64,000 nt of DNA from Gammaproteobacteria bacterium. Its GTDB lineage: Bacteria > Pseudomonadota > Gammaproteobacteria > Arenicellales > JAJDZL01. A program made the translations under genes and the position numbers. The stretch covers positions 8,445-72,444 of the forward strand of contig JAKZRU010000006.1 in the NCBI GenBank assembly GCA_047517965.1, read 5' to 3'. The notes below the pieces were generated by a model. The model saw only the letters and a list, made by a program, of their open reading frames with translations, did no database searches and was not told where the DNA came from. Position 1 is the stretch's first letter, and each line of letters begins with the position of its first letter. Shown one piece after another: positions 1-64,000 of the stretch.

Positions 1-5
1 TGCCG

Positions 6-1046
6 TTGTTACGCGCTCTTGATTGGAATACTACCGACCCAGATGAAGTCTACCTTCAATACCCAGTGGGGAAACACTTGAGTGGCAAAGTTGATATCGC
101 CCTGATGCTTCGAGGTTCTCCTTTGGTTTTCATCGAAGTGAAGGCAGAATCAATTGATTTGCACAAGAAAGGCCGCGATCAATTGTCGGATTACTGCAAA
201 ATGGCATCAGTTAACACGAGTGTTCTGACGAACGGCGTTATATGGGAGTTCTATCACATCATAGATTCGATTTCATCGGAAAAAGGAACGCTTCCGACAC
301 TACCGGTGGTTATTTTTAATATTTTGAATGATGGCGTCGATAAATTGACTCGCGAATTTACGCGATTACTGCACCGAGATTCGGTATTTGATGAAAGTGC
401 GTTGAGAAATCTTCGAGAAGTTTCGCAAGAAGTTAGTCTTGAACGAACATTGTTAGCACTGTTACGCAACGGCGATCTACGCATCGCAGGAATTTTGAAT
501 AAAGAACTGAAAGCACAAACAGGTATTTCTTTAAATAGGAATTTGTGTGGAAAATTTGTTTCTCGTTGGGCTGAAAAGTATACGGAAACTAAAGCAATTG
601 CTGTTCAGGCATCATTTGCTGATGCACAGAAGCAATCAATGCCAACAGCTAAATATCCTCTAACAACTGAGACAACTGCTCAAATTGAAGGCAAAAAGAA
701 AATCAAATCACCTTCAGTTAAGCCTACACATATCGTGGCATTTGGGGAGCGCATAGAAGTTAAAACAGGGAGACAGGTGTACATTAAATTTCTCGATAAA
801 CTAATCGATAAACATCCAGATCTCCGGCACGGGGGATTACTTCGTTTGAAATCACCGATCCGTAAGAAACATTACTTTGTTGGCAGCGATCACTCACCAA
901 AAGAATCCATGATTTCTCCCTTTGAAATAATTCCAAATGTCTGGACTGATTTGCATGGGTCATCGAGAGCACTGCGAAAACGATGCCAGACTATCCTCGA
1001 TCAGTTGAATTATTCGCAAGACGAATTAGAAATCCATTTCGACTGA
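6..1046 (+). CDS. restriction-endonuclease-like protein with HsdR N-terminal-type (PD-(D/E)XK) domain, possibly 5'-partial
   Basis: 346-aa ORF. The N-terminal 'GKVDIALMLRGSPLVFIEVKAES...LTNGVIWEFY' fits the D...E-x-K core of HsdR_N-type nuclease domains. I recognise no motif in the C-terminal half. It starts at TTG 5 nt from the window edge, so the true start may lie upstream. Confidence 0.5.
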   Translation: MLRALDWNTTDPDEVYLQYPVGKHLSGKVDIALMLRGSPLVFIEVKAESIDLHKKGRDQLSDYCKMASVNTSVLTNGVIWEFYHIIDSISSEKGTLPTLPVVIFNILNDGVDKLTREFTRLLHRDSVFDESALRNLREVSQEVSLERTLLALLRNGDLRIAGILNKELKAQTGISLNRNLCGKFVSRWAEKYTETKAIAVQASFADAQKQSMPTAKYPLTTETTAQIEGKKKIKSPSVKPTHIVAFGERIEVKTGRQVYIKFLDKLIDKHPDLRHGGLLRLKSPIRKKHYFVGSDHSPKESMISPFEIIPNVWTDLHGSSRALRKRCQTILDQLNYSQDELEIHFD

Positions 1047-1281
1047 GTCTTTGTACTTCCTGTTGCACCTTGAGAGCAGAGACAATTACCAAGCCGTGCA
1101 AACGCAAGGCCCAAGGATCAATGCCAAAGTGTGCGCAACCGATATTGAATTCGATGCCTTCCTCCAACTCTATCGTAATTCCCAAGGCACCGAGTATCGT
1201 AATCTGAAATCCTGTGTCGCCAGAGGACTAGCGATCACTGTATCAAAACTCAAGAAGAGTGGTTTCGCTCGAAACCACTCT

Positions 1282-1712
1282 TCATTCAACAGTTATGGCG
1301 ATAACTGCCATGAAATCACCTGCTTTCACGAGCCCCGGAAAGTGGCGACCGGCCAACATGCCTTGGCGTCGAGCCCGGTATTCGATTGGATTGATGCCGG
1401 TACGACCCAGCGGCCAGACACGCACTAGAACATCACCTTCATCCACGAAACTGCCTAAATACACTGTCGGCTCAATCAGTCCATCGTGATTGCTGAAGAC
1501 GAAGCAATCCCCATCCGGCGTATCCAAATTCACTGACGCATCAACATCTGGTTCCGCCTTCAGAATTGCAACGTGATCAGGACGTTTCGAATTCTTTTCT
1601 TTGCGATTGAAACGGTCTTTGCCGTGGTGGTGCCGCCACCGCCGAGTTCTGAAGACACGAATACTTTTCCCTGGTCTTCAACAGCTGTGTCGTACATGTG
1701 TTGCCAATTTCA
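1282..1712 (-). pseudogene. doeB: C-terminal remnant of DoeB/EutE-type N-acetyl-diaminobutyrate deacetylase (succinylglutamate desuccinylase/aspartoacylase family)
   Basis: My own minus-strand translation reads NWQHMYDTAVEDQGKVFVSSELGGGGTTTAKTVSIAKKRIRNVL. After a frame change near 1580 it reads HVAILKAEPDVDASVNLDTPDGDCFVFSNHDGLIEPTVYLGSFVDEGDVLVRVWP. The ELGGGG motif and the tail are typical of the AstE/AspA family. The N-terminal two-thirds are absent. Confidence 0.55.
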
Positions 1713-1744
1713 AGAAGCAGCATCGAATACGGAGCATTGAATGC

Positions 1745-2119
1745 GCGCATTGCAGCGACGCATGCTGCCTTAATGAGTTCCACCAGCTCATCGTAAGGAT
1801 GATCAACCGGATGCTGTACCAGACTTTCCGAATACGGAATAATTTTTTCATCAGGAAGATAGGTTGTCACACAAGCAGCTTTGGCATCCTGTGCACGCTC
1901 GAACCAGAAAGGCGAATCCTCCTGTAGGTGCATGAGCACGCACTGAGGAACATAAAATGACCAGCCGTCATATCCCGTCAGCCAGCACATATTGCTGGGA
2001 TCCTGACAGATAATTAGATCGTAACCCGCTCGTTCCATGCGCAGCTTCACATCATACACATGACTCGCGAAATCCTCGCGGCTGAACACTTTCTCAAATA
2101 CCGGTGTGGTTGCGTTCAT
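1745..2119 (-). pseudogene. doeA: N-terminal remnant (about 125 codons) of ectoine hydrolase DoeA/EutD (M24 creatinase/prolidase-like)
   Basis: The ORF at 1577..2119 starts with '...LIICQDPSNMCWLTGYDGWSFYVPQCVLM...', typical of the DoeA N-terminal domain. Similarity is lost after about residue 125 and the ORF ends at 180 aa, where about 400 aa would be expected. It starts 2 nt after eutC. Confidence 0.6.
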
Positions 2120-2121
2120 TA

Positions 2122-3135
2122 TCAGACCTCAATATCAATGCCAGCGGAAACTGCTTCGGCGCGCATGCGGGCAAATGTAGCGATTGCTGTATCCTGCACA
2201 CCAGTGCCAGTCAAATCGCAGAGTGTGATTTCCTCTTCGGATTCACGTCTCTTCGCTTTGCCGGCAACAATGTCGCCGAGTTCGGGGAATATTGAATCCG
2301 CGGATGCTGTCCCAGCCTCAAGAGCATGATGCAGTTCGCCGAGCTTTTCAGTTTGTGAACGCCGATCGGGCACGTACCGGTCGACAGCAGAAAAACAGCT
2401 AGGATCCAACTCATTCTTATGTGCCTGATCAGACCCCATGGATGTAATGTGCTGGCCAGCACACAACCAGTCAGCCATTACCAGCGGAACCGCGGAAGGT
2501 GTAGTTGTCACCACAATGTCGGCTGAACCAACGGCCCTTTTCAGGTCGGAACCGAACGTTACAGACACACCAAGGTTTTCAGATAGTTCCAAAGCCGCTG
2601 ATTTACCTCGATCGTGATTACGCGCCCATACCACCGCGGATTGAATCGGGCGTACCAAGCACAATGCTTCAAGCTGCAGGCGCGACTGCCTGCCAGCTCC
2701 GACTATACAAACTCTCTCAGCATCAGAGCGTGCGAGATAACGCGCTGCAACAGCACCCGCAGCAGCAGTCCGAATATCTGTCAGATAGCCATTGTCCAGC
2801 AAAACCGCTTCGAGCATTCCAGTGCGTGCTGCAAACAGCACCATCAAACCGGACGTGCTCGGCAAACCCACCTTCGGATTATCGAAAAACCCCGGCGACA
2901 TTTTTATTGCAAAGCTTTCAAATCCTGGTACATAGGCAGTCTTTACGTCAACTTCGCCGTTGAATTCCTCAATTGCCATGGAAAGAATCGGTGGCATCAC
3001 AACCTCACCGCTGGCAAGCGCAGCGAATGCCAATTCAATACATTCGATCGCATCGGCATTCAATTGAACTGCTTGACGAAGTTCACTTTCAGTCAATATT
3101 TTGAGTATGGGCATGATCGACTTCTTACTCCTCAA
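2122..3135 (-). CDS. eutC: ornithine cyclodeaminase/mu-crystallin family protein (EutC-like, ectoine utilisation)
   Basis: 337 aa with a Rossmann segment 'RVCIVGAGRQSR' and the overall OCD-family pattern. It lies directly upstream of the doeA/doeB remnants, as in eutABCDE-type clusters. Confidence 0.75.
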   Translation of the reverse strand: MRSKKSIMPILKILTESELRQAVQLNADAIECIELAFAALASGEVVMPPILSMAIEEFNGEVDVKTAYVPGFESFAIKMSPGFFDNPKVGLPSTSGLMVLFAARTGMLEAVLLDNGYLTDIRTAAAGAVAARYLARSDAERVCIVGAGRQSRLQLEALCLVRPIQSAVVWARNHDRGKSAALELSENLGVSVTFGSDLKRAVGSADIVVTTTPSAVPLVMADWLCAGQHITSMGSDQAHKNELDPSCFSAVDRYVPDRRSQTEKLGELHHALEAGTASADSIFPELGDIVAGKAKRRESEEEITLCDLTGTGVQDTAIATFARMRAEAVSAGIDIEV

Positions 3136-3289
3136 CCGTCGAAATTTTCACCGAAGACAATCCGATGATAAAGGCGCATATCAATGTTTGCGCTGGGAAT
3201 CATGGTGGTAGCTGGTGCGTCGCATTTTACATGTCCGGACCGCTATTCCCAAATCTCCGGATTCGAAACGGGTGTCTGTCGAACCGCTG

Positions 3290-3785
3290 AAGCAATTGGT
3301 TCTCTTGCCACCTCGAATGTGGCCGTTACCATGCACTCGAACACTTGCGTTACGAAAAGGCGTATCGGGAGTTCGATCTTGACCTTACTCCTGCAGATAC
3401 CCCATTCGAAGCAGGTCTCGGATATACGGTTGATCTAGACAGGCTCGGCGATTTTACGGGGCATGACTCACTGCTGTCACAAACTGAATTCGGCTTGATG
3501 ATAAAACGCCTGGTCATGTTCAAGCTGAATGATCCTGAACCTGTCCTGTATGGCGAAGAACCCATTAGGCTCAACGGTGAAATCGTCGGTTACCTTTCAT
3601 CAGGCGCGTACAGTTTCACCCTTGGAACATCGGTAGGTATGGGTTAAGTATGCCAGGCAGATGGCATCACAGACGACCTGACTGCGAATGGAATGTGGGA
3701 AATTGAAATTGCCTGCGAACGCTTTGCAGCAATTGCATCACTGCGCACTTTCCTCGACCCGAGTCGCGAAAGGGTTCATCGCTGA
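3290..3785 (+). pseudogene. 3' fragment of a GcvT-fold (dimethylglycine/sarcosine dehydrogenase-type) gene with an in-frame stop
   Basis: 'LRYEKAYREFDLDLTPADTPFEAGLG...GEIVGYLSSGAYSFTLGTSVGMG' is followed by TAA (3645-3647). The same frame then continues 'VCQADGITDDLTANGMWEIEIACERFAAIASLRTFLDPSRERV'. This is the aminomethyltransferase C-terminal pattern. The upstream roughly 2 kb of such a gene is missing, and the 5' boundary given is approximate. Confidence 0.6.
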
Positions 3786-4191
3786 TCCACCGCCCATTGG
3801 CGACTGCGAAACTATAGTGGCAAACTTTCACACTGCGGCGGTCAATTTCAAAATGCTGCATGGTATCAACGTGTACGGGAGTCGCCAACCAGCATAAATT
3901 GAGCGAAATTGTAGGGAGAATTCGTCTAATTTTTCGTTCCAAAGACTTTCGAGCAAGCATATCCGGCAGTTTCAATCCATATGGCATCTGAAACCGCCCT
4001 TTCGTGACAATTTCCAACCCCATTTCGCTATCATCCTACTCAGTGGTAAGACATGCAGGCTAGTCGCTATATACTGAACTCAACTTGATTTCCCGCTGAC
4101 AAAGACATGTGTGAATATTGTAAATACGGGAAATTTAAAATGACGGCAGTCCGGGAATTTGCCGTAATAACTACACAAACGAGGTGAAAGC

Positions 4192-4626
4192 ATGTCAGAA
4201 GTAATGATAGTAGGGGTAGACGGCAGCGAACCTAGTATGCGTGCTGCCGAGTATGCGGCTAACGTTGCGAGCGCTCACAATGCAAAGTTATTGATAGTTT
4301 ATGTAATCGAGTGGTCTCCGTATACTTTCAATACACCGGAAGAAAATGAGCAAAGACACAATCGACGTGAACGGGAAATTGAAGCCGCCGATTCAAGCGT
4401 TCTTCAACCACTAGTCGAAAAACTGAGTGGATGTGGTGCCAGTTTAGAAGGGTTGGTATTTCACGGACACCCTGCAAAAATGCTCAATAGAATTGCGCTA
4501 GACAATGGTGCTTCGCAGATTTTCATTGGCCGTACCGGCGGTTCCGGAATTTCGCAACTTTTGTTTGGCAGCGTTGCCAGCAACCTGGTACAGACTGCCG
4601 CAGTACCTGTGACGGTAATTCCATAG
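4192..4626 (+). CDS. universal stress protein (UspA family)
   Basis: 144 aa. '...IMIVGVDGSEPS...' at the start and 'IFIGRTGGSGISQLLFGSVASNLVQTAAVPVTVI' at the end are the classic USP ATP-binding tail. The RBS 'gaggtg' lies upstream. Confidence 0.85.
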   Translation: MSEVMIVGVDGSEPSMRAAEYAANVASAHNAKLLIVYVIEWSPYTFNTPEENEQRHNRREREIEAADSSVLQPLVEKLSGCGASLEGLVFHGHPAKMLNRIALDNGASQIFIGRTGGSGISQLLFGSVASNLVQTAAVPVTVIP

Positions 4627-4669
4627 GTCGCAGCACCAAGAGTATCACTGAACTAGGAGTAAAGCTAAT

Positions 4670-6352
4670 ATGAAATCTCGAATTAAGAAAATCTTGGTAG
4701 GAATTATCTGCCTGGCTGGTGTCTCTGCGTTTATGACACTGCCCGTGCAAGCACAGAATGAGGAACGAGTTCTCTCGTCGGCGCAGCAGTGGGTGACCGG
4801 TATTGAAGTTCCTGGACTTGGTTACCGTTCGTGGGTAACCGGCATTCAACCACCGTCAACTGTAGAAGTAGCGGAGGAAGCAACCGGAATTGACGCGTTG
4901 GTTGACAAGATCATGTCACCAGTCAATGCGGTTATCTACAACGCAGTCTTCTTTTCCATTCCGTTTTTAGGAGCTGATTTGAAGTTAGTTGTTGCGTGGT
5001 TAGTTGTAGGCGCGGTATTTTGCACAATATATTTCGGTTTAGTCAATTTTCGCGGCTTCGCACAAGCACTTAGGCTGGTACGGGGAGACTACTCCAATCC
5101 AAATGATCAAGGAGAAGTTTCACACTTTCAAGCATTGGCAACCGCGCTTTCAGGAACGGTTGGTGTTGGCAACATCGGCGCAGTGCCTATATTAATTGTT
5201 CTAGGTGGGCCGGGAGCGGTATTTTGGATGATTATGGCTGGTCTTCTTGGAATGTCCAGCAAATTCTGCGAGTGCACTCTAGGAGTCAAATACCGAAATG
5301 AAAACCCCGACGGTTCAGTATCTGGTGGCCCAATGTACTCGTTGAAAAAGGGATTGGCACAGCTTGGCAAACCTACACTGGGCAAGGTGCTGGCTATTTT
5401 CTTCTCGATTACAGTCATTTTTGGTTGCCTTGGTGCCGGAAATATGTTTCAGGCAAATCAGGCCTACGTTCAATTCGTGAATATCACAGGTGGAGAAAAT
5501 AGTTTTCTATCAGATAAAGGGTGGCTATTCGGTATTGTTTTCGCCATTCTTGTTGCTGTTGTAATTCTAGGTGGTATTAAGAGCATTGCACGAGTTACTG
5601 AAAAAGTCGTTCCATTCATGGCAGTACTTTACTTGATCGGAGCCTTGGTTGTTCTAGTCGTGAACGCTGATCGCATTCCGTTCGCAGTTGCCTCAATTTT
5701 TAATCACGCATTTAGCCCTCAGGGTGTTACTGGCGGATTTATCGGCGTGTTGATTCTCGGGTTCCAAAGAGCAGCTTTTTCGAATGAAGCGGGTATTGGT
5801 TCAGCGGCCATCGCGCACTCCGCAGTTCGAACAAACGAACCGGTAACTGAAGGCCTAGTGTCGTTACTGGAGCCATTTATAGACACTGTGGTAATTTGTA
5901 CGATTACTGCACTAGTGGTTCTGACAACTGTGTATGGCGACCCATCAGTTGCTCATCTGTCAGGTGTAGGCTTGACTTCAGAGGCAATGATGAGAACAGT
6001 TTCCTGGTTCCCAACGCCACTCGCGATTGCAGTAGTGCTGTTTGCATTTTCAACGATGATCTCTTGGGCATACTATGGTCTGAAAGGTTGGACTTACTGT
6101 TTCGGTGAATCGAAAGCTGCAGAGATCAGTTTCAAACTGATCTTTTGCATCTTCGTCGTTATCGGATGCTCAATACCGCTTGCTTCGGTTCTTGATTTTT
6201 CGGATGCTATGATTTTTGCAATGGCTATTCCAAACATCTTGGGAATTTACTTCCTGGCACCGATTGTCAAGAAGGAAATGAAATCATACTTCGCTCGAGT
6301 TAAAAGCGGTGAGATCGTAAATTATCGTAGACTTGAAAAAGCAAAGAATTAG
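4670..6352 (+). CDS. alanine/glycine:cation symporter (AGCS) family transporter with an N-terminal extension
   Basis: 560 aa and multi-TM. 'LSGTVGVGNIGAV...GGPGAVFWMIMAGLLGM' is the AGCS signature. An AGGAG RBS lies 12 nt upstream of the ATG. The first roughly 80 aa (a signal-like segment plus a duplicated WVTGI motif) are extra relative to typical family members. Confidence 0.85.
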   Translation: MKSRIKKILVGIICLAGVSAFMTLPVQAQNEERVLSSAQQWVTGIEVPGLGYRSWVTGIQPPSTVEVAEEATGIDALVDKIMSPVNAVIYNAVFFSIPFLGADLKLVVAWLVVGAVFCTIYFGLVNFRGFAQALRLVRGDYSNPNDQGEVSHFQALATALSGTVGVGNIGAVPILIVLGGPGAVFWMIMAGLLGMSSKFCECTLGVKYRNENPDGSVSGGPMYSLKKGLAQLGKPTLGKVLAIFFSITVIFGCLGAGNMFQANQAYVQFVNITGGENSFLSDKGWLFGIVFAILVAVVILGGIKSIARVTEKVVPFMAVLYLIGALVVLVVNADRIPFAVASIFNHAFSPQGVTGGFIGVLILGFQRAAFSNEAGIGSAAIAHSAVRTNEPVTEGLVSLLEPFIDTVVICTITALVVLTTVYGDPSVAHLSGVGLTSEAMMRTVSWFPTPLAIAVVLFAFSTMISWAYYGLKGWTYCFGESKAAEISFKLIFCIFVVIGCSIPLASVLDFSDAMIFAMAIPNILGIYFLAPIVKKEMKSYFARVKSGEIVNYRRLEKAKN

Positions 6353-6378
6353 ATCAATTTGATATAGTCTACATCGAT

Positions 6379-6424
6379 GAAAGCCCTTGGTTCGTAACTG
6401 AAATTGCGAATCAGGGGCTTTTTC
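6379..6424 (+). terminator. putative rho-independent terminator after the AGCS gene
   Basis: GAAAGCCCTTG ... CAGGGGCTTTT forms a roughly 10-bp stem with an unusually large loop of about 22 nt, followed by a T-run. It lies 27 nt after the stop codon. Confidence 0.4.
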
Positions 6425-6538
6425 TACTGAAAGATTCTCACAAACGTCGTTGCACGATGGCTGACAATTCTTATTCGCATGAATGAGGCTCTGGTAAAAG
6501 GAGCAACAACATAACTTAACCATTCTACTTAGCCCGCG

Positions 6539-6838
6539 GTGATATTCGAAAACCTGGAAGTAGAACCAAATTATAAGACTGCTTATCGGTCATTCTACTA
6601 CCCGGGTGCAGAAGAACCCGTTGAGATAGTGCTGGGTCCGAAAACCACCGCCTTTCTCATCATAGACATGCAGAATACTTACATGGCGGATAAGGAAACG
6701 AACGAGGAGATTGTCCGCTATTTCAAACTTGCCACCGGAAATGACTATTCTGCCAATAGGCGGTTTAATTTCCCCGTACCCGTACTGCTAGTCAGCGTCC
6801 GTTATTTCGGTGCCTTTTTCATGTCGAGCCATACCTAG
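6539..6838 (+). pseudogene. N-terminal fragment of an isochorismatase-family cysteine hydrolase
   Basis: 'PKTTAFLIIDMQNTYM' is the typical isochorismatase/RutB-like N-terminal motif. Similarity ends after about 65 codons and the 99-aa ORF ends in non-homologous sequence, whereas family members are about 190-230 aa. GTG start. Confidence 0.5.
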
Positions 6839-6949
6839 GCTTGTAGGTGGTGGGGCAGCTTGATAATCATAGGATTAATTCACTGACTAGACGGGCGACC
6901 ACTAATGCTTTCTGTGCAAAACCTCGTTATTTAACTATCAAAAAGACTA

Positions 6950-7564
6950 TTAACCTCGATTCTTTAACCTGAAACGCAGCGATTGATAGCCTAATTTTGT
7001 TAAAGAATCCCCAATTTCCTGCATGGTCTCAAGTTGATTAAATGGGCCCAGCCGCACTCTATAGAAATCACCGCGCCCTTCAACAGTAACTTTCTGGACA
7101 AACGCTTCCAGACCATTCAGCGCAAGAGTAGCCTTTACACGGTCTGCATCCGCATATTGGTTGAATGATCCAACTTGTAATACATAGGTCGAAAGTGTAT
7201 TAGCCGGTGCAGAAGTCTGCTGTTGTTTGGGCTTGGATGCATTCTCTGGAACTACCGTTTGATCCTGCTTTCGGGGCTGTGGCAGAATGTATTCATCTTC
7301 AAGAAGCAGTTCATGAAAGTTGAATGTCACGTTCGGTAAAGATTGGTCTGAATCATTTGCCTGTTCAGATTGGGCCTGTGCAGACTCGTTTCTGTCTTTG
7401 GCTGCTGTAATCAGGCTTTCAATACCAGAACCGATATCGGACGGGGTATCCCGCAACACGCCATTGTACAGAGCAGTTCCTACGCTCCCCACAAAAATGC
7501 CCAGCACGAATATCCCGATCCCCGATGAACCTTTTTTCTTTCGCGTTTTTCGACTTCTTACCAT
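6950..7564 (-). CDS. SPOR domain-containing cell-division protein (FtsN/DedD-like)
   Basis: 204 aa with an N-terminal TM helix, a low-complexity Q/P linker and a C-terminal SPOR pattern 'YVLQVGSFNQYADADRVKATLALNGLEAFVQKV...YRVRLGPF'. It lies immediately downstream of argS. Confidence 0.8.
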   Translation of the reverse strand: MVRSRKTRKKKGSSGIGIFVLGIFVGSVGTALYNGVLRDTPSDIGSGIESLITAAKDRNESAQAQSEQANDSDQSLPNVTFNFHELLLEDEYILPQPRKQDQTVVPENASKPKQQQTSAPANTLSTYVLQVGSFNQYADADRVKATLALNGLEAFVQKVTVEGRGDFYRVRLGPFNQLETMQEIGDSLTKLGYQSLRFRLKNRG

Positions 7565-7567
7565 GGA

Positions 7568-9304
7568 TTACATTGATTCCGGAGTTGAAACGCCGAGCGT
7601 ATCAAGACCGTTAGCCAGCACCTGCCTCACTGCGTATATCAGGTCTAGTCGCGCAGAACGCAAGGGTGGTTCACAGTCAAGAATTCGTTCCTTGTTGTAG
7701 AACGAGTGGAATTCAGTTGCAACATCTCTGAGGTAATACGCGACTTGGTGCGGCTCAAAACTGGATGCAGCATTTTGTATGACTTCTGGATATTTGACGA
7801 GACTTTTGATCAAACCGAGTTCCGCTTCCGAAGCAAGCAACGAAAGATTGCTATTCCTGCCGCGAGCGATGCCGCGTTCGGACATTTGACGAAATACACT
7901 GCAAATTCGAGCATGTGCGTACTGAACATAGTAGACAGGATTTTCGTTTGACTCCTCTTTGGCTAGGTCAAGATCGAAGTCAAGATGTTGTTCGGATTTA
8001 CGAAGAACATAAAAAAATCTGGCTGCGTCCTTTCCAGTTTCCTCTACAAGTTCCCTTAGTGTTACAAATTCTCCAGCACGCGTGGACATTGGAATTTTTA
8101 CTGAGGCTCGATAAAGAGATGCAAATTGAACGAGTAATATTTTGAGCCGATTGGAATCTTCGCCAGCAGCCTGCAGCGCAGCCATCATTCTCGCAATATA
8201 GCCATGATGATCCGCACCCCAGATATTTATAACGTAATTATAATCTCGATTGAGTTTATCCAGGTGATAGGCAATATCCGATGCGAAGTAAGTGAGCTCA
8301 CCATTGGAACGTACCAGCACCCGATCTTTCTCATCGCCGAACTCACTGGAACGAAACCAGGTGGCACCTTCCGATTGATAAAGGAATCCCCGCTCCTGTA
8401 GTTGCGAAACTGTATGCTCAACATCCCCTCGTTCCAAAACACGGCTTTCGAAGAACCACTCATCATGAGCAACGCCAAGAATTTTAAGGTCGTCACGAAT
8501 CATTTCCACCATTTCAGTGAGGACAAATTGCCGCAGAGTATTGAAATCGTCATTGCCTAGCGATTGTCTGCACCAGGAGATCAACTTCGTCAAAACAAGG
8601 TCTTTGTCATCATTTTCGACAGCAGGCGGATAATTTCCCAGGCGAGCGAATTCGGCGTCGACTTGCTCTCGGAAGGCCCTTGCACAGTCAATGATGTACT
8701 CGCCTTGATACGCACCGACTGGCAAAGTTACGTCCTTGCTGTGCAACTGAAGGTAACGAATCCAGACACTGGTACAAAGGATGTCCATCTGTCGACCCAG
8801 ATCATTGACGTAATATTCCGTGTCTACGTGATGGCCGGCAACTCTTAGAAGTCGTGCTAGCGCATCTCCAAAAGCCGCGCCTCGGCCGTGCCCTACATGA
8901 AGAGGCCCTGTCGGATTGGCGGATACAAACTCCAAGAGAATTCGATCTGGATTATTTAGATCACCCGCTCCATAGTCATTGCCTTGATCGAGGATCTCGG
9001 CAACTGCACCTGCCAATGCAAGGTCTGAAAGAAAAAAATTGATGAACCCCGGACCGGCTACTTCTGTCTTACTCAGGAAATCAGCCACAGGCAGAATTTC
9101 CTGAATCATTGCGGCAAGTTCTGTTGGCTTCAATCCGTTAGGGCGCGCCATGCTCAATGCAACACCTGTTGCATAGTCTCCCTGTCCGGCTCGACGAACG
9201 CTGTCGACGGGGATGGCAGCCGGTACGCTTGCTTCTGACACAGTGCCGGAGTCGACCAATGCGTCAACGGATTGCTTCAACAATTCTTGAATTTTGCTTT
9301 TCAT
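7568..9304 (-). CDS. argS: arginine--tRNA ligase
   Basis: 578 aa with the HIGH-type motif 'PTGPLHVGHGRGA', the KMSKS-type 'MSTRAG' and a full-length class I aaRS pattern. Confidence 0.95.
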   Translation of the reverse strand: MKSKIQELLKQSVDALVDSGTVSEASVPAAIPVDSVRRAGQGDYATGVALSMARPNGLKPTELAAMIQEILPVADFLSKTEVAGPGFINFFLSDLALAGAVAEILDQGNDYGAGDLNNPDRILLEFVSANPTGPLHVGHGRGAAFGDALARLLRVAGHHVDTEYYVNDLGRQMDILCTSVWIRYLQLHSKDVTLPVGAYQGEYIIDCARAFREQVDAEFARLGNYPPAVENDDKDLVLTKLISWCRQSLGNDDFNTLRQFVLTEMVEMIRDDLKILGVAHDEWFFESRVLERGDVEHTVSQLQERGFLYQSEGATWFRSSEFGDEKDRVLVRSNGELTYFASDIAYHLDKLNRDYNYVINIWGADHHGYIARMMAALQAAGEDSNRLKILLVQFASLYRASVKIPMSTRAGEFVTLRELVEETGKDAARFFYVLRKSEQHLDFDLDLAKEESNENPVYYVQYAHARICSVFRQMSERGIARGRNSNLSLLASEAELGLIKSLVKYPEVIQNAASSFEPHQVAYYLRDVATEFHSFYNKERILDCEPPLRSARLDLIYAVRQVLANGLDTLGVSTPESM

Positions 9305-9317
9305 TGAATCCAGGGAA

Positions 9318-11555
9318 TCAAGAGAAATCGACAGGGTCTACATCCAGACTCCATCGCAACTTACCTTTCTTTGGCAACTTATCCAGCTTCGCCATCCAAT
9401 CGCCTAAAAACTGTCTTAGAACAACTGAATTCTCGCCTGTTGTGAGAAGCTGGGCTCGATATCTATTGGAAATTTTTTGTATCGGAGACTGTACTATATC
9501 AAATACTTCCACACCTTGATAAGCATCTCCACCCAACAGGCTTAATGCGCTGCGGTGCGCTTTTTTCAGAAATACAATTTCTTCACCGTGCTGCATGGAA
9601 TTCGCACGAAGCAAGGCGTAGTTCGAATAGGGAGGTTGTTTGGCTTCTTCCCTATTTTTCAATTCCAGCGCAGCAAAAGCCAGATAGTCGTGGTTTCGTA
9701 TGCAGTCAAAAAACTTGCTTTCCGGGTGGGATGTTTGAATAAATACATCGCCAGGCTTTTCTACTCGTCCGGCTCGTCCGGCAACCTGCAACACCTGCTG
9801 AACCATCTGTTCCATTGCTCGAAAATCAATGCTATAGAACCCCTGGTCCACATTCAATACTCCAACCAGAGTGACGTTGGGAAAGTGATGCCCCTTTGAA
9901 AGCATCTGAGTTCCGACGAGAACATCCACTTCGCCCTTTTGAATACGTTTGAATTTGTGTTCGAATTCAGCATATGAATGGGTAGTATCTCGGTCAATTC
10001 GCATAATCCGTGCCCCTGGCAGCCTGTTCTGCAATGTCTGTTCAACTCTCTGCGTTCCCTGTTGAAGCAGCTCGACATGATGAGACTTACAGTTGGGGCA
10101 CTTTTGCACGAACTCCGCCCTGATCAGACAATGGTGGCAATGAAGCCTGTTGTCGGACGCATGAAATATCAGGTTTGCGTCGCAGTTGTTGCACTTTGCA
10201 ACCCATTTACAGTCATAGCAGATGATTACTGGTGCATACCCACGCCGATTGATGAATATCAGGCTCTGCTCGCCGCGTTCGATCCGATTGTTGATTTCAT
10301 TCAACATCGTAACAGCAATTCCGTTATACGCGGCTGATCGGCTGAGATCAATCAATTTCACCGCAGGCATTTCGACATTGGTGGCACGCTGAGGTAGTTC
10401 CAGAGTCTCGACGCGACCGCTACGAGCGGCATGTACGGTTTCCAGTGAAGGAGTTGCGGTTCCGCACAAGATTGGGAAATTGCCGATGGCTGCACGATAG
10501 ATCGACACTGCGCGAGCATGATAGCGGGCCCTTTCCTGTTGTTTGAAAGAAGTATCGTGTTCCTCGTCAATTACGATCATTGCAAGAGCCTTGAATGGTA
10601 AAAATACTGCTGATCTGGTACCGATGACAACCTGCGCCTGACCGGAACGCGCAAGCCACCAAGTCCGATGACGCTGCGCATCCGTCAATCCGGAATGGTA
10701 GGAGGAAACCGGTATTCCCAACGCATGTCGAACGCGCTGTTCCAATTGCGGAGTTAGTCCGATTTCGGGTACTAGCATCAATGCCTGTCCGCCGCTTTCC
10801 AATACCTTGCAAATCGCTTGAAGGTAGACTTCGGTTTTACCACTACCTGTAACACCCTGAATAAGAAAGCTTTGGTAGTGATTCAGACTGCTCAATATGC
10901 GGTCGAGTGCGGCAATCTGAGCAAACGTCAAGTCTTGGATCAAGTTCATCTCGCAACGGTGTCCGTGATGAACTAAAGGTTCCGCCAACACCCAATGTTT
11001 TGCTATCAGTTGTCGAAGTGCCGACCGCCAACTGCTTCCGGCCATCTTTAGCTGATCCTTACCAACGATATCCTTGCTGGCTTTCAACAGTTCAACGATC
11101 GCTCTCTGAACGCGAGCGTGTGAGAATTCGACAGGATTAATGTTCAAGCCCAGGTCTGACAGCCGGTAACCCATCTCAAATTTCGGTTGCATTGGGCGAC
11201 CGTAGCGAATCGCTTGCGGAAGTGCAGACCAAAGTATCTCTCCAATCGGTTGCTGGTAGTACTCCGAAGTCCAGCGCACGGTGCGAAGCAGGTTCGTTGA
11301 GATAGCAGGCTCATCATCAAGAACGGACTGAATCGCTCGAATCTTTTCTTTCGGCAAATGCGATTCTTGCGCATGTTCTACGACGATGCCGACTCTGCTC
11401 TGTTTGTCAAATGGAATGATGACGCGACTTCCAACCGGCACTTCCGCCAATGAATTACACTTGTAGTCAAACAGGCTCATGTGCCGTATTGGCACTGCGA
11501 CTCGAACAATTCCGCTCAATCGATTACCTGATTTTCGCAGTAAAATTCCATGCAC
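9318..11555 (-). CDS. priA: primosomal replication protein N' (PriA helicase)
   Basis: 745 aa with Walker A 'GVTGSGKTEVY', 'DEEHD' and the Cys-rich zinc region 'CYDCKWVAKCNNCDANLIFH...HCHHC'. Confidence 0.95.
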   Translation of the reverse strand: MHGILLRKSGNRLSGIVRVAVPIRHMSLFDYKCNSLAEVPVGSRVIIPFDKQSRVGIVVEHAQESHLPKEKIRAIQSVLDDEPAISTNLLRTVRWTSEYYQQPIGEILWSALPQAIRYGRPMQPKFEMGYRLSDLGLNINPVEFSHARVQRAIVELLKASKDIVGKDQLKMAGSSWRSALRQLIAKHWVLAEPLVHHGHRCEMNLIQDLTFAQIAALDRILSSLNHYQSFLIQGVTGSGKTEVYLQAICKVLESGGQALMLVPEIGLTPQLEQRVRHALGIPVSSYHSGLTDAQRHRTWWLARSGQAQVVIGTRSAVFLPFKALAMIVIDEEHDTSFKQQERARYHARAVSIYRAAIGNFPILCGTATPSLETVHAARSGRVETLELPQRATNVEMPAVKLIDLSRSAAYNGIAVTMLNEINNRIERGEQSLIFINRRGYAPVIICYDCKWVAKCNNCDANLIFHASDNRLHCHHCLIRAEFVQKCPNCKSHHVELLQQGTQRVEQTLQNRLPGARIMRIDRDTTHSYAEFEHKFKRIQKGEVDVLVGTQMLSKGHHFPNVTLVGVLNVDQGFYSIDFRAMEQMVQQVLQVAGRAGRVEKPGDVFIQTSHPESKFFDCIRNHDYLAFAALELKNREEAKQPPYSNYALLRANSMQHGEEIVFLKKAHRSALSLLGGDAYQGVEVFDIVQSPIQKISNRYRAQLLTTGENSVVLRQFLGDWMAKLDKLPKKGKLRWSLDVDPVDFS

Positions 11556-11639
11556 ACTCCTGATTCCTGCAGCTATTGAATAAATTTAATTGGAGATTTT
11601 TAAGCACGGATTACATCCGCCGAACAAACCGAAACTGAA

Positions 11640-12518
11640 ATGCATGGATTGAACATCAACAAGTCTCCCTGGGCTGAAATTTCACGATCTCTTGACTGTG
11701 AAATTCTGGACATAAGGAGGCGCTCCGACAATGAATTTAACCAAACCTGTGCCATTCACTGCTCATCCCAAGACTACTTCGTCAAACTGAGTTCGAACAT
11801 AGATAGTTTAGAGGCGGAGGAAGACGGGCTCAAAGCCCTTGCCGATTCGAAAGCAATTCGAGTGCCCAAACCGATTCTATCCGGCACAACCAATTCCGGT
11901 GGTTTTCTGGTCACTGAATTATTGAATCTACACATGGCAAAACCCTCATTTCCAACACTTGCCCAAGACCTGATCGCACTTCATCGTACGACCGGAACTA
12001 ATTTCGGCTGGCATCGCGATAACTACATTGGCGGCTCTCGTCAACAAAACCCTTTCTGCAATAGCTGGACGGAATTCTTCCGCGATTCTCGACTCGGTTA
12101 CCAACTCATTCTGGCGCAAAAAAACGGATACAGTTTCAGTCTGCAGACACTCGGCCAGCAGGTGTTGTCGGGCCTCCCGGAGATTCTCAATCATCACGAT
12201 CCTGTTCCTTCTCTGGTTCACGGCGACCTGTGGCAAGGCAACTGCGGCTTCACTACAGATGGTGTCCCAGTAATCTATGATCCCGCAATCTATTACGGAG
12301 ATCGCGAGACTGATCTGGCGATGAGTCGGTTATTCGGTGGATTTCCGCAAGCATTCTACGATGCTTGCCAAGAGGCTTGGCCACTGGACCCAGGCTGGGA
12401 AGTGCGTCAACTCGTCTACAACCTCTACCACATACTGAATCACCTGAACCTATTCGGTCGAACTTACCTGCAACAGGCGGAAGCCACTGCTCGAAAGATT
12501 TTAAGCGAGATTCGCTAA
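11640..12518 (+). CDS. fructosamine/ketosamine kinase family protein
   Basis: 292 aa. 'LVHGDLWQGNCGF' and 'DPAIYYGDRETDLAM' match the family's catalytic loop and DFG-like region. Confidence 0.85.
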   Translation: MHGLNINKSPWAEISRSLDCEILDIRRRSDNEFNQTCAIHCSSQDYFVKLSSNIDSLEAEEDGLKALADSKAIRVPKPILSGTTNSGGFLVTELLNLHMAKPSFPTLAQDLIALHRTTGTNFGWHRDNYIGGSRQQNPFCNSWTEFFRDSRLGYQLILAQKNGYSFSLQTLGQQVLSGLPEILNHHDPVPSLVHGDLWQGNCGFTTDGVPVIYDPAIYYGDRETDLAMSRLFGGFPQAFYDACQEAWPLDPGWEVRQLVYNLYHILNHLNLFGRTYLQQAEATARKILSEIR

Positions 12519-12551
12519 ACCTTTTAGCGGCGATCTGATTTGCGACTTGTT

Positions 12552-13082
12552 TCACCTTATAATGTGGTCTACAAACGGCCGCAGGTCATTTATCCTGCGG
12601 CATTCAAAATATTGCAGCAAACTCTCACGTACAACCTGAAAAGCCAATTCGTCCCAGGGAATTTCATCTTCTGCGAATAGTTTTGCCTCCAGACTTTCTT
12701 CCCCTGGCGAAAAGTCTGGCGTCTTCAGATGTGCACGAAAAATGACGTATACCTGACTTACATGGGGAATGTTATATATCGCAAACAATTCATCGATGTG
12801 TGCAGCTGCCTGTGCCTCCTCAAGCGTTTCTCGCATAGCTGCATCGTTGATCGTCTCGCCAAGCTCCATGAATCCGGCCGGTATGGTCCACAATCCCATT
12901 CTCGGTTCAATCGCTCTTCGGCAGAGAAGAATTTTCTCTTCCCATTGAACGATACAACCAGCAACAATTTTCGGGTTCTGATAGTGAACAGATTCACATT
13001 CATCACAAACGAAACGCTGCAGATTGTCGCCTTGGGGGATTTTCAAAGACACATGTCCGCCGCAGTAGCTGCAAAAATTCAT
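12552..13082 (-). CDS. NUDIX hydrolase with N-terminal zinc ribbon
   Basis: 176 aa with a CxxC...CxxC pair (CSYCGG...CDEC) and the Nudix box 'GFMELGETINDAAMRETLEEA'. Confidence 0.85.
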   Translation of the reverse strand: MNFCSYCGGHVSLKIPQGDNLQRFVCDECESVHYQNPKIVAGCIVQWEEKILLCRRAIEPRMGLWTIPAGFMELGETINDAAMRETLEEAQAAAHIDELFAIYNIPHVSQVYVIFRAHLKTPDFSPGEESLEAKLFAEDEIPWDELAFQVVRESLLQYFECRRINDLRPFVDHIIR

Positions 13083-13174
13083 TTCTCTTAACTATTTTTG
13101 ATTAATTCACGTACGCAAACATTGCGTTACAGTATACCCGGCAGTCTCTGAATCATTGATGTTCACGTTGTGAC

Positions 13175-14107
13175 ATGACAACAATATTGATCACCATTCC
13201 GTTTTTTGCCGTAATTGCCTGTGGATTTTTTGCGACGCGGCGAAAAATCATCAATTCGGCAGGCAGAGCCGGCCTGAATCTCTTTGTATACTATTTTGCG
13301 CTTCCGGTACTCATTTTTTCGCTTATGGCGCAGGCGGACCTTCGCGGAGAATTCCAGTTGATATTCGTTGCCGCCTATCTGTCCGTTGCTCTCGGCCTGT
13401 TCGCTGTCTCGCTAATCGTGGCACGTTTAGTCTTCCGGCTTGAGACTAGTTTCGGGGTTGTATTTGCCACTGCATGTATTTATGGAAACACTGGATATTT
13501 TGGACTGCCTTTTGTAATTATCGCTTTTGGCCAACAAGCAAGCGTGCCAGTTGTTGTTTGCACCACATTTGATTTAGCCGTAATGCTTCCATTGGCTTCT
13601 GTTCTTCTGGAAAAGACAAAAGCCTCATCAGCCGCTTCACTGAGCCAAGTGTACAAGAAGTCCATGCAGTCTGTCGCACAAAACCCACTGATACTCGCAG
13701 CAGTTCTCGGTGCGTTGTTCTCGGTTTCAGGAATTCAAATGCCGGAAGTTGCGGATCGATTTATACTGTTGCTCGGCTCTGCTGCCGCTCCCTGTGCTCT
13801 ATTTGCGCTTGGATCAAGCATGGATGAAGAAAGAGCAAATTTCTTTCAAGGCGAAATTTTCGTCATCAGCTTCATCAAACTTGCCATCCATCCTCTGATT
13901 ATCTGGATTGCAATGTTTCATCTGTACCCGGTTGACCACGATTGGGCAAGAAGCGCAGTCATTGCTGCATCGATGCCCGTCGCAGTAACTGCCTATATAC
14001 TGGCTACGCAATACAATACTTATGTTGGTCGTACTTCGGCTTCAATATTGATGTCAACCGTCCTTTCCGTAGCAACTTTGTCGTTCATACTTGGTCAGAT
14101 AACCTGA
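13175..14107 (+). CDS. AEC (auxin efflux carrier) family transporter
   Basis: 310 aa with about 10 hydrophobic segments in a 5+5 layout and a central hydrophilic loop, typical of the AEC family. Confidence 0.7.
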   Translation: MTTILITIPFFAVIACGFFATRRKIINSAGRAGLNLFVYYFALPVLIFSLMAQADLRGEFQLIFVAAYLSVALGLFAVSLIVARLVFRLETSFGVVFATACIYGNTGYFGLPFVIIAFGQQASVPVVVCTTFDLAVMLPLASVLLEKTKASSAASLSQVYKKSMQSVAQNPLILAAVLGALFSVSGIQMPEVADRFILLLGSAAAPCALFALGSSMDEERANFFQGEIFVISFIKLAIHPLIIWIAMFHLYPVDHDWARSAVIAASMPVAVTAYILATQYNTYVGRTSASILMSTVLSVATLSFILGQIT

Positions 14108-14132
14108 CACACACTGCTTAGTATCAAAGAAT

Positions 14133-14852
14133 ATGAAACTGCTGGTCGACATCGGCAATCAGAATCTGAAGTGGTCATTCGGCGAGGCTCTCGGCTCATT
14201 TCCATCATCGCTTGCAAAATTTGCGGACAACTTCGACAAGTGCTTTGGTCAGCTCGAAAACGTAACCGATCTTGCATTCGTCAATGTAGCTGGACGAAAT
14301 ACAGAGAATATTCTGAAAGACCTGACAAGAACGAAGTGGGGGATACATGCTACTAAAGTTCTTCCTGCTCTTGAGCAATGCGGTGTAAGGAATGGCTATC
14401 GCAATATCAATGAACTTGGTGCGGACAGATGGGCCGCGCTTGTTGGAGCATGGTCACTTAACTCAACAGCGTCCATTGTCGTAGACTGCGGTACAGCAAT
14501 TACCATTGATGCGCTCTCTTTCGACGGCGAATTTGTTGGCGGCTCGATTGTTCCTGGCTTTCGACTTTCTCAAGGCGCGCTTTGGCGCAACGCACCCGGG
14601 ATAGAAGAATTTGTTGATCTGAATCCCGCCTTGCCCGCTCGTTCAACAATTGAAGCTGTATCCAGCGGTGTTGTCTACGGAATAGTCGGCGGTGTCGATC
14701 GGTTGATCGAAAAATACCGCAACATTGTTGGTGGAGAGTCGCAACTAGTTCTAACTGGCGGTGATGCGCAATTCGTACAAAAGAATTCAACTTTCAAGTT
14801 TTTGTCTGTCCCCCACCTTGTGTTATTTGGAATTGACGTGATTGCTGGTTGA
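14133..14852 (+). CDS. coaX: type III pantothenate kinase
   Basis: 239 aa. The N-terminal 'LLVDIGNQNLKW' (DxGNT-type phosphate-1 motif) together with 'GADRWAA' and 'VVDCGTAITID' match the CoaX/ASKHA pattern. Confidence 0.9.
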   Translation: MKLLVDIGNQNLKWSFGEALGSFPSSLAKFADNFDKCFGQLENVTDLAFVNVAGRNTENILKDLTRTKWGIHATKVLPALEQCGVRNGYRNINELGADRWAALVGAWSLNSTASIVVDCGTAITIDALSFDGEFVGGSIVPGFRLSQGALWRNAPGIEEFVDLNPALPARSTIEAVSSGVVYGIVGGVDRLIEKYRNIVGGESQLVLTGGDAQFVQKNSTFKFLSVPHLVLFGIDVIAG

Positions 14853-15259
14853 GTCTGGGAAATCCATTGTCATCAAGTTAGGTTGCTCAAGCTGCGGTGG
14901 ACGAAGGTGACACATCATTGATTCAAACTCTATGCACAAGACCCTAAGGAAAACTTCTCAAGGAATATAAGTCAGTGAGAAATCTTGGTGCCGAGGAATT
15001 TAGCTGATAATTCACTCTCCAACGAACTTGTCTCAACTATGAGTATTCTTCTGAACCATTTTGCATATTTCATCCTGCAGTCTTGCTGTAAAATTTTGTC
15101 GTTATCAAGACAAAAAACAGTGTGACTCTGCAAGGATTTGATTGACACGGACGTTTGATAACGGGTTTTATAAAAATTTGCCGGCCTGTATGTGGATCAA
15201 TATCCAAGGAAATTATTTAGCGGCCTCTATATGCCGCCTGGGTCAATTCATTACGATAA

Positions 15260-16417
15260 TTGATTGCTGAAACTGTGCTGCGTAGCCCACTTCACGAACT
15301 ACACGTCGAGCTTGGAGCGAAATTGGGGCCATTCGCAGGCTATGAAATGCCTATTTGGTACCCTGAAAAAATCATATCGGAGCACAATCACACCAGAAAC
15401 CAAGCCAGTCTGTTTGACATCTCTCACATGGGACAAGCCAGTATTGCAGGCGACAATGCGGCACGGGCGCTTGAACGGCTGATTCCTACGGATCTTGTGA
15501 GTCTGCCTACAAACAAAATGCATTACTGCTGTTTGACAGACACGCAGGGCGGCATTCTGGATGACCTTGTGATCGCGAATCTGGGGCAAGATTATTTCCT
15601 CGTAATGAATGCTGCTCGTAAAGAGCATGACCTGAAACATCTGCGAGACAACATAACCACAGCCGCAGTCGTTGAGCATACAGAAAATGCACTCATTGCT
15701 TTGCAAGGCCCTATGGCAATCGAAGTTCTGAATCGATTTCATCCGCATATAACCGATCTGGATTTCATGACGATAGCGGATTTCGAGATCAATGGAGTGC
15801 CTTGCTTCGTTAGCCGGTCTGGCTACACCGGAGAAGATGGATTTGAGATTTCGATGCCCGCCATATCGGCGTTGGCACTCACGAGAACTTTATTGAATGA
15901 ACCCGAAGTGAAGCCAGCTGGCCTCGGAGCACGAGATTCACTCCGGTTGGAGGCGGGTTTACGTTTGTACGGGCAGGATATGAATACAGCAACTACGCCG
16001 GTCGAAGCGGGCATTCAGTGGACAATTTCAAAGTCTCGTCGTGCTGGCGGAGATCGAGCCGGCGGATTTCCGGGAGCAGGCCGCATTTTTGATCAGCTGG
16101 CAAATGGCTCCGAACGCCGTTTCGTCGGCATGAGGCTCACAACCAACGCCCCTGCGCGAACCGGAGCAGAAATATGCTCGGAAGATGGAAGAAAAATTGG
16201 CGAAGTAACCAGTGGAATGTTTTCGCCATCGCTGAAGGTGCCGATTGCAATGGGATATATTGATCGGCAATTCTCCAGGCCAGACAACGAAGTGAGCATT
16301 CTGATACGAGGCAAGCAACACCCAACGAAAGTTGTCAAATTACCATTTGTCAAACATCGCTATCACCATCATATAAAACTGCAACCTGACTCCAATGGAG
16401 GAGATCGCCATGTCTGA
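15260..16417 (+). CDS. gcvT: glycine cleavage system aminomethyltransferase (T protein)
   Basis: 385 aa. 'SPLHELHVELGAKLGPFAGYEMPIWY...LFDISHMGQ...SRSGYTGEDGFEI' is the canonical GcvT pattern. The ORF starts at TTG (15260), with an alternative GTG at 15275. Confidence 0.93.
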   Translation: MIAETVLRSPLHELHVELGAKLGPFAGYEMPIWYPEKIISEHNHTRNQASLFDISHMGQASIAGDNAARALERLIPTDLVSLPTNKMHYCCLTDTQGGILDDLVIANLGQDYFLVMNAARKEHDLKHLRDNITTAAVVEHTENALIALQGPMAIEVLNRFHPHITDLDFMTIADFEINGVPCFVSRSGYTGEDGFEISMPAISALALTRTLLNEPEVKPAGLGARDSLRLEAGLRLYGQDMNTATTPVEAGIQWTISKSRRAGGDRAGGFPGAGRIFDQLANGSERRFVGMRLTTNAPARTGAEICSEDGRKIGEVTSGMFSPSLKVPIAMGYIDRQFSRPDNEVSILIRGKQHPTKVVKLPFVKHRYHHHIKLQPDSNGGDRHV

Positions 16418-16790
16418 AACACGCTATACGACTGATCACGAATGGGCAAGAAGTGAAGAAGACGGAATTGCCACAATCGGAATCACCGAATTTGCCCAAG
16501 AACAGCTCGGTGACATCGTTTTTATTGATTTGCCTGAAACAGGATCAATATTCGATGCCGGAGAAGAAATCGCGGTGATCGAGTCAGTGAAAGCCGCTGC
16601 TGATCTGAAGACTCCGGTGACTGGCGAAATTGTTGAAGTCAATGAAGAACTTACAGACTCCCCGGAATTGGTAAACGAAAGCCCGACGGATGAAGGCTGG
16701 TTCTGTAAAATTCAAATGTCGGAAACATCAGAATTTGACGCGCTTATGGATGAGCAGCAATACGAAGATTACACTTCCAACCTAGAGTAA
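16410..16790 (+). CDS. gcvH: glycine cleavage system H protein
   Basis: 'YTTDHEWAR' and the lipoyl-lysine motif 'IESVKAAADL' are present. I prefer the ATG at 16410 because the GGAGGA RBS lies 8 nt upstream and it overlaps the gcvT stop. The ORF track begins at 16395. Confidence 0.93.
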   Translation: MSETRYTTDHEWARSEEDGIATIGITEFAQEQLGDIVFIDLPETGSIFDAGEEIAVIESVKAAADLKTPVTGEIVEVNEELTDSPELVNESPTDEGWFCKIQMSETSEFDALMDEQQYEDYTSNLE

Positions 16791-16812
16791 ATTACACGGA
16801 ACAGTTAGCTTT

Positions 16813-19749
16813 ATGTCCCTTGAATCCAACGACAGTCAGTATGACAGTATACAAACCTTAAACGAACTAGAACTCACCAACGACTTTGTCAGAAGGCATA
16901 TCGGGCCTGGGCCTGTACAGGTCCAACAGATGCTGGAGAAGCTTGGAGTTGATTCTCTAGACGAGTTGATTGATCAAACAGTTCCAAAGAAACTCCAATC
17001 CAACAAACCTCTGCATCTGCCGTTTCCTGCAGGAGAAAACGAAACTATCAGCTACATTCGCCGTATGCGCGAAAGAAATCATGTATTTACCTCAATGATT
17101 GGCATGGGATACCATGCGACCGTTCTTCCGGGCGTGATTCGAAGAAATATTCTTGAAGATCCAGGCTGGTACACCGCCTACACGCCATACCAGGCTGAGG
17201 TGAGTCAAGGCAGACTGGAAGCACTGCTTGTTTTCCAGGAGATGGTAACCGATCTTACCGGAATGGAGATCGCCAATGCATCTTTACTTGACGAGGCAAC
17301 TGCCGCGGCCGAAGCCATGGCAATGTCAAAACGAATTTCCAAAACCAAGTCTCAGAAATTCCTAGTTTCTGACGACTGCCATCCGCAGACAATTGCTGTT
17401 GTCGAAACACGTGCAAACTCATTGAATTTCGAGGTCATCGTTGGCGACATCGAATCGCTGGTGAATTCCGAAGAAGAATATTTTGGCATTCTGTTTCAAT
17501 ATCCAGGTTCAACCGGGCGAGTATTTGACATAACCCGTGTGGTAGAAGTGGCGCATGAGCGAAAAGCCATTGTGACCGTCGCCTCTGATTTGCTGGCGTT
17601 GTGCCTGTTTAAGCCACCAGGTGAGTTTGGCGCAGACATCGTAGTAGGTAACACCCAGCGCTTCGGCGTGCCTATGGCCTATGGCGGCCCCCATGCTGCC
17701 TACTTGGCCACGCGTCACGACTACAGACGAACGCTTCCGGGAAGGCTGATTGGCGTTTCAGTGGACAGCCGTGGTAAAACTGCACTTCGAATGGCACTAC
17801 AGACACGTGAACAGCACATCCGACGTGACAAAGCAACCAGCAACATATGCACTGCACAGGTTCTGCTTGCAATAGTCGCCGCATTTTACGCGGTCTACCA
17901 TGGTCCCGAAGGATTGAAGAACATTGCGTCCAAAATTCACCGGTTCACACTTATTACTGCGGAGGGATTGCGCCAACTAGGTTACAAAGTCATACATGAT
18001 GTGGTTTTCGACACCTTAATGGTCAATGCTCATGGACAAGCACGCAGAATTGCCGCCAGGGCTCGTGAATCAAGAATTAATTTGCGAGTGATCGATGCTG
18101 ACCACATCGGCATTACACTAGATGAAACCACCAAACGAGTTCATCTCGAAAGACTGTGGGCAATTTTCGATACCCGCGCGAATGCAAAAATTACTATTGA
18201 CCAGTTGGACGCAGTTGTCAAAGACGTCATACCGGAGAATTTGAGCCGGACAAGTTCCTATCTGACACATCCCACTTTCAGTCTATATCAATCGGAAACC
18301 CTGATGTTGCGATACATTCGGCAACTCGGACAAAAAGACATCGCATTGAACCGGTCGATGATTCCACTGGGCTCATGCACCATGAAACTGAATTCAACGA
18401 CTGAAATGACGCCGGTTACATTTCACAAATTCAGCGCCATTCATCCATTCGCGCCATTGGATCAAACGCAAGGCTACCATCAACTGGTGGAAGAACTGGA
18501 AACGATGTTGTGTGAAATTACCGGATTCGATGCGATTTCTTTTCAGCCAAATGCGGGCTCCCAAGGAGAATACACCGGATTGCTTTGCATCAAGAAATAC
18601 CTTCAGCAACAAGGCGAAGGTCATCGCAACGTCTGCCTTATTCCGGAATCCGCGCACGGCACCAATCCTGCCAGCGCTGCTTTGGCCGGTTTACGCGTAG
18701 TCGTCGTGAAGTGTGACAAAATGGGCAACGTCGACGTTGCCGATCTCAAAGCAAAGCTAGAGAAACATCAAAACGAAGTTGCCGCATTGATGATTACCTA
18801 TCCATCAACCCATGGCGTGTTTGAAGAACAAATTATCGATATATGCGATCTGGTTCACGAATTCGGTGCGCAGGTTTACCTAGATGGTGCAAACATGAAC
18901 GCGTTGGTCGGTATATGCCTTCCTGCCGAATTTGGAGCAGATGTCGCACACATCAACCTGCATAAGACTTTCTGTATCCCGCACGGCGGAGGCGGTCCGG
19001 GAATGGGGCCGATTGGAGTGAAGAGCCACCTTTCGCCTTTTCTGCCAGATCACTGTGTGGTTGAAGGCGTTAACCCCTATGCAGGACGTGAACCGACCAT
19101 TGGCAGTGTATCAGCGGCGCCGTGGGGTTCGGCGGGCATACTTCCAATCTCGTGGGCTTACATTTCAATGATGGGGGCTGAGGGACTCCGCTATGCCACT
19201 GAAATTGCCATCTTGAATGCAAACTACATGGCAAAAAGACTGCAGCCGCATTATCCGATACTGTATCGAGGGCGAAATGATCGCGTCGCACATGAATGCA
19301 TCATTGATTTACGCCAGATCAAAAAAAACACCGGCATCACTGTTGAAGATGTAGCCAAACGCTTGATTGATTTTGGTTTTCACGCTCCAACAGTTTCCTT
19401 TCCGGTAGCCGATACGATGATGATTGAGCCAACGGAAAGCGAAGCAAAGCGCGAAATAGATCGATTCTGCGATGCGATGATTCAGATTCGCAGTGAGATT
19501 ACCGATATTGAGTCAGGCGATTCCGACACTGAAAACAATCCATTGAAAAACGCACCACATACCTTTGATTTGCTCGTTCAGGAAAACTGGGAGTTGCCTT
19601 ACACAAGGCAGGAAGCATTCTTTCCGTTGGAATGGGTCTGGCACGACAAGTACTGGCCGCCAGTCAGTAGAATTGATAATGTTTATGGTGACCGTTATAT
19701 CGTCTGCAGCTGCCCGCCTCTTTCTGAGTGGGCAGAAGAAGAAAGCTAA
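16813..19749 (+). CDS. gcvP: glycine dehydrogenase (decarboxylating), P protein
   Basis: 978 aa, single-chain P protein, with the PLP-lysine region 'NLHKTFCIPHGGGGPGMGP' and 'ESAHGTNPASA'. Confidence 0.96.
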   Translation: MSLESNDSQYDSIQTLNELELTNDFVRRHIGPGPVQVQQMLEKLGVDSLDELIDQTVPKKLQSNKPLHLPFPAGENETISYIRRMRERNHVFTSMIGMGYHATVLPGVIRRNILEDPGWYTAYTPYQAEVSQGRLEALLVFQEMVTDLTGMEIANASLLDEATAAAEAMAMSKRISKTKSQKFLVSDDCHPQTIAVVETRANSLNFEVIVGDIESLVNSEEEYFGILFQYPGSTGRVFDITRVVEVAHERKAIVTVASDLLALCLFKPPGEFGADIVVGNTQRFGVPMAYGGPHAAYLATRHDYRRTLPGRLIGVSVDSRGKTALRMALQTREQHIRRDKATSNICTAQVLLAIVAAFYAVYHGPEGLKNIASKIHRFTLITAEGLRQLGYKVIHDVVFDTLMVNAHGQARRIAARARESRINLRVIDADHIGITLDETTKRVHLERLWAIFDTRANAKITIDQLDAVVKDVIPENLSRTSSYLTHPTFSLYQSETLMLRYIRQLGQKDIALNRSMIPLGSCTMKLNSTTEMTPVTFHKFSAIHPFAPLDQTQGYHQLVEELETMLCEITGFDAISFQPNAGSQGEYTGLLCIKKYLQQQGEGHRNVCLIPESAHGTNPASAALAGLRVVVVKCDKMGNVDVADLKAKLEKHQNEVAALMITYPSTHGVFEEQIIDICDLVHEFGAQVYLDGANMNALVGICLPAEFGADVAHINLHKTFCIPHGGGGPGMGPIGVKSHLSPFLPDHCVVEGVNPYAGREPTIGSVSAAPWGSAGILPISWAYISMMGAEGLRYATEIAILNANYMAKRLQPHYPILYRGRNDRVAHECIIDLRQIKKNTGITVEDVAKRLIDFGFHAPTVSFPVADTMMIEPTESEAKREIDRFCDAMIQIRSEITDIESGDSDTENNPLKNAPHTFDLLVQENWELPYTRQEAFFPLEWVWHDKYWPPVSRIDNVYGDRYIVCSCPPLSEWAEEES

Positions 19750-19815
19750 TACCCGTCAGACTGAAGAAAACGATCGACTCTGTTTGCCGCTATTGACGTA
19801 GGGTATAAGGCAAGT

Positions 19816-19958
19816 TTAGTGATGAACGATTTGCTTTGCTGATTTCAACAAAGCTTTCATTTATGATGAATACTTGATGGTGCACTTTCAACAAATTCTT
19901 CGTGATTTTTCTCAATGTTACTGAGCTTGTTCAGATAGTTCACGATCAAGGCGAATGA
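19816..19958 (-). pseudogene. 3'-terminal fragment (about codons 419-468) of malonyl-CoA decarboxylase
   Basis: The minus-strand frame reads 'SFALIVNYLNKLSNIEKNHEEFVESAPSSIHHK*'. The intact copy at 22598..24004 reads 'SFGLMVNYQYKLSNIEKNHEEYVEIGTIKYSS...'. The DNA is visibly alignable to 22598-22740. Confidence 0.8.
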
Positions 19959-20324
19959 AGTATCCACTCCTAACAACTCGTAGATCCTCGGTTGCTTCAT
20001 TTCCGGAACGGTCGCTTTTCGAACATGCAACATTCGACCATCCTTACGTTCGTATACGATCGTTATGCGTTGTACGCTTTACATGATTTTACGGATTCGG
20101 TCCCAACTGTATTTGCAACCACCGGCCTTAAGGCGGTGTCGAGTCAACTGCACCAGTTGAAACGCAATCGTGTTTAACAGAAGATGATGTCGAGAATTTT
20201 GCGTATTGAAAGATTCAATCTACTTTCGGCGCTGATCCCAACTCCATGCTTTGTCCTCAAAATTGATGGCGGTATTCTCGATATACCAGTTACCTATGTC
20301 ATTGATTGCAATATCATCATCGAA
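19959..20324 (-). mobile_element. possible degraded DDE transposase C-terminal remnant (IS4/IS1634-like pattern)
   Basis: My minus-strand translation gives one frame with only 2 stops: 'FDDDIAINDIGNWYIENTAINFEDKAWSWDQRRK*IESFNTQNSRHHLLLNTIAFQLVQLTRHRLKAGGCKYSWDRIRKIM*SVQRITIVYERKDGRMLHVRKATVPEMKQPRIYELLGVDT'. The W-x-IE-x-F motif, the hydrophobic helix and the short tail resemble the ends of IS4-group transposases. I saw no terminal inverted repeats and no catalytic core. Confidence 0.35.
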
Positions 20325-20342
20325 TTATGGCTTGCACCGCAT

Positions 20343-21353
20343 TCATCTGGAACGACACACTACGAGGTTAATCATCTCGTAAGCAATGGTAGCCGCTGCC
20401 AGAGAAGTGATCTCCGCATGGTCATAAGCAGGCGAAACTTCAACGATATCTGCAGCGACCAGATTCACGCCGGCTAATCCACGAAGAATGTTTAGTAGTT
20501 CGCGAGTGGTTAGTCCTGCAATTTCAGGTGTTCCTGTTCCGGGTGCATGAGCAGGGTCAAGCACATCAATGTCAATGGAAAGATAAAGAGGGTGATCGCC
20601 AATTCGATCGCGTATTCGTTTTGCCACATGATCCGGTCCATGTTTCTCAAGTTCGTCGCAGTGGATTGTCTTAAACCCCAGCTCCTGATCGTTTTTCAGA
20701 TCATCCGGACTGTACAGGGGGCCGCGAATTCCGACATGCATGGATGCGTCTTCCATAAAGAGCCCTTCTTCCGCTGCACGTCGAAAGGGTGTTCCATGGG
20801 TGTATGGTGCCCCGAAATAAGTATCCCATGTATCTAGATGCGCATCAAAATGTACCAGCGCGACTGGCCCTTTGACTTTTTTATTTGCTGCTCTAAGCAG
20901 TGGTACCGCAATGGTATGATCGCCTCCCAGGCTGACAATTGCATCAGTGTGTTTGTTCAGGTCTGTCGCGGTCCTTTCAATTTGAAGGATTGCTTCATCA
21001 ATGCTGTAGGGATTGCATGCCGCATCCCCGGCATCGGCAACCTGAAGGGATTTGAATGGTTCGGTCTGATAGACAGGATGGAAGTTGTAACGCAGGTGTC
21101 GGGATGCCTGTCGAATGGCCTGGGGCCCAAAGCGTGCCCCTGGCCGATAACTGGTTCCGGAATCAAAAGGAACGCCAAGGATAGCTACATCACACCAAGA
21201 TACATCCCGTAGTTCAGGCAGTCGGCAAAATGTTGAGGGCCCCGCATAGCGAGGAACTATCGTGCCGCTGATCGGTTCCTTGGGGGAGTGGCTTTTTTTT
21301 ATTGTTTTATTGGTGTTTGGAGAAACAGTATCGAATTCAATTTCTGAGTGCAA
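20343..21353 (-). CDS. arginase-family ureohydrolase (agmatinase / guanidino-acid hydrolase)
   Basis: 336 aa with the Mn-binding motifs 'HFDAHLDTWD', 'SLGGDHTIAVP' and 'SIDIDVLDPAHAPGTGTPE'. TTG start. Confidence 0.88.
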   Translation of the reverse strand: MHSEIEFDTVSPNTNKTIKKSHSPKEPISGTIVPRYAGPSTFCRLPELRDVSWCDVAILGVPFDSGTSYRPGARFGPQAIRQASRHLRYNFHPVYQTEPFKSLQVADAGDAACNPYSIDEAILQIERTATDLNKHTDAIVSLGGDHTIAVPLLRAANKKVKGPVALVHFDAHLDTWDTYFGAPYTHGTPFRRAAEEGLFMEDASMHVGIRGPLYSPDDLKNDQELGFKTIHCDELEKHGPDHVAKRIRDRIGDHPLYLSIDIDVLDPAHAPGTGTPEIAGLTTRELLNILRGLAGVNLVAADIVEVSPAYDHAEITSLAAATIAYEMINLVVCRSR

Positions 21354-21587
21354 GTGTCATGTTCTATCAGAGATTACGGGAACCGTTAACTGGTTGACAA
21401 GACGGAAGTTTATATATACATCAGCTTTGAGACCCCATCAATAATAATTTTCAGTAGAGTTTAAAAAAATGGATTGCAAATGAAAGCGCAATTGCGAAAC
21501 AGCACTTTTACCTCATTATCGTGTTACAACTCACGGATTTTTTAAGAGCGAGAGATCCTGTAATATTGGGTGTATAACACAACTTGA

Positions 21588-22040
21588 TTAAGTGACGGCC
21601 TGATTTGGTTCAATCAACTTTTCTGAAAGCGAGGCAGGTTGCTTCCAAGTAATTCTTTTGAGCTTAAGAATGCCGATGTCAAGCCAGGAGATCAGGAGCT
21701 CACGCAAGTCCCTATTCAGTGGTTCAAGTTCCAATCCAGATTTCGAGAATCTGTTAATGTCAGCGTGCATGTCGATCAGAAACTTGACTCCGCTTGGCAG
21801 TGCGTTGAACTGAGTTAACAGCTTAATCCAGGGAGGGCGCAGTCTATTTCTCAGGTTTTCAAGCCGTTCCGCAGATTGATCTGCATTAACGAGAAATTCT
21901 TGCAGAGTCGCCTTCAAATTTGATTGATCAATACCGAATTCTGGTCGCGAGCAGGTGCAAAAACCTAAATCTTCCCTCATCGTTCAAGTCAAGATAAACC
22001 TGGCCTAATCCAGCTGCTCTCACCCGAGCCGATACTTCAC
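21588..22040 (-). pseudogene. internal fragment (about codons 61-205) of malonyl-CoA decarboxylase
   Basis: The ORF at 21588..21980, 'FGIDQSNLKATLQEFLVNADQSAERLENLRNRLRPPWIKLLTQFNALPSGVKFLIDMHADINRFSKSGLELEPLNRDLRELLISW', parallels residues of the intact copy. The DNA aligns to about 23390-23822, with an extra T causing a frameshift near 21945. The left boundary is approximate. Confidence 0.8.
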
Positions 22041-22531
22041 AACAAAATGGGCAACGTCAACATTGCCGATCTCAAAACCAAGCTAGAGAAACATCAAAAA
22101 GAAGTTGCCGTATTAATGATTACCTATCCATCAACCCATGGCGTATTTGAAGAACAGATTACCGATATATGCGATCTGGTTCCCTTTCCAGTAGCCGATA
22201 CGATGATGATTGAGGCAACGGAAAGCGAAGCTCGAAATAGATCGATTCTGCGATGCGATGATTCAGATTCGCAGTGAGATTGCCGATATTGAGTCAGGCG
22301 ATTCCGACATTGAAAACAATCCATTGAAAAACGCACCACATACCTTAGATTTGCTCGTTCAGGAAACCTAGGAGTTGCCTTACACAAGACAGGAAGCATT
22401 CTATCCGTTGGAGTGGGGTCTGGCACGACAATTACTGGCCGCCAGTCAACAGAATTGACGATGTTTATGGTGACCGTTATATCGTCTGCAACTGCCCGCC
22501 TCTTTCTGAGTGGGCAGAAGAAGAGAGCGAA
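22041..22531 (+). pseudogene. gcvP 3' fragment with an internal deletion of about 540 bp and frameshifts
   Basis: '[45 protein letters not shown]' matches gcvP codons from about 636 and jumps directly to '[17 protein letters not shown]...'. A 5-bp deletion follows, and TAA is replaced by GAA at the position of the stop. Confidence 0.85.
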
Positions 22532-22597
22532 AACCCGTCAGACTGAAGAAAACAGTCGACTCTGTTCGCCGTTATTGACGTAGGACACTAGACAAGT

Positions 22598-24004
22598 TTA
22601 GTGACTAACGCTTTGCTTTGCTGATTTCAGCAAAGCTTTCATTTGTGATGAATACTTGATGGTGCCGATTTCAACGTATTCTTCGTGATTTTTCTCAATG
22701 TTGCTGAGCTTGTACTGATAATTCACCATCAAGCCGAAGGAACGGCGTAGGCCGACTTCTGATCTATTGCCCAGCCAGTTGACTTGCTCTATTTCGGCAC
22801 CGTTGGTTAAATGGAAATTGGCTACGGAGTCCAACGCACCCCTATTTCGCTTTTCGTTGATCAAATAGTGGGCACACAATCGTTTGAGCAGTGGAGCCAG
22901 TTCTTTTTTGGCTTTCAGAATTTGGTAACTGCAAACCGCAGATAAATCATGCACTAACTCATCTAGGGCCTGTCGTTCCGTAGAATTGAACAACCGCGTT
23001 TCATCCATGTCTAGTAGTTTTTCCACAAATTTTCTGTATCCTGAAACAGGCGACAAAGTCGCGAAAGTCCTAAGGCTCGGGAACTCTCTTGCTAAATCAT
23101 CAACAACTCGCTTGATAAGAAAATCTCCCAGGCCCACACCTCGAAGCCCGCGTTGTGTATTAGTAATTGAATAGAAAATAGCAGTATCTGCAGTTTCAGG
23201 ATTTTCAACCGGGGCGGCATCGTCAAGCAATACCTGTATATTCTCCGATATCCCGTTTACCAAAGCCACTTGCACAAAAATTAGCGGTTCTTCGGGCATT
23301 CTGGGATGGAAATATGCATAGCAGCATCGGTCGGTATCCAGCCTGTTCTTCAAGTCACCCCAAGACTGAATTTCATGGACCGCTTCATGTTCAATCAATT
23401 TTTCTAAAAGCGAGGCTGGTTCCTTCCAAGTAATTCTTTTGAGCTCAAGAAAGCCGATGTCAAACCAGGATATCAGGAGCTCACGCAAGTCCCTGTTCAG
23501 TGGTTCAAGTTCCAATCCCGATTTCGAGAATCTGATAATGTCGGCACGCATGTCGATCAGAAACTTGACTCCGCTTGGCAGTGCGTTGAACTGAGTGAAC
23601 AGCTTAAGCCAGGGAGGGCGCAATCTCTTTCTCAGATTTTCAAGCCGTTCCGCAGATTGATCTGCATTAGCGAGAAATTCTTGCAGAGTCGCCTTCAATT
23701 TTGATTGATCAACGCCGAATTCGGTCGCGATCAGGCGCAAAAACCTAAATCTTCCCTCATCGTTCAAATCAAGATAGACCTGGCCTAATCCAGCTGCTCT
23801 CACCCGAGCCGACACTTCACCTCCTCGAGATTCAAGACAGTTCTGCATTTGCTTACGCAATACTTCAAGATCGGAATCGGATAATTCCGGCCGAAGAGTT
23901 TGCGTTTTGCCTTTCCCTTTAGCGGAGATCCTTCGCCAACCCAATGAGAAGTTGCCAAGAGTGCGGTCAATGACCGAACGAGAATCGATTACTTTAAGCG
24001 GCAT
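22598..24004 (-). CDS. malonyl-CoA decarboxylase
   Basis: 468 aa. The C-terminal 'VANFHLTNGAEIEQVNWLGNRSEVGLRRSFGLMVNYQYKL' matches the conserved MCD (MLYCD-type) catalytic-domain motif, and the helical N-terminal domain is present. Confidence 0.85.
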   Translation of the reverse strand: MPLKVIDSRSVIDRTLGNFSLGWRRISAKGKGKTQTLRPELSDSDLEVLRKQMQNCLESRGGEVSARVRAAGLGQVYLDLNDEGRFRFLRLIATEFGVDQSKLKATLQEFLANADQSAERLENLRKRLRPPWLKLFTQFNALPSGVKFLIDMRADIIRFSKSGLELEPLNRDLRELLISWFDIGFLELKRITWKEPASLLEKLIEHEAVHEIQSWGDLKNRLDTDRCCYAYFHPRMPEEPLIFVQVALVNGISENIQVLLDDAAPVENPETADTAIFYSITNTQRGLRGVGLGDFLIKRVVDDLAREFPSLRTFATLSPVSGYRKFVEKLLDMDETRLFNSTERQALDELVHDLSAVCSYQILKAKKELAPLLKRLCAHYLINEKRNRGALDSVANFHLTNGAEIEQVNWLGNRSEVGLRRSFGLMVNYQYKLSNIEKNHEEYVEIGTIKYSSQMKALLKSAKQSVSH

Positions 24005-24081
24005 GGCGGTAAATAACCCGGTCTTGTGGTTCGAAACTGGTTCCTGAATTGGTCAATAAATCAATCGTTTATAATTCCTGA

Positions 24082-24783
24082 TCAAGTCAATTCTGTTTCC
24101 CCAAAAACATTCATGACATCCGTATTGTCTAGAACGCTCATATTGATTGATGTTCCGTCAACTGAATTCAGATAAGCGATATTTTGCCCAACGTCTAATT
24201 CAGAATAGTGGAGGGTTGCAGCACAGTACGATTGTAAATCTTCAATTTCCATCGCCGTGAGAATTCCGTTGCCAATCTCCTGTCTAATTCTCTTCTGAGC
24301 ACGAACATCCAGAGCGAGCATCTCAAGTTTCACTTGCTTTTCATCTGCCAAAAGATTTCGAATTCTGAAGCCCGTTGCACCTTTGCAACTCTTGAGTTCA
24401 CTGTTCAATTTAGTAGAGAATTCTGTACCGATGCAACAAAGTCCAGCACCGGAAATGAGCAATGTAGATTGTGCGACAAATTCACTGGCTTCTAGAACCG
24501 CTTGATCAATGCCGCAATCTTCATCCAGCAGCAAATAAGAAACTTCCGCTCCAAATCCACTGCCATCCTGAATAATTTCGCGCACCTGTGCTACATTCTC
24601 AGGCGCCGAACCGATCAGAATTTTGCCAATTCCTGCACTGACCATCATTTCCAGTGGATATCGAATTCTAGGGCATTCCAACAACGCTCCAGTCAGATTG
24701 AATGTTTTTGCAAGCGGTAAGTGAGAATCCGACCATTTGCCAAGAGCAAATATGAATCCTTTGACATTCAATTTATTCGACAA
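24082..24783 (-). CDS. divergent sugar-phosphate nucleotidyltransferase-like (RmlA-fold) protein lacking the G-x-G-T-R-L signature
   Basis: 233 aa. 'KGFIFALGKWSDSHLP...RIRYPLEMMVSAGIGKILIGS...DGSGFGAEVSYLL' is collinear with the RmlA N-terminal domain, but 'LGKWSDSHL' replaces 'GGSGTRL'. Confidence 0.45.
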   Translation of the reverse strand: MSNKLNVKGFIFALGKWSDSHLPLAKTFNLTGALLECPRIRYPLEMMVSAGIGKILIGSAPENVAQVREIIQDGSGFGAEVSYLLLDEDCGIDQAVLEASEFVAQSTLLISGAGLCCIGTEFSTKLNSELKSCKGATGFRIRNLLADEKQVKLEMLALDVRAQKRIRQEIGNGILTAMEIEDLQSYCAATLHYSELDVGQNIAYLNSVDGTSINMSVLDNTDVMNVFGETELT

Positions 24784-24813
24784 GGAATTACTAGTCTGGT
24801 GTCAACGCCAGAT

Positions 24814-25698
24814 CTACCGAAATCCCATGTAAACGAAAACTGGGTCTCCATCGGAAAGCCCTTCGAATTCGGTACGCAGTCGACTTAGATCTTTCACTGC
24901 GAAGCCTTCTGTCAGTTGACCGATGGCTAGGATATCATTCTCCTGAACTTGAATGCCTCGCTCAAGCAACGAATCTCGCGTCAATAGCACAGCATCTAGG
25001 GGATGAATCAAACCTGAACCTTCCAGCATCGCAATCTTCTTTTTATCCTGATCATACATGGTAACTGAATAAGCCGAAAGCTTGTTGATCCAGTCGCTGT
25101 CCTGATCAAGCTCAAGCTCACGGCCCAGAACGCAAAATCTCACTTCAAGATTTGTGGCGGATGCTAGCGATTGATCACTCGGTTTTGGGCCGGAAACTAA
25201 AGTATCCGAAAGACGGACACCGGGAATTACAGTTTTCAGTGCCGCAAGAGCTTGCTCTTTGGTGTCCGCGAAATTCAAGTCCGCCGAGCGCACTCGAAAC
25301 AGCAATTCTGCAGCCGCCTGCATGTAAACGCCGTACGATCTATCAACGACTGCCCGCGTACCGGTAAACATGTTCTCTAGCAATATGCCTGTAAGCGGCG
25401 CTGCCATGCCATCCCTCAAACTCATGGCATGTGATGCATATCCCACATCCATGCCCCAAGTAGGTCGTAGAAGTGCGATATAAAAATCCTGTACTGCTAC
25501 TGCTGATTTAGATTCAACACTCAGATCGTTCTCAATCTGTTGATTGCGTGTAAACGCCTTGAAGATCGTCTTTGCAGCCTCTTCTACACTCGAATCTGCA
25601 GCAGACACAAACTCACCGACAGTTGAAGAGAGCGAAAGCACGAGACAAAAAATCAGGCTACAAGATCGCTTTAAGCTATGTCGATTGGACGCTAGCAA
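24814..25698 (-). CDS. hydratase/decarboxylase (MhpD/HpcG, FAH-fold)-like protein with a signal-peptide-like N-terminus
   Basis: 294 aa. It is collinear by eye with 2-keto-4-pentenoate hydratase ('...HPLDAVLLTRDSLLERGIQVQENDILAIG...'). The N-terminus is hydrophobic, 'CSLIFCLVLSLSSTVGEFVSA'. TTG start. Confidence 0.4.
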   Translation of the reverse strand: MLASNRHSLKRSCSLIFCLVLSLSSTVGEFVSAADSSVEEAAKTIFKAFTRNQQIENDLSVESKSAVAVQDFYIALLRPTWGMDVGYASHAMSLRDGMAAPLTGILLENMFTGTRAVVDRSYGVYMQAAAELLFRVRSADLNFADTKEQALAALKTVIPGVRLSDTLVSGPKPSDQSLASATNLEVRFCVLGRELELDQDSDWINKLSAYSVTMYDQDKKKIAMLEGSGLIHPLDAVLLTRDSLLERGIQVQENDILAIGQLTEGFAVKDLSRLRTEFEGLSDGDPVFVYMGFR

Positions 25699-25761
25699 AT
25701 AACTTTCGATTGGTATAATTTGCGAGAATAATGAGTGTCAATTTTGCACGTCGGGTAACAG

Positions 25762-26094
25762 ATGATACTAGTAAGCAAAGATTATTACAATGGAACAAGA
25801 ACGCCTGAATATCTTTCTTTCTGCGTCCCAGGTCTGGATAGTCATGTCGCTACCTGGTTTGCCGGCGATGGACAATGGGTGGTGACTACCATGGCTACGA
25901 TGGGCCGTACCCGCCTTGGAATGCCCGCGCCATCCTTCATTCACTACATAGTTACCCTGTATGCATTGGATATTGGGAGATTGCCAGTTTCAGGAAGACT
26001 CAGTGGACAAAACGTCTTTCAAGCGATGGATGAACGCATACAGGACACAGGTGAGAAATTGGCAAACTACTCCCTAAATCCTGCTATGACGTAG
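25762..26094 (+). CDS. short, divergent PEBP (YbhB/YbcL)-family-like protein, possibly decayed
   Basis: 110 aa. 'HYIVTLYALDIGRLPV' resembles the H-R-Y-x-F-x-L-Y-A-L-D motif. The upstream DPDAP and HW motifs are eroded, and the protein is about 40-60 aa shorter than family members. Confidence 0.35.
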   Translation: MILVSKDYYNGTRTPEYLSFCVPGLDSHVATWFAGDGQWVVTTMATMGRTRLGMPAPSFIHYIVTLYALDIGRLPVSGRLSGQNVFQAMDERIQDTGEKLANYSLNPAMT

Positions 26095-26104
26095 CCTAGA
26101 GATT

Positions 26105-26824
26105 TTGGTCGTGTCGGTTCGGTTAGTATTCGCGTTGGCAGTATGCGTACTTTTGATTTCAGGGTGCGCCAAGAATTACTCCCCTACGGCATGTGAAGCA
26201 CTTGATCCGGAATTCTACGTCGAAGCAAGCGACCCATTTGAATCCATAAATCGCGGCATCTTTAATTTTAATCTGACTTTGGACAAAGCTCTGTTCGAGC
26301 CGACTGCCAGAACATACAAAAAAATTACCAATGATGATTTGGAAAAAGGCATCTCGAATTTCTACAACAATCTGAGAGAACCGCGTAACATGACTGCTGC
26401 AGCATTGATGGGCAACCTCCCCGGGGCCGTCACTTCCGGCACGCGCTTCATAGTCAACTCGACTTTCGGATTGGCAGGTTTCATTGATATTGGCGGTGCT
26501 GCCGGGATTCCGTACAGCAACTATGATTTCGGTCATGTCTTTGGTCGTTGGGGAGTCAGGGAGGGCCCCTATATCGTTGCTCCAATATTCGGTCCCACAA
26601 ATGTTCGAGATACGGTTGGTTTTGCGGTCCACAGCCGTTACACCTATGTTGAAAAACACATCGAAAAATCTGAGCATCAGTTGATTGTGCAACAGATTTC
26701 TTTGGTTGACACGCGAGCAAATCTCCTTCCTTTTACGGACTTGCTTGAAGAACAGCTTGATCCCTATCTTTTCGTGCGAGAAAGTTATCGGCAGACTCGC
26801 CTGAATACGATCTGCAATCCGTAA
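26105..26824 (+). CDS. mlaA: phospholipid-transport lipoprotein MlaA (VacJ family)
   Basis: 239 aa with the lipobox 'LISGC', the 'DPFESINRGIFNFN' motif and 'GPYIVAPIFGPTNVRD'. Confidence 0.9.
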   Translation: MVVSVRLVFALAVCVLLISGCAKNYSPTACEALDPEFYVEASDPFESINRGIFNFNLTLDKALFEPTARTYKKITNDDLEKGISNFYNNLREPRNMTAAALMGNLPGAVTSGTRFIVNSTFGLAGFIDIGGAAGIPYSNYDFGHVFGRWGVREGPYIVAPIFGPTNVRDTVGFAVHSRYTYVEKHIEKSEHQLIVQQISLVDTRANLLPFTDLLEEQLDPYLFVRESYRQTRLNTICNP

Positions 26825-26860
26825 TCTCGGCTCACGGCCGAAAAACACTGTCATTTTGTC

Positions 26861-27682
26861 ATGGCTACGTATGCAATCGGCGACATTCAAGGACGCTATC
26901 AGGAATTTCTCCTGTTACTGGATAAAATCAAATTCTCGCCTGAAAACGATCGCCTGATTCTGCTTGGTGATCTTGTCAATCGAGGGCCGGATTCGCTGTC
27001 TGTAGTGCGCTACGCCATGGCACATGAATCGTGTGTTGACATCGTACTGGGCAACCACGATCTATATTTGCTGGCAGTGCTTGAGGATGTTGCTGAACCA
27101 CGTGAACGCGATACCTTTGCAGACGTGTTGAGCGCGTCGAAGCGAACCGAGATTAAACAATGGCTATCTAGTCAACCACTCGTTATTCACGATTCCGAGT
27201 TGAACTTCCTTGCAGTTCACGCAGGAATTTACCCACTCTGGTCTCTGGATGAAACATTGGATTATGCAGATGAAATTCATCAAATGCTGATGAGCTCTGA
27301 GAGACAGAGTCTCATGAAGCATATGTTTGGAAACAAGCCTCGTTGCTGGTCCAGCTCCCTTAATGGTTGGAAACGCCTTCGATTCATGATCAATGTCTTT
27401 ACGCGTATGCGCTACATCAAGCGTAGCGGCAAACTCGATTTCCTAGAGATGCGTACACTGGGTGAACAAAAAAAGAATCTGCTGCCTTGGTTTGAATTCC
27501 CGGAGCGGAACGAAATTGAGCCAACAATCGTATTTGGACACTGGTCTTCACTTGGCGTCTATATGCAGCCTGGCATACTGGCCATGGATTCGGGCTGCTG
27601 CTGGGGAAAATGCCTAAGTGCGGTGAGATTGGATCGCGAACCATTTGTGGTCACTCAGATCAAGTGCCAAAATAATTTATAA
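26861..27682 (+). CDS. apaH: bis(5'-nucleosyl)-tetraphosphatase, symmetrical
   Basis: 273 aa with the metallophosphatase motifs 'GDIQG', 'GDLVNRGPDS' and 'GNHD'. Confidence 0.92.
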   Translation: MATYAIGDIQGRYQEFLLLLDKIKFSPENDRLILLGDLVNRGPDSLSVVRYAMAHESCVDIVLGNHDLYLLAVLEDVAEPRERDTFADVLSASKRTEIKQWLSSQPLVIHDSELNFLAVHAGIYPLWSLDETLDYADEIHQMLMSSERQSLMKHMFGNKPRCWSSSLNGWKRLRFMINVFTRMRYIKRSGKLDFLEMRTLGEQKKNLLPWFEFPERNEIEPTIVFGHWSSLGVYMQPGILAMDSGCCWGKCLSAVRLDREPFVVTQIKCQNNL

Positions 27683-27855
27683 GCCTTTTGGCTGACCCTA
27701 CATCACTATCTGTTCCGAGACTCACAGTTTCGAGAATCATCGGATTGTATAATGACGCCCTAAGAGCCAAGATTTCTAGCAAATCACTGAATCAATGTGA
27801 ACTCGATTGCTTCTTGTATTTCTTGATGCCTGCTCATTAATGTTCTGCAGACCCA

Positions 27856-28233
27856 ATGGCCGACCAATATAAACTCCAAGTCAAAGTTGAGACACATTAC
27901 CTTTCTGAAAGATCGGACCCTGCCAGTCGACATTTTGTATTCGCTTACACCATAACCATAACCAATCAAGGCTCGGTTGGTGTACAGCTAATGACGAGAC
28001 ACTGGATCGTGACAGATGGTGACGAGAATGTGCAACATGTAAGGGGAGAAGGAGTTGTCGGAGAACAACCCCACATCATGCCGGGAGAGTACTATCAGTA
28101 CACCAGCGGGACTGTTCTTGAAACGCCCGTAGGAACGATGGAAGGCAGCTATCAGTTGATTGCCGACGATGGCGCTCAGATTGATGCAGAAATACCGAAG
28201 TTTGTGTTGACTGCAAGAGCCAGTTTGCACTAA
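27856..28233 (+). CDS. apaG: ApaG protein
   Basis: 125 aa. 'FVFAYTITITNQG...QLMTRHWIVTDGDENVQHVRGEGVVGEQP' is the canonical ApaG/DUF525 pattern. Confidence 0.92.
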   Translation: MADQYKLQVKVETHYLSERSDPASRHFVFAYTITITNQGSVGVQLMTRHWIVTDGDENVQHVRGEGVVGEQPHIMPGEYYQYTSGTVLETPVGTMEGSYQLIADDGAQIDAEIPKFVLTARASLH

Positions 28234-28245
28234 TTTGAAGCAGGT

Positions 28246-30696
<2,451 letters not shown>

Positions 30697-30793
30697 TCAA
30701 TAGTTAGGCAACTCAGGAAATATAGACTCCACAGATTCGGTTGTCCAAAACCCAATCCACAAGAGCGATTGAACAGATTTAATATTTAGAAAG

Positions 30794-32002
30794 TCAGCGG
30801 TCTTTCAACAGCATCACGAGAAAAGATGAGGATTTGTTGTGTGGAAATTTGATCAAGCAGGCAGTTTGAGCGTTGCGTAGGTTGAATTCAACTCTACTGC
30901 AGTCCGGCATGGCCTCGAAAATATCTAGCAGATAGCGGCAGTTCGCCTGGAACTTCAAAGGCTCTCCATCTTGCTCAACATCCATTGATTCATCAATTTC
31001 CTGTAATGCACTACTGGTTGATCGTGCGTAGACGCGGAGCACACCACCATCAACTTCCAAGGTTGCCCCAAGCGGCTTTTTATCCCGGGCTCCCAGTATG
31101 TTCACTCGCTGAAAAATTGACACCAGCTCTTCTCGATCTCCTCGAAACATACTACTCAGATTCACCGGAATTGCACCACGCCAGTCAGGATATTGTCCTT
31201 CCAGTAGTTTTGAGGTGAACGACACGAATTTGGTGCTGATACGAATGTGACTGGCATTCAGTTCAATTTCAATCTGTGATGAAAGTTCAGACAACAGTTT
31301 ACTGAGGTCAAGGACTGTTTTACGCGGCACAATGGCACGATGAGTAGTTTCGTTCAGCCCAGTTACAACAGAGGTTTCGCTCATTGCCATACGATGGCCG
31401 TCTGTCGAAATCGTTCGTAGTTCGTTTTCTCCTATCTCAAACAACATTGCGTTCAAGTAATAACGAACGTTGTCTGCACCCATTGCGTGCTGTGTACGCA
31501 GAATCAAGTTGTGCAAGTCTGATCGGCCGATGGTAAACTGAATATCCCAATTTCCTGCGTCTAGTTTTGGAAAATCGCTATTCAATGGTTCCTGCGACAA
31601 GGTCTGCAACACTAACTTACTCTGTGTAGAATGTCCGGTTTTGTTGCTGTAATCGTTCTGCTCCGTTTGAGAATTCGACCCGTCTGATTTAGATTCAATT
31701 TTATCAATGTACATCTTGCCATCGACAATCTCGAATTTCAGGCCACATCGTTCCGGCAGTCGTCTGCAGAAGTCCTGTACAGTCAATCCGGGAAAAGCAA
31801 CGGCTTCCGGATCATAGACTTCAATATCCGATATTATTTCGCTGATTTCGATCTCGATATTCGACCCTGTCAACTTGATTCCTTCCTCAACCGGTTCCAA
31901 TAATACGTGGGAAAGAATAGGAATAGTTGGATTTCTGTCGACGACCGTATTGACGCGACTCAGGGGATTGAGAACCTGCTCTCTGTTAACTATAAAGTGC
32001 AT
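30794..32002 (-). CDS. dnaN: DNA polymerase III beta sliding clamp, with a low-complexity insertion of about 29 aa
   Basis: 402 aa with 'VRYYLNAMLFEIGENELRTISTDGHRMA' and the three-domain pattern. The extra S/N/Q-rich segment KIESKSDGSNSQTEQNDYSNKTGHSTQSK lies at residues about 101-129. Confidence 0.93.
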   Translation of the reverse strand: MHFIVNREQVLNPLSRVNTVVDRNPTIPILSHVLLEPVEEGIKLTGSNIEIEISEIISDIEVYDPEAVAFPGLTVQDFCRRLPERCGLKFEIVDGKMYIDKIESKSDGSNSQTEQNDYSNKTGHSTQSKLVLQTLSQEPLNSDFPKLDAGNWDIQFTIGRSDLHNLILRTQHAMGADNVRYYLNAMLFEIGENELRTISTDGHRMAMSETSVVTGLNETTHRAIVPRKTVLDLSKLLSELSSQIEIELNASHIRISTKFVSFTSKLLEGQYPDWRGAIPVNLSSMFRGDREELVSIFQRVNILGARDKKPLGATLEVDGGVLRVYARSTSSALQEIDESMDVEQDGEPLKFQANCRYLLDIFEAMPDCSRVEFNLRNAQTACLIKFPHNKSSSFLVMLLKDR

Positions 32003-32039
32003 AAGAATTCAGATAATTAAGTACTCTTATTATTAGGGG

Positions 32040-32203
32040 TGTGGATAATGATAACAAGCGTAAATCTGTCAATAATAACAATGACGTAGATAAACTTCTA
32101 TTTGTTGGAAACTGACTATAGCACAGCAGTATGTATGTGGATTGTTTTGATCCGATCAGTCAAACTGATTGGGTTATACACACAACATCACAAATTATAC
32201 ACA
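32040..32203. promoter_or_regulatory. DnaA-box cluster in the dnaA-dnaN spacer (oriC or dnaN-regulatory candidate)
   Basis: TGTGGATAA (32040-32048) is a perfect match to the reverse complement of TTATCCACA. TGTGGATTG (32136-32144) has 2 mismatches. TTATACACA occurs at 32174-32182 and 32195-32203, with 1 mismatch each. There are two GATC sites at 32149-32157 and AT-rich sequence at 32003-32120. Confidence 0.55.
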
Positions 32204-32270
32204 TATTGGTTAAACTACAGGAATATTTCGTGAGTATGTGTGACTGTCAGACGCAAGACTGCAAGTGCTG

Positions 32271-33632
32271 TTAAGGCGACAGCATATCGCACAAGGTTTG
32301 GTAGTCATTTCTGAACATCGGGTCCTTCTTTAACTCTTCGTTGATTTTCTTGCAGGCGTTTAAAACGCTCGTATGATCGCGATTGAAAGCTTTGCCAATT
32401 TGGATGGTGCTGAGGGTTGTCACTTTCCGCGCAATAGACATGGCGATGTACCGAGCCCTGACAAATTCTTTTTTTCGAGAGGGTGCGGAAAGATCGTCTA
32501 TGCGGACACCATAAAAATGCGCCACTTGTTTCTTTATTTCTTGTAGGTTGATCGAACGTTCGGCTAGAAAGTCAGCCAGTACTGTTTTTGCCAGACTGAT
32601 TGAGATGGTTTCACCGGTTAAATTGTAGTTGGCAGTCAATATGTTGATTACCCCTTCAAGTTCTCGAGCACTGCCGATAATATTTTGCGCAAGAAACCGG
32701 GTTACATCGATTGTTATATCAATATTACGCAATTTGGCCTTAGTTTCAAGGATAGCCATGCGGGTTTCGAGTTCCGGCGGCTTGATTGGAATCGACAGCC
32801 CCTGCGAAAACCTAGATCTGAGGCGAGCCTCTACATCTGGCAGATTGTGGAAAAACTTGTCGCTGGTGATTATCACCTGCTTTTTGCCTTCAAGCAAGGT
32901 ATTGAAGGTTAACAGGAATTCCTGTTGTGAAGCCTGCGCGTTCCCAAAAAAGTGTATATCGTCAATCAACAGCGCATCAAGCTCCCGATAAGTCTGTTTA
33001 AAAAGTTCAATGGTTTCGTTGTCCTTTCTACTGAACAGCGTTGCTAGGTGCTGTACGAAGATAGATGATTGAACATAACCTACATTTGCATCGGGAAAAT
33101 TCTTCAGAATGCCGTGCCCGGCCGCTTGCATGAGGTGGGTTTTGCCGATGCCAACCGACCCATATAGAAACAATGGATTGTACTCGCGGCGTCCAGGCTC
33201 TTCGCTCACAGCCTGTGCTGCCGCGCTAGCAAGCTGGTTCGATTCTCCTACGATGTGCTGCTCGAAAGTGTATTCCGGACTCAGTTCTCCGAAACCAAAC
33301 ATTAGATTGGCTTGTTTAGAGTTTTTTTTTGTCTGAATTGAGGGTCTGGAACGTTTATTGGCAGGTTTGATGTGTGTAGTGTTGGAAGGTGCCGCTGCGG
33401 TCCTGACCATGACTACTATTTCACCACCATTTAGAGCAGTTGCTAATTCTGAAATTTGCTTTCTATAGTCAGATTCAATTCTTTTTTTTGCGTAGATATT
33501 GGGTGCACTGAGTACCAATGTGTTGCCCGAGAACTCAGGGCTAAGCGAACGCAGCCAAGTAGTTACCTCCGCTTCGGTTAGGCGTTGCTCCAGATGGGAA
33601 AGAATCGATTTCCAGAGTTCTGATGCGTTCAT
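32271..33632 (-). CDS. dnaA: chromosomal replication initiator protein DnaA
   Basis: AAA+ Walker A 'GSVGIGKTHLM', 'LLIDDIHFF' and the C-terminal DNA-binding domain 'FNRDHTSVLNACKKI' are present. I prefer the start at the Met of 'MNASELWKSILSHLEQRL' (33632). The ORF track extends to a GTG at 33728. Confidence 0.95.
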   Translation of the reverse strand: MNASELWKSILSHLEQRLTEAEVTTWLRSLSPEFSGNTLVLSAPNIYAKKRIESDYRKQISELATALNGGEIVVMVRTAAAPSNTTHIKPANKRSRPSIQTKKNSKQANLMFGFGELSPEYTFEQHIVGESNQLASAAAQAVSEEPGRREYNPLFLYGSVGIGKTHLMQAAGHGILKNFPDANVGYVQSSIFVQHLATLFSRKDNETIELFKQTYRELDALLIDDIHFFGNAQASQQEFLLTFNTLLEGKKQVIITSDKFFHNLPDVEARLRSRFSQGLSIPIKPPELETRMAILETKAKLRNIDITIDVTRFLAQNIIGSARELEGVINILTANYNLTGETISISLAKTVLADFLAERSINLQEIKKQVAHFYGVRIDDLSAPSRKKEFVRARYIAMSIARKVTTLSTIQIGKAFNRDHTSVLNACKKINEELKKDPMFRNDYQTLCDMLSP

Positions 33633-33926
33633 GTTGGGGCTGGTAATATGAAATATAATTTTTATCCAATTGCTTAAGAGTATAGTGAACTGCTGGACGA
33701 GAATCCGGAAGATAGTAGCTCTATTCACTTTATCCTGTGGAGATTGTAGTTCACCTGTAACAAAACATCCGTGAAAAATTTATGTTCACAGGAGTATTTT
33801 CCTCGCTGAACACGAAAGGCGGTTTGTTATAATCTCTCGTTTGCTGCAATGCTTGTGAATGCGAAAATTCAAACGTCATAATCAGCCAGCCGGCAAAAAA
33901 TGGAATAATATCGTGGTTTTTTACCT

Positions 33927-34061
33927 ATGAAACGTACCTTTCAACCAAGTAATATAAAGCGAAAACGCAAACACGGGTTTCGTGCCCGCATGCAAACCCG
34001 TGGCGGTCGGGCTGTGATCAATGCGCGTCGAGCCAGAGGTCGTGCACGTCTGAGTGCATAA
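33927..34061 (+). CDS. rpmH: 50S ribosomal protein L34
   Basis: Not in the ORF track because it is under 60 aa. My translation gives [44 protein letters not shown], the canonical L34 sequence. It lies immediately upstream of rnpA. Confidence 0.95.
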
Positions 34062-34437
34062 AAATAGTAAGTCACTGAATGAACATCGATTTCCGGGCAG
34101 TCGTCGACTGAGCAGCCGCAGGGAATATCGAGCGGTTTTCGGTCAGCATAGGAAAGTATCAAACCGGTATTTCCGGGTGTTGGTTCATTACCAACGTACG
34201 CAGTCTGTTACGCGTCTCGGAATTGTCGTATCCAGGCGTGTATCTCGAAAGTCCGTTCATCGAAATCGAATCAAGCGCCAGATACGTGAATGTTTCAGAT
34301 TGAATCAAGAAAGCTTGCGAAATTTCGACATGATCGTCATTGCTCACCGCATTTGCGAAGCCGCGACAAATCAGGAACTGCAAATTAATCTATTTAGCCT
34401 GTTCAAGCAACTGAAGAATGAAAAAATTACTGATTAA
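34054..34437 (+). CDS. rnpA: ribonuclease P protein component
   Basis: 127 aa, basic, with '[12 protein letters not shown]...[26 protein letters not shown]' (the RNR-motif region). It overlaps the end of rpmH, and its GTG start is uncertain. Confidence 0.9.
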
Positions 34438-34645
34438 TGTGATTCGAGTCTATCGGTATGCAATCAGTCCGTTCATCGGCCCTTGCTGCCGATTTCATCC
34501 AACCTGCTCCGATTACGGATTGCAGGCAATTGAACAGCATGGAGCCTGGAAAGGAACCTGGTTGACCGTTCGTCGCATATCCCGCTGTCATCCATGGCAT
34601 CCCGGAGGGTTTGATCCAGTGCCCGAGAACAGTAGCTCAGACTGA
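34418..34645 (+). CDS. yidD: membrane protein insertion efficiency factor YidD
   Basis: 75 aa. '[31 protein letters not shown]' is the YidD signature. Confidence 0.93.
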
Positions 34646-36354
34646 TGGATTTTAGACGCGCTCTCCTGTCCATCTCGCTCGGACTGATTCTGTTGCTAAT
34701 CTGGCAAGCTTGGATGGACTATAGCAACACCAAATATGCCGGTTCTGAATTGACGAACCAAAATCAGAGCACGGAGATTCCGGTAACGCCTGAACAGCGC
34801 GAGGCTGTCATTGGAGAAGAAGTGCCGCAGGCGCCGACCACTGCTGCTGGATCGGCCGCAGCGACGCAAAGCGGAGCCATTCCAACAGCAAGCAGTGAAT
34901 TTGAAACAGCTGGCCGTATCAAGGTGCGCACCGACTTGCTACAAGTCGAAATCGACGCTTTTGGCGGCGAGCTCAGGGAAGCAAAACTTCTCGATTATCC
35001 TGTTGAAGTCGAAATGCCCGACGTTCCATTTCGCCTGCTGAATGATATTGCTCCGGGAATTCTGGTAGCACAATCCGGGCTGGTGGGAAGCGGTGATGAG
35101 TATCCGAACCACAAGACTAAGTTTACAGCCGAATCTGGTACATACACACTCTCGGACTCGCAGAATTCGTTGAAAGTGCCGCTTCGCTGGACTTCGCCTG
35201 GTGGTGTGAACTATGTAAAGACATTTACCTTTTATCCAGACAGTTATCTGATTGACGTTGATTTCAGGGTTGAAAACCGCAGCGGCAAGCCGTGGCAAGG
35301 CTATCAGTACGGACAATTCCTTAGCACTGAACATGTTGCGAAGAGTGAGGGTTTTCTATTCCTTCGGGCCTTGCCGAGCTATCGGGGTGCTGCAATCTAC
35401 ACTATCGAAGATAAATATGACAAGATTGACTACAAGGAAATCCGAACCGAAAGCCCGGTGGTGAAAACGGACTCTGGCTGGGTGGCTATGCTGCAGCACT
35501 ATTTTGTGGCTGCCTGGCTGCCACAGGAAGGTTCGCCATATCGGATTTACACCAAGGCGCTGGACGGCAATGGTGTGGATACACGTTATCAGGTCGGTTA
35601 TGTCACCCTATCTCCTACAACGATCGCCAATGATTCAGTTGGATTGCTGCAAAGTCAGATTTATATCGGGCCAAAGGAGCAGGATAGAATCAAGGACCCT
35701 GCAGAAGGATTGATATTGACAGTAGACTACGGTTGGCTTACTCCAGTTTCATCACCCTTGTTCTGGATTTTGGAGAAAATCCATGGTGTGATCAAAAATT
35801 GGGGCTTTTCGATCATTCTACTGACGCTGCTGGTCAAGATTGTCTTCTATCCTCTGTCTGCGGCCAGTTACAAGTCAATGGCAAAAATGAAAAAGCTTCA
35901 GCCTCGACTCAAGACTTTAAAAGAACGGTATGGAGACGACAAACAGAAACTGAATCAGGAAATGATGGAGATCTACAAGAAGGAAAAGATTAATCCTCTC
36001 GGTGGATGTTTGCCAATTCTGATACAAATTCCTGTTTTCATTGCACTTTATTGGGTTTTACTGGAAAGCGTCGAGCTAAGGCAGGCGCCGTTTGTGCTCT
36101 GGCTGACAGACTTGTCGACGTCCGACCCGTATTTCGTTCTGCCTGTATTGATGGGGGCATCGATGTTCGCTCAGCAGTTTCTGAATCCAACTCCGCTGGA
36201 CGCCCTGCAAAAGAACATCATGATGAGCCTGCCGATTGTGTTTACCATATTCTTTCTGTGGTTTCCGTCTGGTTTGGTTCTATACTGGCTGGTTAACAAC
36301 ATCCTCTCAATTTCACAACAGTGGTACATAACCCGCAAGCTGGTAACGACTTAG
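34645..36354 (+). CDS. yidC: membrane protein insertase YidC
   Basis: 569 aa with an N-terminal TM helix, a large periplasmic domain and the C-terminal 5-TM core 'GFSIILLTLLVKIVFYPLS...GGCLPILIQIPVFIALY'. Confidence 0.96.
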   Translation: MDFRRALLSISLGLILLLIWQAWMDYSNTKYAGSELTNQNQSTEIPVTPEQREAVIGEEVPQAPTTAAGSAAATQSGAIPTASSEFETAGRIKVRTDLLQVEIDAFGGELREAKLLDYPVEVEMPDVPFRLLNDIAPGILVAQSGLVGSGDEYPNHKTKFTAESGTYTLSDSQNSLKVPLRWTSPGGVNYVKTFTFYPDSYLIDVDFRVENRSGKPWQGYQYGQFLSTEHVAKSEGFLFLRALPSYRGAAIYTIEDKYDKIDYKEIRTESPVVKTDSGWVAMLQHYFVAAWLPQEGSPYRIYTKALDGNGVDTRYQVGYVTLSPTTIANDSVGLLQSQIYIGPKEQDRIKDPAEGLILTVDYGWLTPVSSPLFWILEKIHGVIKNWGFSIILLTLLVKIVFYPLSAASYKSMAKMKKLQPRLKTLKERYGDDKQKLNQEMMEIYKKEKINPLGGCLPILIQIPVFIALYWVLLESVELRQAPFVLWLTDLSTSDPYFVLPVLMGASMFAQQFLNPTPLDALQKNIMMSLPIVFTIFFLWFPSGLVLYWLVNNILSISQQWYITRKLVTT

Positions 36355-37700
36355 ATTCCAGCGCTGATACGATCGCTGCAATCGCGACGCCCGCCGGTAT
36401 TGGGGGCATAGGAATTATTCGAACCTCAGGGCTTGGATCAACTGAAATCGCTCGCTGCATGACCGGCGAATCGGTGGTTCCCAGAAAAGCAATGTTTCGA
36501 AAATTTCTCGATGCGAACGACCGTACGTTGGATGAAGGAATTCTTCTTTTTTTTCCAGCACCTCATTCCTACACGGGAGAGGATGTCTGTGAATTCCAAT
36601 GTCACGGCGGCCCAGTCGTTCTACATCTGTTGCTGGCGCGGCTGATGGAACTGGGTGCTCGACCCGCAGAGCCTGGTGAGTACACGAAACGCGCTTTTTT
36701 AAACGGAAAGCTGGATTTAGTTCAGGCCGAAGCAGTTGCAGACTTGATCAACAGCTCGACTACTGCAGCGGCCTATTCGGCCATGCGTTCTTTACGTGGA
36801 GATTTTTCACAAAAAGTTCATGAGATCGTGGATCAAGTCGTCAATCTGAGAATGTTCATTGAAGCAGCGATCGATTTTCCCGAGGAAGAAATAGATTTTC
36901 TAGAGAATTCCGAGCTTGCCGTGTCCCTGGAAAAGGTACAGAATCTGCTAGACAATCTGTTGCAGAGGACTGCAGTCGGCTGCGTGCTTCGAGAAGGCAT
37001 AGCAGTTGCGATTACAGGGTTGCCGAATGCTGGCAAATCCAGTTTACTCAACCGACTGGCCGGCCGCGATAGGGTGATAGTTACGCCGCACGCCGGAACG
37101 ACGAGAGACACGGTTGAAGTCATGATTGATATCGGTGGGCTCGCAGTTCTTCTGACCGATACTGCGGGACTTCGAGCAAGCGATGATTCCATTGAATCTG
37201 AGGGCGTCCTTAGAGCCTGGCGCGCCGCGCAGGATGCGGATATTGTGCTCTATGTCATTGACAGCGAGTGCGGTATCGTGGATGACGACACTCACAATTT
37301 AAATAAAATTGAGAGTTCCCGAGTTGTAGTAGTATGGAACAAGACTGATTTAAGTAGCGAAATTGAATCTCCGTTGTCGAAAAACGATTATGGGCAAGTA
37401 TTTATTTCGGCCTTGATTGGCACTGGAATAGATGATTTAGTTAAATTAATACAAAGAGTTGCAGGGTATGATATTACAGAAGAGGGAATATTTCTTGCAC
37501 GTCGACGACATTTCAGATCCATTCAAAGAGCAAGCGAGTACGTTGCGCAGGCGCGCAGTGCGCTTGCCGAGAATAAAGCAGGGGAACTAGCCGCTCAAGA
37601 TCTAAGAGATGCGATGGATGAACTTGGTCAGATTACTGGAAAGCTGACAGCCGATGAATTGCTTGGTGAAATATTCTCAAGCTTTTGCATTGGAAAATAA
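36321..37700 (+). CDS. mnmE: tRNA modification GTPase MnmE (TrmE)
   Basis: 459 aa with 'TIAAIATPAGIGGIGIIRTSG', the G-domain 'GLPNAGKSSLLN' and 'DTAGLR', and the C-terminal 'CIGK'. Its GTG start overlaps the end of yidC. Confidence 0.95.
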   Translation: MVHNPQAGNDLDSSADTIAAIATPAGIGGIGIIRTSGLGSTEIARCMTGESVVPRKAMFRKFLDANDRTLDEGILLFFPAPHSYTGEDVCEFQCHGGPVVLHLLLARLMELGARPAEPGEYTKRAFLNGKLDLVQAEAVADLINSSTTAAAYSAMRSLRGDFSQKVHEIVDQVVNLRMFIEAAIDFPEEEIDFLENSELAVSLEKVQNLLDNLLQRTAVGCVLREGIAVAITGLPNAGKSSLLNRLAGRDRVIVTPHAGTTRDTVEVMIDIGGLAVLLTDTAGLRASDDSIESEGVLRAWRAAQDADIVLYVIDSECGIVDDDTHNLNKIESSRVVVVWNKTDLSSEIESPLSKNDYGQVFISALIGTGIDDLVKLIQRVAGYDITEEGIFLARRRHFRSIQRASEYVAQARSALAENKAGELAAQDLRDAMDELGQITGKLTADELLGEIFSSFCIGK

Positions 37701-37777
37701 TTCTCAACACTCGTGGCAAGCGTAATACAAGTTAAACTAATAGCTAACGTCAACGAATCTATTTCAAGCGGTTTATT

Positions 37778-38710
37778 ATGATAAAAAATAGATCTTCAAG
37801 AGTCCTTGTTCAAATGCTGATCGTGCTGGCAGTTGTATTGGCGATTGTCTTATGGCAGCAGGACTTTCTCGCCAATTTGTATATTCGCAACCAAATCACT
37901 GGCGTCGGCTGGGTTGTAAACGGTGCGATCCTGACTCTTTTCCTGCTAGGTCAAGCTCAAATCGTTCGGCTGTTCCTGATGTACGACAGGGAAGAAAACG
38001 CCATTGATCAGTTTACCGGCGCTTTGGGTGCGGAAAATATTGAAGAAGCGCTGCGAAGTGTGCCTTCTGATTCAATCATTGGACAGCGCTATCACACAGT
38101 AACGGATTTCTTCAGTGCTCGCACGGAAATCAACCACAACGCACTTGCTGCAAGTTTGCTTGCAAAAGAAACAAGCCGCACCAGTTTTTCGAAATTCGTC
38201 AACAACATCTTGATATTGACCGGTGTTTTCGGCACCATCGTTTCGCTGACTGTCGCGTTGCTGGGTGCTTCCACTGTTATTTCTGAGACGGACAGCATGC
38301 GCGGGATTGATATTGTCATTCATGGCATGTCTACTGCACTGTCTACTACGATGACCGCAATTCTTGCCTACTTTCTGTTCGGTTATTTCTATTTGAAGCT
38401 TCTTGACACGCAATCTTACATTCTTGGGAGGATTGAGCACGTTACAGCAACAGTGCTGATGCCGCAGTATCAGGCGGCGACTCGTTCGCCGGAACAGAAT
38501 CTGAGTGAAATGTTGACCGGTACTGTCGAAGCGATTTCCAAATTTGAGTCCTTTATTGGGCAGATTCAGGAGATCAGCTCAACTCAAAATGCAATGTTTG
38601 TGAAGTTTGAGACTTTGACTGACCAGAACGTGGAACTGCTGAGAGACATCCGAGGTATCCTGCGGGCAGGATTCAGACTGCGCGACAAGCACGACGAAAA
38701 CATAGACTAG
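37778..38710 (+). CDS. MotA/TolQ/ExbB-like proton-channel family membrane protein (uncharacterised)
   Basis: 310 aa with four hydrophobic helices in a 2+2 layout and a loop of about 80 aa. The TM3-TM4 region 'ILTGVFGTIVSL...MSTALSTTMTAILAYFLFGYFY' resembles the MotA/ExbB channel core. A helical tail of about 100 aa follows. Confidence 0.6.
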   Translation: MIKNRSSRVLVQMLIVLAVVLAIVLWQQDFLANLYIRNQITGVGWVVNGAILTLFLLGQAQIVRLFLMYDREENAIDQFTGALGAENIEEALRSVPSDSIIGQRYHTVTDFFSARTEINHNALAASLLAKETSRTSFSKFVNNILILTGVFGTIVSLTVALLGASTVISETDSMRGIDIVIHGMSTALSTTMTAILAYFLFGYFYLKLLDTQSYILGRIEHVTATVLMPQYQAATRSPEQNLSEMLTGTVEAISKFESFIGQIQEISSTQNAMFVKFETLTDQNVELLRDIRGILRAGFRLRDKHDENID

Positions 38711-38723
38711 AGAGCCGCTGAAA

Positions 38724-41700
38724 ATGACGTCGAACACCGGCGGATTCGTCGACCTTCGAGTTCACCATGCTTCCGCATCCAGTCATTCGGATGACAGTAT
38801 TTGGCCGTCGTTTACCGATATTATGATGGTGGTGGTTATGGTATTTCTTATGGCTGCCGTGGCCTTCATGCTTCGAAATGTGCAACTCGGTGATGAACTG
38901 GACACTGCGCTTACCTCCGGAGAGGCAGCCATGCAAGAAATGGAATCTCTTCGCCAAAGAGCCGCCTATCTTGCTGAAATCATCGAAGAAACAAACACAA
39001 GACTATCTGTAACAGAACAACAAAGAGCCGCACTACAGGAACAATTGGAGGAACGCGGCAGCCAAATCGTAAAACTTGAATACGAAGTCGCCGGCTTATT
39101 TCAGGCACAGAATCAGCTTACAGCTGACGTTGCGACGTTGACCGGACAGATTGACGATTTCCGACGTCAAAGAGCGGCGCTGACGGAACGGGTCGGTTCA
39201 ATGAATTCCATCATCGCCGATCTTGAAACACTGATTGAGGAAAAAAACACCGAACTGGCGGAGGTTCAGAAAAACTTTGATTTAAAACAGGTGGAGTTAT
39301 CAGCGATAGAGACACAACTGGCAGCTAGAACGAGTGAATATCATGAATTGCAAGTTGCGTTTGAGAGACTTCAAACCATTGAGAAAAGCCAACAGGAACA
39401 GATTGTAGTTCTGCAGCAGATTCGTACTGAAAGCGACTTTGAAATTCTTCGACTTGTAGAAGAATCCGACCTAAAAAGCATAGAAATACAAAAACTTACA
39501 GAGATCAGTACAGAGCAGGAAATTCAGCTGGCTCAGAGATTGGAATCGCTTGAGTTATTACAAAATTCTTATGCCGAGCAGGTTGCTGCGCTCAATCAAC
39601 TGCAGGAGGATTTTACGGAGCGTGGCGAAGAGCTTCAAAGTTTCATTTTGAGTGGTGCTAAGCAACAGACCTTGATTGAGCAGCTTGCGACAACAGGTGA
39701 AGAACAGCGCGCCACCATTGCTCGTCAGACTGAGGAGCAGGCACAGCTGCGCGAAACACTTTCAAGGCGTATTGAGGAAATTCTGGGTTTGCAGGCGCGG
39801 CAGGAACAACAGGAAATCCAGATTCAGCAATCTACAGTAGCGGGCGTTCAACAGGAAGTTCGCATTGAGGAGCTAACCCAAGCTGAAATTCAAAATGCGC
39901 TGACAATCGAACGGCAAAAACAGGAACTGGAGAGCCTGTATAGTCAATATGACCAAAGAAGCAAGGAATTGGAACAGTTGCAGGCACAGTACATCGAACG
40001 AGAGCGCCAATTCGCGAGGCTTCAGGAACAGTTTGCAGTGCAGGCCAGTGAAATTCAGCAGCTCAGGACGGCCAAAGCGAAACAGGGCGAACAAGTAGCG
40101 CGACTAGTTGAATCGGGAAGTGAGAGCTCTCTGGTTGTTGAACAGCAGCGACAGGAACTCAGTGACCTTCGAGCACTGTACAGCGAAAGAATCCAGGAAC
40201 TGGAACGACTGCAGGCACAGTACATCGAGCGAGAGCGTGAATTTGCACGGCTTGAGGAACAGTTTGCAGCACAATCCAGCGAGATTCAAGAACTTCAAAC
40301 CAGCCAGACGAAACAAAGCGAGCAAATAGCGCAATTGTCGGAAGCTGGTGCACAGAGTTCGCGAACTGTCGAGCAGCAACGGCAGGAACTCAGTAACCTT
40401 CGAGCACTGTACAGCGAAAGAATTCAGGAATTGGAACGACTGCAGGCACAGCACATTGAACGAGAGCGCCAATTCGCGAGACTTGAGGAACAGTTTGCAG
40501 TGCAAATCAGTGAAATTCAGCAGCTCAGGACGGCCAAAGCGGAACAGGGCGAGCAAATAGCACAACTAGTTGAATCGGGCGGAGAGAGTTCTCTGGTTGT
40601 TGAAAAGCAACGGCAGGAACTCAGTGACCTTCGAGCACGGTACAGCGAAAGAATTCAGGAACTGGAACGACTGCAGGCACAGTACATCGAACGAGAGCGG
40701 GAATTTGCAAGGCTAGAGGAACAGTTTGCGGCACAATCCAGTGAGGTTAAAGAACTTCAAACCAGTCAGACGGAACAAATTCAGCAAATAGCGCAATTGT
40801 CGGAAACTGGTGCACAGAGTTCGCGAACTGTCGAGCAGCAACAGCAGGAACTCAGCGAATTGCGCGCACTTCTGACTAAAACACTAGCGGAAGCCGAGAG
40901 TCTGCAGGCTCGAAATATTGAACGCGAAAAAGAGTTGCAAAGACTGCAACTGGAACTGACCGGCCGCGGTGAGGAAATCGCTGATCTTACCGCTTCTGAA
41001 GTAGAAAAGCTTGAACGGATCAATGAGTTGACTGCACAACTTCAGAAATACGAGAGTCAGATTGCGGAGTTGAGGCAGACACTTGGTAATATACAAAGCG
41101 TGGAAATAGTACTGCGGGAGCAATCTGAACAGCAGGAAAAAGAAGTTGAGGCACTACAATCCGAACGTGTAGCACTACTTGAAGATCGAGCGGGTTTGCA
41201 GAAACTGAATGATGATCTTAAGCGTGAAATTATTTACCTTGAGCGACAGCAGAGCGATCAGTCGAGACAACTGGATCGCTTGCTGGCTGTGACGGAACAG
41301 CTCGGAAAAGATATTGAGAATCGTCAGCAGACAATTGATAAACTTTCGATTGAGAAAGAAAGCATGCAATTTGCTAGCCGGCAAACCGAACAGGAACTGA
41401 CCCAACTCAAGCAAGCCTATCAGTCTCGCTTGCTGGAACTGGCGGAACTTGAAACGGCATTCGCAAGTCGCAGCAGTGAAGCCCAACAACTACAGACGGA
41501 ACTAGTTGAATTGAAAGAAGAAACTCAGCTGATGCTTCGTCCCGCTAGAAGTCCGGTAAACCGTTATGTCGTGGAAATACACTATTCCAAAGATCAAAGT
41601 GGAAGCAATTTAATCATCTATATTCTGCCGGGCGAGGAAAGCTTTACAAGAGTTGATCGAGCTGGGCTGGAGACAATGCTCGAAAGATTGAAAGCGGAAA

Positions 41701-41816
41701 GGGCAGAAGGACTGTATACCAAGATCGTGTTTCCGGAAGAAGAACGCCTTACGTTTACCGAAGCCTGGAGGTTTACACAAGATATTCTTTCCAAATACGA
41801 TTATTACCATCAATAA
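38724..41816 (+). CDS. 1030-aa membrane-anchored coiled-coil protein with a MotB/ExbD/TolR-like N-terminal Asp-bearing helix and a small C-terminal alpha/beta domain (uncharacterised)
   Basis: It starts 13 nt after the MotA-like gene. The N-terminal 'SIWPSFTDIMMVVVMVFLMAAV' resembles the W/P-x-x-D TM segment of MotB/ExbD. About 870 aa are Q/E/L/R-rich and heptad-like, and include 77-aa tandem repeats. The last roughly 95 aa, 'VVEIHYS..LIIYILPG..GLETMLERLKAE..LYTKIVFPEE..TFTEAWRFTQDI', have an ExbD/TolR-like order of strands and helices. Confidence 0.55.
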   Translation: MTSNTGGFVDLRVHHASASSHSDDSIWPSFTDIMMVVVMVFLMAAVAFMLRNVQLGDELDTALTSGEAAMQEMESLRQRAAYLAEIIEETNTRLSVTEQQRAALQEQLEERGSQIVKLEYEVAGLFQAQNQLTADVATLTGQIDDFRRQRAALTERVGSMNSIIADLETLIEEKNTELAEVQKNFDLKQVELSAIETQLAARTSEYHELQVAFERLQTIEKSQQEQIVVLQQIRTESDFEILRLVEESDLKSIEIQKLTEISTEQEIQLAQRLESLELLQNSYAEQVAALNQLQEDFTERGEELQSFILSGAKQQTLIEQLATTGEEQRATIARQTEEQAQLRETLSRRIEEILGLQARQEQQEIQIQQSTVAGVQQEVRIEELTQAEIQNALTIERQKQELESLYSQYDQRSKELEQLQAQYIERERQFARLQEQFAVQASEIQQLRTAKAKQGEQVARLVESGSESSLVVEQQRQELSDLRALYSERIQELERLQAQYIEREREFARLEEQFAAQSSEIQELQTSQTKQSEQIAQLSEAGAQSSRTVEQQRQELSNLRALYSERIQELERLQAQHIERERQFARLEEQFAVQISEIQQLRTAKAEQGEQIAQLVESGGESSLVVEKQRQELSDLRARYSERIQELERLQAQYIEREREFARLEEQFAAQSSEVKELQTSQTEQIQQIAQLSETGAQSSRTVEQQQQELSELRALLTKTLAEAESLQARNIEREKELQRLQLELTGRGEEIADLTASEVEKLERINELTAQLQKYESQIAELRQTLGNIQSVEIVLREQSEQQEKEVEALQSERVALLEDRAGLQKLNDDLKREIIYLERQQSDQSRQLDRLLAVTEQLGKDIENRQQTIDKLSIEKESMQFASRQTEQELTQLKQAYQSRLLELAELETAFASRSSEAQQLQTELVELKEETQLMLRPARSPVNRYVVEIHYSKDQSGSNLIIYILPGEESFTRVDRAGLETMLERLKAERAEGLYTKIVFPEEERLTFTEAWRFTQDILSKYDYYHQ
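39910..40880 (+). repeat. in-frame 231-bp (77-codon) tandem repeat, about 4.2 copies, organised as two 462-bp A-B doublets
   Basis: Unit starts at 39910, 40141, 40372, 40603 and 40834 each begin GA(A/G)(C/A)(A/G)GCA(A/G)C(G/A)(A/G)CAGGAACT.... Protein units alternate between '...RERQFARL.EQFAVQ.SEIQQLRTAKA...' and '...REREFARLEEQFAAQSSE..ELQTSQT...'. Confidence 0.9.
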
Positions 41817-41846
41817 AGTAAAGATCTGAATATAGTGAAGCATTCA

Positions 41847-43736
41847 ATGGAATTTGACGTGATTGTCGTAGGTGGCGGACACGCGGGTGCGGAAGCGGCC
41901 ATGGCTTCGGCACGCAGTGGAAGCAATACCCTGCTTTTAACGCAAAGCATGGAGACTATAGGTCAGATGTCGTGCAATCCGGCTATCGGTGGCATTGGCA
42001 AAGGCCACATTGTACGGGAAATTGATGCACTTGGTGGAATCATGGCGCGAGTTACGGATAAAAGTGGTATACAGTTTCGCCGACTCAATGTAAGAAAAGG
42101 CCCAGCGGTGCAGGCGACACGAGCTCAGGCTGATCGCATGCTGTATCGGGCAAGTGTACGCCGAACTTTGGAAAATCAGCCGAATTTGGTGATATTTCAA
42201 CAAGAAGTGGAAGATTTGCTGGTCGAGAATGGGGCGGTAAGGGGAGTATTGACGAGATTTGGCATAAGAATTGGGGCAAAAGCCGTTATTCTGGCAACTG
42301 GCACCTTTTTGGGCGGCACCATTCACATCGGCTTAGAGAATCACAGTGGAGGACGTGCAGGAGACCCACCGTCCAATCGCTTGGCAACGCGGCTTCGGGA
42401 GATGATGTTCCACGTGGAACGTCTGAAAACTGGAACGCCTCCGAGAATTGATGGGCGAACCATCAATTATTCGAAGTTGATTGAGCAGCGAGGCGACCAG
42501 CCGACCTTGGTGTTTTCCTTTATAGGTTCTGTCAATGAACATCCGCGACAAGTATCCTGCCATATTGCCCGCACTAACGAACGTACGCATGACATCATCC
42601 GTGCCTCGCTGGATCGTTCTGCAATGTATGGCGGTACAATTGATTCAATTGGACCGAGATACTGCCCATCGGTTGAAGACAAGGTGGTGAGATTTGCAGA
42701 TCGAACGTCTCATCAGATTTTTGTGGAGCCGGAGGGATTGGATTCAGTAGAAATTTATCCTAATGGTATTTCCACAAGTCTTCCGTTTGACGTTCAATGC
42801 GAGTTTGTGCGTTCCATCAACGGATTTGAAAATGCTCAATTGACTCGACCAGGCTATGCAATCGAGTACGATTTTCTCGACCCACGTGAATTGAAGCCAA
42901 GTTTGGAAACAAAGCTGCTGGACGGATTGTTTTTGGCAGGGCAAATTAATGGAACAACCGGATATGAAGAAGCTGCGTGTCAGGGGCTCATTGCAGGACT
43001 CAATGCTTCTCGTTATTCTCAATCAATCGAGCCTTGGTGGCCGCGTCGAGATGAAGCCTACATTGGCGTGCTGATAGATGATCTTGTTACCAAAGGTGCG
43101 GATGAGCCGTATCGTATGTTCACTTCGCGCGCTGAGCACCGGCTGATGCTGCGCGAAGACAACGCAGACCTCCGATTGACGGAAACAGGCCGCAATTTGG
43201 GATTGATCTGCGATACGCGCTGGCGCCTGTTTTGCGAAAAGCGAGATGTGCTTGCCAAGGAGCGTCGAAGGCTTGAAAACAAGGTAATTAAACCATCCGC
43301 GTCAACACAGGAGCGGGTCACTCAGGTGCTGGGCAGACCATTGCAGAACGATACTACGCTGTTTGATCTGCTACGAGACCCATCTGTGAGTTATGATTCG
43401 ATATTGGCACTGCCGGAGGCGGGTGTTGCCGTTGAAGACCCAGCGGTAAAGGAGCAGCTTGAGATTGAAGCTCGATACGAAGGATACATCAAACGGCAAA
43501 AGGTTTCGGTTAAGAAGTCTCTTCAGGCTGAAAACACAAAACTGCCTGAATCATTGGACTATAACCAGGTACATGGGCTATCGAATGAAGTCAGACAGAA
43601 ACTGGAGATTCACAAACCGCAAACTCTGGGCATGGCTTCGCGCATTCCTGGAGTGACGCCGGCTGCGATTACAGTTCTATCCATTCATCTGAAAAAACAG
43701 TTGTTGATGCAGCTGGTCGATAGCCAGCCAGTCTGA
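41847..43736 (+). CDS. mnmG: tRNA uridine 5-carboxymethylaminomethyl modification enzyme MnmG (GidA)
   Basis: '[16 protein letters not shown]' is the FAD-binding motif, in a full-length GidA pattern. I prefer the ATG at 41847. The ORF track starts at a GTG at 41835. Confidence 0.96.
42406..42421. promoter_or_regulatory. parS-like centromere site inside mnmG
   Basis: TGTTCCACGTGGAACG matches 15 of 16 positions of the palindromic parS consensus TGTTCCACGTGGAACA. parA and parB lie 2 kb downstream. Confidence 0.6.
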
Positions 43737-43751
43737 GTCGCACCGTTAGCC

Positions 43752-44444
43752 ATGGATGAAAAAACAATTGCCGAGCTAGCTGCAAAAGAGAAGACTAAGG
43801 CTGGATTGTTTCCCAGGCAGCAGATGCGCTGCCAACTTGTGAAAGGACTGAAGGAATTATGCCTTGCTCTCAGTGATGATGATGTTGATCGAGCACTGGA
43901 GCATGCAGAACTTCTCATGCAATGGAATCGAGTCTACAGTCTCTCGGCAATTAGAAAAGCGAGTGACGTAGTGCCAAAGCACCTTCTGGACAGCTTTGCG
44001 ATTTCCGAATATGTGCAAGGAAGTAAAGTGCTCGATCTGGGTAGCGGAGCAGGGTTTCCTGGAATTCCAATCGCTTTGGCAAAACCGCGATTGAAAATTA
44101 CTCTACTGGACTCAAATAGCAAGAAAATTCAGTTTGTCAGACATGTAGTTGCAATTCTTGGGCTAGAAAACGTAGAAGTGTTGCAGCAGCGTGCTGAAAA
44201 TATGGAGAAGCAATCCAAATATGACACAATTCTTGTACGTGCATTGGGCTCGCTGAATGCGGTGGCTACACTAGCGCTGCCTCTGTTGGACCCTAACGGC
44301 TACATTCTTGCAATGAAGGGACGATATCCGAGCAAGGAATTGGAAGAAATGAGAGTTCGCTGTATTCTGTCGATTCGCGAGATCGTTGTTCCGTGCTTAA
44401 GGAGTACTCGACATCTTGTAGTCATAAAGCATCCACAAAATTGA
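43752..44444 (+). CDS. rsmG: 16S rRNA (guanine527-N7)-methyltransferase RsmG (GidB)
   Basis: 230 aa with the SAM motif 'VLDLGSGAGFPGIPIA'. It follows mnmG. Confidence 0.92.
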   Translation: MDEKTIAELAAKEKTKAGLFPRQQMRCQLVKGLKELCLALSDDDVDRALEHAELLMQWNRVYSLSAIRKASDVVPKHLLDSFAISEYVQGSKVLDLGSGAGFPGIPIALAKPRLKITLLDSNSKKIQFVRHVVAILGLENVEVLQQRAENMEKQSKYDTILVRALGSLNAVATLALPLLDPNGYILAMKGRYPSKELEEMRVRCILSIREIVVPCLRSTRHLVVIKHPQN

Positions 44445-44460
44445 AGGAAGTTATACAGCT

Positions 44461-45228
44461 ATGAGCCGTGTCCTAGCACTGACCAACCAAAAAGGTGGCG
44501 TCGGAAAAACTACCACAGTGATCAATGTTGCTGCATCTTTAGCCCGTGCTGGACGAAAAGTTCTTCTGATTGACCTTGATTCTCAAGCCAATGCCACCGC
44601 AGGCATCGGTTTCGTGCCATACAGCGCGGATTCGGGGATTTATGAAGTGTTGATTGGCAGAGTTTCGCTCGAAAGCGTCATTCGAAGCACTGAGTCTGGA
44701 ATGGATGCGGTTATAGCAAGCAGGAATCTTGTCGGCGCGCAAGTGGAACTGCTGAATTTTGACCAACGTGAGTATCGATTAAAAAATGCAATAAGAGCGG
44801 TTCGGGACACTTATAATTATATTTTGATGGATTGTCCTCCGTCGCTAAATATTGTGACGCTGAATGCGCTTGTTGCTGCTGACGGAGTAATTGTTCCAAC
44901 GCAATGCGAATATTTCGCGCTGCAGGGACTGGTTGAGTTGCTTGACACTATTGAAACAGTTCGACAATCATTAAACCCCCAATTGAAACTGGATGGTATT
45001 CTCCGGACTATGCATGATCGAAGAAACAAGTTGAATCGCGAAGTGTCGGCTCAGTTGAGCAGCCATTTTCAAGATTTGGTTTATCGGACTATCATTCCCA
45101 GAAATATCAGGTTGGCAGAAGCTCCCAGTCACGGAAAAACAGCCCTAGATTATGATAATAAGTGTTTAGGAACAATGGCTTATATAGCATTCACTGGTGA
45201 ATTGCTGAGTAAAGAAGAGCGTCTATGA
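44461..45228 (+). CDS. parA: chromosome partitioning ATPase ParA (Soj)
   Basis: 255 aa with the deviant Walker A 'NQKGGVGKTTT' and 'ILMDCPPSL'. Confidence 0.95.
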   Translation: MSRVLALTNQKGGVGKTTTVINVAASLARAGRKVLLIDLDSQANATAGIGFVPYSADSGIYEVLIGRVSLESVIRSTESGMDAVIASRNLVGAQVELLNFDQREYRLKNAIRAVRDTYNYILMDCPPSLNIVTLNALVAADGVIVPTQCEYFALQGLVELLDTIETVRQSLNPQLKLDGILRTMHDRRNKLNREVSAQLSSHFQDLVYRTIIPRNIRLAEAPSHGKTALDYDNKCLGTMAYIAFTGELLSKEERL

Positions 45229-46082
45229 GCAGCCAGGAAAAATTGGGAAGAGGACTTGAGGCTCTGCTAGGCGCATCAAGGTTCGCAACAATTCCGGTGC
45301 CGTCGGACAATATTCGCTTGATTGCGATTGAGAAGCTGCACTCCGGCCCCTATCAGCCCAGAATGGACATGGATGAAGAATCCATGAACGAGCTTGCCGA
45401 CTCTATTCGTGCGCACGGCATCATTCAGCCCATTATTGCAAGGGAATCGACAACAAGAGATGGTTACGAAATTATTGCAGGAGAACGTCGATGGCGAGCC
45501 GCGCAAAGGGTTTCAATTCATGAAGTACCTGTCATCGTAAGAGCAATTCCTGACAAGGCCGCAATGGCGATGGCACTGATCGAGAATATTCAGAGAGAAG
45601 ATCTGAATCCTGTGGAAGAAGCAAATCTGTTGAAACGTCTGGCAGATGAATTCATAATGTCGCATGCTGATATCGCAGAAAGCGTTGGCAAGTCACGCGC
45701 CACCATCACGAATTTGTTGCGGCTCTTGACGTTGACCGAGCCGGTTCTGGAAATGTTGAAAAGCCGGCAACTCGAAGCCGGACATGCAAAAGTGCTGCTT
45801 GCACTAAAGGGAACTGATCAGATTTCTGCAGCCAAACTGGTTGTGAAGAATTCGTTGAATGTTCGCAGAACCGAAGCGCTTGTGAAAGGCTGGAGCAGCG
45901 AATCAGGCAATAAAAATGCCTCAAAAACTGCTGCCGACGCAAATATTACAAGGCTTGAATTAGAATTGTCAGAACGAGTCGAGGCGAAAGTTGCCATTCA
46001 TGATCGAAACGGCAAAGGATTCATTAAAATCAATTACCAGAGTTTGGATGAACTTGATGGAATTCTCGACCGATTCAATTAA
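45225..46082 (+). CDS. parB: chromosome partitioning protein ParB (Spo0J)
   Basis: 285 aa with 'YEIIAGERRWRAAQ' (the arginine patch) and the HTH region 'ADIAESVGKSRATITNLLRLL'. It overlaps the parA stop. Confidence 0.95.
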   Translation: MSSQEKLGRGLEALLGASRFATIPVPSDNIRLIAIEKLHSGPYQPRMDMDEESMNELADSIRAHGIIQPIIARESTTRDGYEIIAGERRWRAAQRVSIHEVPVIVRAIPDKAAMAMALIENIQREDLNPVEEANLLKRLADEFIMSHADIAESVGKSRATITNLLRLLTLTEPVLEMLKSRQLEAGHAKVLLALKGTDQISAAKLVVKNSLNVRRTEALVKGWSSESGNKNASKTAADANITRLELELSERVEAKVAIHDRNGKGFIKINYQSLDELDGILDRFN

Positions 46083-46106
46083 TCCAAAACTTGATGGTTG
46101 AATAAT

Positions 46107-47240
46107 ATGTATATGTTCAAGAGATTGAAAGGGGCTTCACTGTCCAGACTGCTACTAGTTATTAGCGCCGGATTATTCATAGCGGGATGCGCTGAAGTAG
46201 GTGGTAGACAGTTGTCACTATTGACTTCGTCTGAAGTGCTTGACCCGCTGGAAGTACCGCCTGGACTGAGTCCACTGCCAGAGGCGGAGCAGTTTCAGGT
46301 TCCTGAAGAACTGGATTCTGCAGACATCAAGGAGCTTCCTCCTGAACAGTTTCGCAATTACGAGAGCTGGGCTTCGTTCGAGAAGTTTCGACAGTTTCAA
46401 TTGGAGGAGCAGGGCGTTGGTTTGAGCGCTGAAGAGTATAGTACTGCGCGAAAGCGTGGTGAAGGACGCTTCAGGGTTGTCACCCGAAGAACTCCTGAAG
46501 ATAAAGTGCGATTGCACGTTGTAGATCAGGTCGAACCTGTGTGGGACCGTCTCAGACCGGTATTGGAAGACATGGGAATCGTGATAAATAACACCAACGT
46601 ACAGGAAAGAGTCTACTATGTATCTAATGTTCCATTAAAGAAGAAGCCGACGTTAACCCAGCGATTTGGATTTAAGGAATTTGCCGGAGAAGTGAATTCG
46701 TTGCACGTAGTCGCAGTCAGTGATACTGAAACTGAAGTGATCGGGAAATCGGAACGAAATGTAGAAGTCGAATTTGAAGCCGCCGTGGAGTTTTTCACCA
46801 GAATGCGGTACTTTATGCTGACGTACTACCAGGTGGACGAGGGTGGTGTTGATGGTCAGTTTTCAGTCGAAGTAAACAAACGTTTCGAGCGTGATGGCAA
46901 GGGTTCGAGGATCATTGTAGTGTCTGAAAACTTCGATTCTGCCTGGGTTCGAGTCGGTCGTACGCTTGAAGCATCAGGCGTTGATATCGAAGACCTGAAC
47001 CGTAGCGAGGGAGTGTACATCGTCAGCTATAGCGCTACCAAAAAGAAAAAGAAGAGATTCAAACTTGCATTTTGGCGTAAGAGTGATGAACAGGAAATCG
47101 TTCATGAGCAGTTCGATATCACTGTAAGCGGGTCAGGCCAACAATCGGTAATTAGTGTACTGCCATCCGGTAGCGAGGAATCTGACATTCAGTCAGCAGA
47201 AAAGCTGCTGCAAATAATTTACGAACGTCTGTACACCTAA
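46107..47240 (+). CDS. lipoprotein, BamC (NlpB)-like outer-membrane assembly factor candidate
   Basis: It has the lipobox 'FIAGC' and an N-terminal 'LEVPPGLSP' motif. Two segments, 'VEPVWDRLRPVLEDMGIVI' and 'FDSAWVRVGRTLEASGVDIEDLNRSEGVYIVSY', are collinear with the two helix-grip domains of BamC. The ORF track starts at a TTG at 46098. Confidence 0.45.
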   Translation: MYMFKRLKGASLSRLLLVISAGLFIAGCAEVGGRQLSLLTSSEVLDPLEVPPGLSPLPEAEQFQVPEELDSADIKELPPEQFRNYESWASFEKFRQFQLEEQGVGLSAEEYSTARKRGEGRFRVVTRRTPEDKVRLHVVDQVEPVWDRLRPVLEDMGIVINNTNVQERVYYVSNVPLKKKPTLTQRFGFKEFAGEVNSLHVVAVSDTETEVIGKSERNVEVEFEAAVEFFTRMRYFMLTYYQVDEGGVDGQFSVEVNKRFERDGKGSRIIVVSENFDSAWVRVGRTLEASGVDIEDLNRSEGVYIVSYSATKKKKKRFKLAFWRKSDEQEIVHEQFDITVSGSGQQSVISVLPSGSEESDIQSAEKLLQIIYERLYT

Positions 47241-47503
47241 ACCTCGACTAAAAGGTGCTAAATACGGTTGCTAGAAAGTAAAACGAGCTTTTGATTTCGC
47301 CATAAACATCATTTGTGGCATATTCGATATTCTTAAATATAATTTAAAAACAAATACTTATGGCATGGCCGTTGGTATTTCTAACCCTGCTGTATATGTG
47401 TAGAAGTTTGATGCTAACGCAAGCACAATTTTTGATGTGTGGTTTTTGGATGGTCAGTCTGAAGCTTACTTCAGGCGATTGATTCAACAGAAAATCAAAT
47501 CTG

Positions 47504-47815
47504 TTACTGGCTTTCGGATGCCTCTGACGGTGAATTGGCTTGGTCCCTAAGCCACTGTTTATATTTCAAATACTGTTGCCACTCTTTCCACAGCAGATAT
47601 TCCTGATATTCTGCATCATCGGCTCCGGGTGTTCTGCGCCCTGCTCCTGCTCCGAAAAATAACAACGGTGTGCCGCTGGATTGAATGTCTCTAGGTGAAG
47701 TTGGGGTGGGTGGGCCTGATTTACTGCTGTCGCCACCACCGCATCCAGACAGGAATACAATTAAGAAACTCGTTAAAGCAATCAATACAAAATGTGAAAA
47801 TTTAAACCTGCGCAT
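47504..47815 (-). CDS. small hypothetical lipoprotein
   Basis: 103 aa with a signal peptide and the lipobox 'FLSGC', followed by a G/S/P-rich linker and a W/K/Y-rich C-terminus 'YQEYLLWKEWQQYLKYKQWL'. Confidence 0.55.
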   Translation of the reverse strand: MRRFKFSHFVLIALTSFLIVFLSGCGGGDSSKSGPPTPTSPRDIQSSGTPLLFFGAGAGRRTPGADDAEYQEYLLWKEWQQYLKYKQWLRDQANSPSEASESQ

Positions 47816-47907
47816 ATCTCAACGATTGGGAAACCAAGTATTTGATGGTGAACTGAATATCAGAATTATATATTTCTAGCCAATTTAAGTGAGTTTAATT
47901 CACTTCG

Positions 47908-48579
47908 TTAGTTTCCACTGGCTACACTATCCGGTTCAGCTTGTGAAATCAACTTTTCTACATAGGGTAATATTTGAACCACGATCAGCGATACTCCTGC
48001 TTTGTTTGGATGAATGCCGTCTTGTTGGTTCAAGCTGGCATCCGTTGCGACGCCCTCAAGCAAAAACGGATAGAAGAGGACATCAAATTTTCTAGCGATT
48101 TCCGGGTAGATTGCATCAAACGCTTCATAGTATTCGGGACCAAGATTCCTGGGAGCCATAGCGCCTGCGAGCAAAACCGGTAATTTTCTGGATTGAATTC
48201 TTTTGAGGGTATCAATTAAGTTCTGTCTAACCAAATCTACCGGAACCGCACGAAAGGCGTCGTTACTGCCTAGGTTCAGAATGACTGCTGAGTGCGGATC
48301 TGATAGCACCCAGTCGATGCGTGCCAGTCCACCACTGGTGGTGTCACCTGAAATTCCTGAGTTCACAATCTGAACTGAGTAGCCTTTTTCATTTAATGCG
48401 TTCTCTAGCTGAGCAGTAAACCCTTCTTCGGGTTTCAGCCCGTAACCAGCGATCAGGCTGTCGCCAATCGCTAAGATTCTGATCGGGTCGCTTGCGTATG
48501 CCCTTGTAATCAGCACCAGGGAGATGATGATGGCAAAAAGGATTGTACGGGTCAATCTAAAGTTGATATCTGTAATCAT
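47908..48579 (-). CDS. tesA: SGNH/GDSL arylesterase-thioesterase (TesA-like)
   Basis: 223 aa with a signal peptide, block I 'ILAIGDSLIAGYG', block III 'LGSNDA' and block V 'DGIHPN'. Confidence 0.85.
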   Translation of the reverse strand: MITDINFRLTRTILFAIIISLVLITRAYASDPIRILAIGDSLIAGYGLKPEEGFTAQLENALNEKGYSVQIVNSGISGDTTSGGLARIDWVLSDPHSAVILNLGSNDAFRAVPVDLVRQNLIDTLKRIQSRKLPVLLAGAMAPRNLGPEYYEAFDAIYPEIARKFDVLFYPFLLEGVATDASLNQQDGIHPNKAGVSLIVVQILPYVEKLISQAEPDSVASGN

Positions 48580-48645
48580 ATCTGTATTGACAGCTTACTA
48601 ATGTAATCTAGCGAGCCGGCGTGTACGCTAATCTCAAGTCGCGGC

Positions 48646-48691
48646 AAAACTGACCGGATCAGTCGCTCGCGACATCAATCCGGTCAGTTTT
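48646..48691 (-). terminator. rho-independent terminator downstream of the BCCT gene (hairpin symmetrical on both strands)
   Basis: Perfect 14-bp arms AAAACTGACCGGAT (48646-48659) and ATCCGGTCAGTTTT (48678-48691) are separated by an 18-nt loop, with A and T runs included. It lies 69 nt past the BCCT stop on the minus strand. Confidence 0.65.
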
Positions 48692-48759
48692 ATACGATGT
48701 TCAGATCAACAGCTTCAATCCTTGAAGGTTTGGAATTTCCTGAACTGTCAGCAAAATTC

Positions 48760-50319
48760 CTATTTAGACTCGGATTCGCCTACAACAATTGTTGTTTCTG
48801 AATCCGCCATGCTTCCATAGTCCTCTTCCAGCCATTTCTTGAATGACAAGACCATGATAATCAGCACACCCATAAGCGGTAGCGCCACCACAACCGATGC
48901 GGTTTGCAACGGTTTAAGGCCGCCAAGATACATCAAGCTGAGTGATACAGCCGCAAGCATGAACGCCCAGAACAGGCGATGCCATCGAGCTGGTTCCTGC
49001 ATCTCGCCATGCTGTTCTTCAGTGGCAACTGCTGCGAGCGTGAAAGCTGACGAGTCTAGAGTGGTCGCTCCGAAAATAAACGCCAGTACCACGAACACAA
49101 CCAGCACAACGGTTCCGATCGGCAAAGCCACTATGGTAGCCACAATCGCTTCCGGCGCGCCAGAATTCGCTAGAATGTCAGATATTGGAACGATGCCATT
49201 CAGGTCGAAATACATGCTGGTGTTACCGAGTATGGCGAAGAAAATCCAGCATCCAAATGTACCGCCGACAACTTCAGCCACAATCAGTTGTCGAATCGTT
49301 CGGCCTCTGGAAATGCGCGCTACGAACAATCCCATAAATGGGGCATACGCGATCCACCATGCCCAATAGAATATCGTCCAACCCTCGGGGAATCCGCCTT
49401 TCTCAATCGGATCCATCCAGAAACTCATATAGACGAAATTCTGAATCAGAAGTCCAACACTATTGGTAAACGTACTGATAATGAATACCGTCGGTCCAAA
49501 TAGAAAAGTAAATCCTAGGACAACGATAATCAGGATTAGATTCACATCGCTGAGTCGCTTGATGCCTTTCTCCAGTCCGGAGTAAACGCTCATTCCGAAA
49601 ATAATCGCCCAAATAATGACCACGATTACATCAAGAATGAAAGTTCGGTCTACATTGAACAACTCGGCAATACCTGCCGACAGCATTGGCGTTCCAAGTC
49701 CCATGGAAGTACCGACGCCGCCGATCAAGCCGAACATGAACAAGATATCGATCACTTTGCCGATTATTCCTTTTGCGGCCTTGGCTCCGATAACGCCCTC
49801 GCATGCCGCAGACAAACGCAGAACTGAACGCTTACGATTCCATAGCATATAGGCGAGTGGAAGCGTGGGAATACAGTAGACTGCCCAGGCAGTGAAACCC
49901 CAATGGAACATTCCATACATGGCAGCAAATTCAGCAGCCTTGGCTGTCTTCGGTTCAATTCCAAGCGGTGGACCGCTGTAGTAATACGCCCACTCAATCG
50001 TTCCCCAATAAAGAACGGCCGCACCGATTCCAGCGCAGAAAAGCATGGCGATCCAGCTGGGTAGAGAGAATTCAGGCTTGGCGTCGTCGCCGCCGAACCT
50101 GACGTGTGCGAACTTGCCCATGGCAAAATACACAAGAATGCCGAACGCGCCAATGGTAAACCATAGGTAGGTCCAGCCTAGTTTTCCTGTGGTTACACCT
50201 AGCAGTCCGCCGAGAAATTTCTGCCCTGCTTCGGGGGCAATGATTAAAGGTATGACTAGGCCTCCGATAACAATCAAGGACACCCAGAAAATTGTTTTGT
50301 CAATTTTTGGACCATTCAT
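48760..50319 (-). CDS. BCCT (betaine/carnitine/choline) family transporter
   Basis: 519 aa with 12 TM helices. 'WTIFYWAWWIAYAPFMGLFVARISRGRTIRQ' is the BCCT signature region. Confidence 0.92.
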   Translation of the reverse strand: MNGPKIDKTIFWVSLIVIGGLVIPLIIAPEAGQKFLGGLLGVTTGKLGWTYLWFTIGAFGILVYFAMGKFAHVRFGGDDAKPEFSLPSWIAMLFCAGIGAAVLYWGTIEWAYYYSGPPLGIEPKTAKAAEFAAMYGMFHWGFTAWAVYCIPTLPLAYMLWNRKRSVLRLSAACEGVIGAKAAKGIIGKVIDILFMFGLIGGVGTSMGLGTPMLSAGIAELFNVDRTFILDVIVVIIWAIIFGMSVYSGLEKGIKRLSDVNLILIIVVLGFTFLFGPTVFIISTFTNSVGLLIQNFVYMSFWMDPIEKGGFPEGWTIFYWAWWIAYAPFMGLFVARISRGRTIRQLIVAEVVGGTFGCWIFFAILGNTSMYFDLNGIVPISDILANSGAPEAIVATIVALPIGTVVLVVFVVLAFIFGATTLDSSAFTLAAVATEEQHGEMQEPARWHRLFWAFMLAAVSLSLMYLGGLKPLQTASVVVALPLMGVLIIMVLSFKKWLEEDYGSMADSETTIVVGESESK

Positions 50320-50337
50320 CTGTTCTACCTCTCAGAA

Positions 50338-51474
50338 TTAGAATTTGACCGCTCGGTCGATTTCGCTTGGTTTCGGCTTCAGCCACTCTTTAAAACTGAC
50401 GCTCAGATGTGCCATGTTTTCAGCCCACCAATGCGAATCAACACGAACCGAATTGTCCAGATTCGATGTAGGAAGATACGGTTTGACAGTATCGCTGATT
50501 AGCGCTTGTGATGATTTGCGTACAGGTCCGTAGGAAATGTAATTTGACTGACTCGCCATGTTTTTGGTCTGTAGCGCGAATTGAATAAAACTCCTGGCGT
50601 TGTCAAGACGGGGAGATCCTTTCGGAATCGCCCAATACTCGACTTCCACCATCTGCCCGTCCCAGACGATGCTAATCGGCATGTTTTCTTCTACGATTGG
50701 GCCGAATAGCCGTCCATTCCAGGCGGCGGTCATGGTGACGGTGCCGTTAGAAAGCATATTCACGGGCTCACGGCCGGAACTCCACCACACGATATGTGGT
50801 TTCAAGACCGAAGCGGTCTCGAATGCATACGCTACACCTTGCGGCGTTGACAGCACTGAATATACGTCACTTGGTGCGACTCCTTCGGCCATCAGTGCCC
50901 ATTCAAGCAGTCCTCGGGGGTCACGGCGAAGTCCACGCTTGCCTGGATATTTCGTTACATCGAAAAAGTCAGCAACTGTGCTCGGCTTGTCATCTGGAAA
51001 TGCAAGATTGCTGTATGCAAATACGGTCGACCAGACGACGCTTGGATAGCCGCACTCGTGAAGATATTTCTCAGGAATGTCTTCATTGGCCGGCGTACCA
51101 TCGTCTCCATCCGCAATGAGTGAAACATCCGCTGTTTCAAGCAGGCCGTCTCTACACGCTGCAATTAGATCCGAGAACTCCATGTCGACTACGTCCCACT
51201 TGACATTTGCAGAACTGACCTGACTTCCAATTTCAGTCAAGCCGCCGCCGTAGTCAATCATGTTGACAAACTTTCCAGTTGCGGCCTCCCACGGACGCAC
51301 GTACGCGAGCATCTGGCTACGCGTATAACTCCCCCCGAAACTCACTACATTGAGAGTCTGCTCATATAAATTAACTTGAGCCAGCGCCGGGGTTCCGAGT
51401 CCACCGAAAAGCAAAAAGATTGCAAAAGGCAACAGGAATCGACACTTGGCAAGTCGTAATGGGCGAGGCACCAT
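50338..51474 (-). CDS. periplasmic solute-binding protein (PotD/PotF-like, ABC family-1 type)
   Basis: It has the signal peptide 'FLLPFAIFLLFGGLGTPALAQ' and a type II SBP pattern ('NVVSFGGSYTRSQ...', 'WDVVDME...', 'VEYWAIPKGSP'). I prefer the ATG at 51474, which has a G-rich RBS. The ORF track starts at a GTG at 51489. The stop is 18 nt before the BCCT start. Confidence 0.75.
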   Translation of the reverse strand: MVPRPLRLAKCRFLLPFAIFLLFGGLGTPALAQVNLYEQTLNVVSFGGSYTRSQMLAYVRPWEAATGKFVNMIDYGGGLTEIGSQVSSANVKWDVVDMEFSDLIAACRDGLLETADVSLIADGDDGTPANEDIPEKYLHECGYPSVVWSTVFAYSNLAFPDDKPSTVADFFDVTKYPGKRGLRRDPRGLLEWALMAEGVAPSDVYSVLSTPQGVAYAFETASVLKPHIVWWSSGREPVNMLSNGTVTMTAAWNGRLFGPIVEENMPISIVWDGQMVEVEYWAIPKGSPRLDNARSFIQFALQTKNMASQSNYISYGPVRKSSQALISDTVKPYLPTSNLDNSVRVDSHWWAENMAHLSVSFKEWLKPKPSEIDRAVKF

Positions 51475-51785
51475 AAATTCCCCCCTCACACAATTGCGTG
51501 TGAATAAATCAAAGGAAAGAAGTGCAGTGTTGTCACAACACTACAGTATTTGCCGTAAATTCGGCACATCACAAAGAATTGTTTAGTCTGTTATGATTTT
51601 TCATTGTCGCTAGACACTGTATCCAACAATTAGGTATATAACAAAATACTGGTTGTTGTTTTGTATTTCAGTCCTATATCAGCACAACGCCAGTACAACC
51701 ATATATCTATTTTTGTTGAAATAAATTCTGATTTAAGTTGATTGCGATTTTGTCGCAGGGTTCTAAACAGTGCTGAAACAATTCG

Positions 51786-52496
51786 ATGAGAGGAGAGAGA
51801 ACGATTTTGGACAGTAAGCCTGAACCCATCATTTCCCTGATCAACCTCTGGCTTGAGCTAGACAGCCAGGCGGGAATTGTCCAAATTTTGCGCGGTATCG
51901 ACCTTGAAGTTCCAAATGGAGAAAGCGTTAGCATTTCCGGACCATCCGGCGCCGGAAAAACGAGCTTGATGATGATAATCGGTGGAATCGAGAACGCAAC
52001 TCGTGGAACTGTAACCGTTGCAGGTCAATCTCTGATTGATCTGGACGAAAAGAACTTGGCGAAATTTCGTCGAAATAGCGTGGGGATTGTTTTTCAGTCG
52101 TTTCACCTGATTCCTACTATGACAGCATTGGAGAACGCAGCGATGCCGCTAGAGCTGTCGGGTGCGCCGGACGCATTTGCCCAGGCTGAGGAGGACCTTG
52201 TCAAAGTTGGTTTGGAGAGGCGGCTTGAACATTATCCAAGTCAGCTCTCCGGAGGAGAACAGCAGCGAGTGGCAATCGCGCGTGCCTTGATCACGCAGCC
52301 TGAGTTGATTCTTGCGGACGAACCGACCGGAAATCTGGACAATGCGAACAGTGAGAACATCATAAATCTTCTATTTGAGCGATGCGCCGAGAAAAATGCC
52401 ACGCTGCTTCTAATTACCCATCAAGCTGAACTCGCAGAGCGTTGCAAACGGCATATTGAATTATCCGATGGCAAAATTGTGAATAATCGCATCTGA
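51786..52496 (+). CDS. ybbA: ABC transporter ATP-binding protein (YbbA/LolD/MacB-type)
   Basis: 236 aa with Walker A 'GPSGAGKTS', the signature '[14 protein letters not shown]' and 'ADEPTGNLD', which is typical of FtsE/LolD-class ATPases. Confidence 0.88.
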
Positions 52497-52506
52497 TCAG
52501 CGTTTG

Positions 52507-55032
52507 ATGATTTCCACAGTCGTAAAATTTGCCTTACGCGATTTGCGTCATGGATATCGCGGATTCTGGATATTCTTCGGCTGTCTCGCATTGGGTGTGG
52601 CTGCAATCATGGGAGTTACGACCATGTCGGCGAGCGTGTTGAATGGCATTGAGCGAGATGGAAAACTTCTTCTTGGCGGTGATATTGCAGTTGGGCAGCA
52701 ATGGCAAGATCTGACCGATGAGCAGCGAATTGTGCTGGTGGAGAATACAGAGCAAATCACACGATTTGTTGAAATGCGAACTCTGATGCGCACGCCGGAT
52801 GCTCGAAAAAGCATTTTGGTTGCTCTAAAAGCAGTAGATGACGTATACCCTCTGTATGGTACCTTCGAGATAAATGAAGGCTTGAATTTATCAGACGCGG
52901 TTAAGCGCGACGGAAATGACTGGGGCGCGGTCGTTGATGCCGCTATTGTCGAGTCGGGCAGAGCTGAGGTCGGAGAGCATGTCTCTATGGGCACCGCGAG
53001 CTTCAAGATTACCGGCATCATCAGGAACGAACCTGATCGAATTGGCAGTTCTGGAAGTTTCGCATTTTGGCCGAGAGTGATCGTTCATCGCGACGCGATT
53101 GTGAATTCCGGGCTGCTGGGTGAAGGCAGTCGCAGTTACTACGAATATCGCCTGAAGCTGGACGAGAATGCCGACCTCGATCAGCTCTCAAGCGGAATTG
53201 CGGAACAATATCCGCTTTTGGATGTGCGCGATTATCACAACGCATCGCCAAATCTATCCGAAATCGTTCAGCGTCTTGGTGTTCTGCTGTCGCTTGCCGG
53301 GCTCACGACGCTACTGATCGGAGGGGTCGGAGTAAGTAATGCGGTTCGAGCCTACATGGATACCCGTCTATCGACAATTGCTATTTTCAAGTGTGTCGGA
53401 GCCTCCAAAAATTTTGTGTTTAATGTGTATCTGACTCAGACATTGCTGCTTTCGACTGTCGGAATAATTCTGGGTATCGCAGGAGGATTTGCCGCAACGT
53501 CTCTCAGTGCAGCAGCGATCGAACGAATGCTGTCGGTACCGCTTGCGCTTTCATTCAACCTCCCGAATGTTTTGATTGTGTCAACGTACGGCATGTTGAC
53601 AGCTTTGCTGTTTACGATTTGGCCGCTGGCATGCGCACTGAATACAACACCAGCTGCGCTATTTCGTAATGCGGTATCGAATGAAAAGCAAACTGCGTCG
53701 TGGAGATTTGCCGCGACTTCGATTGTGCTGGCAGCGTCTTTAGCGATTATCGTGATTGCAACCGCGCATGAGCAACGGTTCGCAATCTGGTTCGTCATTG
53801 GCGTTACACTGGCCTGGACCGCATTTAGAGTCATCAGCGCGCTGATAGTGAATACGGCAAAAGTGATGGGCAGGCCACGTTCTTCCACAGTAAGACTTGC
53901 AATCACGAATCTGCACAGACCTGGTTCCTCCACCTCGGATATAGTGCTTGCAATCGGCCTTGGACTATCGGTCTTGATTGCTACCGCAATGGTTTCAGCA
54001 AATCTCGATAAACAGATGAACAGTCTGATTCCGGAAAAGGCTCCGGCATTTTTTTTCATGGGCATTCAGTCATCGCAACTCGATCAGTTCAATGAGCTCG
54101 TACATAGTATTGATGGTGTAAGCGATCTCACTGTGCTGCCCTACATTCCAGGCAGGATCACCGCAATCAAGGGAATGCATCCGCGCGACGCGCTGGTTGA
54201 CGAAGGCGGCGAGTGGCTGATAGACGACAACGGAGAGAGAACTTTTTCGTATACCGCCAACCCGCTCGACCAAGTCACAATGATAGAGGGCGATTGGTGG
54301 CCGAGCGACTACAGCGGCTCGCCAATGCTTTCGGTTCACAAAGATGTCGCTGATAGTTTCGCACTTGAAATCGGCGATAGTATTACGATGAATATTCTCG
54401 GTCGCGACATTACTGGTAAAGTACGTAATGTACGCGAACTGGAGTGGCGCTCCATGCAATTGAACTTTGCGATCATGCTATCACCGGAACCCCTGAGATC
54501 GATTCCGCATTCGAGCATTGGCACAGTGCACGTGACGGAAGAAAATGAGTTTGTTCTTCAGGAGCGAGTTGCAAGTGCATTCCCGAACATTACCGTCATT
54601 CGAATAAAAGACGCGTTGAATCGAGTGAATGATTTGATGATTCGAGGAAGAAACGCCGCGCGCGGAATCAGTGCCGTGACGATAATTGCAGGCGTGCTGG
54701 TGCTCACCGGAATCGTGATTTCAGAAAACCGCCGCCGTGCTTACGAAAGCGTGCTTCTAAAAACGATAGGCGCTTCGCGTCGCTATATTCTCACCGTATA
54801 TTCGCTCGAATATCTGCTTCAAGGAGGCATTACTGCGGTGGTTGCGGTGCTGCTAGGTTCTCTCGCGTCCTGGGCCGTAATAACGGTGCTGATGGGATGG
54901 GAGTGGTTCTTTATGCCTTTATCCGCCGTGAGCACGGCAGTACTTGGTTTGTCGATCTCACTGTTTCTCGGCATGATGGGGATTTGGAGAGCACTGAAAC
55001 ACAGGCCTTTATTCTATTTGCGGAACGAGTAA
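52507..55032 (+). CDS. ybbP: FtsX-domain ABC transporter permease (YbbP-type, duplicated 4+...+4 TM)
   Basis: About 841 aa with two FtsX-like TM bundles separated by soluble domains. It follows ybbA by 8-11 nt. The same tesA / ybbA-ybbP neighbourhood is known in E. coli. Confidence 0.8.
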   Translation: MISTVVKFALRDLRHGYRGFWIFFGCLALGVAAIMGVTTMSASVLNGIERDGKLLLGGDIAVGQQWQDLTDEQRIVLVENTEQITRFVEMRTLMRTPDARKSILVALKAVDDVYPLYGTFEINEGLNLSDAVKRDGNDWGAVVDAAIVESGRAEVGEHVSMGTASFKITGIIRNEPDRIGSSGSFAFWPRVIVHRDAIVNSGLLGEGSRSYYEYRLKLDENADLDQLSSGIAEQYPLLDVRDYHNASPNLSEIVQRLGVLLSLAGLTTLLIGGVGVSNAVRAYMDTRLSTIAIFKCVGASKNFVFNVYLTQTLLLSTVGIILGIAGGFAATSLSAAAIERMLSVPLALSFNLPNVLIVSTYGMLTALLFTIWPLACALNTTPAALFRNAVSNEKQTASWRFAATSIVLAASLAIIVIATAHEQRFAIWFVIGVTLAWTAFRVISALIVNTAKVMGRPRSSTVRLAITNLHRPGSSTSDIVLAIGLGLSVLIATAMVSANLDKQMNSLIPEKAPAFFFMGIQSSQLDQFNELVHSIDGVSDLTVLPYIPGRITAIKGMHPRDALVDEGGEWLIDDNGERTFSYTANPLDQVTMIEGDWWPSDYSGSPMLSVHKDVADSFALEIGDSITMNILGRDITGKVRNVRELEWRSMQLNFAIMLSPEPLRSIPHSSIGTVHVTEENEFVLQERVASAFPNITVIRIKDALNRVNDLMIRGRNAARGISAVTIIAGVLVLTGIVISENRRRAYESVLLKTIGASRRYILTVYSLEYLLQGGITAVVAVLLGSLASWAVITVLMGWEWFFMPLSAVSTAVLGLSISLFLGMMGIWRALKHRPLFYLRNE

Positions 55033-55135
55033 GGTACCGTGGCATGAATTATGCAAAATGCGCGTTTGGTATAATGAACCGAGTCGCAAGTATAATTTGC
55101 AATTACCTTTATTCGGACAGGCGTTCCAGTTGATC

Positions 55136-55609
55136 ATGCATACAAGCTCAAAAAAATCTTTCCTAGAATTGTGGGTAGGACTGTTTGTTCTAGGCGGCAT
55201 ATTGGCGGTCGCACTGCTTACTTTCAGGGTAGGCGGCACCGGTGCATTCAACGTTGAGCGCAACTATCAGGTTTATGCAAATTTCGATAATATCGGCGGT
55301 TTGACGATCAAGGCACCGGTAACGATTGCCGGCGTGAACGTCGGCCGCGTGTCGGGCATCACTGTAGATTTGCAACAATTCAGTGCCCGGGTAGAAATGT
55401 CGATTTCGGAAGAGTTCGACAATATTCCGGTTGATTCGAGCGCCAGAATTTTGACTGCAGGTCTGCTGGGTGCGCAATACATCGGATTGGAACAGGGTGC
55501 GGAAGACATTTTTTTGAAGGATGGAGACGCGCTTGACATCACGCAGTCAGCATTCAGTTTGGAAGATATCATTGGCGAGTTCTTGTTCAGAGTGACGACG
55601 GGCGGCTGA
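55136..55609 (+). CDS. mlaD: MCE-domain protein MlaD
   Basis: 157 aa from the ATG at 55136. It has the N-terminal anchor 'ELWVGLFVLGGILAVALL' and the MCE core 'IGGLTIKAPVTIAGVNVGRVSGI'. The ORF track extends to 55058. Confidence 0.88.
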   Translation: MHTSSKKSFLELWVGLFVLGGILAVALLTFRVGGTGAFNVERNYQVYANFDNIGGLTIKAPVTIAGVNVGRVSGITVDLQQFSARVEMSISEEFDNIPVDSSARILTAGLLGAQYIGLEQGAEDIFLKDGDALDITQSAFSLEDIIGEFLFRVTTGG

Positions 55610-55614
55610 AGAAT

Positions 55615-55932
55615 ATGGCTGTGCAAGTGAAAACGTCAATTGGAAGTGATTCCACTGCCGACGTTAGTGTCCGCGGTGTGCTTCGGTTTGATACGGTAAA
55701 CTCGATATATAAAAGTCTAAAGTTCGGTGAGAGTGGATGCAAACGGTTTCGAATCGACCTCAGTGGTGTAGAAGGAGCAGATAGTGCAGGAGTCGCGCTT
55801 TGTCTCAGTTGGATAGAGAGTGCGCGCTGTAACGATGTCCAAATCGAATTCATTTGCGTGCCTGAAAACATGATGAGGCTTTTGCGCGTGAATCAGGTTG
55901 ACGAGCTGTTCAAAGTTGCGCATGCTATTTGA
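55615..55932 (+). CDS. mlaB: STAS-domain protein MlaB
   Basis: 105 aa with the STAS pattern 'RIDLSGVEGADSAGVALCLSW'. It starts 5 nt after mlaD. Confidence 0.75.
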   Translation: MAVQVKTSIGSDSTADVSVRGVLRFDTVNSIYKSLKFGESGCKRFRIDLSGVEGADSAGVALCLSWIESARCNDVQIEFICVPENMMRLLRVNQVDELFKVAHAI

Positions 55933-56003
55933 TTTTTTGATTGTGTTAAAATGTCAAAAACTTGCAAGTACCATAAATTGAATGAACCTGGATTGGCATT
56001 GAG

Positions 56004-56246
56004 ATGGTAACGCCCGAAGATGTGAAGCAATGGATTGAGGAAGCCCTGAGTGATTCATCAGCTGAAGTAGTTGGAGACGGCAGGCATTTTGAAGCCGTTG
56101 TTGTGTGCCCGCAATTCGATGGCAAGTCGATGCTAGAGCAGCACAGGATGGTTTATGGTGGGCTAGGCAATAGGATGGATGATGCGATTCATGCATTGTC
56201 CTTACGAACATACACTCCCGAACAATGGAATAGCAATACTGCCTGA
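56004..56246 (+). CDS. ibaG: BolA-family protein IbaG (YrbA)
   Basis: 80 aa. 'GDGRHFEAVVVCPQFDGKSMLEQHRMVY...IHALSLRTYTPEQW' is the BolA/IbaG pattern. It occupies the conserved position between the mla genes and murA. Confidence 0.88.
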   Translation: MVTPEDVKQWIEEALSDSSAEVVGDGRHFEAVVVCPQFDGKSMLEQHRMVYGGLGNRMDDAIHALSLRTYTPEQWNSNTA

Positions 56247-56294
56247 CTGTTCGAAACGGATGATTGTCAAACACTGACAGGAGAAATCGAAATT

Positions 56295-56606
56295 ATGGAT
56301 GTTGAAAACCGCATCAAAGAAACAGTAACCAACAACCGAGTTGTTCTATTCATGAAAGGAACGCCTCAGTTTCCACAGTGTGGATTTTCCAGCCGCGCGA
56401 TACAAATCCTTGAGGCCTGCGGAACGGAGTACGAAACAGTGAATGTATTAAGCGATATTGATGTCCGCGAAGGCATCAAGCGCTATTCGAACTGGCCTAC
56501 AATTCCACAAGTTTATATCAATGGTGAATTCGTCGGTGGCAGTGATATCCTGCTATCGATGTATCAGAATGGTGAGCTTCAATCAAAGCTAAACCCTGTA
56601 AACTGA
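56295..56606 (+). CDS. grxD: monothiol glutaredoxin (Grx4 family)
   Basis: 103 aa with the active site 'PQCGFS' and 'WPTIPQVYINGEFVGGSDI'. Confidence 0.93.
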   Translation: MDVENRIKETVTNNRVVLFMKGTPQFPQCGFSSRAIQILEACGTEYETVNVLSDIDVREGIKRYSNWPTIPQVYINGEFVGGSDILLSMYQNGELQSKLNPVN

Positions 56607-57953
<1,347 letters not shown>

Positions 57954-58012
57954 AGTCGCGAGACTCAGCGGATTTCCACTCTCCACCATCTGCATGGCGG
58001 ATTGCGATAGAT

Positions 58013-58675
58013 ATGCCCAATAGTCGCATAACGATTGCTATTTCAAAAGGTCGAATCACGAAAGCGGTGCAACCGTTATTGGAATCAGCAGGCATCGGAC
58101 CGCTTGAAGACTTGCACAAGTCGAGAAAGCTGGTGTTCGAGACGCAGATGCCTGACGTCGATCTGATTGTTGTGCGTAGCACTGATGTCCCCACTTATGT
58201 CCAACTCGGTAGCGCTGACTTCGGAATTGTCGGCAAGGATGTACTGCTTGAGATTCAAAACGGGAGCTACTATGAACTGGTTGATCTCGGAATATCTCGA
58301 TGTCAGCTGGTTGTCGCTGAAGTAGAGGAATTCGAGCCGGAACAAGGCTATAGTGGTCGCAAGAGCAGAGTGGCGACCAAATATGTCAATACGGCTAGAA
58401 GGCACTTTGCTTCAAAAGGAATCTATGTTGACGTGATGCACCTGAGCGGTTCAATGGAACTTGCCCCATTGCGTGGTCTGGCAGATCGAATTGTAGATCT
58501 GTCTCAGACCGGCGAAACACTTCGCAGCAACGGTTTAAAGAAAGTCGAAGTTATTGCCGACATCAGTACGCGTCTGATTGCCAACAAAGCCTCTATGCGG
58601 CTCAAAGAGAAATCAATGAAGTCCATTGCAAGCAATTTGGAAGTGGCTGCTCGAGAATATGCCGATGGAACTTGA
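58013..58675 (+). CDS. hisG: ATP phosphoribosyltransferase, short form (HisZ-dependent type)
   Basis: 220 aa. 'ITIAISKGRI...DLIVVRSTDVPTYVQLGSADFGIVGKD...DLSQTGETLRSNGL' matches HisG, and the length fits the short HisG(S) class. Confidence 0.92.
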   Translation: MPNSRITIAISKGRITKAVQPLLESAGIGPLEDLHKSRKLVFETQMPDVDLIVVRSTDVPTYVQLGSADFGIVGKDVLLEIQNGSYYELVDLGISRCQLVVAEVEEFEPEQGYSGRKSRVATKYVNTARRHFASKGIYVDVMHLSGSMELAPLRGLADRIVDLSQTGETLRSNGLKKVEVIADISTRLIANKASMRLKEKSMKSIASNLEVAAREYADGT

Positions 58676-59966
58676 GATACGTCAACTTTCCACTTCTGAA
58701 AGTTCATTTGAGGATGAACTGAACGACATATTGTCCAGAGGCTCTGAATTCGACCCTGGAGTTGATCATACGGTTCGCAGAATCATAGATAGTGTCAGAA
58801 GCCGGGGTGATGAAGCACTGCTGGAATGTACGTGGGAGTATGATCGAAATTATGCGAAATCCGTGAGTGAACTGGAAATTCATTCTCAAGAACTAAAGAA
58901 TGCCGCCAACCGGATTCAACCAGAAGTGCTTGAAGCTATTCAATTTGCTGCCAACAGAATTCGTAAATTTCATGAACGGCAAATGGAAACTTCGTGGACC
59001 TACGAAGAGGACGACGGTTCTCAGTATGGTCAACAGTTGACTCCAATAGAAAAAGTCGGAGTTTATGTGCCAGGTGGGCGTGCGGCGTACCCGTCTTCAG
59101 TGCTGATGACTGCAGTGCCAGCAAAAATCGCAGGCGTCAGCCAGATTGTCATGACGGTTCCAGCGCCAGAAGGGGAAATCAGAGACTCTGTTCTGGCTGC
59201 CGCGCATGTAGCGGGGGTCGATCGTGTATTTGCCATTGGAGGAGCACAGGCCATAGCGGCACTTGCGTTTGGCACGGAAACAGTCCCCAGGGTGGACAAA
59301 ATCGTTGGTCCCGGCAACGCTTGGGTTTCTGCGGCAAAACGCCAAGTGTTCGGTCATGTGGGTATCGATCTCATCGCAGGTCCCTCCGAAGTCGTCGTGG
59401 TTTGTGATGACAGTGCTGATGCGAATTGGGCAGCCATGGATTTATTTGCTCAGGCCGAGCACGATCAAGATGCTCAGTCCATTCTGATTTGCACTAGTCG
59501 CGAGAAGATTGAAGAAGTGCGAAAAGCAATGCAGAAAGAGCTTCCTGGAATGGAAAGAAAGGATGTCATCGCTCGTGCATTGGCCAAACAAGGCGCTTTG
59601 ATACACGTCAGGAGTCAGGAAGAGCTGATTCAGCTGGTCAATCGGTTGGCTCCGGAACATCTTGAACTGATGGTGGAAAATCCGAGCGCTCTCGTGGGAA
59701 AGATTCGTAATGCAGGGGCAATCTTTGTCGGTCGTCACAGTGCGGAGGTGCTTGGCGACTACTGTGCCGGCCCCAATCATGTGCTGCCTACATCGGGTGC
59801 TGCGAGATTCAGTTCTCCACTTGGAGTTTACGACTACCTGAAACGAACCTCGTTGATCTCTTGCTCACCTGAAGGCTCAAGGCGCCTTGCTCGATCTGCG
59901 AGTATCCTGGCTCGTGAGGAGCAGCTCACGGCACATGCTCGCTCGGCTGAGTATCGGGAGCAGTGA
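58659..59966 (+). CDS. hisD: histidinol dehydrogenase
   Basis: 'VGVYVPGGRAAYPSSVLM', 'AQAEHD' and 'GDYCAGPNHVLPT' are present. The start is the ATG at 58659 or 58665, overlapping the hisG stop. The ORF track starts at a TTG at 58626. Confidence 0.95.
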   Translation: MPMELEIRQLSTSESSFEDELNDILSRGSEFDPGVDHTVRRIIDSVRSRGDEALLECTWEYDRNYAKSVSELEIHSQELKNAANRIQPEVLEAIQFAANRIRKFHERQMETSWTYEEDDGSQYGQQLTPIEKVGVYVPGGRAAYPSSVLMTAVPAKIAGVSQIVMTVPAPEGEIRDSVLAAAHVAGVDRVFAIGGAQAIAALAFGTETVPRVDKIVGPGNAWVSAAKRQVFGHVGIDLIAGPSEVVVVCDDSADANWAAMDLFAQAEHDQDAQSILICTSREKIEEVRKAMQKELPGMERKDVIARALAKQGALIHVRSQEELIQLVNRLAPEHLELMVENPSALVGKIRNAGAIFVGRHSAEVLGDYCAGPNHVLPTSGAARFSSPLGVYDYLKRTSLISCSPEGSRRLARSASILAREEQLTAHARSAEYREQ

Positions 59967-61051
59967 TGATGAATAGACCGTATAAAAAAGGCACTGAACT
60001 TGTACATCCCCAGATTCGAGAACTAAATGCATATCGAGTTCAGCCAAACGACTGCGAGATCAAGTTGGATGCAATGGAAAGCCCGTATGGACTCAGTGAA
60101 TCCTTGTTGGAGCTCTGGCATCAGCAACTTGAGCGTGTAGATGTAAATCGATATCCGGACGCCAGTGCAAAAGCGCTGAAAAAGGGGTTACGGGGTGTAT
60201 TTGAGATTCCTGACAACTTTGATGTAACGCTGGGGAATGGCTCGGACGAGCTCCTTCAGCTGATTCAACTTGCAGTCGGTGGTCACGGACGGTGCATTAT
60301 GGCGCCTCAGCCGTCTTTCGTCATGTACGAAATCATAGCCCGATATACGAGAGGAAATTTTATCGGTGTTGATCTGGATGAGCATTTCCAGCTGCCTGAG
60401 GATGAGTGGCTGTCGTCAGTAGAAAGCAGTCGACCAGATTGCGTATTTTTCTCTTATCCGAACAACCCAACCGGAAATTTGTTTCCACCGGATGTTATTG
60501 AGGAAACTGCGCGCCTGACGGATGGATTGGTTGTAGTCGATGAGGCATATCATGCGTATTCCAGCGAGAGCATGATGTCCGCAATGAATAATCACGAAAA
60601 TCTAGTGATCGTCAGAACTCTATCGAAAAGTGGACTGGCAGGATTGCGGGTCGGCTATCTTGTGAGTCACCCTTCGTGGGGGCATGAGTTCGAAAAACTG
60701 CGTCTTCCATACAATATTGGCAGTTTGCATCAGGAAACTGCAGTGTTTGCGTTGAATCACTGGGACGAAATTCAAATGAGCGAGCACATTATTACCGAAA
60801 GATCACGGGTTTCATCAGTTCTTAAAAAAGATGATCGAATAAAAGTATACCCGTCCGACACCAATTTTATTACGGTCAGAGTAAAGCAAGGGCGAGCTTC
60901 AGAACTATTTGAAGCACTTAAGAGCGACGGCATTTTGATTAAGATTCTGGACGGAGCACACCGGATTTTGTCAAACTGTCTGCGCATCACAATTGGCACG
61001 ATGGCAGAGAATGATTTGATGTGCAATTCCTTGATTCGGAATCTCAAATAG
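59963..61051 (+). CDS. hisC: histidinol-phosphate aminotransferase
   Basis: 362 aa with the PLP-lysine motif 'RTLSKSGLAGLRVGY' and 'YPNNPTGN'. It overlaps the hisD stop by 4 nt. Confidence 0.93.
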   Translation: MMMNRPYKKGTELVHPQIRELNAYRVQPNDCEIKLDAMESPYGLSESLLELWHQQLERVDVNRYPDASAKALKKGLRGVFEIPDNFDVTLGNGSDELLQLIQLAVGGHGRCIMAPQPSFVMYEIIARYTRGNFIGVDLDEHFQLPEDEWLSSVESSRPDCVFFSYPNNPTGNLFPPDVIEETARLTDGLVVVDEAYHAYSSESMMSAMNNHENLVIVRTLSKSGLAGLRVGYLVSHPSWGHEFEKLRLPYNIGSLHQETAVFALNHWDEIQMSEHIITERSRVSSVLKKDDRIKVYPSDTNFITVRVKQGRASELFEALKSDGILIKILDGAHRILSNCLRITIGTMAENDLMCNSLIRNLK

Positions 61052-61426
61052 ATGCCTTACCTCAATATCTCGACTAAGAAAGAATGGTTAAGACAGTTGT
61101 TACGAATCTTTCATTGAGCGTCGAGCAGAATTATTTGCGGAAACGCTGAAATATTTGTGCACTGGTGAACACTGTCCAAATTCAGCTCCCCTGAAATGGT
61201 TTTGTGAAACTCAGATCTTCTTATCCAAAGAAATTTTTCACTATGAAAAGAATAAGCAGATTGGCGAGAAGTGTTGCGGGGTAACAGGACGGCCATCACG
61301 ATGAACTTTTATTTCACACTACTCTGGTACAAACAAAGGCTAGATGCGTCGCCCGATTCTTTTATGAATTTCAATGTTTCATACATCAATTAGCAGTGAA
61401 TTCCATCAACACTGAAATTTCACATG

Positions 61427-61807
61427 TTATGGAACTGCATATACTTCGCCATCAATCGTAGTGTTAGTCTTCACGCCATCAATAAGCTTTTGTTCCATGA
61501 AACTCGTGTTGATTTTGGACAGGTCGAGAGGCTTGTAGATGCTGAATTCCAGTTGCGCAGCATAATTTCGTTCGTGGCTGGGTTGAGCCAGATCATAGCC
61601 GGCGCTGCTAGTTGCTTTAAAACTTTGCGATCATTTCTTCATTGTTTGAAAACGTCACCTCTACGGTAATGCCTGGGTAGCGCTCTTCGAAATTCGTGAC
61701 TGATTCATCCGGAGTATAGGAACCCCACGTTAAAAGACGTAGTGTTTCAGCACTACGCTCATCAACAAAGCCATGAGAATGCTGACAAGTGCAGCAGTGA
61801 GCCGCAT
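61427..61807 (-). pseudogene. 5' fragment of a PotD-like polyamine-type solute-binding protein gene (frameshifted and truncated)
   Basis: My minus-strand translation finds a GGAGG RBS and an ATG at 61807, giving the signal peptide MRLTAALVSILMALLMSVVLK. In shifted frames it then reads 'LTWGSYTPDESVTNFEERYPGITVEVTFSNNEEMIAKF' and 'SSAGYDLAQPSHERNYAAQLEFSIYKPLDLSKINTSF...IDGEVYAVP*'. Only about 125 of the expected roughly 340 codons remain. Confidence 0.6.
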
Positions 61808-62050
61808 TAACTTATCCTCCAATGGCGTGGTGCTATGAACTCAAGAGCTTGTTCTGAAAGGATGACGTATACAATCAATGCGTCTTTACCAGCTGGTCAG
61901 TTTAGCAAGAATAAATTCTGGCACAACTCTAATAGGCGGAAAAGGCAATTGTTTCGGGAATGAGAGTCAAATCATATTTCCTATAACATCATTGGTCGAC
62001 GTTGCCTGATCACATAGGGAACAAGAATTAATTTGAAGCTTTCAATTTAG

Positions 62051-63156
62051 ATGAAGATACAGTCCATTGAAACATTCACCAGTGAATTTGTCTGCTTCGT
62101 GCGCGTCACGGTCGATGAAGGACAGCAGGGATGGGGGTCAGGTAGCGCCGTATTTTGCCGACATTACCGCTCAAGTTGTGCACCGGCAAGTTGCACCGCA
62201 TACGCTTGGACGGGATGCGCTGGATGTTGACAGTCTCGTCGATCTTGTGGTGGAGCGCGAGCACAAGTTTCCAAGCTCTTACCTGCGTCGTGCAATTGGT
62301 GGTCTCGATACCGCACTCTGGGATCTGCGCGGCAAACTGGAAGGCAAGCCGGTTTGTGAATTGATCGGCGGAACACCGGGGCCGGTTCGTGCTTATGGCT
62401 CTTCGATAAAGCGCGACATTACCCCCCGAGACGAAGCCGCTAGACTGACACGCTTGAGAGATGAGTGTGGTTTTAATGCTTTCAAGTTTCGCATCGGTTC
62501 CGAGTGTGGACATGATGTAGACGAATGGCCGGGCAGAACAGAAGAAATTGTGAAAACCATGGACAAGGCGATGGACGATGACGTCTCGTTGCTGGTTGAT
62601 GCCAACTCCTGCTATTCACCTGACAAAGCAATCGAAGTTGGAAGAATTCTGCAGGATCATCGCATTTCACATTATGAGGAACCCTGTCCCTATTGGGAAT
62701 ACGAGCAAACCAAGCAGGTCACCGATGTCTTAGAAATTGATGTGACCGGCGGTGAGCAAGATTGTTCCTTGCCCAACTGGCGACAAATGATCAATGACCG
62801 TGTAGTTAATGTCATTCAGCCGGATGTCTGCTATCTGGGCGGCCTCAGCCGCACTTTACGGTGCCAGCATGGCTGAAGCAGCAGCATTGCCCTGTACGCC
62901 GCATTGTGCCAACTTGAGCCTGGTCACTTGTTTCACAATGCATTTGTTGCGAGCCATTCCAAACGCGGGCAAGTACCTGGAATTTTCGATTGAAGGTGCG
63001 GACTACTATCCATGGCAACAGAATCTGTTTCGCGAAGATCCATATCACATCTCAGACGGTTATGCTACTGTGACGGGTGCACCAGGCTGGGGAGTTGAGA
63101 TTAATTCGAGTTGGCTGGCCGATTCAACCTATCAAATTAGCGCGCTCGAAAACTAA
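62051..63156 (+). pseudogene. mandelate racemase/muconate-lactonizing (enolase superfamily) gene with two frameshifts
   Basis: The ATG at 62051 gives '[29 protein letters not shown]'. The frame changes near 62137 to the ORF at 62067..62876 ('VAPYFADI...[11 protein letters not shown]...HYEEPC...GGEQD...'), then again near 62860 to the ORF at 62809..63156 ('...[18 protein letters not shown]...'). The three pieces together are collinear with a full-length family member. Confidence 0.7.
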
Positions 63157-63305
63157 CTGAGTTAGACAACGTTTCTAAGCTCGTTCCATGCAGATTCGCG
63201 GACTGTTTCCGTTTGAATCCGTAATTACCTATAATTCAAACACAATTTGGAACATTTCCTGAAGTTGCCGATTGTGCAAATTCAATTTCAACCCTGCAGA
63301 CCGCC

Positions 63306-63905
63306 GTGAATCAGACCAACCGAATCGCCGAAGTTCATAGAAATACGAAAGAAACTGATATTTCCGTTTCTTTGAATCTGGATGGGAGTGGCTTGTCCAC
63401 TCTGGATGTTGGCGTGCCTTTCTTTGAGCACATGCTGGATCAGATTGCGCGTCATGGAATGTTGGATTTGAAAATAAAAGCTGTCGGCGACCTGCAGATT
63501 GACGCACATCACACCGTCGAAGATGTCGGAATCACACTTGGGCAGGCAGTGAGCGAATCGATCGGCAACAAATCCGGCATCGTTCGTTATGGACACGCTT
63601 ATGTACCACTTGACGAGGCGCTGTCAAGAGTTGTGATTGATTTTTCCGGGCGTCCGTCGCTTGAGTATGATGTCAACTATACAAGGGCGCGAGTTGGCAA
63701 CTTTGATATAGATCTTGTTCGTGAGTTTTTTCAGGCCTTTTGCAATCACGCGAAAGTTACATTGCACATCACCAATTTGAGCGGCAGAAACACGCATCAC
63801 ATCGCTGAATCGATATTCAAGGCTTTTGGGCGGGCGTTTCGCATGGCTGCTTCCTTCGATGTGAAATCCGAAGGATCCATTCCTTCAACAAAAGGAAGCC
63901 TGTAA
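63306..63905 (+). CDS. hisB: imidazoleglycerol-phosphate dehydratase
   Basis: 199 aa. '[18 protein letters not shown]', '[14 protein letters not shown]' and '[18 protein letters not shown]' are the canonical IGPD motifs. GTG start. Confidence 0.95.
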
Positions 63906-63946
63906 ACCTTTATCTTCAGCGGCAAACGCTGTTGAAATTCTCTGAT

Positions 63947-64000
63947 ATGTCTAAAATCTCGATTGCCGATTTTGGCACCGGAAATCTTCACTCTGTAATT
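63947..64000 (+). CDS. hisH: imidazole glycerol phosphate synthase glutaminase subunit HisH (5' end only, runs off the window)
   Basis: The ATG at 63947 gives MSKISIADFGTGNLHSVI, matching the HisH N-terminal 'IxIIDYGxGNLxSV' pattern. It follows hisB. Confidence 0.75.
   Translation, partial: MSKISIADFGTGNLHSVI

Follow-up and report, generated by a model that had tools for sequence, protein, structure and literature searches.

Probable ancient duplication of a convergent gcvP-mcd junction, carrying a relocated agmatinase gene and decaying in uncultured marine Arenicellales

Results

Genes and remnants at the locus

The locus lies in a 64,000-nucleotide stretch of DNA (hereafter the window, meaning the whole stretch that was analysed) and consists of intact, convergent gcvP and mcd genes with an agmatinase gene and several gene remnants between them. 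In the following list of features, copies 1 and 2 are those of the putative duplicated unit described below.

16813..19749, + strand: gcvP, glycine cleavage P protein, intact (Pfam); its final 1,034 bp (18716-19749) form the gcvP part of copy 1
19750..19815: gcvP-mcd intergenic spacer of copy 1, 66 bp, aligning with 22532-22597 in repeat B
19816..19959, - strand: dead mcd 3' stub, the mcd end of copy 1, codons ~418-468, 1-bp frameshift (repeat B)
19960..20189, - strand: IS1634-family transposase remnant, last ~70 codons, one internal stop (NCBIfam)
about 20190..20340, - strand: GNAT acetyltransferase gene remnant, ~58 codons of its 5' end without the start, interrupted by one stop (tblastn)
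20343..21353, - strand: agmatinase, speB-type ureohydrolase, intact, apparently relocated (Pfam, NCBIfam)
21354..21607: AT-rich spacer upstream of the agmatinase gene, within the cassette, 254 bp
21588..21980, - strand: ORF within the dead mcd region, MCD_N fragment (Pfam MCD_N, 7e-18)
21608..22040, - strand: dead mcd middle piece, left arm of repeat C, codons ~63-205, 1-bp insertion, 93.3% identical to 23389-23820
22040..22042: putative duplication joint J3, mcd codon ~62 fused to gcvP codon ~635, an additional A at the fusion
22042..22531, + strand: dead gcvP tail of copy 2, lacking the equivalent of 18857-19392 (repeats A and B)
22532..22597: gcvP-mcd spacer of copy 2, 66 bp (repeat B)
22598..24004, - strand: mcd, malonyl-CoA decarboxylase family, intact, 468 aa (Pfam); 22598-23820 belongs to copy 2, and repeat C has its right arm at 23389-23820

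Both flanking genes, described as intact in an earlier sequence-only reading of this DNA, encode the Pfam domains of their families (full-length GDC-P, 3.6e-198, and GcvP2_C, 1.9e-61, in the 978-aa gcvP product; MCD, 2.5e-98, and MCD_N, 3.5e-22, in the 468-aa mcd product). When the window's MCD was used as the tblastn query, the dead 3' stub was found to be split over two frames (residues 448-468 and 417-445).

Direct repeats and the duplicated unit

BLASTN self-alignment bore out the proposed recurrence of the gcvP/mcd junction in direct orientation. Three pairs of repeats were found, all direct: A (18716-18856 with 22042-22182, 141 bp, 92.9%, E 2e-55), B (19393-19959 with 22179-22742, 569 columns, 90.7%, 3 gaps) and C (21608-22040 with 23389-23820, 433 bp, 93.3%). 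In the second gcvP copy, 536 bp corresponding to 18857-19392 are missing, a gap previously put at about 540 bp; it lies at about 22182/22183 and has TTC in both flanks. The earlier count of three mcd-derived and two gcvP-derived segments was correct, and small corrections apply to positions: the third mcd piece is present but begins at 21608 and not at 21588, the gcvP codon at the 22040/22041 joint is ~635 instead of ~636, and the spacer estimated at about 230 bp measures 254 bp.

Judged from the layout, the locus fits one direct duplication of 2,323 bp over an ancestral gcvP> <mcd junction, with the new joint at 22040/22041. The order of the pieces matches A-[S][S]-D exactly, with a single novel joint, which is the topology of one segmental duplication and agrees with the duplicated junction suggested earlier. 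Comparison of J3 with both parental sites revealed no direct microhomology, only a 1-base filler A. The suggestion that one of the two copies had been shattered did not hold: each copy is half live and half dead. In copy 1 the dead part is mcd and in copy 2 it is the gcvP tail, and both dead parts lie between intact gcvP and intact mcd. Nothing suggests a function for the dead pieces. In two other gammaproteobacterial MAGs, gcvTHP is convergent on mcd at a distance of one or two genes. None of the compared genomes has the undisturbed gcvP> <mcd junction or the duplication without the cassette, and the duplication step, the cassette step and their order are therefore reconstructed rather than observed.

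The agmatinase cassette

A cassette of 1,648 bp occupies the place of 646 bp of the dead mcd. It is composed of the 254-bp spacer, the agmatinase gene, the ~58 first codons of a GNAT gene and the ~70 last codons of an IS1634-family transposase. The agmatinase (Pfam Arginase, 1.2e-97), placed in this family by the earlier reading, scored above the NCBIfam agmatinase cut-offs (NF002564, 318.8 versus 302; TIGR01230, 228.6 versus 174.3). It is not a foreign import: related marine Gammaproteobacteria, Arenicellales among them, have a conserved gene with which it shares 80-87% identity, its GC and GC3 are ordinary, and the 5' end of the GNAT gene, its usual downstream neighbour, still trails it. L081, L084, L085 and L086 share the order speB>GNAT>rph, and the GNAT stump is 42-45% identical to the GNAT proteins of L084, L081 and L086 (tblastn E 2e-13 with the whole window as target, 3e-15 to 6e-17 with this region only); L107 carries an open version of it, P0121. 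The window agmatinase differs from that neighbourhood in lying between gcvP and mcd, and the GNAT 3' part, rph and ham1 are absent from the window. The spacer matches nothing else in the window, nor the DNA preceding speB in L081 and L084-L086; it is 92-94.5% identical between the window and other lineages (90-96% for all lineage pairs), which is a neutral level of divergence. Among 80 mcd loci, the agmatinase gene adjoins mcd in this clade alone. Its DNA is 96-97% identical in L001, L003, L083 and L107.

The segment 19959-20324 had been read as a transposase-like remnant, which is right for about 19960-20189, while about 20190-20340 is the GNAT 5' end. The former matches positions 412-482 of the 483-position profile NF033559 (E 2.7e-5, 23 bits), the C-terminal end of the family model. 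The search of this stub found no Pfam match, no remaining terminal repeat and no close intact relative. Its outer junction cuts within the transposase reading frame, and therefore neither end of the cassette is a transposition end; both ends are truncated, with no IS terminus and no target duplication. The earlier view that an IS-associated event delivered or trapped the ureohydrolase gene thus stands insofar as the gene sits in dead DNA beside an IS remnant; involvement of the IS in the move is inferred from this adjacency and the 23-bit partial match.

The sister strains L101 and L102 have intact IS1634-family elements at this locus. They are ~2 kb long, with ends CCGAAGTT, a 6-bp AT-rich target duplication and transposases of 571-589 aa (304-313 bits), and the stub is not close to them. 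The family is IS4-related with the end consensus C-----YT, and variable direct repeats of 8-514 bp have been reported for two members (PMC2266710). The window copy differs in being only ~230 bp long, without ends or target duplication and with a stop codon. The agmatinase gene is frameshifted in several sister strains of the window's species and IS-disrupted in another; a live IS1634-family element has struck it in that strain.

Shared junctions and separate deletions in related lineages

Comparison of the gcvP-mcd locus in related genomes, which had been advised earlier, revealed the same junctions with different later deletions in L001, L003 and L107. At least five independent assemblies, which differ in sample and in sequencing technology, are collinear with the window at 99.8-99.95%. 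J1 (19959/19960) and J2 (21607/21608) are identical in the window, L083, L001 and L107; L003 has an identical J2 but has lost J1. J3 is present in L087-L091 and L099 and deleted in L001 and L003. Furthermore, dead copies from different lineages have derived bases in common. The deletions are distinct. L001 has a 388-bp deletion over J3, flanked by GCCGAT(G/C)TCAAA, and an 800-bp deletion with ATGGTG at its flanks; it retains the bases equivalent to 18857-18887 and does not have the window's 536-bp deletion. In L003, 19752-20319 and 21762-22568 are gone. These data replace the single IS-associated fragmentation proposed earlier with one 646-bp replacement common to all lineages, followed by lineage-specific deletions. 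The live genes are well conserved: gcvP is 95-96% identical and indel-free in L001, L003 and L107, and mcd is 100% identical in L087-L091 and 94-96% identical at the DNA level, with no indels, in L001 and L003 (the protein has 62% aa identity to that of L002).

Divergence and continuing recombination

Only ~7 fixed differences in ~690 bp (~1%) separate all dead from all live copies. The copies were thus only ~1% apart when the lineages split, and most of the 7-10% divergence is later decay, not the sign of a diverged source for which the ~10% difference had alternatively been taken. Substitutions between dead copies (46 nonsynonymous to 17 synonymous, versus 78% nonsynonymous sites) look neutral. 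Dead-versus-live differences show some synonymous excess (30:20), in the direction expected if the divergence partly arose between two functional copies, but compared with the dead-dead control the excess does not reach significance (Fisher p = 0.16). Gene conversion between copies, seen in the L001 spacers, blurs any dating based on divergence.

The sequence-only reading had also predicted that the repeats would permit loss of the agmatinase gene. Recombinational loss does occur, but L083 lost the live mcd instead: 1,780 bp, including 408 mcd codons, were removed via the 433-bp mcd repeat. The single remaining C copy is dead-type except for its last 52 bp, which correspond to the longest perfectly identical block between the repeats. 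Because the L083 interior has window-specific dead-copy changes, the missing second unit is secondary in this lineage. L107 also lacks the second unit and probably lost mcd by the same C-repeat exchange.

Discussion

We consider it likely that the locus as a whole reflects an old duplication and a cassette replacement followed by continuing decay. In an ancestor with gcvT-gcvH-gcvP convergent on mcd, as the topology suggests, a 2,323-bp unit (gcvP codon ~635 to the stop, the 66-bp spacer, and the mcd stop back to codon ~62) would have been doubled in direct orientation. The product, gcvP(5')-[unit][unit]-mcd(5'), would have kept one gcvP and one mcd whole and left a 5'-truncated mcd and a 5'-truncated gcvP tail, fused at 22040/22041. 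The cassette, whose structure is shared among the lineages, would then have taken the place of 646 bp of internal dead mcd sequence, where an insertion was presumably cost-free. The GNAT stump and the transposase tail inside the cassette indicate that the agmatinase gene was excised from the speB-GNAT-rph neighbourhood where it normally resides, an IS1634-family element having most likely assisted. Both events are older than the split of at least five lineages (the window, the L083 donor, L001, L003 and L107), which are ~4-6% apart, and our reconstruction traces the duplication to an ancestor of several uncultured marine Arenicellales. Thereafter, the dead pieces have drifted neutrally and have suffered lineage-specific deletions, several of them flanked by short repeats. 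The remaining repeats still recombine, as in the C-repeat exchange that destroyed mcd in L083, and the agmatinase gene itself has been hit in strains of the window's species by frameshifts and a live IS insertion.

One could envision other histories. The cassette might first have broken mcd when this gene was present only once, a state that L107 and L083 now show, and mcd might later have been restored by linear DNA from a nearly identical relative, carrying gcvP from codon ~635 to its end plus mcd. Such a fragment would have integrated homologously on the mcd 5' side and illegitimately at 22040/22041 (homology-facilitated illegitimate recombination, HFIR), with the old pieces kept. L107 forms a lineage of its own, at a species-level distance equal to that of L001 and L003, and shows exactly such a simple interrupted mcd, and equal parsimony allows it to stand for the state before the second unit existed; J3, with its 1-base filler and no microhomology, is compatible with an illegitimate join; the slight synonymous excess points the same way; and HFIR is an established route with one homologous and one illegitimate end (PMC3240628). 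We nevertheless think this history rather unlikely. Additional selection would have to be invoked, along with a donor fragment whose start fell inside gcvP by chance, and the ~1% of fixed differences requires no diverged donor. Moreover, none of gcvP, speB and the spacer places L107 as an outgroup to the window, L001 and L003, its mcd codons 1-60 and upstream DNA show no greater divergence from the other lineages than its flanks do, and L083 shows that the same structure can arise secondarily via the C repeats.

The remaining alternatives fare worse. If the dead mcd had come from a second mcd-agmatinase locus that recombined with the gcvP-mcd locus, one would look to L084 and L085, in which the agmatinase gene is immediately preceded by an MCD-family gene on the same strand. 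Their MCD, however, is 36% identical to that of the window, whereas the dead pieces are ~90-93% identical at the DNA level to the window's own mcd; the dead gcvP tail would still require duplication of the gcvP-mcd junction, and the confinement of the agmatinase-mcd adjacency to this clade also makes this source highly improbable. Transposition of an IS1634-family element, or of a composite transposon bearing the agmatinase gene, might have produced the repeats as a very long target-site duplication. The stub inside the cassette and the variable repeats reported for two family members bring this to mind, but it is just as improbable: such a duplication predicts [S]-insert-[S], whereas the cassette sits within the first unit and the units abut directly at J3 with no IS between them, the 2.3-kb unit is far above the reported range, and the live copy in L102 makes an ordinary 6-bp AT-rich duplication. 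Finally, the 7-10% difference between copies and the several short-read scaffolds that end inside the region (L092-L096) could be taken to mean that the contig was stitched from two strain variants ~10% apart, an alternative raised in the earlier reading. The comparative data refute this, to the point that we give it virtually no credence. Contigs of at least four independent assemblies, from both long and short reads (samples ERZ28763718, ERZ25074053, ERZ23496031 and ERZ23496618), contain the whole mosaic in collinear form at 99.8-99.95%, lineages ~5% diverged (L001, L003 and L107) hold decayed versions with the same junctions, and the dead copies show frameshifts as well as substitutions of a neutral pattern.

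HFIR together with sequential gene displacement in which orphan remnants stay behind, as in the effector/immunity arrays of the Vibrio cholerae T6SS (PMC5361080), resembles the locus in having a new functional copy beside fragments of an older one, with one homologous and one illegitimate junction (PMC5361080, PMC3240628). The difference is that the ~1% stem divergence calls for no diverged donor here and that in-place duplication accounts more simply for the extra gcvP tail.

Duplication followed by decay remains our preferred reading, under which the locus is a clear example of ordinary genome decay by processes that are all already known, with no new mechanism. Segmental tandem duplication creates a novel join point, and the redundant DNA then decays as pseudogenes under the bacterial deletion bias; tandem duplications are normally unstable. 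The locus conforms in its topology, its one new joint and its single functional copy of each gene, in the frameshifts, neutral substitutions and microhomology-flanked deletions of its redundant halves, and in the further loss that results from recombination between its repeats. It differs in that it has outlived ~5% sequence divergence, in that it spans a convergent gene junction, so that both leftovers are 5'-truncated, and in that it became the landing site of a relocated housekeeping-type gene.

Direct repeats outline a probable gcvP-mcd duplication

We propose that the mosaic between gcvP (glycine cleavage P protein) and the convergent mcd gene (malonyl-CoA decarboxylase family) would have arisen by one 2.3-kb direct duplication spanning the gcvP-mcd junction and by an IS1634-associated relocation of an agmatinase gene, together with the stump of a GNAT acetyltransferase gene, into the dead copy of mcd (we call intact genes live and decayed partial copies dead). 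Both the duplication and the relocation would be older than the split of at least five lineages; later changes would comprise deletions specific to each lineage, drift, gene conversion and losses through the repeats. The features concerned are listed here.

Genes and direct repeats of the gcvP-mcd region
16813..19749, plus strand: gcvP, 978 aa, complete (Pfam, NCBIfam)
20343..21353, minus strand: agmatinase, arginase family, above both curated agmatinase cut-offs
within 21588..21980, minus strand: MCD_N fragment (Pfam)
22598..24004, minus strand: mcd, 468 aa, both MCD domains (Pfam)
18716-18856 and 22042-22182, direct: repeat A, 141 bp, 92.9% identity
19393-19959 and 22179-22742, direct: repeat B, 569 alignment columns, 90.7% identity
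21608-22040 and 23389-23820, direct: repeat C, 433 bp, 93.3% identity

Exactly these three direct-repeat pairs, and no others, were found when 18000-24500 was compared with the whole window by BLASTN, and a find-repeats scan was concordant. The order on the plus strand begins with intact gcvP, a 66-bp spacer, a dead mcd 3′ stub and junction J1 (19959/19960); there follow an IS1634 transposase tail, the GNAT 5′ stump, the agmatinase gene and a 254-bp spacer, which make up the cassette and end at J2 (21607/21608), and then a dead mcd middle piece, the duplication joint J3 (22040/22041), a dead gcvP tail with a 536-bp gap, a 66-bp spacer and intact mcd. The junction sequences are GGCGAATGAAGTATCCACTCC (J1), GGCCTGATTTGGTTCAATCAAC (J2) and CGATACTTCACAACAAAATGGGC (J3). 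Tblastn with the window's own MCD protein assigned the dead mcd pieces to codons ~63-205 (21608-22040) and ~417-468 (19816-19959, frameshifted). Checked by BLASTN, Pfam, NCBIfam and tblastn, the sequence-only reading had described this mosaic correctly save for minor coordinate shifts; the loss of about 540 bp that it had noticed inside the second gcvP copy is 536 bp, the counterpart of 18857-19392. Its main proposal, a duplication followed by an IS-associated event that broke up one copy and brought in or captured the agmatinase-family gene, holds in outline.

With the cassette and the gap set aside, the layout is gcvP(5′)-[S][S]-mcd(5′), which matches the pattern A-[S][S]-D. The duplicated unit S is 2,323 bp long and runs from gcvP codon ~635 to the stop codon, through the spacer, and from the mcd stop codon back to codon ~62; its first copy takes in the final 1,034 bp of intact gcvP. 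The copies are adjacent, have the same orientation and meet at one novel joint, J3, where mcd codon ~62 is fused to gcvP codon ~635 with one extra A and with direct microhomology absent. This topology is what a single direct segmental (tandem) duplication leaves behind.

Immediately before the gcvP breakpoint comes the 7-mer GTGAAGT (18706-18712), the reverse complement of ACTTCAC, which lies at the mcd breakpoint of the duplication joint (22034-22040 and 23814-23820). We rejected this inverted pair as the cause of the duplication because it would favor an inverted rather than a direct product; the match is probably due to chance.

The live genes and their probable ancestral order

The protein encoded by live mcd carries full-length PF17408 (MCD_N) and PF05292 (MCD) domains, both above cut-off, and belongs to the malonyl-CoA decarboxylase family, with a predicted substrate; no NCBIfam model matched it. 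The mcd gene is 100% identical in contigs L087-L091 of the window's own species. Purifying selection acts on the live genes (omega 0.07-0.23).

A plain gcvP> <mcd junction free of any insert was found in no genome among those compared. In a more distant relative, L002 (MCD 62% identical), neither gcvP nor agmatinase lies near mcd. In two gammaproteobacterial MAGs, L026 and L028, gcvT-gcvH-gcvP is convergent on mcd with one or two genes between (MCD ~51% and gcvP ~67% identical to those of the window), and hence the gcvP-mcd neighborhood is not peculiar to the window's clade. That the two genes were once directly adjacent we infer from the occurrence of this adjacency in both copies of the unit.

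The cassette carries a predicted agmatinase gene and an IS1634-like stub

The cassette (19960-21607, 1,648 bp) stands in place of a 646-bp stretch of mcd whose live counterpart is 22743-23388. The product of 20343..21353 is a predicted agmatinase (SpeB, arginase/ureohydrolase superfamily), with scores of 318.8 against NF002564 (cut-off 302) and 228.6 against TIGR01230 (cut-off 174.3); the PF00491 arginase domain spans residues 55-327 and is full-length. Outside its own cluster, its nearest relatives, proteins with 80-87% identity, occur in a great many MAGs of marine Gammaproteobacteria and Arenicellales. In four such genomes (L081, L084, L085 and L086), agmatinase is followed by GNAT, RNase PH and Ham1 genes, and its upstream neighbor is variable; of this neighborhood, the window retains only agmatinase and the GNAT stump. 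The sequence-only reading had suggested comparing the codon usage of the ureohydrolase gene with that of its flanks. The base composition gave no foreign signal, the GC content (0.499) and GC3 (0.421) being inside the range of the neighboring genes, which rules out a foreign origin on compositional grounds. Taken together, the 80-87% identical relatives, the GNAT stump and the ordinary GC content indicate that the agmatinase gene would be the lineage's own, or that of a close relative, relocated rather than imported from an exotic source.

The minus-strand frame from 20342 to 19960 has two stops and is otherwise open. Its first part (~20340-20190) resembles, in tblastn, the N-terminal ~58 residues of the GNAT acetyltransferase from L084, L081 and L086 (42-45% identity, E 2e-13 against the window), where the matching gene sits immediately downstream of agmatinase; an open version of the stump, P0121, is present in L107, a separate lineage. 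The remainder (~20189-19960) matches positions 412-482 of the 483-position profile NF033559 (IS1634-family transposase; E 2.7e-5) and ends at J1, ~10 codons before the natural end of such proteins. At 23.4 bits, this stub falls short of the family cut-off of 100 and is a fragment, not an element. The IS1634 assignment, weak by score, gains credibility because sister strains carry four IS1634-family transposase genes (151-313 bits) at the same locus. One of these lies in a clean 2,035-bp insertion inside the agmatinase gene of L102 (window 20491-20496; ends CCGAAGTT/AACTTCGG, target duplication TTTAGT, 312 bits). Members of the published IS1634 family are 1.5-2 kb long, have C-----YT ends and generate AT-rich target duplications of 5-6 bp (PMC2266710); the L102 element fits in ends, duplication and size, its length being just over the tabulated 1,500-2,000 bp, and it qualifies as a family member. 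In L101, three IS1634-family transposase genes (one truncated) and an rve fragment replace everything left of window 21814, that is, left of the dead mcd piece.

No terminal inverted repeat, IS terminus or target duplication is left in the stub (19960-20189). A search for its intact parent gave no match in Pfam, the same stub in relatives only in a protein word-index search, and one weak, unannotated match in tblastn against plasmids; a profile built from the local IS1634 transposases did not match the stub either. The cassette does not have the form of a composite transposon, since the single truncated IS remnant lies on one side, the 21607/21608 side contains no IS sequence, and there is no target duplication. 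It is possible that a composite structure was once present and was later erased by deletions. The 254-bp spacer showed no similarity to agmatinase-upstream DNA of relatives, to mcd or to the rest of the window.

In L087, L088 and L089, one G is missing from a GGG run (21235), which shifts the agmatinase reading frame at codon ~40, and the gene calls of L097, L098 and L102 give the same truncated products. Two of these, L097 and L098, duplicate contigs L087 and L089, so that the frameshift allele is present on at least four distinct contigs; it is absent from the window, L090-L093, L083, L001, L003 and L107. Several independent assemblies of the species carry it, and because long-read and short-read data agree, it seems to be a genuine polymorphism and not an error of sequencing.

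The junctions are shared by related lineages

Within the window's own species, L087-L091 and L099, which comprise long-read contigs (two samples) and short-read scaffolds (other samples), are collinear with the window across the full mosaic at 99.8-99.95% identity. The agreement of these independent contigs excludes a chimeric assembly, which had been put forward as the alternative in the sequence-only reading. The closest species representatives are Arenicellales MAGs. L001 (~94% DNA identity) shares the window's layout from gcvP to J2, with J1 and the cassette in between; beyond J2, there remain only 76 bp of the dead mcd middle, a 149-bp piece of the dead gcvP tail and, further right, the final ~60 bp of this tail, ahead of the spacer and intact mcd. 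In L003, gcvP, the agmatinase gene, the spacer and J2 are in place, 158 bp remain of the dead middle piece, and mcd is intact; 19752-20319 and 21762-22568 have been lost. J1, the cassette and J2 are also present in L107, which is 94-96% identical throughout. At its left edge, the dead middle piece reads CCTGATTTG|GTTCAATCAAC in the window, L001, L003 and L107 alike, and the dead copies have derived bases in common that are found in no live copy.

Decay of the dead copies and the origin of the second unit

The dead gcvP piece of L001 keeps bases equivalent to 18857-18887, which are lost from the window's copy, and its own gap is equivalent to 18888-19687, unlike the window's; the deletions were, therefore, independent. 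Short repeats flank several of them: GCCGAT(G/C)TCAAA at a 388-bp deletion across J3 in L001, ATGGTG at the 800-bp deletion of L001 and TTC at the 536-bp deletion of the window. When dead copies from different lineages are compared, their substitutions look neutral (46 nonsynonymous and 17 synonymous, with 78% of sites nonsynonymous). Gene conversion also appears to have been at work between the repeats: both 66-bp spacer copies of L001 share three L001-specific bases and are identical over ~55 nt, which points to short-tract conversion, and the two spacer copies of the window are widely different. On the reverse complement of L001, these copies lie at ~8180-8260 and ~10340-10420, equivalent to window 19750-19830 and 22532-22612.

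Few differences are fixed between all available dead copies and all live ones: repeat C has 3 in 433 bp, the mcd stub has 4 in ~145 bp, and ~110 bp of repeat A has none. The copies would thus have been ~99% identical when the lineages separated, and the present 7-10% divergence would mostly reflect later lineage-specific drift. The main uncertainty in our account is whether the unit was duplicated in place or whether the cassette first knocked out mcd and near-identical DNA carrying the second unit was integrated later. The ~1% fixed difference means that a diverged donor is not needed, and it fits both an in-place duplication and a donor from the same population. J3 is a joint of the illegitimate type, as homology-facilitated illegitimate recombination would produce, and no donor signature was found, given the ~1% divergence on the stem and an mcd 5′ end in L107 that is not unusually diverged. 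Polarized nonsynonymous-to-synonymous counts (dead-live 30:20 versus 46:17) lean slightly toward import from the same population, and the difference is not significant (Fisher p = 0.16).

All of the processes involved are known, and no new mechanism or gene family is revealed. The value of the locus is that of a worked example, and lies in the completeness of the record at a single site: across at least five lineages and several co-existing strains, it documents segmental duplication, relocation of a conserved gene with the stump of its neighbor, neutral drift in the remnants, deletions that arose separately and are flanked by microhomology, conversion between the copies, and the loss of a functional gene through the repeats. 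It also suggests that a tandem-type duplication, once interrupted, can survive species-level divergence. For annotation and binning, the region should be treated as real and not as a chimera; short-read scaffolds break there.

Recombination through the repeats

L083, a long-read contig of 84 kb recovered from the sample that also gave L088 and L090, matches the window with an identity of 99.5% or more in gcvP and rightward of mcd codon 60. It has one copy of C and has lost 1,780 bp that, in the window, hold the dead gcvP tail, a spacer and codons 468-61 of mcd, leaving gcvP, the stub, the cassette and mcd codons 205-1, and no working mcd. The C copy is of the dead type until its final 52 bp, which are the longest perfectly identical block between the two C repeats; within repeats of 93% identity, this is where a crossover is expected. 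The second unit is present in L001 and L003, and L083 must therefore have lost it secondarily. L083 is a recombinant: it diverges from the window by 2-7% across ~19500-22040 (agmatinase 96.3%, spacer 93.3% identical) versus ~0.3-0.5% in the flanks, and the right part of its C copy has changes otherwise specific to the window's dead copy; both observations indicate that the interior derives from a sister lineage of the window's, as judged from these alignments. On its right side, the diverged tract stops where repeat C ends. The single-copy structure recurs in L107, where it represents either a second loss or a state that never possessed the second unit. In some members of the group, both mcd and agmatinase are dispensable.

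One sample, ERZ25074053, yielded three alleles of the locus, on contigs whose names are tagged 410x, 195x and 42x. One could envision that the repeat scaffold is a standing recombinational switch through which co-existing strains of this Arenicellales population shed mcd or agmatinase, the alleles being balanced by selection; mcd could be lost through the 433-bp repeats and agmatinase through the gcvP-tail and mcd-stub repeats. We consider this very improbable. Among contigs that encode exactly this mcd protein, no collapse allele, a plain gcvP> <mcd arrangement with agmatinase lost, was seen. By a related idea, the placement of agmatinase downstream of mcd could itself be selected, because in L084 (8435-10963) and L085 (2800-5328) the gene immediately upstream of the orthologous agmatinase, and in the same orientation, is an MCD-family gene of unrelated type. 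The mcd-agmatinase order thus occurs twice with unrelated MCD genes. An ancestral or widespread adjacency was rejected, as the MCD of L084 and L085 is only 36% identical to the window's and the order is absent from 78 other mcd loci; we treat it as a coincidence.

Additional observations

Glycine riboswitches are common upstream of gcvT in other bacteria; Rfam gave no family at gathering score in the whole 64-kb window, including the region upstream of gcvT (15260). A scan of 19600-24200 for promoters and terminators gave site counts no higher than in shuffles, and we, therefore, make no regulatory claim. A hairpin with a 9-bp stem, GCTTTGCTGATTTCA[A/G]CAAAGC, is present in the final mcd codons of both copies (19833-19854 and 22615-22636). 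The one at 22615-22636 is followed by a T-rich run on the plus strand and was scored as terminator-like; it might terminate transcription in the gcvP direction.

The single mcd middle piece of L107 contains a 25-bp insertion, CCTCATCGTCAATCAGGAACTTGAC (reverse complement, ~9890-9915, equivalent to window ~21975), which is similar to nearby mcd sequence and is probably a small local duplication. The gcvP gene is split by 1-base insertions in L090 (at window 19543) and L096 (at window 19074), which may be assembly errors or real defects; L096 has ~3x coverage, and L090 is a 2.65-Mb contig at 410x.
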